Shown: one piece after another, positions 1 through 64,000 of the stretch
Layout of the letters: every line of letters begins with the position of its first letter
Numbering within the stretch: the first letter of the stretch is position 1
Origin: Trichosphaerium sp. ATCC 40318
Taxonomy: Eukaryota; Protista; Tubulinea
Assembly: GCA_038496445.1 (NCBI GenBank)
Contig: JALMLS010000334.1
Coordinates: forward strand, 124,001 to 188,000
Direction: 5' to 3'
Length of the DNA: 64,000 bases
Notes under the pieces: generated by a model
Databases searched by the model: none
Told to the model about the DNA's origin: nothing
Seen by the model: the letters and a program-made list of their open reading frames with translations, nothing else
Program-made: the position numbers and the translations under genes

Positions 1-395
1 TTCCCAACGAACAACTTTCTCAAGTTTGCCAATTGTTTGATATCAGGTACATCAGGTGTACTCTCTATGTTCTCTAGTGTTATAATATGACAATCAGAGA
101 ATTTTGGAATACAAATTAAGCTTTTTAGGGAAGCGAAAATGAGATTGGTCTTTTTTCTAATACTATTCCATCTTTTGACAATATCGGCATTTGATGGTGT
201 TATACATATGTTGTTGTACCCAACGAAGTCGTGAATGATCAACGAGAACTTAGTACACGTTTGAGATACGGCTATCTTATCTAAATCGGTCTCTAAGAGT
301 GTAATAATGCCGTACAGTACTTCTAGAGGTAAATCTAATGCGTTTGTTTGTTTTTCTTGTATTAACGCTTCTCGCTTACATAGCGGTTCTGACAT
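1..395 (-). CDS. F-box (probably F-box/LRR) protein, 3'-partial
   Basis: ATG at 395 on the minus strand reads MSEPLCKREALIQEKQTNALDLPLEVLYGIITLLETDLDKIAVSQTC (F-box-like LPxEVL...I...VSQTC) and stays open off the window edge. Confidence 0.6.
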   Translation of the reverse strand, partial: MSEPLCKREALIQEKQTNALDLPLEVLYGIITLLETDLDKIAVSQTCTKFSLIIHDFVGYNNICITPSNADIVKRWNSIRKKTNLIFASLKSLICIPKFSDCHIITLENIESTPDVPDIKQLANLRKLFVG

Positions 396-803
396 GGATT
401 GTATTTACGTTTGGAATGCCTGTACACGCGGAGAAATTAACCCTGCTTAACGGGCGATTAAGCTAACGTCACGCGTTTATATAGTAGTAAACACGTGACG
501 ATTAGAAAGAACATGTACTAATTTGAACGTTTAGAAGAGGTCCAGTTGCTTTCTATTGTATCTTACGTGCCAAGTCACGTGCCTACCAAACCCGGAAGAG
601 GTGGTTATGTGGTATAGGTAATAAGAAGGTATTCTTTGTGATACACTGCAGTTATTTAAGATTCTCGTTGAGCGGTTTAAGTCTTAGCGTTGGCTATCTC
701 GTACTATGAGCTCCAGTTGCTGTACTAAATCTAGGTATGCTACTCACTCGCTTTAAATGGTGTAACACATAAAAGCGCCCATGTTGACACAGAGCGCGAG
801 CCA

Positions 804-1750
804 ATGTTGTACGAGACGCTAGAAGACATGGATCTTTATGATGGAGTAATCAGGTTATTTTATAAATGAGTTTTAAGTTATTTACAGTTTACTCAAGGGG
901 AGCTCGCCAATACCCTATGCTCATGCTTAGTGATATACAAAAAATAGCGATAAAGCCAATAGTTGAAGGTTTCTTTTTAATACAGTATCATTTAGACAAA
1001 AACTTTCTCTTTTTCAAAAAGCTTTTTTTTTTTGAAAACTTTTACTGTGCTCAACGAACTGGTTAGGAAATGATATGATTATTCGTTATCCGTCATGTTC
1101 TGGAAAAACGTTTGCCTACCTTATTGGTATTCTTCAGATGATAGCGTCTACATATGACCCTAGTTGCATCAAGATGGAGGCACTGATTATACCGTATTGC
1201 AGGGAATTAAGCTTTGGCCTTAATAATCAACTTAAGAGTCTGTCAAGGTATACAGATGTCAACACGGTCTTTGCTTCTACAATGATTGACAAAGATAAAC
1301 TTGATATCAAGTGCTCTAGTATATGTATTGGTACACCAAGGTCCATAATAAAACATAAAGAAGTACGTGAACACTCAAGAAATTAAAAAAAATCACGTGC
1401 AAGAGGGTTTTGGAATCTTATTTTTTTCTTGATTGTTATCCTAATTAAAATGCAAAGGTTTTATTAGTTGATAGTGTAAAAGTTTTAGTCATAGATGAGC
1501 CTCGTTATGAATATTTAAACTTGATAGAGAAAATAATCAAACAGCTTCCAAAAGATGTACAAGTTTGTACGTTTAAAACTTGCAAAAATTTTAGTCTTCG
1601 TCACTATATAGTAGTTTGTATGTTAAAAAAGGCAGTTTTGGTGTTATTCTTGAGAGTGTCGCAAATGAAAACGAAGAGCTGTTCAAATGGGCAAAAAAAG
1701 TAACAAAAAAGCCAAGGTTTATTATTTCAAGCTCAGCTTACACTTCGTAA
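804..1750 (+). CDS. Degenerate eIF4A-like DEAD-box protein, N-terminal RecA domain only (possible pseudogene)
   Basis: Spliced exons give YETLEDMDL, SDIQKIAIKPI (Q motif), SCSGKT (I), PYCREL (Ia), GTPRSI (Ib), VIDEPR (II); no SAT motif, stop at 1748-1750; true start uncertain. Confidence 0.65.
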
Positions 1751-1857
1751 TGCAATGAGGTAAGCCTACGACTAGGAAGTAATTGTTGATCTAATGCCAC
1801 CATAGCTCATTGGCCAAATATTGATTGTAGTACAACCAAGGAGCTCTAAGATTTATA

Positions 1858-2793
1858 TTAAACAACTTTTTTGGTCTTTAACTTTTTCAACACTTGAGAG
1901 TCTTCATCAATACTCTTTCCTTCAGCCTTACGTTTAATACCACATTTGAGACTATTGCCTTCACTTAAACAATCAAGTTTACTTCCTAGATCCAAAGGTT
2001 CCATATCATAAGCAGATTCCGATAATATTGATATAATTTCGAAGAAAATCTCTTCTGGTAACGATTTAAACACATTATGTGGTCTATGTTGTAACCTTAA
2101 TATCATCAATGAAAGAACCTGATTCCTGAAATCAACTGGAAAATAGTGATGAGTATCTTTACACCAATCATGAATACTATGTTCTTGTCCATACTGAGAT
2201 GTTGGCCCGCCCGATACTTTCACGTGATTCATCCATTTATAGTCCGTAAAAGTCACTCTAAATGTTGTTGAAACGCTATTCACACATACATACTCATCAA
2301 CCTCTTCATCTTCTATGTCCAAGTTATTCTCTTCCAAGTATTTTTCAACATCTTCTTGTGTCATACCATCTTGGCTTAGAAGTATCACGTTTTGGATATA
2401 CTTGCTTGGTAGATGAGGGTTGACATCAAATAGGCTTATATCAACTTGAGACAGAGGTGGTAATGACTCTTTTCTTGTGTAAGCAAGCCAACGTTGAAAA
2501 CGCTTCTTGTCTAAGATTTCTCTCTGTTTTTCATATTCTTCTTGTTGTTCTTCTTCTAACTCGTTCCATGCACCATATATGTCAGCGTCTTCGTCTTTTT
2601 TAAGCAACTCATTAGCAAATACTGAGATATCGCTACAATAGTAGTGAAAACGTCCAGAAGGGTATATTTCGCGCTCTAGTGCGTAATAATAATCTGTATG
2701 GCGTCTTTCTAATTGTTCAAATAGAACACGAAGTACAAATGTTCCAACCTCTTCAGCTTCAGTAACACTGCGCTGGCCAGTCGTATCCTTCAT
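1858..2793 (-). CDS. Intronless hypothetical protein with an HMG-box-like segment, a C-terminal F-box-like motif and a basic tail
   Basis: Long uninterrupted ORF; GAWNELEEEQQEEYEKQ resembles HMG helix 3; FKSLPEEIFFEIISIL; KRK...KKLKTKK. Confidence 0.6.
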   Translation of the reverse strand: MKDTTGQRSVTEAEEVGTFVLRVLFEQLERRHTDYYYALEREIYPSGRFHYYCSDISVFANELLKKDEDADIYGAWNELEEEQQEEYEKQREILDKKRFQRWLAYTRKESLPPLSQVDISLFDVNPHLPSKYIQNVILLSQDGMTQEDVEKYLEENNLDIEDEEVDEYVCVNSVSTTFRVTFTDYKWMNHVKVSGGPTSQYGQEHSIHDWCKDTHHYFPVDFRNQVLSLMILRLQHRPHNVFKSLPEEIFFEIISILSESAYDMEPLDLGSKLDCLSEGNSLKCGIKRKAEGKSIDEDSQVLKKLKTKKVV

Positions 2794-3118
2794 CGTTACG
2801 TCTAGCTGTCTCTTATTAACGTTAACATTGTTAATTTCGTAGTAGAAAATATAACCCATCCTGTTTAGGCTTACAACAATGCTCCACACTGAGAAGCAAC
2901 ACTTAAAGTTTTAAGTCATTCTTTCATTGAAAACAATTTCAACCGTTGTGACTATTACTACTGGTAGGCTAGACAAAGAAACACTCGACTATCATTTATG
3001 GCAACAAGATGTGAGTACCGAACAACGAAGTATTGGCGTATTATTAGGAGTACAGCACCGCAAGTCTTTGTTTTTACAGCAGTACATTTACTCAAATGTT
3101 GTACAACAACAAATAAGA

Positions 3119-5315
3119 TCACTTCTTTGAGAGCTGTTCCAAGAGTTGAATCTAGAAAAACGTGTCAATAACGACAATAATAGGGGTTAAAAAACTAAAT
3201 TATAAGTGGGTACCTTTGATTCAAGAAATTTTTCGCGTTCCTAAAGTAATTTTGTAAGTTACAATATTTTGGTTGAGGTAAAACAAGAAATGTACCTTCC
3301 AAGCTTCCTCTTTTTCTTCAAATTCTTCTTCAACAAACTCTAGCTTGCCTTCGAGATGGCTTACTTTTAATTTATTTGTCTGAGCAATAATCCTTGGATA
3401 GATATCTCCTACAAACAAAATTAAAACAAACCAAAAAAAAAAATGACGATATTCAAAAAATGACCAAAAGAGCCTTGTAGCGTTTACCTGGTCTTAGATT
3501 CTTCATACGCTCTGTGAACACATGTAACCCAAAATTTTCTTCACCATCAGCTGACCACATAGAGTCAACTACTTTTTCTAGATTACGTCCATTTGCGAAA
3601 TTTTGAGTTACTACAATCAAACTTAGAAACTTGCGTCATTTGTTGAAGCATTCGTACCAGAAATTGTAGTTGTAAGATTAAGTACAGAGTGCCACCAACC
3701 AGAAGGTATGAAAACCATATCACCCGCCTCTTGTACAAACTCAATAGGCTTGACACGTGGGTCAAGTTTAGGATAATCAATGAAATACCAACGAAGTGGA
3801 TCACGTGAATTAAAATCTTGAAGTAAATCGTTCTCATCATAATAAGCAACACTTGCTGGAGGAACAACATTTGCAGGGTATAAAGCCCATCGTTTTCTTC
3901 CATACAATAGAGCATTCCAAGCAGATGTTCCATTTGGATCAACATGGAAACTCGATCCAGAACGTGCAGGCCCCATAACAAACCATCTATAATCAGGTCT
4001 TCCTTTTTCTGGATTAAGCAAAACATTTTACAAAAGAACTTAAACGTACGGTCTCCCAGCCCTGCGAATAGATCTTCCCAAAAGTGAGGTGGTATAACAT
4101 AGTCTAATATTTATTTCAGTCATATAAGAGTTTGAAATAAATACCTTCTAGAAGCTCTGGTGCACGCTCAGCAAATGTGTTGTCAAAAATATATAAAGGT
4201 TTTGTATCTTTCTGATTGTTGATGTACTCTACAAAGTCTTTCATTGTTACTTTTACCTAGTTCTTATGATTAGTATTAGAATAATGTTTATGGTAACCAT
4301 ACACGATCTCTATCAGCTGTAAATCGTGATGTTTTAAACAACACATCACCGAAACGTTTAGCAAGCTTTTCAGGTGTCCATTCCAACTCTGATTCAGTAT
4401 CCCAACTTTGCCAATCCTCTACAACGCCCTGAATAATTACAGGCGTATTTGGTTCTTCCTGTAATGCGTTAATATTATTATAAACCTTTTTCATTGTACA
4501 AATAGCAACTGAAACTTTGCTGGAGTCAAATCACGAATATGTATTCGAGGCACATTCATTGTATCATGAGCGTAATTTTCAAGTTGTGCTTGGCTCCTAA
4601 GACGCGTTAACACCTTAAAAAAACAACAAAAGCTATGCAAAGACATAGGTTATCGTACCTATACCATCTCTCATACTGATACTCAGAGTAGAAACCTGTT
4701 TTTTTGGAAGTTTAGCGAAGAAATTTCACATTTTTTGACACATTGCAAAAAAAAAAAAAAAAGTTACCATCGTATGTCTTCGGGTTTGACTTGAATGTCG
4801 GGTAAAATGTTTTCAAGTATGTCTGACGCCAGCTGCCGTCAGGTGAGAAATTAAACATTCCAGCGCCTGTGAAGGGTGTCAGCAAGCTTTAAATTTCTTT
4901 TAAACGCCTCTTAATTTGATTGTACCCTTGTTTAATGTTAGTTTACGCCATAAACTGTCTACCATGCTAAGTTGGAATAGTGCTTTGCTCGTTCTAGTTT
5001 GTACATGTTAAAAGGGTATTAAGTAGGCGCTGTGAAGCGTTTTTATGCCTGTTTACGCTAGTGACGCCTCGTACAGACAACTCGCCTAGGTATTGGTAAA
5101 TTCCAGATGGCATGGTATGATAACGTACGTATAATACGTATGAGTATGTTGTCGGTTAAAGTTTTTAGAGAGCCTTTCTACGAGTTAATTTTCTACACGG
5201 CAGGATCTATTCACGCACCTAGGCCACTCTTGCGCAACGCTGTGCCTTTCTTAGTTACACCACGCAAGTGATCTGGTATTTGTGCAGGACCACCTTCTTT
5301 GCCTTTTGATTGCAT
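3119..5315 (-). CDS. F-box + JmjC domain protein (JMJD6-like)
   Basis: PDYRWFVMGPARSGSSFHVDPNGTSAWNALLYGRKRWALYP and FIPSGWWHSVLNL (HxD...H); N-terminal LKTLTDNILIRI F-box; multi-exon. Confidence 0.9.
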
Positions 5316-6129
5316 AGTCGTTGTACTTGCCAATGTAAGCAGGTGTGTAAGGCTTAATTTGTGGTGTCAACGCCTTTCTACTTTTGTTGAACCAGCGCTA
5401 ACAAGTACAACGAATGCAAAAGCCGCACACAGGTATGACCATCACCACGCTATTAAATAACTAGTCAACAGCCGTAATCCGCTACTCTACACGCATTTCA
5501 ACTGCTGTACGATCTTTCATGTAATTAATCGGTGTATCTCATCAATTTATAGCGATTGGCGCCAGTGGTTGGACCTATAGGTTTGTATGTGCTTTAAACT
5601 CTATTTTAATCTTATTCACGCTACTAACAGATCAATTAAACGTGTGGCAGATCAAATAGAGTCAGGTACCATCTTTAACATGTATTTTCTCGTTAACGAA
5701 ATTTAAGTAAAAATTACTAACTTTTTTGAAAGCTGCTCCTAGGCAGGTCGTTGGAAAGCTGTTCGTTCATTTGAAGTTTTACGACAGAGTGCGTGCAACC
5801 GCTTTTTTTTTTTTGCCAACACTTTCCAACTAACGCGTTAATAAGTACAACTATTCCATCAAGTTTGTAGCACCTACCATGACAATGGTACAAACGAAAA
5901 AGAAACTGACACATGTCAGATATCGCTAACTTACTCACCAGATTCGCTCATCCTTACGCACTACACAAATAGTAACGCTAGACCTCGTTATGAGAGTCGC
6001 AAAACGCAACATGGTCGAAAAAAAGACTTTTGCGCTTTCACTATGTACGTCGGTTCACACGTGAATAATCTGACACCTTTTGTAGCTAGTGCAGTCTTAG
6101 AAGTGTTGGGTAGTATCAAATTTTGCCAT

Positions 6130-9100
6130 ATGATGGTTGAAGGCGAAACAGCAAAAGAAGTAACCAAGAAAATTCAAAGCGGTCTAATAGTTATTCCCCA
6201 CGCGAGTACTGTTAAAGCATGGGACTGGGATTATGCTATATGAAGAAAGAATCACAAAACAGGCTTATTGAAAAAACAAACAAGCGTGTAGAGGGTATGT
6301 AAGTAGCGTGAGATGGTTTGTACAATAGGAAAAAAGTAAAAATAAAAGTTCAACGAGAATAGTTTGAAGACTTTGAGGGACCACTTTTCCTTTTGATTTT
6401 CGGGCTATCCTCACAAGTAAGATGCATGAAATACAAAATAAAGTGCGCGAAGGTGTGTCCAAGCTTGGCCTTAACATCTCAGACATATCTGATGACCTAA
6501 GTAAACTTATTCCACGCGAGGTAACTATTTTTTTTCGCAACTTACTTACACAAATTGCACTATTCGCTGGCGAGCGTAAACGAACCGCTCAATTAAGCAA
6601 ATGTGGAGGAAGCTTTTTATTCCGCACCAAAACCCTCCTAACACCATTAGGTGTTTAAAAAATCAACAAAAAGAGCTTTACGAGGACTATTCTTTTCAAT
6701 TGCATTTTGCGTCGTTGGTTATGTTGGCTTGGCACTATTGCCAGCCACATACTACCCAGTCTACCCGCTGCTATGGATGTTCTTAGGAGCAGCATTCGCT
6801 GGGGTGCGTAAAATAGTCGTCAATTCGTAACATAACTTCCTTTATAGCTTATGTCCATCCTACACGACTGTAGAAATGGTTCCTTCTCTTCAAACTCATA
6901 CATAAACAATGTAGTCGGGAACATCGTGCGTTTTTTTTTTTCGATTTTTTTTTTTGAACGTTTTCTGGTAAATCTTGTATTACCACAGCCTCATCAATCC
7001 CCTCTAGGTTTCTCTACCACTTATGTTACCTTTTGATTCATGGCGTTTACAGTACGAGATGCAAGGTAAAAGGTTCGAGAGCATGTACAAAAGTACGTTG
7101 AAATAACAAAAAAAAAAAAAAAAAAAAAAGGAAAGTAGTTTTGTGCGTTATTAATATGTATGCGTAGGTCTAGCAAATCGTTGGACATGGTACCTCACAT
7201 CTTTTTCAACCTTTGTTCAAGTCAACTTTGACATGAGCTTTGTTTACCGTAAGGGTAACCGTAGGAGGTTCGTTATTATTTTAAATAAGCCCTGAAGTTA
7301 TAAAACATTGTTTTGATGTATTTTAACGGGTTTTTGTTTGCCCGTTTACTGATTTTTTTTTTTTCATCTTAGAATCATCTTTTCTCTTGCTTGTATGTAC
7401 GCTTTTGGTACATTCTTTGTTTATACAATGTACCAATATCTTGGCATCTGGGGTCTATGTAAATTCTGGTTGTTGCCTTGGTTAGCTTATCACTTTTGGG
7501 TACGCATCTCTATGTGAACTTTTTTTTTTTAACTCAAGTGATCCTCTTTGGTTTTTTTTTCTGGACTAAGAAAGTGTGCACTAACGCGAGATTCAGATGA
7601 GCACATTTATTTCAGTAGCATATAAGCTACCTTTATTGGAGAACCACTCTGTTCGTTTCACTTTGGCTTTCCCTTGTAAATACCCTAAATGGCTTGAAAT
7701 TGTCACAAACGATATCAACTACGCTATTACTACAACTCGCGTGCTTTCAGAGCGTTTTCAAGAGATTCCTACGCACAATCTTCGTAAGACTTTTGGAGAA
7801 CTTAAATCCTCCCTCAGAGCTAAACTAGACAATGTAAGATGCTCCCACGCTAATATTATCTTATCGGAAACTAATCTAAGCTATTCAGGTCGATTTGCCT
7901 GAGTTTGCATTTGGCTTTGGATTGTTGCAAAAGTTGAGCTACAAGGAAGGAAAGCAACGCACAGTGCTCAGCACTATTATGGGCTGCCTTAAAGAGTTTA
8001 ACTGGATAACTGGAACCTGGCTCACTATTACCCCTATTATCGCCGCCTACGGTACGTTTAAGCTCGTTTGAATCGTTTGTAGTTCGTTTTGCAACTAGTA
8101 TAAACAATTTACGCAAAAAAAGGGCAAACTTTCGCTTTTTCAGGCAACTAAGTGCGTTTTTTAGGAATTTTCACTGTCCCAACGCAAGCAGCTACTTTGA
8201 TTGTTGCATTTATCTTTTATTGTGTCGGAGGATTCGGTATCACTGCTGGATACCACAGACTTGTTTCTCACCGCGCTTATGACTGTCATTGGCTCATTAA
8301 GGTAATTGTTTTTTTTTGGTTGAGATTCTCCGAACATATTTTTTTTTTTCGTCAAAAATACGTTTATTGACGATATTGACTGATTTTTGTTTTTAAAGTA
8401 CTTCTTGATTGCTTGTGGTACTAGCGCATTTGAAGGATCTGCTTTATGGTGGGCTACTGATCACCGTGCTCATCACAGATTTGTTGATACTGAGAAGGAT
8501 CCTTATGCTATTGTAAAGGGTTTCTGGTGGGCACACGTACGATTGCGATTTTGGTTGTTTCTGAGAGTTAACAAGCTTTTGTAGATTGGTTGGTTGTTCG
8601 TAAAGCAAGACCGTGAGAAGATTGGCAAAACTGATTGCCGTGATTTGCTAGCTGATCCTGTTATTCGATTCCAAGATGACTACTACAGCTTTTTGGCTCT
8701 TTTGAGTGGTATCTTCCTACCTGCTGCTATTTGCGGTCTAGGATGGGGTGATTGGGCTGTAAGTTATTTATTGATGGCATTTTCAGTTTATTTACAAGCG
8801 CGTAGGGAGGTTTCGCTTACGCAGCGTTTTTCAAATCTGTCCTTCTCTCACACTCTACTTTTTGCATCAACTCTGTAGCTCATTACGTTGGTGATGATAC
8901 TTTTGATGATATCAGAACTCCTAGAGATTGCTGGTGGGTGTCTCTCATGACTTTCGGAGAAGGTTACCATAACTTCCATCATCAATTCCCATACGGTGTG
9001 TTATCAATAATGTGCAACTTGGAGCGCGAACTCATTTTTTTGTAGATTACCGTAACGGTTTGAAAGATTTTGCTTTTGATCCTTCTAAGTGGGCCATTTG

Positions 9101-9621
9101 GACATTAGAGCGCTTTGGACTTGCTTTCAACGTTAAGCGCTTCCCATCAGAGGAGATTCGCAAGTGTGAACTCCAAATGAAGTTGGAAAAACTTAACAAA
9201 AAAGTTGGTATGTGTACTGGTTTTTTTTTTTTGCTGACTTTTTGGTAGCTGAATGCGATTGGGGTCCACCAGTTGAAACATTGCCTGTAATGCCACTTTC
9301 TCAAATGGAAGATCGTGTAAAAGAGGGCGCTCAATTGATACTCATCTCAGGTCTCATTCACGATGTCACTGATTTTATAGATGAGCACCCTGGTGGTAAA
9401 GGTTTTATAAAGGCTTACATTGGTAGAGATGCCACTAAAGGTAACGCTTTTTTTTTTTTTGTGATTTGTCACGTAGACACATAACCGAGTAGACAAGTAA
9501 TAATGATTTTTTTTTAGCGTTCACAGAGACTGTTTACAATCACTCAAGAGCTGCTCGTAATCTATTGGCTCGCTTCCGTGTTGCCAAAATCGAGAACGTA
9601 GAAGCTGTCAAGCAAGACTAA
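6130..9621 (+). CDS. Fusion of an inactive FAD6/DesA-like Delta12 desaturase domain with an Ole1-type Delta9 acyl-CoA desaturase and C-terminal cytochrome b5
   Basis: Exons splice in one frame. C-half has GYHRLVSH, DHRAHHRF, GEGYHNFHH and b5 EHPGG. N-half has FAD6-like KFWLLPWLAYHFWMSTF and YPKWLEI but no intact His boxes. First two exons less certain. Confidence 0.88.
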
Positions 9622-10167
9622 TTTTTTTTTGGTGTAATCTTGTAACTAGCCAAGCAACAAGAAATAAAGAGCACCACTCTCTGTAAAAAATGTTTGAAAT
9701 ACTTTGAAGGTTTTTTTTAATATGTAGAAAAGTCACAACATTCCAGGTCACGTATTACAAGTCGTCGCTCAATGCCCGCGTTTAGGATTTGACAAATCGC
9801 CAACGATTTATTCAAAGGACCGTTTTAAGGTTGGTTGAAAGCTAGAAAAACGCCAATTAAATAGATCTATCACATTAACTATTCATTTAGCGTCTTGCTG
9901 CGTATAGAACTGGACAAAACTTTTCGTAGACGGTCAATCCAATATTCTATAGTTCGTCACACGGTAGTTGTAAAGAATTGTACAAAAAAATGAATAGCAG
10001 TTTTCTTATTTTTTTCCTACTTTTAGCACGAATGTACGCACCGAAATAGGCGAGCAATATAGATAATTGGCTATATTTGATCACCGTGTACTTAAAAACA
10101 GTATTCAACCCACAAAAAATTACATTACGTTTCTGAATGCATTTCAACAAGTATTTCTTTAGTGTTT

Positions 10168-11082
10168 TTATTTACATGTTTTTTTTATTGATTTCAAAAA
10201 CATCGATGGTGACCTGTGTGCCATTCTAATGAAAGGATGGTCTAAAAGATCTTTTGCTTTTGTTCCACGTACAGAACAACATCGTACAAAATCGAGGAGT
10301 GTATCATCGGTAGTTAGTGAGATCATTGCCTCACCGATCAATTTGTTGTTTTTCCACAGGTCTTCAACGTTTTGTGGTGAGTCTACAAAACCTTTCGGTT
10401 TGTAGGTAATACACCGTCGTATCATTAGATCCATTGCCATACGGCCTATGGAGAAAGTATCGTCTGTAGGAGAGTACCCTTCGTGTTGAGCGCTCGGATC
10501 TACAAAACCTGCAGTACCTTCTATTCCATACCCGATGTCCTTTAGCTCTGGTACGCCAACAGCGTGGCCAAAGTCGGCGAGTTTCGGCGTACCGCAAGGC
10601 AAAATCATGACGTTCTCAGGTTTTATGTCGTGGTGAACAATACCTTTCTCTTGCAGTTCGCAAACTGCGTGTAAGACAGCTTTGGTGATGTATGCCGCCG
10701 AAGCCATTTTCAGAGGTTTGTTGGCTGCAAGAGAGGCTGCGTCGCATTTGGCAAGCGGTAGTATGACTGCAGGGCCGTTTGGACCCTTTTCTATGACTTC
10801 TACCGGCCGCATGATATTGTCGCTGGTCGTGAGGCGCTGTATCTTCGCTTCACGTACGAGGTTGCACCGTTCTAGCTTGTTTTCGGCCTTCGAAAGGCCA
10901 CTTCTGTTTACGATTTTCATCGCGTACGTTTCGTCAGTCCTAGTGTCGGTGCAAGTGTAAACAATGCCGCAGCCACCTTTACCGAGAATGGCGTCTTCGT
11001 CGATAACGTACTTCGATTGCTTTGTACTCTTCTTAAAGATGTTGCAGAAAGAGTCGAATCCGTGTTTGAGGGAGGAAAACAT
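10168..11082 (-). CDS. Intronless Ser/Thr protein kinase
   Basis: LGKGGCGIV, YAMK, HHDIKPEN, LADFG, GTAGFVDP; 304 aa single exon. Confidence 0.92.
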   Translation of the reverse strand: MFSSLKHGFDSFCNIFKKSTKQSKYVIDEDAILGKGGCGIVYTCTDTRTDETYAMKIVNRSGLSKAENKLERCNLVREAKIQRLTTSDNIMRPVEVIEKGPNGPAVILPLAKCDAASLAANKPLKMASAAYITKAVLHAVCELQEKGIVHHDIKPENVMILPCGTPKLADFGHAVGVPELKDIGYGIEGTAGFVDPSAQHEGYSPTDDTFSIGRMAMDLMIRRCITYKPKGFVDSPQNVEDLWKNNKLIGEAMISLTTDDTLLDFVRCCSVRGTKAKDLLDHPFIRMAHRSPSMFLKSIKKTCK

Positions 11083-12333
11083 GATGTGCTTCGAGTATAG
11101 TTATCTTTCGGATTTGTGCGTTTACTCGTGTAGTTTCATAAAAAGCTACACGAGTTTCTTACTATCGTGATATAGAATCTGTGGTCATATACAACGCAAG
11201 GCTCGAAGGGCACGGATTTGAGAAGTCGAAAGACTTTACTTGCAAAAAGTACCCGAAAACCGGTAGAATTTATAGTAACGTAGCAGCTACGTACCACTAT
11301 TACACATATCCGCTTCACGATAGCATAGCTGATAAAAGTATAGTCTAAAATCAAGAAATAACAGACAAAAAAAGAATCAGAAACAGTTCTAAGGAGGCCT
11401 CTACGTGTGCGAAGGCGTTCTCACTAAGTTCCAACTACTCTGAAGTACGCATTTTTGCTTCTAAAATCCATGATCGGTAGAACTAGCTTACAAGAGCTTT
11501 AAAGTATCGTGTATCTAAGAGGTACACGTCGTGGCTCGCGTTAACGTATTAGAGTCTACAAAATAAAGGCGCACGCTATTTTGAACTGAAAGAGCGCCAA
11601 AAAGGTTACAGTGGCATCACAGTTATACGACTATCTCTCGTATTACATACAAAGCTTATTTGAGAGCGAAAATCAACCGAAAATCGGTAGCGGTACGATC
11701 ACGTTTTTTTTTGAAACCGAAAAGGCAAGTACCAGGTTCAAACCGTCACCAACGCTATGATTCATTTACGTTATAAAATTGGGGCATATTTTGAGCGACA
11801 AGTATTGGAGAGAAGCTACAACAGAAAGATCAACCTTTTTTTGGATCAAAACAACACGAAAACGCCTTACTTTACATCAATAACGTACAACTAGTAAATA
11901 AAGGTTGATTACGCAAATTCTCAGTTCTTCGGATTCTTGCTATTTTGTATTTCCTTAATATCCCTTGTAAATATAGATGAGTCTCAAAATACGCGTGGGA
12001 GATACCACATAGGAACGTAGAAACCTCGTAAGTTGCTTTTAAGCCTTTTTCGAATTTCACTTTTTTTCACATTTGTTTCTCAACAAGACAATCCCGATTT
12101 ACTTCATAACTCCACATCTTAAAACCCAACTTCAAAATCCGTATATCTACTACCGATTGGACTTGATATGCTTTGATTACCGCGTACAACACATTGGAGC
12201 GGTTATCTCAAAAACCATAGCAAACCACAATTTTTTTGCAACAAGAAATTACTTGGTTAAAAGCAAAATCGATTTTTTTATCTAGTGGAAGCATACGAAT
12301 ACAAAAACTACAATATCTATACTTCTGCTTGAC

Positions 12334-12603
12334 ATGTCAAGACTACTCCGAGCAGTGCGAAAGTACGCTCGTAAAAAATACGATTCTCTCCTGGGCAGAC
12401 CATTAGTGATTAAAGTCACGGTCACAGTCCCTAAAAGCATCCTGGTTCACACCAGACCAAACTACACCTACGCTCTGACTTGGGACCCACAGGTAGAAGA
12501 CCTCTACTACCCACCTACAGGCGTAGAAAATATCATAATGATATCCAGCTATGACATAGATCTAGCAAAAATGGCATTCGAAGGCGGAAGCCCAAGAATG
12601 TGA
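12334..12603 (+). CDS. Small hypothetical protein (89 aa)
   Basis: ATG-initiated, protein-like ORF in otherwise intergenic DNA; no recognised domain; followed by a long A tract. Confidence 0.4.
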   Translation: MSRLLRAVRKYARKKYDSLLGRPLVIKVTVTVPKSILVHTRPNYTYALTWDPQVEDLYYPPTGVENIIMISSYDIDLAKMAFEGGSPRM

Positions 12604-13287
12604 AAAAAAAAAAAAAAAAACAAAAAAAAAACAAAAAAAAAAAAAAAAAAATTTTGCTGGAAAATCCTTTGCAACACAAAGAGGTTGTTGCACTTTTTGA
12701 ACAAAAATAAAACAGCAAAAACTAGTGTCAACCGCATGGTAAAAGCCTATGCCTTTACAAGGCATCTTTACCAAAGAAGAGCACAAACCGAAAAAGCTCA
12801 AAATAAAAAAAATCACTAAAACCATAACTTCGTACTTGTGTCTAAACGAACTCTTTGTAAGTCACAATCGCGTATGCTTTAGCTTTTAAATCGTTTTTGT
12901 CGGTTCAGCCAATTTTAGTTGAGATCACGTTTCGAGCATTAAAAACACCGTTGATAGTGCTTTTAACGCTCGCAGATTTCTCAGTGTTCCGTAGTACGTT
13001 TTTATCAATAAGGACTGGCCATTTATTGCTTTGTGTATTCACTGGCTATAACTGTCGGCTAGAATGCCGTTTAACTACAGTTAATATTGACTCGTTACAA
13101 GACGTAGGTAAATAACACTACAACAGTCTACTTTAAAAGCATATTGAAAGGTTGACAGGCATAAGGATGTTGCTAGCACTACAGTTCCAAATTGTAAATA
13201 AAAAACAGGCCTGGCTCGGCCAGTTAAGCCACAAGCTTTTGTTTTTGAAACTTGGCGCGAAAAACAATTAATACCGCCAATTGCTAG

Positions 13288-16200
13288 ATGGGCTCTATGG
13301 CTGATTTAGCCGCCGTGTGGCCGCCCGTTGTTAATGATTTTGATCAAGTTGTACAAACTACAAAGAAACAGGTTGGTATGGCTTACATAATACTGACACT
13401 AACCAATAATAGAAGAATAGATTGGGTGCGAGCCTGTATAAGAAATTAGTGTACGCGTTTTTTATTTTAGCGGCCTCTAATCGCCTCAAAGAGAGTTCGA
13501 AAACCTTGTAGACATGGAACCAACTGCCGCTACTTGGGTTAAATACGCCGATTGGGCAAGAGAAAACAGTAATGATCCAGAATGGCTTGAACTCCTCCTA
13601 GGACGATGTATTGCGTGCGTTTTTACATTTTGTAGAGTATCTACGCGCGTAATGAACCCGTTTTTGACATTTTTGAAAATACTAACGCTAAACTAGGTTC
13701 ATCGTTGAAGATAGTATTCCAGCAACGCCCTGGTTTTGTCAAGTCTGTATTGAGTGGGTGCGTAGTGAAAAAACGTTTTTTTTATCTTGGCGCTCATTTC
13801 GCTACTAGGCTGGGTTTGCTACTGAAAATACTATGCGACTGACACGCGTTGCGGCTTTATATCGACAAAAGATTGGCATGGACGTCGCTTCACTATACTT
13901 GTCTTGGGCGAAATACCTAGGTAGGTATAATACTACGCGTAGCGAGAAAAAATCAAATCTCAAACAAGTAGACGGAGCATTCGCGTTTTTCACTCAAAAA
14001 AAAAAAAAATCAAAAAAATCATGATTAACACGTGTTTATTTAGAGCTCGCCAATGAACCTGACCAAGCACGATACGTCGTGGAACTAGGTTTAGGTGCTG
14101 GCGCACAACCAACAAGAGATCTAGAAGATAAAAAAGCCAAAAGATTATTGTCTATAAAGCCAGGTGTAATTGTAAACTCGAACACTTTCAAAGATTTGAA
14201 CCCTCTTGATGTCAATGGTCAACGTAGAGATGGTAGACCTGGTCAAGGTCATCGTATAGAAATGCCAGTATATCATAGTTTAATAAAACCTGGTGAGCTT
14301 TTGCTCACACAGAGTTTTGAGGAGTTGCGCGCAATGGTAGGTTCAAACAAGTTCCATTTTTTTTTTTTTTTCGAACAAATTTTTTGAGTTTTCGCGTTTG
14401 CTAGTCCTCTTACGTGCAGCTGACTTATTTATAATAGCGTAAATATGGGACCATTTCATACCCGCCAAAGACTACTTCTGATCCGCTGTTCCCAGAGCAG
14501 CATTTGATGGATCAAGGCACATCTTCAATGGATTTATCTGATTTTGGTGTAAGTTATTCCAAAACGTTTTTGAAGCTATTTAGACGCCTAACTTACTGTT
14601 TTGTAGTTTGAGGATGATGCAGAGTTCTTTGCTGTTAAATTACCTGAAACTAAAGAGAAATCAGTTACAAGGAGCATACCAAAGCCACATCAACCGAAAT
14701 CATCACTTCTAAAGCCTAGGGTAACGCAGAAAGCTCCAGAGAGATCTATAGACTATGATGAAGTAATAAAACCTAAAGTGAAGGCTTTACCGAAACCTAA
14801 GTTTAAAACAACAACTAAAGTAGATTCATCTGTTATAATGGATAGTCTTGTTGTTGGAGGTGAGACAGAAGAGATTGGTGGGTCACAATATTTTGTCATA
14901 AAGAAGTACAAAGATGGAAAGTTTTTATTACGCAAAATAAGTGATCCTCAAGTACGTTTGAATACATCCAAGGATTTTTGTGTCAGAAATTGACAATTTT
15001 TTTTGATTCTCTTATCTTGCACGTCACTTCTTTTTTGTTCTTTTTTGCAATGTATATAAATATTATTTTAAATACGTGACTGCTTTATTTTTCCAAAAGA
15101 AGGTTCTTGTCTCTCAACTCTACATGCTTTCTTGTTTTTTTCTTATTTTTTTTGCGCTGGAATTTCTGTAGTGATTATTTTTTTAGGATTCTCCTGATAC
15201 GTATGCATTGCGTATCAATTGCCATAATCATAGACAGATATTGGATGTATTTTTGATGTCTCTTGCCTCTCCAATGGTGCGTAAACTAGCGTTTTGTGCT
15301 CGTTGGTTCTTGTTGTAACACTTGTCCTTAGCTTCGATTATTTGTTTGCCCAGTCGATTTTATACAGTATGACCCTCATACACACATACAAATTACAGCC
15401 AGAACTCGTGTATCAGTTCGTGTACGTATAAGAGCAATTTGTCTTTAACGTGGAGAAAAATCTTTTGTTTGTGCATTTCACTTGAGTTTTCTTTGTGATT
15501 TTTCGGCCCGTTGGAAATATTCTTGCAATTACCAGTTGAACTTTTCGACCCAACCACTTTCAAAAATCTTTCTTTTGCTAATGGATACGGCCATACAACC
15601 ATGAAAACTCCGTGTCTCTTTCCGAACCGCGAAGATAAGCATGGTATGGCCCTGCCAGTACTTGGGTCCGTGAGGACCAGGGAACGTAGGGTGCTGTATT
15701 CATTTTGCTTTTTTTTTCATTCGCTGGGACGCATAAGGGTTTTTATGGCTTGGTTTCAGCATGTTGTAGTTTGGAGTTATATCCGAGTTTTTTTTATGGT
15801 TGTTTTTGAAATTGTTTTGGTTTTTTTTCGTTTTTTACTAATGATATCTTTGAAGGATATGAAAGAGTCTTGCAACGTTATTATGGAACCATTGGTTATT
15901 TTCTATGCCATTGATATGCTTATGATTGTGAGGGCCCTGCATAAGGCCGGTATGGCGCACAATAACATCAGTCCTGATACTTTATTCATAAGATCTCTAC
16001 CTACAAGTACGATTTCTTGATCAAGCCACAGCTGTCTCTTACTCTGTTATAGTTCCTATGCTTCCTAAATGGTCTAGTGATCTTTTAGAACCATTAAAGG
16101 CAACGACGAGTCACTGGAGAGAGCATGGGCTTCTCCTTGCTGATTTTGATGATGCAACCAATGAAAAAGAAAACTATGTACATTTCTATTATTTTTTGTT

Positions 16201-16637
16201 TGGCTATGCCTGCTGACTAGAGTATTAGGATGACCTTTTGGGTGTTGCATCTACTGTATTCTATCTTATGACAAAGAAGAAACTTGACACAACCTCAAAA
16301 GAGGTCCCTAGACTACCAAAGTACGTACAGACGTAAAACGACTTTCCTTGAATTTTATTAGGATTTTTTTTTTTGTTTTTTCATGAGCTGAAAAACCGCT
16401 CATTGCGTCTATGTTTCCTCGTATCTTATTGCGTTTTATAGGGCTGTACAGAGTGATTTCTGGATAAAATTCTTTGAGCTAATAATCGAGACACGAGGGC
16501 CTGTAAATGAAGTATTAAATCTTCTTTTTGATGGTTTCAAGTCACACTTAAGCAGAAATGCAAAGTTTGTGCGTTTGATTAGGAAGAAGCTATTAGACAT
16601 GTACATGAAATGTAATTTAGTAAATGACACGTTGTAA
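13288..16637 (+). CDS. Bub1/Mad3 (MadBub) family spindle-checkpoint protein with a degenerate kinase domain
   Basis: TPR region WVKYADW...KIGMDVASLYLSWAKYLE...ARYVVELGLGAGAQP; GLEBS-like SFEELRA; Bub-type EPLVIFYAIDMLMIVRALH and W...GLLLADF. Confidence 0.8.
15583..15702 (+). rRNA. 5S rRNA gene, intronic
   Basis: Runs GGATACGGCCATAC...CCGAAC...GAAGATAAGC...AGTAC...GTGA...GGGAAC...GTGCTGTATTC. Helix I, helix II (ACCATG/CATGGT), helix IV (GGTCC-GTGA-GGACC) and helix V all pair; about 120 nt, followed by T tracts. Confidence 0.95.
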
Positions 16638-16789
16638 CATCATCATTTATTGACTGACACGCTTTCCTTTTTTATTCTGGTCCCTGGCCTTCTATTTGAC
16701 GTTTTACTAAACACAACTCGATTTAGCCTAGTTTTTTAGGCCTGGAATTCGAGAGACTAATGCAACATTCTTTTTTTGCCCTTCGCAGG

Positions 16790-19421
16790 ATGGTATCAAG
16801 GTAATCAGCCTTATTAGTATTCGTATTTTGTTTGGAAAGCGTACTGAACGTTCAAAAAATTTATTATAGTTGTTTTTGGAGTTTACTATACCCTAGAAGG
16901 TTTATTTTATCTATTCTTCTCGCGTCTATTGTCTGGGTTAACGCTTGGCCAACAAAAGAACCTTTTTGGCCTCATTACCCAGACAGAAATCTCCAAATTC
17001 TTGATGGCACGTGGTCATTTGCGTACAAGGTAAACTTTTCTTCCCAAAATTCTGAAAAACCGTTTTGGCTTCTTTTCGCGTAACCGGCGTTAGCGACGGA
17101 AAAAACCCAAACCATACTTCTTTACGCTTTCCGGATACTAGTTTGTAAACGACCAAAATTTGACTACAGTTGTTGTCGAAAAGTTGTTCAAAAATCCTTA
17201 GGACAACTTTGATCTTGATAATATATCACCAAGTGCTATCAACACAAATGAGCCTGTTACTGTACCAAACGCTTTTGATGTAGCTCCACCAGGAATACTT
17301 GGAAGACGCGGAACTGCTTTCTATAGAACAACGTTTGACTTACCTCCTGGTAAAAAAGGAATGATTTATTTCTCAGCTTGTTCTTTTTATTGTCATGGCA
17401 CGTGTTGAATGATTATTCATTTAAGTTTGTACTTGTTTTTTGTAAGATAGCTAATTTGGTTAGCGTTTATTGATGGTAAATCAATTGGTGATCATCGCGC
17501 TGGAGGATACCAGCCATTTTGGTTCGAAATTCCAGAAAGTACACAAAAAACACGTGAAATTTTCGTTGCCGTTGACAACCGCTTCAACAAAGAAACAGGT
17601 TCAAAAGTGTACTCATTAATGAGTTGAATCTTATTCTTTAAATAGCTCCTACGCATACTGGAGGAGGTTTCTGGGAATACGGAGGAATAACGCGAAACGT
17701 CATTGTACATGAACTTCCTTCAGATACCTTTATCTTGAGAGTTGAGACTTTCACAGTCAGTATATCAGGGACGATTGACGCAAATGTTATATTCAGTGGT
17801 AGAAATATATCTAAAGCTACAATATCATACAGATTCGATGATGACAAAGAATCACCTACTCAAACAATGACAGTAGCAAACTCAACAATTTCAATCAACA
17901 ACATTAAAGTTCCAAACGCAAAACCTTGGTCTTTGAAAACTCCTAATCTCCATACAATGGACGTATGGCTTCACGATGATAGCGGTAAAAAAATAGACCA
18001 CGTGATAGTAAGGTTCGGATTACGGGTATTGGGAGTAGACAAGGCAACATATCGGTTTACAATCAATGGAAACATCATTAAACTCCACGGTTACAACAGA
18101 CACACGATGTATAACGATACAGGTTCAGCTTTGACTCTCGAACAAGTTCATCAAGATGTCGCTCTTTTAAGAGACTCCGGTGCTAATTATGTGCGTGGTG
18201 CTCACTATCCACAAGACCAGAGATTTTTGGATCTATGTGATGAATATGGTATTGGCACGTTTAGCTACTATTTTGAAAACACTCAGCTGACTTGTTGTTG
18301 TTAGCAATATGGGAAGAAACACTAGGCCCTGGCGTAACCACAAGCGATCTTTTAAACCCTTACTTCATGAAGTACCAAATACAAGCTGTAAATGAGATGA
18401 TTGATGCCTCAGTAAACCATCCCAGTACGCTTTTAAGATACTGATTTTTTATTGGTTTTAAAGACTTGCTAACGCTTTTAAGGTGTTATCTTTCACGGGT
18501 TTTATAATGAGGGTCCTTCTAACGATGCTAAAGCATGCGCTGGATATAAAGCAAGCTCTGATGCTATCAAAGCCAGAGTAGGTTCATCACGTTTTGTCAC
18601 ATGGGCCAACGATCACGGAATGAGTGACGTTTGTATGGAATATGCAGATGTTATCAGTTTCAACAGTTACCCAGCATGGTAAGCAACTTTATTTTTGAAT
18701 AACTGGCTTGGTGTTCTATAACAAATTCTGTCGTTTAGATAACTAACCTGAAGGATAGGTATAACAACTACGGTGATTTGAACTATACAACAATTTATTG
18801 GAATGATCAAGCGACTCAAGTCCATGAGAAACACCCAGGTAAACCTTTTTGTATAAGTGAGACTGGTGCTGGTGGTGTATGGGAATATACAAATACAACA
18901 GCCATTAAATGGAGCCAGCTATACCAAAACGAAGTTGTTAAAAGAGGTACCCTCTGCAGCAAAAAAAAACCTCAACAAAACCGACAAAGTTCTACATGTC
19001 AAAACCTGGTATGGTTTCATACCTTGCCCAGCATTTTATAGTATACGGATAACGTCTTTTCCGTCTTCCTTAACAATAGAATAAGAGCTTGAGTTGTATT
19101 TTTTCTTAGAAGAAGCAAATGTTCACCTTTTTTCTTATTTTACTTGTGTAGATGTAAGTGTTGCTCTTTCTAATGAATATATATCTGGCATTACTGTGTG
19201 GCAGTTCAGTGATATAAAAGCAAACGATGCAAACACAAAAAAGTGTGGACAATGCAAATACATACATAGCTAACACAAATAACTGTGGATATATTGATGT
19301 AACGTGTGGAAGACCAGGAGGAGAGAATCATAAAGGTTCTGTTGATTTTTGGCGTAGGAAAAAAATGGTTTATACATCTGTAAAAAGTTTGTACACTTCA
19401 TTAGACAATGTACTAAGGTAA
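16790..19421 (+). CDS. Secreted/lysosomal GH2 beta-glucuronidase-like enzyme, with an apparent frameshift near 19260
   Basis: Signal peptide; LHGYNRH, VRGAHYPQD...LCDEYGI, NHPSVI...NEG (acid/base), ISETG (nucleophile), NHKG (NxKG motif). Confidence 0.88.
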
Positions 19422-19820
19422 ATATGCATGTTTGAACCATTGTGAGCAGGTGATTTAACACGATCATGTGTAACATTTCGGCAATACATATCATTAATAG
19501 CATGAACACCTTTCAATGCTTTTATAGCTTCATCAGTAACGAAAGTATGCGACAGGTCAATTGTATGAACACCAACCAGTGCTTTAACACCCTCATCTGT
19601 AATTTGTTGGTTATGAGACAGGTTAATTGTATGAACACCAGCCAATGCTTTAACACCTTCGTCAGTTATATAACAGGCCAGTAGGTTAATCAAATGAACG
19701 CCAGCCAATGCTCTAACACCATTGTCAGCGACTAAACTCGTAATGTACTGTGCATTGTAGCATTGGACGAAGTTTGGGGCGGTTTGGCTAAAACCATTTT
19801 TTATTTTTTGGATAATATTT
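19370..19820 (-). pseudogene. Leucine-rich repeat ORF fragment without an ATG
   Basis: Repeats GVHLINLLACYITDEGVKALA / GVHTINLSHNQQITDEGVKALV / GVHTIDLSHTFVTDEAIKALK; no ATG upstream of the repeats and no upstream exon found. Confidence 0.6.
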
Positions 19821-19859
19821 CACTAGTTTATATAAAAGCGAAAATAAATACATCTACTA

Positions 19860-20118
19860 CTAACAGATATTCCTATTGTAATTAATCTTATGAAAGGTTT
19901 TGGCCTCCGCGTTGACATTGGTCCGGGATGGGCGTCTCTTGACTGCTGTTACCTTCGTTACAGTATTTAATCGGGTATTGAAGGATTAAACCTGATTCAG
20001 CAACATTCTACCTTAACTCCGTGGAATGGTGTTCGACAGGCGCTCAGGTAGGGATCTCCGTAACACAGGGACTTTGTGGCACCTTATACTGTCGCATTGT
20101 AATCAATGGACTTTTTTT
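19860..20118 (+). ncRNA. Candidate structured ncRNA of unknown family (TATA upstream, T7 terminator-like run)
   Basis: TATAAAA at 19831; nested stems 19929-37/20038-46, 19944-48/19998-20002, 19969-76/19990-97, 20004-11/20021-28; T7 at 20112-20118; no credible ORF. Confidence 0.45.
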
Positions 20119-20328
20119 GGTTTCAACAAATATTCCTTTGATTTTGACCTTTTTGCTCCAGTCTCTTTATTTCCGTCAACTGCTATATTGGCCTCTAACG
20201 CAAACTTTCTAAAAATTATAACATTTCCAGTTTAAGTGAATAGTGGATACAATACCTAAACTGTATTCAATTTATTTTCTCAGAATATTCTAGCTGACAG
20301 TGTAGTTTATTTTACGAAACAAATCGTA

Positions 20329-20967
20329 ATGACAACAACAGAGATTCTTAACTACGACTGTTACTACTGTATTCTTGAATGCGTTAAAATGAGTAGGCGA
20401 GTATACAAAGCCATAACTGTGGTATGCAGAGCTTGGTACCAAATAGCAGAACAACTTGACCTTGTAACACCAGTTGCCAAAGACTATGCAACCAGTGTCA
20501 TTACACGAAATTATGAAGGCTCAAAGGATTATACAAAGTTCAAAGATGGCATAGATTGGCTAAGGGTTTGCAAGTCCTACAACTCTTTTCGTTATGCACG
20601 TTGCAGCTTTTGTGAAAGTTTTCTTCACAATGATCTTGATAAACCGAATGCAAACACATGTCCACTTTGTGAATGTTATGCGTTTTGCAATGCAGAATGC
20701 TTTTTTAAAGCACGCAGAACACATAAGCACCATTGTGGACATAAGATAAAAGCACCATCATACAACAGGCTTGGTACTGTTTCAATACAGGAACAAAAAA
20801 GCAAAGTGTTTATTGAAGCTGGCAATACAAATATAAAGAGCATTACCTGGTTCAAGGATAGCCAAGAAGTACAGCAAGGTATTAAAAGACGTCAATTTTT
20901 TACTAAGCTCTTTGAACAACGGAAGCTTTTTGTAAGCATGATCTGTGAAATAAACGTGTCACAATAG
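20329..20967 (+). CDS. F-box-like + MYND-type zinc finger protein, intronless
   Basis: LNYDCYYCILE...VVCRAWYQIA; CSFC...CPLCECYAFCNAECFFKARRTHKHHC. Confidence 0.7.
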   Translation: MTTTEILNYDCYYCILECVKMSRRVYKAITVVCRAWYQIAEQLDLVTPVAKDYATSVITRNYEGSKDYTKFKDGIDWLRVCKSYNSFRYARCSFCESFLHNDLDKPNANTCPLCECYAFCNAECFFKARRTHKHHCGHKIKAPSYNRLGTVSIQEQKSKVFIEAGNTNIKSITWFKDSQEVQQGIKRRQFFTKLFEQRKLFVSMICEINVSQ

Positions 20968-21109
20968 AACATAAATGGTGTTAAGAGTCATATTAGTAAA
21001 AAAAAGCGACATCACGACGAATTGTTAGTGCAGTTTGATGTAACGAAACAAATGCCTTAACTTAGTTAAGTTTCTTCCTGTTCTGGTTGTAATCCAATTA
21101 TCTGTAAAG

Positions 21110-22379
21110 ATGAGCTGCGCAAAACAGTATGATATTCCGCGCATTGATTGGAGAACTACTAGTGCAAGCGAGTTTGTTCGAGATTACTATTCGACAGAAA
21201 AGCCTGTAATCATTACAAACGCCATGAATGACTGGAAAGCATTAACTGTAAGCGTTTAGTGTCATTTTTAACGGTTTTTGCGAGTTAGTTAACTGTATTA
21301 GACGTGGAACCTCGATAGCCTTCGAAACCGCCTTGGGAATGTTGTACATACGTTTAAGTATGGTGGAGAACGTATACAGATGACCGTAAAGGATTATATT
21401 GACACAGCAAGGTATACCTTCTGATAAATGCATAAAACGCGTAAAAGCGTTCACTACAACCAATTTAATAAACTGACCATCTTTCAAAGAAGCAACGGCG
21501 AAAAACAGTTTCCTCAATTGCCTAAAGGCTGCTCTGAAAAAATACCTTACATGCGCCACTTTGGTATCTCTAGACGATGTCCTCAAATGCTAGATGAGAT
21601 CGACTTTAGGAAGTTTTTTACTAAAGAAGGTCACGTGTCATTAACGCATTACCTATTCATTGGTGTTCCACCAACCAAGGCATGTTTAATTTGTAACAAA
21701 AAAAAGAACCTTTGCTCACAAACTACTCGAAAACGAGTTATGCGAAGATAAACCCAACTACGCATTTCCATAGTCACATAACAATTTTTTTTCGTCTTAT
21801 CAGCGCATACAGTATACTACCTGTTGCTCCCTGTGCTTGTGGCGCTTGTACTCTTTTTTGTGACTTAGTGGTTGATAGACAAATCCTCATTACGACTACT
21901 CCTCGAATTTCGTATGTATCTTGGACGGAGAAAAGCATCTAGCGTTACTACCACCAGGAGGAGAAAAACAAATGAACGTATCTGACAAAGGTTTGGACCA
22001 TCAATCATTATAATACGAGACTCATTTTATTTTTTAGAGAAAGCAAGGCTTGCAAATTTTGAAGCACTTTATGTGCCTGATCCTGAAGACTTTGATTTTT
22101 CTCCTGGTGGTAAACCACCGATGCATAAACATCCAGTTTTTTGCAACGCACCAGACTTGATGTACTCACCACTAAAGAAAGGTATTTTCATGATTATTTG
22201 TTAGCGCAATTGTTTTTCACATTAATTTTGTTTTCAAAGGTGAAATTGCTTTCATTCCTGGGACGTGGTATCATTATATTCATAATTTGGATGTATCAGT
22301 TAGCCTTACAGTACAAAGCCGACCTGATGAGGATTTTAAAAAAGCATGGAAGATGACACGAACAACAACACACATGTAA
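21110..22379 (+). CDS. JmjC/cupin 2-oxoglutarate oxygenase (JMJD4/5/7/8-like)
   Basis: EFVRDYYSTEKPVIITNAMNDWKA, YLFIG...TNPHYD, GEIAFIPGTWYHYIHNL; one GC-AG intron at 21680. Confidence 0.85.
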
Positions 22380-22730
22380 CTTACATCAATCAATCATATG
22401 TTAGATATCTTTGGGTTCTTATTTGTTATAAAAATATGTCGTTTTAAAAGATAAATTTACGTCCACTAGTGGACTCTTACATTATTCTCTTTTCCGCCAT
22501 AGCCACCAGTTGTTGTTAGTATGAGGTACATAAAGGGTGCCATAGGAAATACAATGTAAATTGTAGACTACGGAATACGTACATGTTGTAATTGGAGTTC
22601 GGTGTCTTATCCACATAAGAGCTTTGTCTACTTTAACAATACTGTTCGGGTCACGTGATTTATTTCTCAGTATGACTTTTCCTGTCAAATTCTGCATTAT
22701 TCAAATCAAACCAAATTGCTGTAAGTTACC

Positions 22731-24576
22731 ATGACAACGTTTCTACAATTGGTCTTCATATTGTCGTGTCTACTATTAGTGGGTGGTGTATTCAACACGA
22801 ACGGGTTTCGTGAAGAAGGCGTCGGTATCCCAGTGAGCGGTGCAGACGCATGTTATTGCGAAGGAGGTGCTTTTGGATATGAAGCTATCGCTATTTCTGA
22901 TGGAGGTACGTTGTTTGAAAAAAAACCTTTTTTGTTCTTCTACGTTCACCTTATTGACTGATTAAATAGGTGCTGGATGTATTGGTGGTTGTGGAGGAGT
23001 AAGTGTTTGCTAGAAATGTTAACAACCGTCTTTTTTGGTTGTTTTGTACCACAACAGCAACAATACGCTTTGTATCATCGCTAAATGTGTTTTTTTTAGT
23101 CCCCTTTTGAGTTTCACGCAAATGGTACCACTGTCGAGCGTATTGACGTATGGCCTAAATGCGGCGCTCACGGTGGCTTGCGTGCTATCAAAGTAACGCT
23201 ATTCAACGGTATGAGCAAAACGGTACGTTCTTTTTTCAGTACATACTAAATAAAATCAAAAACCCAAACAATAAATTTTTTATCATTTCGAACTTCTCTT
23301 TTAAGCCATTCCCGCTTTGTGACTTGCTCAAATCAACATCCCAAAAACTCGCACCTTGATGCCAGTACGGAAAACGATTAACAGCACGAAGGGCATAGCA
23401 ACCCTTGAAGGGGGCGCTCTAGCGTAGGCTCTAACTCCGTGGTCTACTTTTGTTAACTTTCCAATTGTAAATACTAATTTTGTGCCAATAGTTCGGACAA
23501 CCCGTATGCTCTACTTCAAATAGCTTCACTTTCAAACCAGGTACGATATTCTCTTAACACGTGTTAGCAAAGCTTATAATTTAAAAGGTGAGTACTTGGT
23601 TGGTGACTTGATTCTCGCCGGAGATGGTATCGGTACACGAACCGGATACATTGAAGTACGAACTGTTCTCTTTTTTCTTGTGGAAAAAAACTCGTTTCTC
23701 AAAGTCGTTATTTTGACGCTCTCTTCTCGCTATAGTTTACAACCAACTTGAAAAGAACATTCAAGAGCGGAGAACCACATACTTTGTATCACTTTCCTGT
23801 ACAGAGTGGATTCTTAACTGGATTTTTTGGACGAAGTGGAGATGACATTGATCACTTAGGATTCTATGTTATCAAACCAATTCAGTCAACTTCTTTGACA
23901 AGTATGCAATACCCTACATTAGCTTCACTTGAAACTGGTTTGAATCCAGTGGAAGTAGCAAAATACAGTTTCTGTAATGACGAGTCCATTAAGCAGTCGT
24001 ACTCTGAAACATTCAAAAAAACTGTGGTACGTGTAACACGTTTTTTGGATAAAAAGAGTGGTGGTATTTTTGGAAATACCAAAAAAGTCTTCGGGGTTTT
24101 TTTTTAATGTTGTTCTAGGGTAGCGACCACTGCTGGTCTGTTACCGCTGGACTTTCCATTGAAGATGACGTCACTGTAACCGCAGGTGTACCTGAAGTTG
24201 AATCTGTAAAAGACGAATTCAAGTGGACCGTCAGTGTTTCGGTAAGGTTTTTTTGAAATTAGTAATTTTATTCATCTTACTTTGTTTGTAGACAACTTTC
24301 AGTGGATGTGAACATCAATCATCAGAGACAGACTCCACAGTGACCATAATAGGAGAACCAAAACATATAACGAAAGCAACATTCACCCAATGGGCGTCTA
24401 AACTAAACCTGCCATTCACTGCAGTGCTCACTTTGCACTTGAAAGACGGAAAAGATTTCAGGTTTTCAACACATGGTGTTTATGAAGGTATTTACGTCAC
24501 TCAAGTCAATGAATCTCTTGATGGTAGAGCTCTAAAGCATGACGAAAGATGTAATACCACTATGAGCATAGCTTAG
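22731..24576 (+). CDS. Secreted jacalin-lectin / aerolysin-type beta-pore-forming protein (Dln1/Aep1 natterin-like)
   Basis: Signal peptide; IGGCGGSPF, FKPGE, GDGIGTRTGYIEFTTN, GFFGRSGDDIDHLGF (jacalin); YPTL, VTAGVPEV, LPFTAVL...GVYEGIY (aerolysin/ETX-MTX2). Confidence 0.88.
23351..23451 (+). ncRNA. Candidate ~100-nt intronic structured RNA
   Basis: GC-rich island in the unusually long intron 23223-23491; hairpins AAGGG/CCCTT and GTAGGCT/GGTCTAC immediately followed by TTTT. Confidence 0.4.
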
Positions 24577-24659
24577 TGTTCTAAATAAAATTTCTATTCG
24601 CTACCACTCCTGATTTAATAGACCATCAATATTCCATTCGTGACATTACTCAAAAGAAA

Positions 24660-25420
24660 CATGATTTAGTCAAATCACATTGGGTCTGTAAGCTTTGGCT
24701 GGAGTACCGGCCATAAAATTGAATACTACAAAAGTGTTTCTGCTTTAGCAATGTTGAGGACAGACTCAAGCAGGCAATTTTGCGTCTCATAATACCAACC
24801 CTTCAGACTATGTCGTTTTAATTAAATCGACATGAACTAACAACTGGGATCGATGTGTATATTGTTGCTGCTTTCTTGCAGTTCCGTAAAACTGATCTTC
24901 TAGCTTTAAATAAGGGGTTTAACACAAACACGAACATTTGCATACTTTCTTCGGGTTGAGGGAAAGATAGCGAGTTGGACAATTAAGAGTGAAGATTTAT
25001 TTATCAGAGGTACTTTGTTCAAGCTACCACTGGAAGAGAATCACCTGTCGACCCAATCTTATTGGCTGATAATCACCTTTCAAAATTACAAGCCAGTGTG
25101 CAGGTTCAAACAAGCATTTTTAAACATAGTAAAATTACATTAACCTGAAGAACAGTAGTCCCATTTTATCCGCAACATTAAACAACCCACTGTAGTCGCT
25201 AGGCTTTGAATTCTTTTTGCAGAATGTTGGATTTAAAACCTTTGTGGCTTGTAAATTGTAGAGCTCTAGCATATAATGTGCTGCAGCAGAAGAAGCGAGT
25301 GAGTTCATATCAACTAGTTTCACTGAAAGACAGGATTCTTAAGAAGAATTTGCTTAGTTTGGAAAGTGCACAAACAAGGAGCATCACGGCCAATAACTGA
25401 ACGTACGAGTACTTGATGTA
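24660..25420 (-). pseudogene. Decayed gene relic, family not recognised
   Basis: Exon-like blocks bounded by GT/AG intron-like segments but with stops in all frames. Confidence 0.3.
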
Positions 25421-25543
25421 GACTAAAAATAATATTTGCAGTAGAAATAAATGAGTGGAAATGTAACGTTGTTGTAGCTGTGAATCAGTCAAGTTATTGA
25501 TTGGGTGTTTTTTTTAAGATGTTGTATTTAGATTGCACTTCAC

Positions 25544-27096
25544 TTACAATGCAGCTTTTGTTTTACTGACATACATTACTTGATTTGCAGACCAAGTTTC
25601 ACCTGGTTTTACTGTAACTTTATCGTCATTTACAACACCAGTCTCAACACAGACGTATTTCTATCAAACAAAAAAATATTAGACAAACAGTTTGAAAATA
25701 AAAAGCCACCACGAAGGCATACCGTCCAGTCATCCAAATCAGACATGCCTGCTGCTTTTTCTGGACCAATATTCCATACTACAGCATCAGGAAATCCAGT
25801 CTTCTCAACAACAATAGTGTCTTTAGCAGTCTAGAAAACTTGTCAATGTTTTCGTGGTAACATAAGCAATTAAAAGTGTTTTATGTTGTGGTTAAAGAAC
25901 GTACTACTACAGCGAGTCTATTTGGAGCATTAAAGTATTTTCTATCAACCTCTGAACCAAACACTACGTTTTCTCTATCTTCAACACCAGGCTTTCCAGT
26001 AGCTTTCGAGAAAAACTTGACACCTTTAAACACAATGTTGGTACACCAAAAAAAAACCTTTGGTATAAAATGTTTACCTTTCAAGCCTGATACTGTTGCT
26101 TTTGAAGTTTCTGGTACACTGTAATACGTATGTAGAGCAGTGGTAAATGTAAAGGCATCCTTTTCGTTCTTGTTTGTAACCTGCAGAAGGAAAAAATTAG
26201 AAAACTTTGGCTGAAATTAAAAACAAGTAGTTCATCTTTTTCTTACAGTTAACGTCTGACGTAATCGTGTCGTTCCATCTTCAACGTATAGATCTACTTT
26301 AACGAGTGTTTCGAATTTATTATCCCATTGTTTTCTTATTTCATCAGTATCTACAAGGCGTAGAGTGGCAGACACTATAACTTGTTACTAATCACGTGAA
26401 AAAAAAAAAAAAGAACCCCAACGCACCAGCGCTACCTTCTTTAACGTTGGCTGCAACACACTGCCATAATGATTTACGACTAATATACAATGTTAAGAAT
26501 GGTATGAAGACATTCACGAATACAATAGTCGTACGCAAACCCTACAAAGCATTAAAAATGGTAAAGTAGAAAAATCTGATGTGAGAAAAATAAACGGTTG
26601 ACGTCAGAAAAAAATGTCCGCATCTCACGAAAAGCGTACCATGGTTTCCTAGAGATCCCATACCTCCAAATTGAGGCCAACAAACAGGTATGCCACCTCT
26701 AATTGCCTGTCCTGGTCCAAACTTTGCTTTTTTGCTTTACACAGTTAGTATAGAGCGTTGGTATGCGTTTGGGAGCCAATTTATTTGTATTTGGTCTGTT
26801 TGAACGTTGTTTAGTTTGTACCTCAACATAATCAATTCTCTACCTTGCTCGTTGCGAAAGGACGTGACGTGAGCTCCTTGTAGGTATATTTCAGCTTGAG
26901 CGCCGTTGTCGTGCTTCAAAACAATTTTTTTCATGCCGTTAATGCCTATTTGCGCGGTTAGACCTGTTATCAAGTACAACGTCTTCTCACCACTAACTGT
27001 AGGACTGTCCATGTTATATAATACAGTAATGAGTGCTAGTACAACACTACCAACGAGAAAAATGTGGTCAATGTAACCTGTTGTTGACTTGAACAT
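25544..27096 (-). CDS. D-hexose-6-phosphate mutarotase / aldose 1-epimerase family protein
   Basis: AEIYLQGAHVTSF, AIRGGIPVCWPQFG...HGFAR, FTTALHTY, FPDAVVWN, YVCVE; alternative start near 27012. Confidence 0.9.
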
Positions 27097-27329
27097 ATTT
27101 TTTTTTTGGACATTTTTTTTAAAGCCAACAAACTTGACAGGTGTCACAATCTTGTTTTGAGGTAAACTTGCTAATATAGGCCTCTACCCAATACTGCTAC
27201 TCTGAATATTGTTAAAACGTTGAACGAGTACCAGTTGATTGATATGGGAGCGGGAAAACTAAGATTCTTTGTGCTCACTGTGGACAACAGTCTTGTTGAG
27301 TAAAAATAAAATAACGAACCGTTTAAAAC

Positions 27330-30049
27330 ATGTGGAAGACTCCTGGTCCATTGATCGCTGGTGCCGCTGGTGCTGCTGTATTGGCAGGAGCGTATTTACT
27401 GTCAGGGAGTACAAAGGAAAAGCCAAATACGCGAAAATTTTCTAGCGCTAATCTAAAGGATTCGTACGACTTTATAGTCGTTGGTGCAGGCGCTGGGGGT
27501 TGTGTGGTAGCTTCTAAACTGGCTCAAGCCAAAACGTACGAAAAAACGTGAAGTTGCCATATGAGCGTTGTTCGCGGTTAAACTCGTACCACGTTCAAGT
27601 ATTTAGCAAATAACGGCGAATTAGGAAGTCAGGCGAGCATTTCAGCGTGTTATTAATTGAAGCTGGTACAGAGAGCCACGACGACAGGAGAACAAGATAC
27701 GAGTATGGTCATTGGGTAGGATTATTCCAAACGGGTTTGTACAAAAAAACGGATAAATCTTTATCCGTTTAAACTTGTATTTTCTTACTTTTCTCTTGTA
27801 GATATTGACTGGGCATACCATTATGAGAGACAGAAAGGCCTCGATAATAGATACATGGAAGCCAACAGGTACGTCCTTGATGATTAGAAGAGAAAGGAGA
27901 CTGTCCATTGGAAAAAACGTGATAATTTCAGAGGTCACTGATTGACGCTTTTGTAGAGGTCGTACACTTGGTGGAAGTACTGCTGTTAATGGATGTATGT
28001 GGGTACTTGGACACAAGGAGGATTATAACAATTGGGAAAAGATGGGTGCTGAAGGATGGAACTGGAAAACGCTACAACCGTATTTCCAGTCTTTGGAGGT
28101 AACATCTATTTTCCCTTAACGATAAATCTCATCATTTACACTCTTAAAGAGCTACCCAGAGGGTGATCCTGAAGTGAGAGGTATGTAAATCTTTTTTGCG
28201 GTTTAAGGGTACTAATGAAGGTTATCGCAGGCCATGACGGACCTATTAAGATTGATGTACCTACAACAAACTGTAGACTTGTTTGTGATTGGATAACATC
28301 AATGAGTAAAAATGGTTTTAATGTTAAAGGTGATTATAACGATGGTGATAACTATGGTGCCTTTCATACACAAGTGAGTATTTCTAATAACCACCATTTA
28401 CTGATAATACAATCAAAAAAGCAAAATGTACGAGGGCAAATAAGACATGACGCTTTTTCTTCGTTCATTGAACCGATACTTGACAGTACGTTTGTGGCTT
28501 TTTTAGTTTGTCTTTGTACTGATATCAATCCATCACAGCGCACCCAAATCTTACTGTTGTAAGTTGTGCTACGACATACAAAGTAATATTTAAGGATAAA
28601 GTTGCCAAAGCCGTTCAGTTCTTTGCAGATGGAAAGTTACACGTCATCAATGTAAAAAATGAAATCGTGTTAAGTGGTACTAAAACTATAAAAAACAACC
28701 AAAGTATTACTTTGTTGACGTTTTATTTAAGCTGGAGCAACTGGAAGTCCTCAAATACTAATGCATTCTGGTATTGGAGATGCCGATAATCTTAAAAAAT
28801 ATGGTGTAGAGGTGATAGTAGACAACCCATCAGTCGGTGAGTCCTTTTTTTTTTAAAGCACTTTCAATCAATTAATTCTAACTTCCTACATCAGGTTCCA
28901 ATTTCATTGACCATATTTCTACAAGTTTGGGATTTAGGTTACATAACGAGGCGCCTTGTTCCTTGCTAGGATCTGGTCTTGCTGGTACAGCATTTGGAGA
29001 CTCTACATGGGCGAAGAAAAACCAAAAGCTGGGTTGCCCAGACATGCAATATTGCTTCACTGCAGGTCCTATTTTTCAAAGTGCTTTTAATAGCGTGCTG
29101 ACAAGAAATATTGTACCTTTCTATCCACGTGATACAATGTTGGGTACGTTATGTTCTCGTTCTTTTGTTAAAAAACGTTTAACTTCTGTCTTATCTTTCT
29201 TGCTAATCTCTTCCTAGGTAAGTTGTATAGAAGCTTCGTAAACTACTTTGAGGGCATTGGTACGTTTTTATTGTTTTACCTGCAGTTTTGGCTTTTTTTT
29301 TTACCCACGTGGGATTGGGCTCTGACCTTTGTTTGGAACCTTTCTTATTTTTTTCTTAGGTTGTCCTGGAGGCTCTTTACACGCTGCTGCCAATAAAATA
29401 TTGACTATTGGTGTGGTTTTGAATCATCCAAGTGGTATAGGAAATATGAGACTTCGATCACGTGATCCAAGAGTACCACTAAAAATGAACGCTAAAATGG
29501 ACAATCAAGAAGGTATAAAAAAATGAAAACATGGTAAGGTTTTTCTTTGTTAACCACCTTTCTAGATCTTGATAGGTTGAATGAAGGTTTAAATGATATG
29601 ATTAAAGTACTTAACACTGAGCCTATAGCATCACATGTTGAAACTATATTACAACCGCAAGGTCCTGGAGATAACATGGATTACATTAGGTAATGGTTTT
29701 TTTTTAGTTACTACAGTTAACTTTATGAAATAACACGTGCATAGAAAAAAAAGTTACGCAATTTGGCACCCTGTTGGCACATGTACGTGTGTTATTCTAA
29801 AACTATTATTTATTCGACGGTAGGTAAGATGGGAGAAGCAGACGATGCTGTAGTAGATTCTAAACTCAGAGTGAAGGTACGGATTTTTTGTATAAATGTA
29901 GTTCGTTATTTATGCTTGATTAGAGCGTTTCTGGGATTCGCGTTATGGATGCGTCTTGTATGCCATATATTGTAAGTGGTAACACGCAAGTTGCGTCGTA
30001 TTTGATAGCTGCAAGAGGAGTAGATTTAATGTTACAAGACTACTTATAA
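27330..30049 (+). CDS. GMC oxidoreductase (choline/alcohol dehydrogenase-like) with an N-terminal hydrophobic anchor
   Basis: YDFIVVGAGAGGCVVASKL, GRTLGGSTAVNG, AGATGSPQILMHSGIG, WHPVGT, VVDSKLRV, GIRVMDAS...SGNT. Confidence 0.92.
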
Positions 30050-30237
30050 TAAACACAAAAGGCGTTAACGCTTTATCAATAGAATAGCAACTAAACGTGC
30101 ACAATCAAATACAAAGTTTGACCTGAAATAGTGCCATCTCATGAACACTTTAGATAGTACGCATGCTCTCTAAATGCAGGTGGAACAAGTATGACGACTT
30201 TGAAGTGTATAACACAACGCATTTTTTAGAAAGTGTT

Positions 30238-30663
30238 TTATTTACCTATTACAACTTTGTCTTGTGGTTTTTTGCAACCAACCTCGTTCTCCTGCATACT
30301 AAATGGCTTGATGTGCGCAATGCCGAGATCATGGTCTTGGTGTGCATCAAAGATTGTCTTTTTAATTTCAGTTTGTAGCGTGTACACCCAGTAATTATGA
30401 GTCGCATTAACGGAGTAATCACTTCCAACTTTTAAGTTGTACTCAGAATTGTCGAAAATATTAGAAAAGTAAATACTTGCAATAGTTCCATCGTAGTCGT
30501 TACGAGCGACGCCAATTTGGTTGTTTGTTATTGTACTGTGGCTAATCTCAAACCCTTCGTAGGTGGCTTGTACACCTTGTTGGTTGTTCGCAATGATACA
30601 GTTAGAGATGAGACCTCTACCGCCCTTCAGAGCCACATTGTTCCGAAAAAGTGCATTCATCAA
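30238..30663 (-). pseudogene. Right-handed parallel beta-helix protein fragment
   Basis: ISNCIIANNQQGV, ISHSTITNNQIGV, SNIFDNSEYNL, NATHNYW; no convincing N-terminus. Confidence 0.5.
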
Positions 30664-31324
30664 AAGATACGTCGAATTTCACTTGGTAAGTTTAATCAAG
30701 TTTGTCGTCCAAAACATGTTGTACAATGGACAAGACTTTTCTGTTTGTTATCACTTGGTACCACTGTGGATATTGCTTTCATTTGGTTATCACGTGCTTA
30801 CTGACAAGTATCAATATCAATAGTGTTTATTCTTGACATTCAAACAAGAGTAAACTGGCAGCTTTCTAACGTTGCTGCCAAAAGGGATAGATTTTAGCCG
30901 AAATTTTGTACGTAAGGCATGTTTAATCCACTTTAGACCTACAGTGTAACCTATTGCGCGATCAAGTGATTAAGTGAAACGGATAATTATTTAGGACTAG
31001 AAGTTTTCCCGTAGATTGGGTAGCGACGAAATCGCTTTATTTTACTTCCGCCACGTGAACATAAAAATAATCAGCTGTTTTCGTCACGGAAGTCGGCAGT
31101 TTTGGGCCATTTTCTCCAGAAAACTACAAACTCACCTTTTGGTCTTTTATAACATGCTATACAGTATTAGGTGAAAAGATACGTGTAATAGCGAGTAGAA
31201 ACGGGGAAACAGTTTGTGTAAAAAAAAATAAATTTGATAAAAAAAATAAGAGACTGATCATTCATTATTCAACAACATCAATCCCTAAAACAACAGCTCA
31301 ACAACAAACAGAAAAAACCATAAA

Positions 31325-32252
31325 ATGGATATCCTTGCATCTCTCAGAAACGCAGCAGACAAAGCCGAAGTCACTGATGATCAAAAAACTCAAATCAATG
31401 CCATACTAAAAGATGCTCTTGCAGATGCCGAAAAACATATGCCAGAAGCTGTCAAAATGCTTGAAGGTTAACTAAAAGAAATACCACCATATCCACTTGT
31501 GTTTTATTGACGCCTTTTCTTTCTCTAGAGGTCAAAGCTATCGCTGGTGCAAAGAAAATTGGATGGAAAGTAAAATTGTTAAAGAGGAAGGTTCAAATGG
31601 ACAAAGCCAGAGAAGTAAGTTATCCCTAAAACACTACGATAGGACTCAAATTAAATTGTTAGGCTTCAGACGCTCGTAAAGAGAAAATACTAGACAAAAT
31701 CGAAGATATTCTCACTGTCAAACAACGTGTGCGTGTTTTTATCTTGTACCAAACTAAAATACGGTTTACTAACACGTGTTGCGTATAGGCAAAACTTGTC
31801 ATTTGCATTGGCGACCAAATACGCGATAAAAAAGACGCTGGTCCATCTGGTGTTATGATAAATGCTATTAAAGCTGTTGAGTCCGAGTTAGAGCTAAAAG
31901 AGAAGCAACAAAAGAAGAAAGATAAATTCTTGGAGGTACTGAAAAAAAACCAACTTAATAAATTCGGCCTAACAGTTTCTTTCAGTTTGTTTCTGCGAAG
32001 CAGACAGAAGCCCGTGATCGCTTTGCTCCTGTGATGGCTTCTCTCAAAGAAGCAGTTGAGAAGGATGACATGGCTACTGCTGAAGAAATCCTTGGAAAGA
32101 TCAAGGCGTCTATGAAGGACATGAAGAAAAATCGTAAAGTTGTCATGGATGAAATGAAATCAACCTTTGAGCCAGAGCAAATGGCTATTATCATGCTCCA
32201 CCTCATGACCAAGCGACAAGGAAACATGAAAACAGCCCTTGCTGCTATTTGA
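31325..32252 (+). CDS. Alpha-helical protein with two Spy/CpxP (LTxxQ)-like halves
   Basis: Five exons splice in frame; VTDDQKTQINAIL ... KIEDILTVKQRAKL; LELKEKQ ... EMKSTFEPEQMAI. Gene is solid, family assignment tentative. Confidence 0.7.
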
Positions 32253-32674
32253 GGACGTATGTACCATCCCAAAAAAAAGTTAATAAACAACAGTTAGTGA
32301 AAATCTAGCAAATCTAGGGTGTAGGTGCTGCTTGGGACATTGTGGTTTTTCAAGCCTGGAAGTGCAGTGTTTTTAACAATGTACAATATTCTATTTCCAG
32401 TAAACCGTTAAAGAAGTGAAGTCACTCTTACACTGTGTTGACCCATCTGGATTCCACCTACTTCAGTTTTTAACAGTGGCACCAACTTGAGCTGGAGGGT
32501 CCTACTGTTGACACTGCCCATGTAAGCTGTAATATAGTTTAAAAAAAAACTGACAGAATATGTTTAATGTCGAACTTCATGAGTAAAAACAGTAACAAAA
32601 GTGATTAACAAATTTGATTTGAATATTCAATGTTTTAAAACTTGGCCAAAAACAAAGAGAAAATTCATTTTATT

Positions 32675-33428
32675 CTAGTCCACCTGATCAGGTGTGAAAA
32701 TACGCTTATCTGGAATCATACTCTTTCTCTCTACGTCCCTTGGCAGTGCTTTATGCATATCTAAGCAATAAACGTTAAAAAAAAAAACTGGGATCTGGCG
32801 AGACGCACCATAAGCATCCTCTCGGCCAGAGTAATACTCCTTTACAACCCTATACACTATATAGCCAAACTTTTTATACATATCTATCGCAACGTTGTTG
32901 GATTTACGGACATACAAGTCGACAAAGTAGGTATTGTATCTAATGACTGTTTTAAGCTGTATTTGATCGTGTTAAATAGCGTACATCTTCTCTGATACGT
33001 CTTCGAGCAAGTCCATTAATCTTCCAGCAAGTCCCAAGCGTCCTGTATTTGTTTAGTTATATTTTAGTTTAGAAACGTTTTGTACGGTATTCTGGCGCTA
33101 CGGTAACAGCTGTGACGTGACCATGCAGGGTTTTCTTCTTTCCCTCTTCTGCTTTACCAAAAACTATTCGTACGTGAGCTCTCACGCGTCAAAGAGATTT
33201 TTACTGTACCATAACCCATCATTCTACCATCTGCAGAGCGTATTGCATAATTATAGTCTGGCCATGTTGTAAAATACTGTAGATAGAACGGGAGGTAATA
33301 CTAATACATTAAGCTACTATTTTAAACAAATTTGAAACAAATTAGCGTACAGTTTCTGTCAAAGGATCCAAGTTTACATTATTAAACTCAAGGAGGTCCT
33401 TGCATGAAAATCTGGTTGCGATTGTCAT
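32675..33428 (-). CDS. NAA20: N-alpha-acetyltransferase 20 (NatB catalytic subunit)
   Basis: FNNVNLDPLTETY...FYLQY...WPDY, HGHVTAVTVAPEYRRLGLA, FVDLYVRKSN, EDAYDM.KALPRD. Confidence 0.95.
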
Positions 33429-33549
33429 AGTCTACCGAATAAAAATTATAAGCGTTTGAAATTACACGACATTTCCTTAACGCATCTTTCTGTGATTAAA
33501 CAACGGTACCTACAAATAAAGCGTATACTGTAATTAATCAAAGGAAAAG

Positions 33550-34774
33550 ATGAGTAAACCACAGATTGTTCGTTTCAAGTCTGGGAAGACAGTTTTTGAG
33601 ATCCTCACAAAGCCTGGAAGCGTCCTTCAATACCGTGAGAAGAAAATTACAATAAAAGACGTCCTTGTTGATGCTACTGTACGTAATACGCCAAAAACGT
33701 AAAATAACACCGTAATAGATATGGAAAAACGCTAGCAAGGCCGAGAGAGCAAGTGAAGATGAGCTTAGGTAACTTTCTTAGCGTTTCCCTTATAACTTCG
33801 TTTTTTGTCCATTAAACCCTTCACCAGCGCAAGTTTTGGCACAACCGACTCCACTAAAGTCGCTGAAACAATTGTAGACAAAGGCACATTGCAAGTGTCT
33901 GCAAAAGAACGTAAAGAAGCAATGGATAAAAAGAAAAAAGAAATTGGTACGTATAGGATCAGAAAATACTTCCAGTTCTTGTACTCCACGTGGAAACCAA
34001 AAACGGAAAAAACGAAAAAAAAAATTCAACTTTTTTGTTTTACTCTCCAAGTGCTCTTATCTTACATGGATTATTAGTAAACTACATCCATAAGTACTAC
34101 CTTGATCCAAAGACAAAAGCTCCACATCCAGTATCACGTATTGAGAGCGCATTGAGCAGTGTAAAAAAGGTAAAGTTCCGTCAGTTAGTTTTTTACTTTA
34201 TATTTTTTTTAAACGCCTTGTCTGACCTCCTATCAATTCAGTTCAGCATTGATCCAGATGCTCCAACAGACAGACAGGTCCAAGATCTTGCCAAAGCACT
34301 TGTGGGCATCCTAGCTATCAAAAAGGCTGAAATGCAAGCTACTATTTCAGGTATTGCATTATCGTTTTGCTTGTGTTTGTTAATGTTGTTTTTAGTCAAA
34401 CATGCCGCTGTTGGCCAGGTTTCTGGTATTGTTCATCAATATTGCACAGTTAATAAAGAAAACTACACTGCAAGTGGATGTACGTACCTGCAAAGCCTTT
34501 TACCTTTTCGGGTTACTCAAAAAAAATTGTACTGAGTACATATTTAGGCGAGTGGTCTGTTACGCTTGTTCCAGGCGACTACGAATCGCTCAACTCAATG
34601 CTTGTAAAGGTAACAAAAGGTGACTACTCATTTGACGTAGTCGGCCAAGAAAAGCTAAAAGTACGTCTGTAGTTCGCGTATACGCATGAAGGTGAAGTAC
34701 TAACCGCAATCGTGTAGGAAGTTGCACCAAAACAACGAGGTGGACGTAAAGGAAAGAAAAGAGGCAAACGTTAG
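33550..34774 (+). CDS. SBDS/Sdo1-family ribosome maturation factor-like protein
   Basis: VRFKSGKTVFEI, GTLQVSAKERKE, DPKTKAPHPVSRIESAL, LVPGDY; basic tail. Confidence 0.88.
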
Positions 34775-34925
34775 GTTGCAAAAAAAACATTAATAACTGT
34801 ACTGAGTATTGTATTTTCGCGTAATTGAGAGTCACGAAAACTAATTCCGAAATAAACTTAAGTAACAATTAAGTTCCTAAAAAAGAGAAGTCTAAGTTTA
34901 CTCTACTTACTTACAACTACATTCA

Positions 34926-36118
34926 ATGGAGGCTACAGTATTTAAAGTACCAACGAAGAAGGGTGATGTTTCGCTTTCTATCTCAGAAAAGGAGAACAGT
35001 GCCCTAGAGTTCATTGCGGAGGCATCAGTGCAAGGAAGGTTCGTTTGATGACGATTTTAAAACGCACAACAATTTGCGACGAAAACAAACTCGTCGAGTT
35101 GTCGGAAATTACTGCGCACATACGCTGCGTGGTGTTTATAGTCTAATACAATACTTACGCAATGTTTTAGGCCTAAAACACTTTATCGCTTTGTTGTACT
35201 ACCAGAAGTCATTCCTACGCTCACCAAACATGTTTGCGAAGATGCAAAGACATTTGCCGTACTTATAGAAAAGGCATGCAACACATCCGATTCAGAAGCA
35301 ACACTAGCAATAGCAATAAAGGTAAGCGCATTTTCGTACGAAACTAGCAGTTCGTTGTAGAAATTAAAATACGAAAAAAGAAAAAGGTCGTAAAATCGTT
35401 TTCTTTTAGCTCTAAAAAACACTTCTGACGCTTACATTCGTTTCAAAAAAACTGTCCATTTCGAGAAATACAAAAAAGCGTACTCTTTCTAAATTTTCTA
35501 TAAATGCCTCGATATTCACTGTACTAACTTTTAACGCAGTCAGAGTTCATTAGACTCAAGTTTGCCGTTGAATTCATAACGACAAAAAAGTTTTCGATCG
35601 AGTTGCCACTAGAAAAGCAACTAGAGGATACAGACTCTAATGAGTCGCTAGAATTAAACCATTTACAAACAAAAATAGCAGATCTAGCAGCTCAAGTTGT
35701 TTATTGTCGACAGAATATTAAGTTTTTACAAAAACGATTAAGCAAGGAAAAGTATTCAGGTGGAATTTACTTTAAACAGAATTTCACTGCTGTAGACTTT
35801 GCAAAGGATACATGGACAACAATACTTCAAATGCAAGTACCTAGAGGTAGATATGCTGTAACATACTCCTTCTTTGCAAGATCAGGAAACACAAAACCAG
35901 AAGTAATAGATTACAAGTTACTTTCTGGTTCTGATTATGTTGTTGGTAGAGATTTATACATGACAGGCTATAGAGACCATTTTATCCATTTTACTAATAC
36001 TGTGGAGCATACCTCTAATGGTAAGGATGTTCTCTCTTTAATGGCAAAAGCGAAACTTGGTATAGAGATGAGAAGATTCACACTTAAAGTTGAACCAATA
36101 CTTGAAGGAGACTATTAA
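34926..36118 (+). CDS. Hypothetical protein with a coiled coil and a C-terminal beta-rich domain
   Basis: Three exons splice into the 171-aa terminal ORF; no recognised family. Confidence 0.6.
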
Positions 36119-36399
36119 AAGAAAAAACATGAAAAAGATAAAAAACCTGTCACTTGTATAATAAACACAATATTTAAACAAAAAGAACTTCAACATATGA
36201 ACCCTAAAGAGTGCAACATTCATTGAACAAAAAGAGACACAAAAAGGAAATTCAACTTGTTTTTCTTTATTCAAACACGTGATTTTAATTGATACTTGCT
36301 TATTAGTTATAGCCATTGTATAGTAGTGATTTAAGATAAAACACAGAATATCGATTAGAGGTAAGGAAAGGAAACGTTGCAAACTTAGATGCACATACT

Positions 36400-37662
36400 T
36401 TATAAAGATTTTTCATGTTTATTAAGAAGAGAAATTTTGTAAAGTTGACATGTACTCTGTCCTGTCTTTGTTGAAACATATAAGTAACCTTTACACCAAT
36501 GCAAAGCTCTTACAAGCTCAAATTTTATATCAGTCTTAAGTTTAAAAACAGCATTATAACGCCACTTCCTCAACAAAACAAAAATACCATCATTAGCACC
36601 AATAAAAAAATCACCTTCTTTAGACGCTGTTATAGCGCCTATCCATCTTCTATGCTCATAAACTGATCGTACAATACCCTTAGATATAACACGAACTCTT
36701 TTATAGTCAGTAAAGTATATATCATCTGATAACGGATCAGCAACGATATCCCAAGGTTTGAATAAAAGAGCATTTTTTACATTTCCATCTTCTCGACCTT
36801 TCTTCCTTCCTGTACCAGCAAACACAGATACTAGTCCTTTTTTATCAATCTTTCTTATCGTATAAGTACCTTTATCACATACAAGAAGGTTACCATTATG
36901 ATCGAAGCACATGCCTTTTAAATTCTCGAAAGCTGAATATTTTCCTGGTCCATTTCTGAATCCTTTTACTATTTCTTGACCTGCTAAATGCTCCACTGGA
37001 CCTGAAACAATTTTGATATTAAAACCTCCTGATACTAGTACACGATCCATAGAATCAACAGCAATACCAAAAGGATGTTGTAGACGCGCCAGAGATCCAC
37101 AAACAAGAGATATCTTATGAGTGTCATGTTGAAGCATATGAACGTTGCTGTTATCGAAATCTACCGTAACGAGCTGAAAATGCGTTAGTTGAACCGAGAA
37201 GCCGAAAAAAAATTTGTATGCGCCATGTAAATACAATTAAATAAGTCAGTCGGTAACGTAAAGTAACGTGCGAAGAGGTACTGTGTATTGTATTTGCGGG
37301 ATCTAAATTGAAAAAAAAAGTATGTTTGACGTACATTTCCTTTACTTGTTGATGCGATGCTGTACAGACGTTGTAGTACGCCAATATCAATATTTAATAC
37401 GTTTTTATGAATCTTTCGGCAAAACTAGGCCATTGTAAGCGTTAACGGTTTTTAACTGCGTATTAAATACCTGAAGTAACCTTGTTCTATCTAGAGCTTG
37501 CTTACAAAACCTACATGTTAAACGTAGCTTCAAAATTACTTTTAGGTTTAAATGTAACGATATCTCATATATGAGCTCCGTGGGAAGATCGATCAGAAAC
37601 GATACAACATTGCTTTGCATTTTATTGCTGTAATTTGTTTTCGTATTTAGTCTTGTTGCCAT
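36400..37662 (-). CDS. F-box + NHL-repeat beta-propeller protein
   Basis: LIDLPTELIYEISLHL...LRLTCR; PFGIAVDSMDRVLV, GMCFDHNGNLLVCDKGTYTIRKI, VFAGTG...DG...PWDIV. Confidence 0.85.
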
Positions 37663-38007
37663 TGTACCATCATTGGCTTACTTCGTCGTGTGTGCAGTGA
37701 AATCAGCTGTCAAAAACTGATTTTTTTGCCTAATTCCACACCAGTCAACAGTATTTACCTAAAGGCCTGCGGTGACATGATTCTTACGCAGTATTTAAAC
37801 GCTGAGATTGTTCACGCAGTTTTTTGAGGCTGTTTAAACAAAATTGCTTGATGCAGTTTGACACTTTCTTCTTTTGGTGTTTTGTTACGCCTGCGGGAGT
37901 ACTAAATACTTTTTTGACGTATACCTATTCGGGCTGGATAGCATTTTTGGTCAAAAAGGGTTCCTACAACTTAAACACTCACCACACGCACCACTCGACT
38001 GATAGAA

Positions 38008-41000
38008 ATGTATCGGGAGAGTATTTCACTCGCTCAAATAGCTATGCTACTAGCGCTGTTTGCGGTGATATGCACAGCTCAATGCGAACACCAAAGAGGC
38101 GCTTTCAGCAAAACGGTACACTATTTGAACTTGTTACATTTTAAACGCGGTCTAGGTTAGCCAAGGCGTTGGAAGAAGCTTCACAGTTACCGGAAGATGG
38201 CTCTACGATGTCGCTGATGGTGACTACGACACAATTACAGTAAAGGTATGTTTTTAAACAATCAAGTCCTTCCTCTCATCGCGTACACAAGGGAACTCTC
38301 GTTTTCGACGATACAAAGGACTTACGTATCTCTGCACGCTCAATAATCGTTGACCAAGGCGGTGAGATGATTGTAGGTGCGGGACCATACTATAGCCGTG
38401 GAGGCTGGGATATTAGAATATATATATATTAGAATATCGTTTTATTTACATTGAACGTAGGAACGGAATCTTGCCCTTTCAAGCACAAAGCACGAATCAT
38501 CTTGAAATCTGGTTCAAACGACGCTGCATTTGGATCAAAAGTTGTACGTTGTATTATCAGTTAAAAAGAGCTTTTATATTCTTCTTAATTGCCTTTAATA
38601 GATTGGCGTACGTACTGGTGGTAAACTTACTATGATTGGTGACATGAGAACACCTTCTTGGACAGAACTCTTTGAGTCTGTTAACAAAGGAGATAACACA
38701 ATCAAACTTATGTACGAAAAAAATCGGAAAATAGTTTTCCTTTTTGTGCAACTCCCAGAAGTTTTGGTTGTTTTTTTTAAATTTTCTGGTAGCGCATTAG
38801 AAAGTATGGATAATTTTAAATTCAGAAAAAACGTGATTGAATTACAAATATGCTTTTTGAACGAAGATTTCTTTGTAGTTTTGTTTTATTCACTTGCCAG
38901 TTTCTATTTTACTTATAAGTTTATAAGGCGCAAAGTCAAGTGGATACCAGGAGACAGAGTTGTACTTATAAACACAGATTTTCAAGAACATCAGCCTGCT
39001 GTTGATGTCAACAGACTTGAGGTAAAGCTCAGCTAAACATTTTATTTTTCTAAATAAAACCCTACTTAGAGGTTTAACATGCAACTTGGGCAAACAGAGT
39101 TCTTTACTGTTTCATCAGTAAGTAATGATGGCACGACCGTTACACTAGATGGGAAAATGGAGTACTTCAAATATGCTAAGATCCAGCACGGAGCAAGCTT
39201 CAGAGGCGAGGTAAATTCTATTGTTTTTTTTATCATACTTACAAACTTCAGGTTGGTATGCTTACACGTAACATTGTCGTCACTGGAGACGAGTCTTCAG
39301 CATCCAAAGGATTTGGTGGACACATGATGTTTATGAAAGGTAGCAGCATCAAGATACAAGCTATTGAAGTTACAAGATGTGGACAGTTTGGTGTATTTGG
39401 TCGTTATCCAGTTCACTTTCACATGGCAGGCGATATGTCTGGTAGTTACATTAAGGATTGTGCTATCCACAACAAGTAAGTGTTATTTATTGGATACAGA
39501 ACCATTAACGTTTATTTGAAAGCTATCAACGTGCTATCACAATTCATGCGACAAACAATGTGCTCATATCACGAAACGTTGCAGTTAACACTTACGGACA
39601 CATGTACTTTATGGAAGGTGAGCGATCATAGCTTATTCCTTTTTTGTTGTTGTGGCAGCATCGAAGATAATGACTTGGTTACTTTTTATTAGATGGCAAT
39701 GAAGTTGGCAATAAGTTCTATTGGAACCTTGGTGCACAAGTATTCAGGGTACCCTATTTTTTTTTTTGGACTTTCGTTTTTTGAATATTGTGAGACTTAT
39801 ACCACGTGTTTTTAGCATCCTAAATCTCCGTCACCATTCCCAGATACCGATAAAGAAAAACCATCAATCTTTTGGATCGCGTACCCATTTATTGTTTACA
39901 ATTCAGTTATTGATCACGTTTTTTTTAGAAATCCAGACAACGAGTTTGTAGAGAATCGTGCAGCACTTTCTCCATTTGTATGTGTTTGGATGGCATTCCC
40001 AAGGCGTCCAACTGGAAAATCACATACACTTGACACTATACCACGTTATGCGCCTTTAAGACGGTTTGTTAATAACGTTATTCATGGTACTTCCTCTTTG
40101 CAATTTTTTTTTCTCTAATTCCCTATTTTTTTTCCCAGGTTGTAAACATGATGGCTTGCATGTTGATACAATGACCAATAGAGGTAATAAAATATCAGGA
40201 GATGACCCTGATTCATGGAAAAAAATAAAACAAGTCATGGATTCTGGTAGAACGAAAGACAAAACTATTGGTGGAGGGTACTGTTTTTTTGGTTTTTTTT
40301 TCATTTTCATTGATTGTTTTTTCATTAGTTACTATGCTCACAAGAGTTCCTCCTTGCAAGACTTTGTTGACTATGAAGATCAACGTGCTAATAACCCTGA
40401 AATTACTGCTGTATTCTATGGAAATAAGTTCTATAGATGTCAGGAACATGGTGTATGGGTTAGAGGTGGTAAATTCTCCTTTCAAAGATCTGTTTTCGCT
40501 GATAATGCCATGTATGTTATCCTTTTTTTTCTGTTTTTTCTTTTCGTATCTAACCTCGTTTACTATGTAGCGGTATAACACTCGCCATTAATTCAGGATA
40601 TGGTGAAGTAATAGAGAGCACATTTATTGGTGAAACAGATAATCTAGGATTTGTTATGAAATGGTGGATTGACAGAAGTGCGAATCAAATAAATCAACAA
40701 ATCTTTTGTATTTTTTTCTGACTTGTCTTTAGATGGATACGGATGGGGACCTGTACCTGGACAAGCGCCTTATAGGTCTATCCCAAAACCATTTAATTCT
40801 GCTTATCCTATTCGTGGATACGAGTTTTACGACGGACCAAATAAACTCCAGAATTGTAAATTCTACAACTATGTCAGCAACTCTAGAAGAAAAGCATCTG
40901 CAGTAAGTTGCCTATTTCAAGTCGTTTTTATTTACAGTGTTTTAACTTTTTTTCTTCTCCCAATAGATTGGTGCACTACAAGAGAATAGTTTCATCATTT

Positions 41001-42285
41001 CACCATATAACTATGGTATAAATAACTGGATTCAACCTGGTAGTCAAAGAACATACTTTCCTGATGTCGTTCATGTATGTTTTTTTTTTTTTGGTTCCAG
41101 TGAATCATTAACCTTTTTATTATAGGATGCTGATAAGTCTATTATCATCCGTGATATGGACGGTTCGATCTCAATGCGAGGCACAACACAGACAGAGAGA
41201 TACCCTGTGATTATCAATAACCTAAAGTTTTTATGGACCAAGAACTGTGTTGAAGACAAGGAAGGAGAAAACTTTGTGTACGGATTATTCACGAGGTTTT
41301 TTTTGAGATTATAATAACCTATTCTATCTAGGTGTCCTAACCAGTATGCACGTGTGCGTTTAATCTTGGAACACGATAGTCTTTCAAGTGATAATCTTGA
41401 AAACCAAAAAGGACATGTTAGGTTAACACGTGCTGATCGTGTTCAACTTCCTGGACGTCCAGCAGAAAAGGGTGAAACGGTATACCTTTGTTATCCCTTC
41501 ACACGTCTTTACTCATATTTAGTACCTTTGTGGTGGCTCTTGCAACCTTCCATCTGAGCGATCCGATAGAGATAAGCAAAGAAAGCATCTTAGAAAAAGC
41601 AGTGGACTATGGACAGCTATTCCAAACAGAAAAGACGTTTATGCTGAATTCTTGACTAGAAGAACACCAAAAAAGATAACAATATTCACAGCAGGACAAG
41701 TCACCAATGCTTTTGGTAAACCTGTTTTCGAAGGACCTTTTAATGATGTCCGTGTTGGTTTCTGTTATCCAAGAAATGCTCAAGTGAAGGTTACATTCCA
41801 AGGACGAGAAGCAAATCCTGTAAGTGTTTTTGTTCTTTTCTTCGAAATTTATCTTTTTCGTTTGGAGTCTTCCTTTCTTATACAATTTAGGCTTCATCTC
41901 TTGCTCAATTCCGTTCCTTCTCTCCTAGTACACCTGATGAAGCTAGAAGAGGTCATAATATGTGGTATCATGACAAAAGCTCAGGGTTGGTTTGGTTAAG
42001 AGTGCGCACTTCGTTTTTTATCCAAAAACTTTGTATTGATGTTTTATCGTAAAGACAATTCCTTCATCTACGATGAGAGATTCTAGACAGTTGACACAAG
42101 GAGAACCAAATGTTGATATATCAGTTACGAATGGTGTAACCAACCTGGGGTCTTGTAATATGCCTATCACAAACCCATCAAATGATGTGACGACGATTCC
42201 TTCACTTGGAAATGTACCACCAATCCCTGCTTGGTCTCTTTCCCAACCTTCAGAACCTTTTGATAATACAGGTACGCTTCTATAG
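38008..42285 (+). CDS. Secreted G8-domain / parallel beta-helix protein (CEMIP/TMEM2/fibrocystin-like)
   Basis: Signal peptide; GTLVFDD, GEVGMLTRNIVV, FGGHMM, GQFGVFGRYPVHFH, HNSYQRAITIH, GHMYFMEDGNE, PIRGYEFYDGP; 3' end uncertain. Confidence 0.88.
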
Positions 42286-43270
42286 CATAAAAATAGGATG
42301 GTAAGTAGGAAGAGTCGAAGAATTAGGAAAGCGAGAGGAGGTTTAGGTTTAGGTTTAGGCGTAGATAGGTTTTTGGAGCATTGCTTTTAGAAGGATAGGT
42401 GGGTAGAGCTAGATTAGGATCATAGGAGGATATATATTATAGAGCATTATTGGCTTGTTGTAGGTAGATTCAGAGTGGATGATGATCTAGTGTAGCATGT
42501 TGTAGAAGATGATAAAAAATGCATTTTTTTTTGTACCTTTTATCTTCGGTTTATTGTAAATGAGCGAGCTAAGATGTGCAGCTTTTGTTGAGTGTCATTT
42601 CGAAATAGATGGTAGAGAGTTTATTCAAACAACTGCTGTTACTATAGTTCCTAATATCTTACCTTCCCCAAGCAGGGTCCCTTGTGATTTCCTCCTGGGC
42701 TTCCTCTTCATTAGCGCTATCAACACGATAGATCATAAATTTTTAATTCCTGAGCAATGAATCTACCTTGAATAGCGGAAGCGTTCATCCTTATTGGAAT
42801 GTAGGAGAAAGACTCGGGAATCACTGGACAAAATCTAGTGTTGGCCGTCCAATTTGTTACAGCTGAAAAAAGGAAAGGTGACTTCTCTGGTAATGTGTAG
42901 AACGCTTACAGTAGGCTAAAAGTGTTCGCCCACGTGTTTATTTCTTCTTCAACAAACAGCCTAAGAAATTATGGTTTATTGCTGCCTATGAGCGAAATAC
43001 TTGATTATTGACTAAACTACAATAGATGGATCTACTTTCGAGACTATTCAAACAGCTACAAAGCATCTATGAAATGGCATTCATCTTGCATTGGGATTGT
43101 AGTTGTGAATACAACAGACTAAACAATGACAAGTCTTGTGCGAGCTCTCTAAATACCCGACTATGGTGTATCATAGGATGGCTTTATTTACAAAGGCTTT
43201 TTTTTCTGTACGATCTGTTTGTACACCAAGAAAATGATGTTTACCTCATCAATGTTCTGTGTCTGCCACA

Positions 43271-43635
43271 GGCAACTATGAACAGCTGCAGTTTCGTTCG
43301 TGTGTACCTCTTAAATGTTGCGTACCTATACAGGTTCCTACTATTGAAGTAATACATCAATAATAGAGCGGCCAAGCAAGAGATTGCTATGATGCACAAC
43401 TGACTGTTCTGTTATTGCAGTGCCGCTTCTACTTTGTTTTTGTACAACAGCTATATATCTATCATAGGCAACTAGTTATCCTGGTATTTACTGTTCCGTT
43501 ATTGTGTACCTCTTCAATATTGAGTTTTGTCTAGTTTCCTCATACTGAAATGGCCGTAACAGAGATTGCGATGTAAACAACCAACTGACTGCGTTCTGTT
43601 ATTTCATGTGCAACAGATTCTACTTTATTGAAGTA
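43271..43635. repeat. Diverged ~195-bp direct duplication (possible LRR gene relic on the minus strand)
   Basis: Copies starting 43271 and 43467 share in order GGCAACTA, TGTGTACCTCTT, AGAGATTGC, CAACTGACTG, TTCTGTTATT, TTCTACTTT. Confidence 0.7.
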
Positions 43636-44269
43636 TAACCATACTATGTACATGGCCAATAGGATATTGGGCAGAGGATGGGCGAGAAAAAAAGCCGAAG
43701 ACAAAACGCATGAATATCTGTAGGAGATTGGAACTTCCTCATTTTGTGTATCGAAGAAAAGATAAAAAAACCTCTGTGAAGTATTAACCCTCAGTCGATT
43801 TTAAAGAGATGTGGGGATAACGGAGAATTTATTCATTGTCAAACATGACGAAGATCAAATCATTCACGTTTTTATTGTTGGTACAAGATTCGGATGTAAA
43901 AAAACCAGTTGTTACGAGTTCATGGGTAAACCAGTGTTACTGATATACTTGACCATGTATTGCTTGTGCTTCTTAGGAGCACCAAGGTAATTTTGCCCAA
44001 AGTGTGTTCCTTTTTTAACTTTTTTTATTTTTTATCTTTTTTGATTTAAAATGGTCACCAAAGAACAATGTAAGCGATCAAACAACTAGACCGAGAGAAA
44101 ACGGCACGAATGAGACAATCTTAAAATGTTGATGTTATCTGTTCATGTGAATAAATCACGTGAAAGTTACTCAAATCTGGGTTTCACAACCAAAACCTGA
44201 TACGTTGAATCACAACAAACTGAATCATAAAACATAAAACAACAAACAACAAACAACAACTGCAAAAGC

Positions 44270-45462
44270 ATGACAACAAATCAACAATTCGTATTATTCG
44301 TTGCAATCTGTCTTTCTTGTGTCGTATTCTCGGCTCAAGCAAGAAGATGTTGTACAAGCTGTACATGTCCAAACACCTGTGACTTTACACGTAACTGTAT
44401 TGTCGTCGACAACGAAAGAGACGGTACACTTACTTCCATTGTTTTATTGCCGTTGACAATCTTTATTGTTTTCTTACTGTTTTTCTTCAAGACGACATCG
44501 TTGGCCGTTGTATTATCGTTACAGCTGGAGGTGAAGTCGATGGCGACATATTATCTCAAGGAAACAACCCTTTGTGTGTTCGCGTTGAGCGAGGAGGCAA
44601 AGTGAGTGGAAGTATCAAGTCAAACGGTGGAAATGATGTTGTTGAAATCGACAATGGAGAAGTTGAAGGTGAAATCAATACTGGTACGTATTTCTAAACC
44701 TTCACACAGTTTCCAACTTGAAATAATGTGATAACTGACAATCAATAGGATCTGGTAGAGATTGTGTGACACTCACAAACGATGCTGAGACTGAACAAAT
44801 TAAACTCGGATCAGGAAATGATTTCTTCTCTTCATCAAACTCTGATATTGATGACGACGTCATTGGTGGAGGTATGTTGTTTCTTTATCGGTTCTGAATA
44901 GACAACGGTTACTTATTGTACTGTGGTTTAGATGGAGATGACTGTTTCTCATTTGTCGATACTTCAGCAGATAAATGTGAGATGGGATCAGGTGATGATT
45001 GCTTGGATGCAATGGAATCTGAATTTGATGATGATATTCTAGGTATGATCACATTATCACTGACACCCTTACTAACCTGTTTAAAAGGCGATGATGGAAA
45101 CGACTGTATCTCATTTGTAAACACTGAAATTGATGGATCTATCAAAGGAGGACAAGGAAACGACCACATATTCGGATCTGGACGTACATCATCTGTAGAT
45201 GGAGATGTTAACGGCGAAGACGGAAATGACAAGATCAGGTTAGTTGGTATCTCTGAGGTTGATGGAGATGTAAACGGTGACGATGGTAAGTACAAAAGAA
45301 ACCTAGATTGCTGCATGTCTTCATATTAATTTGTATCCAGGAAGAGATAGAATCACTGTTTGTAATGTCGGAAATGAACCAGATGTCAAAGGTGGAAGTG
45401 GAAGAGATGTTTGTAAAACCAACTCAGACACTGATGACTGTGAAGTCGAAAGATCTTGTTAG
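44270..45462 (+). CDS. Secreted Cys/Asp/Gly-rich protein with RTX-like (GGxGxD) Ca2+-binding repeats
   Basis: Signal peptide; GSGRDCV, GSGNDFF, GGDGDDCF, GSGDDCL, GDDGNDCI, GGQGNDHI, GEDGNDKI, GDDGRDRI, GGSGRDVC. Confidence 0.8.
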
Positions 45463-45827
45463 ACAACGTGTCTGCTTCCTTAAAGTAATAAACTTTACCC
45501 TTCATCCCAACACAACGCACCCTTTTTTACTTTAATCTTACAAATAGAGCGCTAGTTTCGTCAATAAATCGTTTGTTTCTATGCTAGTTAGCTTTGACAT
45601 GTCTTGTCACGTGAGAGTTGGTTTTATCTGGTTTAAGTCCTTTTCCTACAATTTTGCGTAGCTTTACGATTGTGGTGCTTTGTTTGTGATATGTATTGGC
45701 TCTGATTGTATTAAACCAGTTTTCTATTCTTGTACGTGAAAATGAGTGGCTCAGTGATTGCTTTATTTATTTTCGAGAACTTCTTTATTAGGTAGGGACT
45801 TTCAGCGCTAGTCAAATAAGTTTTAAA

Positions 45828-48261
45828 ATGACGATTTACGCCTTGGTATCACTAGGGTTTGTCCTAACAATATGCTTAAAAATAACTACCGGTACGTTAT
45901 AGCTACTAGATAGAATTTAAAAGAACAATAGTCACGACACGTGATACCAAACGTTTGTTTTTTTTTTCACGATGCTAAGTGGTTATAGGACAAGTTGTTT
46001 ATGAGGCTTTTATATTGCCAGGATCTGGAGACATTGACGATTGTCAAAGCGTACATTTACGCATAAACGACAGTAGTAGGGACGCTGTGTTATTGAAACA
46101 TGAGATATATGACCACGAAGGTACACTTTAGGAACAGAAAGGAAAACAAAAAAAAAAAAACAATAAGTAGTAATTAATTAACTAACCGGATTTAAAGACG
46201 GTATTATTCCCTTTGGGTTTGTTATTACGTCTGCAGTGTTACAATTTCGTGTATCGGATGTGAGCCAAAATGCTTCAGGGGCAATTTATGAAATGAAGCG
46301 CGCATGGGATGAGACCACGTGGGGACCTGGCACTAACAGCACAGGGCCAGGTACGCTTGTTTTTAACAATATACAAAAAAAATCAAAACTAAAAACCTAA
46401 CTGGTAACTTTTTTTGACGTCATAATTTTGCACGTGACCAAATTTATTTGTGAAGACAACATAAAATACCAACGATATTTTTGTGTTAAGATTTTGTGCT
46501 TCAATTTTGTATTGAGATAATCTCAAAGAAAACTTTTCATTAAACTAATCAGGTTACGTTAACTGGTGTTGTTAGTACGCGGTGTGGATTATTCCAGCGA
46601 ACCTATTGGTTACTATGGAGGTCTAATGGATGGAGATGAATCAAATATTACAATTACGGATAGTGTAGTTAAATGGCTTAATCCACAAATAGCAAATCAT
46701 GGTTGGATTATTATAAGCGGTATTTGATTATTCTTTCCTAACTTTTTTTTGGCTTATCTATAACACAGATGTGAACCACAAAGTGTACTCTTGTGAGTCA
46801 TCATCTCCACCAATTGTATTCGCGCATTACACACCACCAGATATACCATTTGAGTGTGGTTTCTACAAAGACGAGCGTACGCTCCAAAACTCTCCTAGTT
46901 TTTTTTTAGGTGTTGCTTCTAAGATCATCTTAGCGCTATCGATTTGGTACCCTGAGCCCTTCCTCGCACATACACGCTTCTGTGTGGTATGTAGACCACC
47001 TCCAATATGGATATCGTTCGTGGAGCCATCTAAAGCTAAAGATACAACTACAATACTTAATGGAAAACTGATCCCAGCAAGAAGCATTGATCCACGACCA
47101 GATTGGGTTGGTATGTATTTTATCTTTTTCTAGTCCTCATTAGCTAGAGTTATACGCTAATTCTCTCCATAGTTGGGATATGTCTGAGTGTACCGCCTGA
47201 TTTTACTGTTGCAAACATAGAAATTGTTCTTCGGTACATTATCCTGTTTTTTTTGTTCTTCTTCTTCTTCGGTTCTAAGCTGTGCCTTTAGTACAAGTCA
47301 TCAAATAGGAATATCAATGCAACCTTTATCTTACAGTACAGATTTACCAAATGAGATTGGTACGGTGTTTATATTTGGTTTCGCAAACCTTTTTAAGCCA
47401 ATTGTTTTGTTAAGTTTGGGCACTAACTAATAACTCAACAAGGATGCGACAATTTTGAATGTAGTAATGATACTGTTGTTATAAATTCTACAGTATCTGG
47501 TGAAATATACCAAGACGATGTAATACAGATATTCAGTGATACCACTATCAACGGTGACTTTGAAGTACAAGGTGCAAAACTTTTTTTTTTTTTTTCTTAG
47601 TTTGTTGATTTTTTACTAAGGCTCGATTACCCTTGACCAAACGACACAGTTGGAAATAAAAGGATGCTTAAATATTTCTAATAGTGTTACTATAAAGCTT
47701 ATGGACAACGAGACATACACAGATGGCCAAGAAATTACTGAAATTGGAGTAGAGTGTGATGTTAGTGTAAGTACTCGTAATTTTATTGTTCAAATGGTCA
47801 TTCCCATCTAGGACAGTATGTTTTTGTTATCAGGCGGTAAAACAGCGGTAAGACGGTATACATGGAATTAACGTTTTAATAGTATTTTTAGCGACCTTGC
47901 GAGAAATTACGACCAACAACGAAACCAAGTTCAAGCGGTGTTTTATTAGTTGTATCTGTTGACAAAGACGGATGTGATGTATCTTCCTCTTCCTCTGATG
48001 CTGCACTACAAATCATAGTACCTGCAACAGTTGGTGGAGTAGTACTCATAGCATTATTGATCGGTGTTATCATTTTTATAGTGAGGTAAGCGCACGTGTT
48101 TCTTTTTTTTTTTCGGGACAAAATCTATTACTTAATGTGTTTAAGTCAGTACGTTGACAGTCTTTTTTTTTTACAACAGGTGGCAACGAGTCAACGATTT
48201 TTCACTCACCAAAGTGATGTCTAGAAGTAGATCTATGACTGGAACTATTGATACAAATTAA
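45828..48261 (+). CDS. Type I membrane glycoprotein with an N-terminal DNRLRE-like domain
   Basis: Signal peptide; ITSAVLQF...IYEMKRAWDETTW...ITDSVVKWLNPQIANHGWII; TM IIVPATVGGVVLIALLIGVIIFIV; short cytosolic tail. Confidence 0.7.
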
Positions 48262-48284
48262 ACAAAGAGACAGCTTTTATTTTT

Positions 48285-51200
48285 TTATTCATTGTCTCGT
48301 TGCTTTTTTTTTTGGATGATTAAGTTTGAATTTGATATGATGTCTTTTCTACTCCCTTTGAGCCATGCTGCATCATCTTTTACCTTCTTCACTACTTTGA
48401 GTACATACTTGAGTGCACCAGGACGCCATTCAAATAGCTAAAGGAGCGTTAGTAACAATTTAGTGGAGATAGCAGAGTATGGACCTCAACGTAAAATTCT
48501 AAATCCATTCCAGTTAATAGCTCAGCTTGTCCTGAGTCTTGAAGTGCCTGAAAGAATATGTACGCATATCGAGCTAGTTGCCGTCGTCTCTCTGTTATCT
48601 TAATAACTTTACCACCATAACTACTACTATCACCTTGAACAACATAAGCTTACAAAGTAGCAAGAAAAAAAATAAGAAAATACCATCATCAAACGCAGCA
48701 AATTCATCAGCTCTCTCATCCACTGGGAGGGACTGCGTGACTAATATCATTTAGTTCAATAATTAATACGCTATTGTTATTATCGCACATTGATCAAAAT
48801 CTACTGTATCTTCAGTAGTATTATCGGTTGCATCCTTAGCAACAACTTTTGAATGATTTTTCTTAAGTCTTTTACAATATCCACTAAGAAGTTTTGTATT
48901 AAATCCCATGATCGTTGTGACATCTCCTTGAGCCATATAAAAATAGAAGAGGTCTTTTTCTGAGAATATCAAATCTAGTGTTTGTTTTATACATTCAGGA
49001 ACAAGTGAATGAAGCAAAGCGTCCGTGCATATAGCACGAGACTTCAAATCTATAAAACAAAACTTAGACAGAAAAAAAGTTTAGTTTTAACTAACTGCTT
49101 CTGTCAAGCTTATTGTAAGCCTTGAATACTCTGTCATATGCTGATTTATCTCCGTGCCTTAGTATATAAGGTTATGTATTATTCTAGGTTAGATTTATGC
49201 ATGTGACATACCGTACTACTGTGCTCATTATACAGCAAAGAATTTTTGGTTTTGGATGTGTTCCAATTACAAACTTTGGGTCTGAAAAGTGCTGCTCAAA
49301 CAGTTCTTTAAAATGGTAATTAAAATCAGTAACGCTTGATTTATATTCACTTTCATACCTCTTGCTTGTTTTACAACCTTTTCAGAGGCGACAACTGGAA
49401 TTATACTGAGAAGTTCGCTACAAAAAATCAAATCAACAACATAACAGTGTACAACTTTGCAATCAGTAGGTACCCTTGTAGCACTGGTGTCTTGGACTCT
49501 AAATCAAATACACCAACGTGATCTATAACATTTTCATATAAAGAGCGGAAAAGATTTGCAACATGGGGTTGTTCATCCTCTGGAAAGGCAGGAATAAATT
49601 TTGCAGTTTCTGTTTTTATTTCATTCCAAATCATATCACTCTTTAAAAAGCGTTTAGTGATAATCACCTGTGTTAAGAATATGGTACCTTAGATAGTCGA
49701 AAAGCGTATAGAAGGTTTAGGTAGACATCACTCTTAATCTTAGGTGGTGTACACGTGAACAAAGCAATAGCCTAAATATCGTGAGTTTTCTTGGAGGATT
49801 TTTGGTGATTGGTTTGTACGTCAATTAGTAGGCCAAGTTGGTCTCTTTGTGGTAGCTCATCCCTTTCTATTGCTATTATCAAACGCGCCCATAATTTAGG
49901 AGAGTAATTTGTTCGATAAACGCCGACATGTGTCCAATTGAGTTTTATCCAATCTTTTATTGTGAGTTTTGAAGGTAATGCTATTGTTTCTGCTCTTGCG
50001 ATTACTTTCTTTGTAAATGCTGGTTTTTCTTTTGTTTTTATATAAACAGGTATTGGATAAGAATCCACAGTATCTGTAAAGAAAAATATATCAGAGGAAG
50101 CAGAAGACAAAGACTTTAAAAAAAAATAAGTACTTTCAATAGAAGTATCTTTTGTTCTCTTCATTAGCTGTTGTGATACAACAATCACTTGAGGTTGTGG
50201 ATTTGATACGTATAGTACAGGATGACCTATTGAATAAGTATAAATAAGGTAGATGTGAGGCGTTTAGGTACCACTAACCTGAATTTTTGATCCAAGGAAC
50301 AAAAAGTTTGTCAAGTTTGATTGAAGTAAATTGTTGTAAGGTATCCACAAAATCCTAAAATAGAAATAAACTAAAAATAAAAGATGAAATAGAAGCTCGT
50401 ACCTTAGTAACTACTGATTTAAATTTATATGATTTAACAAAAGCGCTTAGAATTGTCCTAGATACGTTGTGAGTACAAAACATTAAAATCAAGCTTTGTT
50501 TTAGTACCAAAACTTTTCGGATCCTACTTGATCAAATACCCACTTTAGCATACAAGATGCTTTATCATAACTATGTATAAACGTGTTAGTTATTGTTGGG
50601 AAGATATAGAGCCATTAATTTGTACCATATTGCATCATAAAAGTCATTTAGAGTTCCAGGAGATGATTCCATTTCTAAAACCTCAACTGGATGTGTATCT
50701 TTTAATTCATCTTTAACAAGTGCGATATGAAAGCAATCTGTAGCACAATCGCTCCACATTTCCCTAAGAGTACCATCATCATACGTTCAACTAACAAAAT
50801 CTTAAGAAAAGAAGTACATACCAGTCAGGAAACAAAGTGTCATTGACAACATACTCCATTAATCTCGCAAAGCCCTCTATGATCAAAAAATCAGTTTGTA
50901 ACCAAACATAATAAGACGATCTCACCTTTGAGGTACAAGTACTTCCAATCATCAATAGCAACTAAATCTCCAAACCACATGTGTGCAACCTTGTTTCAAT
51001 AAGTTGGGTTTTTTCAAGCACGCTAATGTTTGTCTTTCGTCTTTACCTCATGGGCGACCAATTTCGCTACAGATACTTTATGCTTTTGTGTTGATTTGTT
51101 ATTAACGATAAAATGACTAGTCTTTAAAGAGATAGCTCCAAAGTTCTCCATACCAAGAGATTTCATGTTTCTGCAAACTACAAGATCTAGCTAACAAAAA

Positions 51201-52517
51201 CTTTAGACATTTCGATATTACACTTGTCACTGATGTTTTTCAATGCGGATGAGGTACCTTTGGGAGTGGCAAGCCACACTGAAGCTTCTCAGAGAGTAGT
51301 AAAACTGTTTTCTTAGCTATATCCAACCCAAATTTTCCTCCATTCTTGTAGTATTGAGGTAGCGCTACCCTCATCGTTATAGGCGTATCTTTCTTTTCGC
51401 CATTAGAATTGTTTTAGTTAAAGAGGTATAAGTGCAACAACAAAAAACCAAGGATGGTAAGCAAGAGATATTAAAGAGATAACACTGTCGTAAAAGGATA
51501 TTCATAGGGTTGTACGATTTCTTCTTCAATGAACTTGAATTCACCTTTTTTTTTGTCAGTTAAGTTTTTTGTTTGTGATTTATGGATGGCTTACCAATAA
51601 ACAAGCTTATGAGGTATGGAGGGATGAGTGGTGATGTATCAAATATTATATTCTTTTTTCTTAGGATTTTATAGTTCTCATCTTCATCCATAATCATTTC
51701 TTCTGTATCCTCTTCGTCCTTGATTGGCATGCCTTTTCAACAAAAAAAAAATTAACTTTTGTTTAGTGAAAATAAACATACATGAAATAGCTTGCTCATG
51801 ACGCATCACCCTTACTGATACATCAAAAAGAGCTCTTACATTTGGTAAATCTATACAAGGGAATGCATTCCTGGCAGCACCTGAACAAAAAGTGTAAGAC
51901 AAACATCCTCTTGCCATGAAAAAACAATTTTTTCAAAAAACAATACCAAGTCGTACGTGGTTCAAATTGAGTTCCTATTCCGTTCAATAGGCTCCTTCCG
52001 TCTTTGCTTGGATACTGTAGCAAGAATATACCTTAAGGTAGTTTAAAAAAAACCCAAGAGGTACCAAATAGCACGTGGTTAAGAGCGTCTTACCTCGCTT
52101 TTTATGGTCATTGTTTATTTTCGCTTTGTACTCAATAGTAAGCACAGCTTCACTATTTTTCGGTAAAGTGTCATCCCATGTGAGCGTCACAGTCTGTAAG
52201 TTATGATTATAATCCGTTTTAGAGCTTTGGTAGTAGTTGTCCTGTATTTGTCAGCACATAAACCGTTTATTTTATATTCACCTGATGACGTAATTCAGCT
52301 GATGATATAAGCAGTTTAGACGCGTGTAACGTTATTGTTTTGCTTTCAACGTTACTGAATTTTATATAAAGCTTAGCAGTCGCCTTTACTTGATATCTAA
52401 AAGCGTTATTGCTTGTTTCGGTACGTTTTGTACTTACAGCGATACAAAAGGCTCGAAATATAAGGAATACTTGTTTATTTCAATGTTGTGACCAACTACG
52501 TTAGCCTTTCGTTCCAT
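48285..52517 (-). CDS. M1 family zinc aminopeptidase (puromycin-sensitive/ERAP-like)
   Basis: GTQFEP, ARNAFPCIDLP, GMENFG, VAHEVAHMWFGDLV...LKE, YDKASC, WIKLN...YRTNY; many exons; start could lie further upstream. Confidence 0.9.
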
Positions 52518-52657
52518 GAAACGTCTACTGGTGATCAAAAATGACAAACACTTAAGCACACTTGAGCTAAGTGTACTGTACATTTCTTCGCGTGTTGATG
52601 ATATAAGCTGTGTTTCTAAGGACAAAACCGTCTCTTTCGTTTAACTGAGTTTTGCTC

Positions 52658-54347
52658 ATGCTACGATCTTCATTTACACGGAAAACGCCATTACGACGCG
52701 CAAATAGTACTTCCCAATGCTTGTCGGTAAAAAGGATTATATTTCAAACTAAATGGTACTAAACTCCACTCATACGCGTTGAACTAACGCAAATAGCCGA
52801 AATTTGCATAGAAGGAGCAATAAACGGCAAGATGCATTGATGATATGCAAACAAGGCCATGAGGATCTGCTTGTACATGAAATGCGTTGGTTGTATGATA
52901 TAAACGTACTACTACTTTAATACGACAGCTTATAAGACTCACGTGGATGAACAGGCGAAAGCAAGAGTAGGACACGTTGAACTAGATTGGGATCCAAACA
53001 TTGACATGCATTCCAGTTATGCTCTTCAAGTCTTGCCTAACTGTAAGTCGTACTCTGGTAAATCTATAGCGACAATGGCACTTAAAGCTGCCACATATGT
53101 AAAAGGTGTTATGGCTGACAATCCAGATCCTAAACCAAAGTGGCATCTTCACGTGATAGGCGAGTGAACTTTCTTTTTTTTTTCTTTTTTTATGATGTCA
53201 GCAATTAATTGTTGTTAGATAATGTTGGTAGTAAGGTGCAATGCAAATCATCTCATGTAAGAAATGTGTTCCAGAGCGAGCTTGGAAAAATGTTACGTGG
53301 TAAAGGTGGACTTAAAGGAAGGACTGTACCGTCTGTGCCAAAAGAAGGTACCTCAATGCATGTGTTTGAACACAAAAAATTCTTCGTCTTTTTGATCAAA
53401 GATTTACATAAAACATAGGAAAGATACCTTATTCCGGTGACGTACTGGTTCAAATATTTATGAAAAAGGAAAGTTCATTGGCAGTTTCGGTTGCTGAGGT
53501 AGTAATTAAAAACAAGTCTCTTGTTTTGATCATTTCTTAATTTTTTCACTTTAGATGAAACTTGGACATTTTGGATGGGGTTTCCCACTACCTTTTAATG
53601 CTGGTTGGATAAAAGTTCCCAGAGATGAGCATCAACCGGCTGTATCATATCTGAAGCTATTAGAGGTATTACAACAAAAAGACAAACAACAAAAGGCTGA
53701 AACCTAACCCGTTAAAAAACAGCTTCTAGAATGCTTAGATTTATCAAAAACATACTTTGAAGGAAAGGTTGTTGCTGATTTAGGTGCTCATCCTGGAAGC
53801 TGGACAAGAGTACTTCTTCAATTAGGTTGTAAAGTATACTCAAACGACTGGTAAGTGAAAACAGTAGGAATGTTTTCACAAGTCTAACAAGTTGTTAGGG
53901 TTCCTTTTAAAAAAACCTTTATTGATAAAGATCATCCAAATCTTATACACTCAAATGAGGATGCTGGAGGTACTTCACAGTAACAACTCACTAACCAAAT
54001 TAATCAATGGGTAGTATGGAATCCACCAGTAAAACTAGATTGGGCTTTCTGTGACATGGGTAAAGTTGTGAGTAAAAAAGTATACGAGCTAACTCTTCTT
54101 TTTTTTTTTGAAAGGCATGCCTCCTAAAAAGACTCTTGCTATATTAGAATCATGGATACAACTTGACAGAGCTACAAATTATATATGGACTCTAAAGATG
54201 GGCCTTGCAGAATCATGGGAAGAAGCAACAAACGATGTACATCTTTGTATGAAAAAAATAGAACATTATCGTTATTTTATAAGACACTTGTACAATCATG
54301 GCGAAGAAATAGTAGTTGTATGCATACCTAAAAAACCTGTACAATAA
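52658..54347 (+). CDS. RlmM(YgdE)-like FtsJ-fold rRNA 2'-O-methyltransferase with a predicted mitochondrial presequence
   Basis: MLRSSFTRKTPLRRANST presequence; LMICKQGHEDLLVHEM; PAVSYLKLLE; ADLGAHPGSWT; DWAFCDM; TLKM; HLYNHGEEI. Confidence 0.78.
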
Positions 54348-54622
54348 AGTAAAAAGATAAATCATCCATCTGACGCATTATAATCATAATGTGAAGTGAG
54401 CTTACCGTTCCAGAACAACCTGTAATCATGGGTCACATGTTCTCGAAAAAGTACTTTTAATAGATGACATTACAGCAAATGCTGTGGCAGTTAAACATTG
54501 CCTTTAGTGTTTCAAAAAATGAACACAGTTCTTGGTTTTTGGGAATGGTAGGCAAAATCTTAAGCAAGGCCTTATTTATTATAACGTTCTATGTACAAAA
54601 AACCATTAAGACCTGCTTACAC

Positions 54623-56643
54623 CTACGCTTTCTTTTCACGTGATGATTTTGATAAAGGTATTGATATAAGACTAAGTAAAGAAATACTGAAATAAGCCAA
54701 TAATGCTAGTCCTTCTCGTTGAACCATCAATGAGGAGATGTCATCAACTTGGTGAAAATTAGTACAAAAAAATAAAAAAATTTCGAAAAGAAAACAAATG
54801 TCACATGGTCCACGTACGTGTACTGATTTGTTGCTTTATGAACCCATTGTACATCATTATATGTAATGTAAAACATACACATAGTATAAGACGTATAACC
54901 TCCGCTAGTTTCACCCACGTCTTTCCATCAAAAAAAGCGCTAAAAGTGAATATATTGTAAACCAAAAAACTAGCATAACAGAAACTCATTAAAAAATCCA
55001 TCTTTCCACGCTCTAGAGAAACCGAAAACAAATAATTAACACAAAATAGTATAGTATTATAGTAGTACTAACCAACAAAGAAATAAAGTGCCAATCCCAC
55101 AAGAGTGATAAGATGAAGTACCAAGTAAGTTGTCATCGCAAAACCATTAACACTGCTATCATATTTTATCCTCTGTGGTTGTTTCTCTTGTTCACTAGGT
55201 TTCTGGAAATCCTCATAATGCATAAAAAAGTAATTATATCCAGGACCATAATCAAGGAAAGTTCTCAGCCTACTCACGATGTAAGAGAAGTAAATATAAA
55301 AAAAGGAATCTACTCAAATTTCGTCTTACTTGTTGATTATTCCAGGTGTATTGTATGCCACGTGCGCGATTTCTATCCAGTGATGGAATTGAGAGTAGAA
55401 AGGATCCCATGTGTTGAGTTCATGTGTTATACCATATCTCACACGCTCCTTCTCAGGCTCAAAAGTACCAAACATGCGATCATAGATAATCAATGTCCCA
55501 CCTTGACAACAAATTGATTAATTACTTAGAATAACGTTATGCTTTTTGTACGTACCATAATTTTTATCAATGTACTGAGCGTTTCTACCATGATGTACAC
55601 GATGATGAGAAGGTGTATTAAAGATAAATTCTATAGGCCCTACAGCAAAGGATTAACTTCAACTCGGATGATTCCACTGGAAAGAACAAAACGTACAAGG
55701 AAGCTTGTCTATACACTCTGTGTGAATCCAAAATTGGTAGAGGATGTTAATCTCATAATGTACAAAGTAAAGAGGTACAGGGAAGAAAAACGCCAAAGGC
55801 AGGTACCACATCCAACTCGTAAAGCCTTGTAGAGCTCCTAGAATAAAATAAGAAAAATAGTTAACAAAATCCACTCAAATGAGAAACATGAACACAAGCT
55901 GTTTACCTTGACGCAGAGCTGTACTTAACGTATAATCTTCCGAGTTGTGATGTACCACGTGTGCAGCCCACATAAAGTTCCATTCATGTGCAAATCGATG
56001 AAACCAGTAATAACATAGCTCTACGAGGAAGAACATTGCCTTTACAAGCAAGTCAAAAAATGTGAACAGGTGTCAAAAAAAAAACTCTTACAATCCATGA
56101 AACAATGCCTGGTTCTCGCTTATCCCAATCCAAAAGGCAGTAACGTTCATTAAGATACGCGTACGGGTATAAACCAACGCCACTACGAAAGATAGAGACC
56201 GCCTGAAGCTCATTAGAAGCTAAAATCGCAAACTCAGTACGTACCACTTCAAAAACGTTCATAAAAACTGAGTTTATGCTTGAGTTCAAACGGACTGGCT
56301 CTGTCTTTAGGAAACCGTTAATGAATATTACTTCAACCACAAGCGCTAAGAATATCCATGGAATGATTTTTGAACGTATTTCTACGCTGTATAAGGAAAT
56401 TGGCGTTTAACATTTTAAAACGGCTACAGACGTTTACGTACCTGGTAGCTCTGGCAGGACAGGCCATGGGCTTGTTAACATTGAAATACCTGTGTACAAG
56501 CCCAAAGCAACCACTAATACGCCAAATATGTAGTAATACCAATGCTGAGCGTAAGTATCAAGTTTTGTACTTTTTATGGCAAACTCATGCGCTAGCTCGT
56601 TCCTACTCTTCGCTGATCGCATTTTATGGTTGTTTATGTACAA
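54623..56643 (-). CDS. AGMO: Alkylglycerol monooxygenase (TMEM195)-like fatty acid hydroxylase
   Basis: [53 protein letters not shown]...IDKNYGG. Confidence 0.9.
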
Positions 56644-56819
56644 TGTGTCAGTTTTTCAGTTGGAAAGAAGTGTCTCGGGTTTTAGTTTATCCATAAATCA
56701 CAAAGTAAGAACAAATTCAACGCAATTCAATGCTGACTCCGTCAACGTATGAAAATTTAACAAAATTCAAATGCAACTACTAACACGTGTTCATTAATGT
56801 TATTTATATAAATTGTAAG

Positions 56820-58410
56820 TTACAAATCATCTAATACAAGTACACGCTGACGCTTATTATGAAAGTGAAAATTTTCTTTTAATTTTCTCTTCTGCCTGCT
56901 TGATACAGAAAGTCTCTTTTTGTTTAACCTCTTTAACACTTTTTCAAACTTAGTCTTGACACCAAAAACCTCAGCAAGCTCAATCAATACTTCTTGTCCA
57001 CGTGCATCCACCTCATCAATATCATATCCTCCAAGAGCCATTGCCTACAAGAAAATACGGTAAGAGATTTTTAGTTCCCTCTTTGTTTGTTTTACTACCA
57101 TCAAAGCAATCAAGTCTGCTAGTATTTCCTCAGGATCGTTTGTGTACAGTGTTATTGATCCAGTAGCATGTTTAAATACTTAATTTAATGTTATCCAAAG
57201 GGTAAAGAACAAATACAGTTTTTTTTTTTAGTACCTTCACATTCTTCTTTTTTTATCGGTTTTGGTTGACCGTTATCATCTAATTTAACGATCCAAGTAT
57301 TGGTTTCTTCATCACGTTCAATCTCAAAGAAGCTTGATTTGATATATCCTGTAATCTCCCTTCCTTTGACACGCTTTGTTGAAGCTGCATAATCGACTAA
57401 AACAACAGCTTTGACGTCTTCTCCATCACTTGCAATATTAATATAATGTTGCTGACAAGGACAGTCTGGGTTTGTTATCTTTCTTGAGGAAAGATAATCT
57501 CCTAAAACCAACAAAGAATCTAATCTAAAAAGAGTCAAAAAACAACTTTTTTATTTTTTATTTGCATGTGTTTCATACGTACTTTGTAAACCCAATACTC
57601 TTGTATAATCTATGACGAATATCTGGAGAGTACCTACTGAATATATGGAAGCACTCATGCACCATAACTTCAGCAAAATCATCATTGCTCTCAGCTATAC
57701 AAAAAGTTAAAAAAAAAAACTCTGAATGCATTGCTCATCCAACCTCTTTGCAGTCCCTTTATCTAAATCTAATGTAAACAACACTTACTTATTAAAAACA
57801 AGACAACTTACTGCATACTCAGGCATTATTATACAGGTACCACGTGTATAATAAGCAGTACCTTCGACCTTGCCTGCAACTTTAATGATGCCAAGTTTTT
57901 GTGGTACTAAATCATGTGACAGTTGCTTGTCAATATTAAATCACTTCAGATTAGATAGAACAAACGTACACAAGCAAGATATGTCGCTTTTGTGAGAACA
58001 TTCATTATCTGTACAGCTGGTTAATTGAACTACATTTACACTCGTTTAAGCTCACCAATGTGCGTTCTTTTGCTGTCCAATCGCCTATTTCAGCGACTAT
58101 AGCTTGTTTTAGCACAACCATTTTTGCGTTGTGACTGGTATCGCTCAAAGTAGCTAAAACCTTTTCAGGCAAGCGTAGGTCTACCTCAACTGGCGACAAA
58201 TGCTGTAAAAAAATGATTAAACGCTTTTTGTATTAGGCGTACTGTAAAGAAAGGTAAATCGGAATCATCAAGCAATAATGGAGCTCCTTCGTCAGGTGAC
58301 AGCAAGAACAACTCTTTTTTAAGAGGTAATTCCTACAAACGTGTCAACAATGTTAGATACGTATGTATGTAGCTTACCAAGCAAGCCTTCCTAGTAGGAA
58401 ACGCTTTCAT
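56820..58410 (-). CDS. Uncharacterised HExxH zincin-like metalloprotease
   Basis: VEGTAYYTRG, VHECFHIFSRYSPDIRHRLYKSIGF, ITNPD, DPEEILAD. Confidence 0.72.
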
Positions 58411-58481
58411 CCTTGTGTGACCTCCAAATGTGACGTTCAACGTTAAGCCAACTGCTTTTTTAGTGAAGTTGCCAGACAGTA

Positions 58482-59602
58482 ATGAAAGGCTTGGGTAAAA
58501 AAGCTGGTAAGTTCTACGCCGTGCGTGTCGGCAAGAAGCCAGGTATTTATCGCTCTTGGTACGTAGTTTTTTGAATAAATGACATTGTAACAGAAAGCAG
58601 GCCAGAGTGCTCTGATCAGGTTAATAAATACCCAGGGAGTATTCACAAGAGTTTTAAAAGCTTAGAAGCTGCACAAAAGTGGTTGGGTGTAAAACAACCT
58701 GTTTCCTTGACAAGAAAGTTTCCAGTACTCAGTAATAGCCTAAAACGAAAGTTGAGCGCAGAAATGCCACCTGCAAAAAAACGGAAGCTAACAGCCAAAA
58801 CAAAGAAATCAGTGTCTACAATAGCGTATGTCACCACTCTAGCATTGACATATGTCATTAACACCATGTAGCAAACTTACCACGAAAGAGGACGGAGCAC
58901 GCGTTATTTGGACTGATGGAGCATGCTCTAACAACCAATCGAGTAACGCTAAAGCAGGTGTCGGTGTTTACTTTGGGCCATCCGATCCCAGAAACATTGC
59001 AGAGCGCTTGGTTGGCGTACAAACAAACAACAGAGCTGAAATGATGGTACACGTAAAGCAAATGCCCTTGTACATATTTAACACTTGAGAACTAGGCAGC
59101 CATACGCGCCTTAGAAGTTGCTCTTGAGGAGAGCAAAACACAGCATGTCATAATCAAAACAGATTCAAAATACGTCTTGAAAGGTAAACCACTCACTCTG
59201 TTTGTTGGCCAGTGACACTCACAAAGACAAAAGGTGTCACAGTGTGGGTCCATACGTGGATTAAAAATGGCTGGAAGAAAAGCAATGGTACGCGGATATT
59301 TCCCTCTTTAACCGCTGGCATGACTTCTTTTTAGGCGGTAAAGTGCTTAACCAGGATCTATGGGAACGTTTGGTGGAATTGCGCGGAAAGTTTTCGAAGC
59401 TGCCAGAATTCGTGCGTTTATATGCGTTGTGCAAGGCTTTTAACACTCACGTAGGTTCACGTACGTGCACACTCGGGTATTGAAGGTAATGAGGCAGCCG
59501 ACAGGCTAGCTGTGGCCGGAGCAGAGAAGCCTTTGCCAGATGAAATTGGTACGCGTTTCTTTGTGTTATAACTTGGCTTATAGACGTTTAGACGCGAATT
59601 GA
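58482..59602 (+). CDS. RNASEH1: Ribonuclease H1
   Basis: KFYAVRVGKKPGIYRSW hybrid-binding domain; WTDGACSNN, QTNNRAE, IKTDSKY, NQDLW, HVRAHSGIEGNEAADRLA. Confidence 0.95.
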
Positions 59603-59796
59603 CGCCTATCTTGATCTGTTTTCTGTTGGCAGCTCTTTTTTCAAATGAATAGGCGTGAAAGTACTGAAATATGCTGTTGTTGTATAGATAAACCTTGTAC
59701 TTTAGTTATTACAGCATTATATATTCTTATTGCGATTGGTTGAGTTCGCAATTGTATTGTTCTACTCACAAATAGCGAAATTATGTCTAGTATGTG

Positions 59797-60006
59797 TTAA
59801 AGAGATATGAGGGATAGTTTACTTACTGCGAGGTTTTGTTTTACAGTACGCTTTGCATTTCTACCAGTACCAGTTTGTTTTTGGTTGTGGTTACGCTTCC
59901 AGCAGCGTACTTGCATGTTATTGCCTCTTTTTACCATTTTACAATCCGGGCACATTTTTTTGAGCGCAGAGCGATACTTCATGCGTGGTGCCAGCGAGAG
60001 CCTCAT
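59797..60006 (-). CDS. MRPL36: Mitochondrial ribosomal protein bL36m
   Basis: MKYRSALKKMCPDCKMVKRG...VRC...HNQKQ zinc ribbon; an upstream exon is possible. Confidence 0.85.
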   Translation of the reverse strand: MRLSLAPRMKYRSALKKMCPDCKMVKRGNNMQVRCWKRNHNQKQTGTGRNAKRTVKQNLAVSKLSLISL

Positions 60007-60239
60007 TATGAAAGTATTTTGGGCTAGTATAAATGAGTTCCACCTATTTTCAGCTACTTTTCCACACTATACGTACCTACACTGGTTTCTTATCAAATAC
60101 TAACAACAGCGACACCAAATAGTCCTCTAACTTCAACCCAGTGATAAAATCGCACCAAAAAAATAAAAAAAACTACTGTATTGATAGTCTTGACACGTGA
60201 GTTAATCTCGTTTATTTCAACTGATGTTACACTCAAGAA

Positions 60240-62599
60240 CTAGTGTATCTTAACGCTCTGCGCTGGAGGGATAAAACAGTCGTTTCCAGAGCAGTCAAAA
60301 AATTCTTTGAGCCTTTTAAATCTCTCTTCCATGTGGGCTGGACTACTTGTGTTTACAGCATTTTGAAGTGCCCATGGATCTTTATTGATATCGTCTACAT
60401 CAGTATTAGAACATCACAAATAAAAAAAAAAGAGTGTCACGTGCAATACTCAACAAACTCCTGATCATCATTAAACTTGCAATAAATGCTATTTTCGGAA
60501 GGTGACAGCTTTCTCACACATGCGTAAGTGTTGTTTTTAGCATCACATGGAGCTTCACCATGTTCTCCTCCGCAACACATTACACCAGGCAAGAGAGCAC
60601 CTGGACATGAAGGTGTAGCTCTGTTTGGATCTGAAATTAAAAAAAAGTTACTTTAAAAACCTAGTTTGCGTTACACTTCTTACCTGCTGGTAGAATACCA
60701 TATTCATCAACTTGAGGACCATTGTACTCTACCATAATCTCATCCCTCCATACTGAAGGTGCATTTCCATGTGCTACAGGTAACCAAGAACGTCCATCCT
60801 ACAGAGATTGTTAAAAAACTTGTTAAAGAAGTGAAATATCCCGCGGGATCGCGGCCTACCATAATATCTGGTTTTGCTATGCCCATCTACAGATTAATCT
60901 ATTAGTTTATTCAATACTAATGCTACTATTCGTACCATATCCAAAATGGTTGGTGCCCAATCAACAGAAACAACCATATTATCTATTTTCATTCCAGGTT
61001 TAATGCCCGGACCTATTCTTTGGTTTTAGGACTTCTTCAAACCTCGTTTACTAACCTCTAGCGAGCAATGGTACTCTAATATCAGTTTCGTATAATTGGC
61101 GCTTATCAAATCCCATACCGAATTCTCCCAGATGGAAACCGTGATCGCTTGAATAGATCTTAAACAAAAAAGTTAAAACGACATAAACTTGAGCTGTTGT
61201 ACAATGTATGTGTCATCCAGTATACCAAGCTCCTCCAGGGTATGTACTATTTCTGCTACCATATCATCAACAGATTGAAGAGCCTTTAAAAGGAGAAATA
61301 GGTAAGAATTGCGAAAAGCGAGAATAAATAAAGAAAAAAAAAATACCCTCCATCTATCAGCGTATGTGAGATCACTGTTTTTAATTTGTGCTTCATCCAT
61401 AGGACCTACTTCTCTCAAGAGCCAATGTTTATCTGGATTTGGTGCTTTATTCCAGCTAGGAGTACGTGGAGCCTATTACCAATGTAAGAAAAATTAAAAG
61501 TTTTTTTCACGTGTTTTCTTTTACTAACAGAACCCATGAAAGATAGTCTTTCAAAATAATTTGTTGTATCATTTACGTACCTTAATACCGAGGTACTTAT
61601 TAGCATATTGAGGTGCAAATATGTTAGGAACATGAGGTGCTGGTGAACCAAGCATAACAAAGAACGGCTCTCCTGCAGTTTCTTTTATAAAGGATATTGA
61701 CTTATTCTTTATGTAATCTGTAAAGTAATCTGTGGCGTAGTTGCTACCATGATGCTCCACTTGAAAAAAATGTGAACTGAAAGTCCAACAAAAAACTGCA
61801 AATTGAGAAAAAAAAAAAAAAGACTGTTTTTAGTGGTTCGTACATGTGCCATTGTTAGATACGTCGTAGTCGTAGTACCTTTGAAAATGTGATTACTAAT
61901 ACGTCTATTTGACTATTGTGGCGTACTTGGAGTTTCCTACTAGACCGAACCACCTTGTCCATCCTGGAGGGATATGCTCAACTCCACCAACCTTTGAAAA
62001 AAAATAATGAGACAATTTTGATCAAAATGGTTAAAACGTACAGGTTTAGTGCCGTAATTATTAAGATATTTGCCTGCGTAGAACGTCTTATAGCCATTGG
62101 AATTAGCAAAGTGAGCAACATTCAACTTTTCAGGCCCTACAGCAAGAAAATTACAACAACATTTCAGAAGAAAAAAAAAATCACGTGTTCCGAAAATTCG
62201 GTTTGTATTTTTTCCACCGTACCTTCTTGCCATTCTGTACCGCCGCATCCGTTATCATATACCTTTGTATTATGCATATAACGACCTGTTTGAATCGTAG
62301 CACGGCTTGGGCAACAAATTGGGGTAGCGACGAAGGCATTAGTGAAGTAAGCACCTAGTAACTGTAAAAACAATAATAGGACCAAAAAAACAAGCGGTAA
62401 AGTTTTTCACAACAGCTTTTTTCTCGTTACAACAAATAGTACCCTGGTCTATTAAAAGTGATCTAGTCTTGTTCAAACAGGCCAAACTACCGAGTAAAAG
62501 GTCTTGGTCATCTACAAGTACGAATACAACATTCTTTTTATCCGCAGCCGCAACAACGACAGATAAAAGGCAGCACACCAAAAAAAACTTGGTAACCAT
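60240..62599 (-). CDS. GNS: N-acetylglucosamine-6-sulfatase-like sulfatase
   Basis: Signal peptide; [53 protein letters not shown]...[14 protein letters not shown]. Confidence 0.9.
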
Positions 62600-62769
62600 A
62601 TTCACGTGGTGGATCTATCAGTTTTTGGAAGAGTTGTCTAAAGTCTCTAATATTCAAGGACTATCCGAGCGTAGTACTAACCTAAGTAACAACATGGTGT
62701 GCGAAGTTTATGGCTAACGAAAGAAAGATATGAGTATGTACAATTCTTTTTTTTATTTCAATGTGTCAG

Positions 62770-64000
62770 CTACAAAGACCAAGATTTAGCACTTGCGTTT
62801 TTGTTTCTTCCTCTCCTTCCACGACCACCGCGTCCACCACGACCACCGCGACCACCACGACCACCGCCACGACCACCACGGCCGCCACGGCCGCCTCTTC
62901 CACCACGACTTCCGCCACGGCCTCCTCTACCACCGCGACCGCCTCTTGCGCGATTGGCACGACCGCGAGCGCTTCTTTCGTATCCTTGTCTTCCAATAGA
63001 AAATACACGCTCTTCTCTTTGAAATCTGTTCATCTTTTTGTGCTTATTGAGCTTTTGTTTCTTGCTTGGCTGAACCCATCCTGGGTTAGCATCAAGAGCT
63101 TGTTCAGCCAATAACATATCAGAATTAATCGTAGGTGCAAGAACATCAGGGTTTGCTTCTTCACGTTGACGTTTTTCTCTATGTCTGCGCCACTCTTCTT
63201 TCTTGGCGTTTTCAGCTTCTGATGGATCCTAGAAAACACAGGTGAGTATAAAATAAGGACATATAAAAGGTGAAGGTAGTGCCCTCATAGAATGTGAATA
63301 AAGAGATTGGTTTTATACAAAATAAAATCCAAGAAAAAAAAATGGGAGTTAGTTCGTACCATAACCGGTTTCCTGTTTGGAATATGCTCACGAGGTACAT
63401 AATCCTTATGGATATGCCACCCTTCAAGTCCATCATAATAACCAAAAAGTCGTACAGGTTTCTTATAGTTAATGGCATCCTTCAGTACACGTTTTGAAAT
63501 GTACTTATCAAACAACTAATAAAAAAAATCAGCGGGTGGACAACAAAAACACAAAGAATACGAACCTCATGGAAAGACATATCTTGCATCTCACTTAATG
63601 CGAAATCACGTGGTAGACTCTTATCAGATAGACCATGTGCAAATGTAGCCAAGAAAGGTACATAGTGGTTAGGAAGTGCTTGGATTTCCCAAAGCGATGA
63701 GGACTCAATACCACTTTCACTAAAGTTAGTACATTCAAAGTCATACGGATCTCCTTCAATCTCCTTGGATAGCATGAGCGGTCCAGAAGTTGCTAAAGAG
63801 GTATTGAGTTAAAGAAGCTCATAGACAGTACTGAAAGGTAAAATGAAGGATTATCGTACGTTTTGTGTTATGGACTAAGAACTGAGTGAAAGGGTGGATT
63901 TGTAAAATCTTATAAATGACAGCAACGATACCAACAATAGAAGGTGCTGATACGAATAACGCCTAAAAAAACTCTGTAAACTAATTGCTCTCCAACTACT
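62770..64000 (-). CDS. NOC4: Nucleolar complex protein 4 (Noc4/Utp19, CBF domain), 5'-partial, with a C-terminal RGG extension
   Basis: FIRFYKSTLSLSS...DPYDF...SSLWEIQALPNHY; splices on through LFDKY... into the RGG-rich last exon. Confidence 0.8.
62813..62970 (-). repeat. RGG/GAR-coding low-complexity repeat
   Basis: About 13 RGG units encoded with varied synonymous codons. Confidence 0.9.

What the first reader, a model, noticed from the sequence alone, without database searches (positions are those of the whole stretch)
6130..9621. Pseudo-Delta12 desaturase fused in frame to an active Delta9 desaturase-cytochrome b5
Seen: the N-terminal half follows plastid FAD6/cyanobacterial DesA sequence closely, but all three histidine boxes are destroyed. 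Box 1 reads HDCRN (for HDCxH), box 2 reads FDSWRLQYEMQ (for F.SWR..HxxHH), box 3 reads NDINYAITT (for HDINVHIPHH). A phase-0 intron at 7834-7888 joins AKLDN to VDLPEF and runs directly into an Ole1-type domain with intact HRLVSH/HRAHH/HNFHH and b5 HPGG. Known: these His residues bind the di-iron centre and are essential. Inference: an intact frame across many exons with loss of only the metal ligands suggests a maintained pseudoenzyme. It could act as a lipid-saturation sensor, a dimer partner, or a docking or channelling module for a real Delta12 enzyme. The architecture may be shared by other amoebozoan Delta9 desaturases; I cannot check that here.
Basis: partly seen in the sequence, partly recalled or inferred. 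Interest (0 to 1): 0.85.

Follow-up and report, generated by a model that had tools for sequence, protein, structure and literature searches.

The report
Dead desaturase fused to live desaturase
One gene here makes a working fat-desaturating enzyme (Delta9, with its own cytochrome b5) that carries at its front a second, Delta12-type desaturase body that has lost its iron-binding histidines; the same dead add-on is kept under strong selection in many amoebae and other protists, yet no paper I could find describes it.

Summary
Spliced transcript contigs from four studies show one mRNA (5' end ~6402, ATG 6422, stop 9619-9621, 15 exons) encoding 712 aa.

Residues 1-293 are a clear FAD6/DesA homologue (E 4e-48) that keeps only 2 of 16 family-conserved histidines but 52 of 101 other conserved positions. 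Residues 294-712 are an intact Ole1-type Delta9 desaturase plus cytochrome b5. The 7834-7888 intron is spliced in frame in all four runs.

The architecture is not unique. More than 55 database proteins share it, from dictyostelids (named 'Delta 9 fatty acid desaturase ScdA'), Balamuthia, Clydonella, Ceratiomyxa, Capsaspora, Willaertia, Acrasis and Paulinella. Only three glaucophyte versions keep intact His boxes.

In intronless relatives the dead module has dN/dS of 0.03-0.12, like the catalytic module and far below the linker. It is therefore a maintained pseudoenzyme module, most likely a relic of an ancient Delta12-Delta9-b5 fusion. Its role is untested; I favour a built-in partner or acyl-binding scaffold.

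I found no paper describing it. The scan's earlier notes hold no record of this architecture on other DNA.

The parts
6402..6421 (+). Transcript 5' end and short 5' UTR
   Evidence: the X8 contig begins at 6402, preceded by the SMART template-switch oligo tail. The X1 and X2 contigs begin at 6410 and 6411.
6422..6520 (+). Exon 1 (aa 1-33): start codon and cytosolic N-terminus of the FAD6-like module
   Evidence: It aligns with the N-termini of P0015, P0016 and P0018.
6651..6803 (+). Exon 2 (aa 34-84): first transmembrane hairpin of the dead module
   Evidence: Joint 6520|6651 in three runs; hydropathy.
6848..6925 (+). Exon 3 (aa 85-110), with the box-1 remnant HDCRN at 6863-6877
   Evidence: Active enzymes read HDCGH here.
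7008..7092 (+). Exon 4 (aa 111-138), with the box-2 remnant FDSWRLQYEMQ at 7032-7064
   Evidence: (3' end deduced from contig length; donor GTACGT). Active enzymes read HxxHH here.
7168..7267 (+). Exon 5 (aa 139-171) of the dead module
   Evidence: The segment that follows box 2 in active enzymes is missing.
7373..7499 (+). Exon 6 (aa 172-214): second membrane hairpin, with the conserved GxWGxxKFWLxPWxxYHFW stretch
   Evidence: H212 is one of only two conserved His that are kept.
7597..7833 (+). Exon 7 (aa 215-293), with the box-3 remnant NDINYAITT at 7708-7734; end of the dead module
7834..7888 (+). 55-nt phase-0 intron that joins the dead module to the Delta9 module
   Evidence: joint 7833|7889, GT..AG, present in contigs of X1, X2, X8 and X11.
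7889..8051 (+). Exon 8 (aa 294-348): linker and first transmembrane helix of the Delta9 module
   Evidence: The linker evolves fast in relatives.
8165..8301 (+). Exon 9, with Delta9 His box 1, HRLVSH, at 8254-8271
8399..8536 (+). Exon 10, with Delta9 His box 2, HRAHH, at 8462-8476
   Evidence: Pfam FA_desaturase.
8585..8758 (+). Exon 11: Delta9 module, second membrane hairpin
8806..8995 (+). Exon 12, with Delta9 His box 3, HNFHH, at 8968-8982
   Evidence: FA_desaturase 32.4 bits, above the cut-off; SCD1 4ZYO, E 3e-10.
9046..9207 (+). Exon 13: end of the Delta9 module and the hinge helix
9249..9440 (+). Exon 14: cytochrome b5 domain, with HPGG at 9386-9397
   Evidence: Cyt-b5 46.3 bits; H661 and H687 kept.
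9518..9621 (+). Exon 15: end of b5 and the TAA stop at 9619-9621; the 3' UTR runs to at least 9692

Best explanation
Shown. One gene (mRNA ~6402 to at least 9692; CDS 6422-9621; 15 exons) encodes a 712-aa membrane protein of three modules.
- aa 1-293: a FAD6/DesA-type (omega-6/Delta12) desaturase fold that cannot hold the di-iron centre. It keeps 2 of 16 family-conserved His and lacks the segment after box 2.
- aa ~294-330: a fast-evolving linker.
- The rest: an intact Ole1-type acyl-CoA Delta9 desaturase with a C-terminal cytochrome b5.

It belongs to an old, widespread family (dictyostelid 'ScdA' type) in which the dead module is under purifying selection as strong as the catalytic one. Glaucophytes have the same three-module protein with intact His boxes.

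Inferred.
- The ancestor was a Delta12-Delta9-b5 fusion. Delta12 catalysis was lost, and the fold was retained for a non-catalytic job.
- The Delta9 module makes 16:1/18:1 with electrons from its own b5.

For the dead module I commit to these odds:
- About 45%: a built-in partner. This would be an intramolecular stand-in for the second subunit of a desaturase dimer, needed for assembly, stability or positioning of the Delta9/b5 unit.
- About 30%: an acyl-chain or lipid-binding pocket that senses or hands over lipid.
- About 10%: some other chemistry.
- The remainder: unknown.
For: Single spliced transcript: (4 runs, 4 studies; 2.2-kb contigs through all introns; template-switch tail at 6402).

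Gene model: all splice sites are GT..AG and the ORF is 712 codons.

Homology of the N-module: E 4e-48 to an active DesA-like protein and 1e-75 to other fusions. The N-modules of relatives pass Pfam FA_desaturase.

Specific loss of His: motif table; 2/16 against 52/101; p 0.0055.

Intact Delta9/b5: (109 of 114 family-conserved columns kept, including all His).

Distribution.

Purifying selection.
- P0016/P0017: N-module 0.029, Delta9 0.063, linker 0.22.
- P0013/P0019: N-module 0.105, Delta9 0.085, linker 0.39.

Equal conservation in dictyostelid orthologues: N-module 81.7% against Delta9 79.0%.

Co-placement of the N and C modules in trees.

Confident predicted fold of the dead module in a relative: pLDDT above 90 over residues 20-210.

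Precedent for a His-poor, iron-free FAD6 fold that binds a fatty-acid-like ligand and serves as a structural subunit: PDB 8XKS chain K (bioRxiv 10.1101/2024.09.02.610899).

Fungal Delta9-b5 works in a self-associated complex: bioRxiv 10.64898/2026.10.23.760519, abstract seen.
Against: - No close orthologue of this species' gene was available. Selection was measured in relatives about 45-55% identical, not here.
- The RNA evidence is assembled contigs, not raw reads. A second, Delta9-only isoform from an internal start (Met in exon 8) or cleavage in the linker cannot be excluded.
- The AlphaFold model of a relative has pTM of only 0.60, so no confident interface between the modules supports the partner idea.
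- P0010 pairs the dead module directly with b5 and has no Delta9 module. That could hint at a redox role.
- Some members (Diphylleia; P0055, P0081, P0087) keep part of the His boxes, so loss was stepwise and some may retain activity.
- There are no biochemical data at all.
Confidence: 0.8

Rival explanations
1. Neutral passenger. The N-half is a decaying Delta12 relic kept open only because translation of the Delta9 enzyme has to pass through it.
For: All catalytic His are gone and a segment after box 2 is deleted. The N-module evolves somewhat faster than the Delta9 core over long distances: 46% against 60% identity to P0015.
Against: - dN/dS of 0.03-0.12 in relatives, several-fold below the linker, which is under the same read-through constraint.
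- 17 of 17 family-conserved N-module positions are kept in the window.
- The module is retained in Amoebozoa, Heterolobosea, Filasterea and Rhizaria.
- The predicted fold is confident.
Confidence: 0.03
2. Two genes. A separate pseudo-Delta12 gene lies next to a Delta9 gene that starts at the Met in exon 8, and the contigs merely bridge them.
For: An in-frame ATG lies about 90 nt into exon 8. In run X11 the assembly is split into two contigs.
Against: - The joint 7833|7889 is a canonical spliced junction seen in all four runs, including X11's downstream contig, which carries 29 nt of exon 7.
- The same fusion is an uninterrupted ORF in intronless relatives.
Confidence: 0.02
3. The N-module is still an enzyme. 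It uses a different metal site or different chemistry, or it regained function with non-His ligands, and b5 feeds it.
For: - Several His are replaced by residues that could bind metal (N, Q, E, Y) in the window.
- P0010 joins the module directly to b5 without a Delta9 module.
- D/C of box 1 and N of box 3 stay conserved.
Against: - The replacing residues are not conserved across the family (R, S, K, G, L and gaps), so there is no shared alternative ligand set.
- Only H212 is conserved family-wide.
- The related FAD6a subunit with partial boxes shows no iron density.
Confidence: 0.1
4. Lipid sensor or regulator. The dead module binds an acyl chain or lipid in the old substrate tunnel and tunes Delta9 activity or stability to membrane unsaturation.
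For: - The fold and tunnel-lining membrane helices are conserved.
- The FAD6a/FADL precedent holds a fatty-acid-like ligand without iron.
- Selection is as strong as on the enzyme itself.
Against: There is no direct evidence. The structure tools gave no pocket or interface information, and pTM is 0.60.
Confidence: 0.3

Closest known systems
Fungal Ole1 / SdeA-type acyl-CoA Delta9 desaturase with fused C-terminal cytochrome b5 (structural relative: SCD1, PDB 4ZYO/4YMK)
   Same: Residues 294-712 have three intact His boxes, four membrane helices, a hinge helix and b5 with HPGG. They are about 50% identical to fungal enzymes.
   Different: The window protein carries an extra 293-aa N-terminal desaturase-fold module that plain Ole1 lacks.
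Plastid FAD6 / cyanobacterial DesA omega-6 (Delta12) acyl-lipid desaturase
   Same: The N-module is a full-length homologue at 26-33% identity (E down to 4e-48). It has the same helix order and conserved non-His motifs.
   Different: 14 of 16 conserved His are lost and the segment after box 2 is deleted. It is fused and lies outside any plastid context. The defining catalytic feature is not met.
Dictyostelid 'Delta 9 fatty acid desaturase ScdA' and relatives (D. purpureum DICPUDRAFT_52931, D. discoideum, Heterostelium, Cavenderia, Balamuthia, Capsaspora, Willaertia, Acrasis)
   Same: They have the same three-module order and a His-less N-module.
   Different: They are only 28-31% (N-module) and 48-53% (Delta9) identical to the window protein. 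The window protein sits in another clade, made of unnamed environmental sequences plus a locust RefSeq entry. I found no paper that comments on the N-module.
Glaucophyte FAD6-Delta9-b5 fusion (Cyanophora paradoxa EP00741_P011027, Cyanoptyche, Gloeochaete)
   Same: The module order and linker position are the same.
   Different: Their N-module keeps all His boxes, is 50-56% identical to plant FAD6 and scores 111 bits on Pfam FA_desaturase. It is presumably active, whereas the window's is dead.
Chlamydomonas FAD6a / FADL, a subunit of the Orf2971-FtsHi chloroplast import motor (PDB 8XKS chain K)
   Same: It is a FAD6-derived fold with only partly conserved His boxes and no iron density. It holds a fatty-acid-like ligand and serves as a structural membrane subunit. 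It was the best non-SCD1 structural match of the relative's model.
   Different: It is a separate protein of the chloroplast inner envelope, not fused to a Delta9 enzyme. It is only weakly similar in sequence (E 4e-9), so its loss of catalysis was most likely independent.

Membership tests
Ole1-type acyl-CoA Delta9 desaturase-cytochrome b5 fusion | Three His boxes: HxxxxH, HxxHH, HxxHH | tested here: met
   HRLVSH, HRAHH and HNFHH are present. All family-invariant His are kept.
Ole1-type acyl-CoA Delta9 desaturase-cytochrome b5 fusion | Sequence and fold match to FA_desaturase / SCD1 | tested here: met
   Pfam FA_desaturase scores 32.4 bits on one exon alone (cut-off 29.7). SCD1 4ZYO matches at E 3e-10. 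The relative's model against 4ZYO gives TM 0.82.
Ole1-type acyl-CoA Delta9 desaturase-cytochrome b5 fusion | C-terminal cytochrome b5 with HPGG and a second axial His | tested here: met
   Cyt-b5 scores 46.3 bits; H661 and H687 are kept.
Ole1-type acyl-CoA Delta9 desaturase-cytochrome b5 fusion | Delta9 desaturation of 16:0/18:0-CoA | not testable with these tools
   This needs yeast ole1 complementation and GC-MS.
FAD6/DesA omega-6 (Delta12) desaturase | Full-length sequence homology | tested here: met
   blastp E 4e-48 to P0023. Identity to FAD6 of green algae is 26-29%.
FAD6/DesA omega-6 (Delta12) desaturase | Di-iron ligands: HDCGH, HxxHH, HxxHH and further conserved His | tested here: not met
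   Only 2 of 16 conserved His columns are kept (H90, H212).
His-less FAD6-like + Delta9 + b5 fusion (ScdA type) | The three modules sit on one polypeptide in this order | tested here: met
   Spliced contigs, the 712-aa ORF and alignment over the whole length to 53 members.
His-less FAD6-like + Delta9 + b5 fusion (ScdA type) | The N-module falls in the clade of fused His-less modules | tested here: met
   The window lies in a 99* clade of 10 and a 100* clade of 35 fused modules. All 55 fused His-less modules lie on one side of a branch (SH-aLRT 87, quick tree).
His-less FAD6-like + Delta9 + b5 fusion (ScdA type) | Purifying selection on the dead module | tested here: inconclusive
   Met in relatives (dN/dS 0.03-0.12). 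It could not be measured for this species because no close orthologue was available.

The most novel reading that the evidence does not exclude
The FAD6-Delta9-b5 fusion is very old. It is found in Amoebozoa, Obazoa, CRuMs, Discoba, Rhizaria and glaucophytes, and in an unrooted Delta9 tree plain fungal Ole1 sits inside the diversity of fused enzymes.

In the most novel reading, the ancestral eukaryotic Delta9 enzyme was a two-desaturase machine. Most lineages then turned the Delta12 half into an obligatory lipid-sensing or allosteric subunit that sets Delta9 output. This would be a built-in membrane-fluidity regulator that nobody has studied, although it sits in Dictyostelium's main Delta9 desaturases.
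Probability: 0.15. Interest if true: 0.8.

Novelty: new variant of a known kind. Interest (0 to 1): 0.62.

Why it matters
Membrane desaturases are classic enzymes. Their oligomeric state, their electron-donor docking and the way cells tune them to membrane fluidity are only partly understood.

This is a natural, widely conserved case in which a whole second desaturase body, stripped of its metal site, has been kept welded to the working Delta9 enzyme for what the trees suggest is a very long time. Three points follow.

- Pseudoenzyme biology. It is a membrane-embedded example with an active counterpart still alive in glaucophytes. That gives a ready-made comparison of the enzyme before and after loss of catalysis.
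- Annotation. Dozens of proteins filed as plain 'Delta 9 desaturase', and one filed as a locust gene, have this extra module.
- Experiments. Dictyostelium carries the same architecture and is genetically tractable, so the role of the dead module can be tested directly.

For this window alone, the gene is one more member of that family, from a lineage with no close sequenced relative in the databases searched.

Tried and rejected
- Exon-by-exon Pfam scan of the N-half gave nothing. The pieces are too short, so I established homology by blastp of the spliced protein against fetched relatives.
- Atlas look-alike search with exon 7 gave only noise.
- PDB sequence search with exon 7 gave no real hit.
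A donor at 7093 fits exactly and matches homologues.
- No second desaturase copy lies in the window (tblastn).
- The window's own protein is not in the protein collections. The best hits are 42-47% identical in the N-module and 52-60% in Delta9. So dN/dS for this species, a fold of the window protein itself and its exact taxon could not be obtained. The spliced protein has no reference and I did not type it into any tool.
- I could not name the organism. My Physarum guess is unsupported: no near-identical protein turned up in any collection searched.
- Eight literature searches found no description of the dead N-module or of the glaucophyte fusion. The Cyanophora lipid paper (PMC11714747) lists desaturases but does not mention a fusion in its main text, and its supplement is not held.
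Full report
**Anatomy**

The region is intron-rich eukaryotic DNA of about 38% GC. I laid assembled contigs of four public runs from four studies on 6000-9700.

- In X1, X2 and X8 a single contig of 2203-2251 nt runs from 6402-6411 to 9692 and skips fourteen GT..AG introns.
- X11 holds the same joints on two contigs.
- The X8 contig is preceded by the tail of the SMART template-switch oligo at 6402. This marks the cDNA 5' end, and the first ATG is at 6422.
It is the 3' end of the upstream gene.
- One joint was hidden by the masked poly(A) run at 7097-7141. The contig lengths fit only exon 4 = 7008-7092 and exon 5 = 7168-7267, with donor GTACGT. That reading aligns residue for residue with homologues.

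The resulting model has 15 exons with canonical splice sites, a 2136-nt CDS and a 712-aa product with its stop at 9619-9621.

**The two halves**

Residues 294-712 are an ordinary, intact Ole1-type enzyme.
- His boxes HRLVSH, HRAHH and HNFHH are present.
- Single exons give Pfam FA_desaturase and Cyt-b5 matches, and SCD1 structures match at E 3e-10.
- HPGG and both axial His of b5 are present.

Residues 1-293 match active omega-6 desaturases over their whole length.
- blastp gives E 4e-48 to a DesA-like protein, with 26-33% identity to FAD6/DesA.
- 117 columns are at least 90% conserved in 37 active FAD6/DesA sequences, and 16 of them are His. The window keeps 2 of those 16 (H90, H212) but 52 of the 101 others (Fisher p 0.0055).
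- The stretch that follows box 2 in active enzymes is deleted.
- Hydropathy shows the expected membrane hairpins in both halves.

**The architecture is shared**

An exhaustive phmmer search with exon 7 found only six clusters that were not repeat-type hits: four carry the dead module in front of a Delta9 domain, one (P0003) is a short fragment of the same kind, and one (P0010) joins it directly to b5. Word-indexed searches with a relative's N-region and with an alignment of seven fusions then returned dozens of 600-800-aa proteins that cover both halves.

Named members with a His-less N-module:
- Dictyostelium discoideum and D. purpureum, Heterostelium, Cavenderia, Tieghemostelium, Acytostelium, Polysphondylium and Coremiostelium. 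The UniRef name is 'Delta 9 fatty acid desaturase ScdA', and there are two paralogous types.
- Balamuthia, Clydonella and Ceratiomyxa.
- Capsaspora, Willaertia and Acrasis.
- Paulinella.
- Diphylleia keeps part of its His boxes.

Only three proteins keep every box, and all three are from glaucophytes: Cyanophora paradoxa, Cyanoptyche gloeocystis and Gloeochaete wittrockiana. Their N-module is 50-56% identical to plant chloroplast FAD6.

Placement of the window protein:
- It keeps 109 of 114 columns that are at least 90% conserved among 53 fusions, including all 17 in the N-module.
- Its nearest relatives are unnamed environmental sequences at 42-47% (N-module) and 52-60% (Delta9) identity. Nothing closer exists in the collections searched.

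**Trees**

In a quick IQ-TREE of 73 N-modules:
- all 55 fused His-less modules lie on one side of a branch (SH-aLRT 87);
- the glaucophyte modules form a clade (96*);
- standalone FAD6/DesA form the remainder;
- the relations between the three groups are unresolved.

The window's N-module and its Delta9 module have the same nearest neighbours, so the two halves have travelled together. In the unrooted Delta9 tree a 100* branch groups plain fungal Ole1 with type-2 dictyostelid fusions and the glaucophyte fusions. This is compatible with an old fusion followed by loss of the N-module in some lineages. The tree is unrooted, comes from a quick search and includes some fragments, so this is a lead only.

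**Selection**

Five relatives are uninterrupted ORFs on metagenome contigs. Nei-Gojobori estimates:

| Pair | Dead module | Delta9 module | Linker |
|---|---|---|---|
| P0016/P0017 | 0.029 (dS 0.82) | 0.063 | 0.22 |
| P0013/P0019 | 0.105 | 0.085 | 0.39 |
| P0013/P0014 | 0.080 | 0.052 | 0.29 |

The linker is under the same need to stay in frame, so the low values for the dead module reflect selection on its own sequence. Between D. purpureum and P. violaceum the dead module is 81.7% identical and the Delta9 core 79.0%. This was measured in relatives, not in the window species.

**Structure and precedent**

AlphaFold2 of relative P0015 with a 53-row alignment gives mean pLDDT 85 and values above 90 across most of the dead module. 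pTM is only 0.60, so the mutual placement of the modules is not settled.

Foldseek matches the model to SCD1, to cytochrome b5 and to chain K of PDB 8XKS/8XQW. That chain is 'FADL'/FAD6a, a FAD6 homologue in the Chlamydomonas Orf2971-FtsHi import motor. The authors report partly conserved His boxes, no iron density and a fatty-acid-like ligand in the pocket (bioRxiv 10.1101/2024.09.02.610899). So a FAD6 fold that has given up catalysis and serves as a lipid-holding structural subunit has been seen before, in another setting and probably independently.

**How it most likely works**

Shown:
- There is one transcript and one reading frame.
- The Delta9-b5 unit is intact.
- The N-module is a FAD6 homologue without its metal ligands.
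- The module is conserved and selected in relatives.

From established knowledge of Ole1/SCD enzymes:
- The Delta9 unit desaturates 16:0/18:0-CoA with electrons passed from its fused b5.
- Both desaturase families have cytosolic N- and C-termini, so the fusion is topologically consistent.

Inferred:
- The ancestor was a two-enzyme fusion, as in glaucophytes.
- After Delta12 catalysis was lost, the fold was kept for a non-catalytic role.

I rank the candidate roles as follows:
1. A built-in partner that takes the place of a second desaturase subunit. From my own knowledge of published work, Ole1 and plant FAD2/FAD3 form dimers. [quoted passage not shown]
2. An acyl or lipid-binding pocket that senses or hands over lipid, as the FAD6a precedent suggests.
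3. Residual or new chemistry. This is disfavoured because no alternative ligand set is conserved.

Neutral carry-over and two separate genes are both essentially excluded.

**Comparison and novelty**

The C-half is a member of the Ole1 family. The N-half is a homologue of FAD6/DesA but fails that family's defining catalytic feature. The whole protein is a member of the ScdA-type fusion family already present in databases, where it is annotated only as a Delta9 desaturase.

Eight full-text searches found no paper that describes the dead module or the glaucophyte fusion. ScdA appears only as a control transcript and a phylogenetic marker. The library lacks most subscription journals, so prior description cannot be excluded.

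I rate it a new variant of a known kind: an Ole1-type enzyme with a conserved pseudo-desaturase module. The window gene is one further member.

**Limits**

- The spliced window protein could not be submitted to the remote searches or the folding tool, so relatives stood in for it.

Noticed in passing
window 6044-6295 (+): This is the 3' end of the upstream gene: a 41-nt intron at 6045-6085, a last exon from 6086, a stop at about 6241-6243, and a transcript contig that ends at 6295. The gap to the next gene's 5' end (6402) is only about 107 nt.
   Followed up: partly
P0030 (XP_049850075.1, 'uncharacterized protein LOC126320773 [Schistocerca gregaria]', 712 aa, 51.6-kb contig): A RefSeq locust protein is a member of this protist fusion family and sits in the window's clade. 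It is either a contaminant scaffold from a locust-associated protist or a gene transfer.
   Followed up: partly
P0010 (360 aa, 1129-nt JGI contig): Here the dead FAD6-like module is joined directly to the hinge and cytochrome b5, and the whole Delta9 module is missing. It could be an exon-skipped isoform, a separate gene or an assembly artefact. If real, it bears on what the dead module does with b5.
   Followed up: no
P0008 (424 aa, Logan contig): In this fusion member the Delta9 module itself looks eroded. The third box reads ENFHH and the conserved AH before it is replaced. This may be a fully dead copy.
   Followed up: no
P0047, P0057, P0138/P0257 (Cyanophora, Cyanoptyche, Gloeochaete): Glaucophytes encode a FAD6-Delta9-b5 fusion with all His boxes intact in both desaturase modules. 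This is a candidate single-polypeptide 18:0 to 18:2 enzyme. The main text of the Cyanophora lipid paper I read does not mention it.
   Followed up: partly
Delta9-domain tree: Plain fungal Ole1 sequences group (100*) with type-2 dictyostelid fusions and glaucophyte fusions, apart from the window's type. This hints at an ancient duplication of the fused gene and a later loss of the N-module. The tree is unrooted and from a quick search only.
   Followed up: partly
window 7097-7129 (+): A run of about 33 A sits inside intron 4. It made the read tool mask the exon 4/5 joint.
   Followed up: yes
L001 8570-9790 and L003 2769-4088: In two intronless relatives the fusion gene is followed, on the opposite strand, by a DUF1295 (PF06966) membrane protein gene. 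This is a conserved neighbour in that clade.
   Followed up: no
window 10168-11082 (-): An uninterrupted 304-aa ORF with protein-kinase motifs (HHDIKPEN, DFG) lies downstream on the opposite strand.
   Followed up: no
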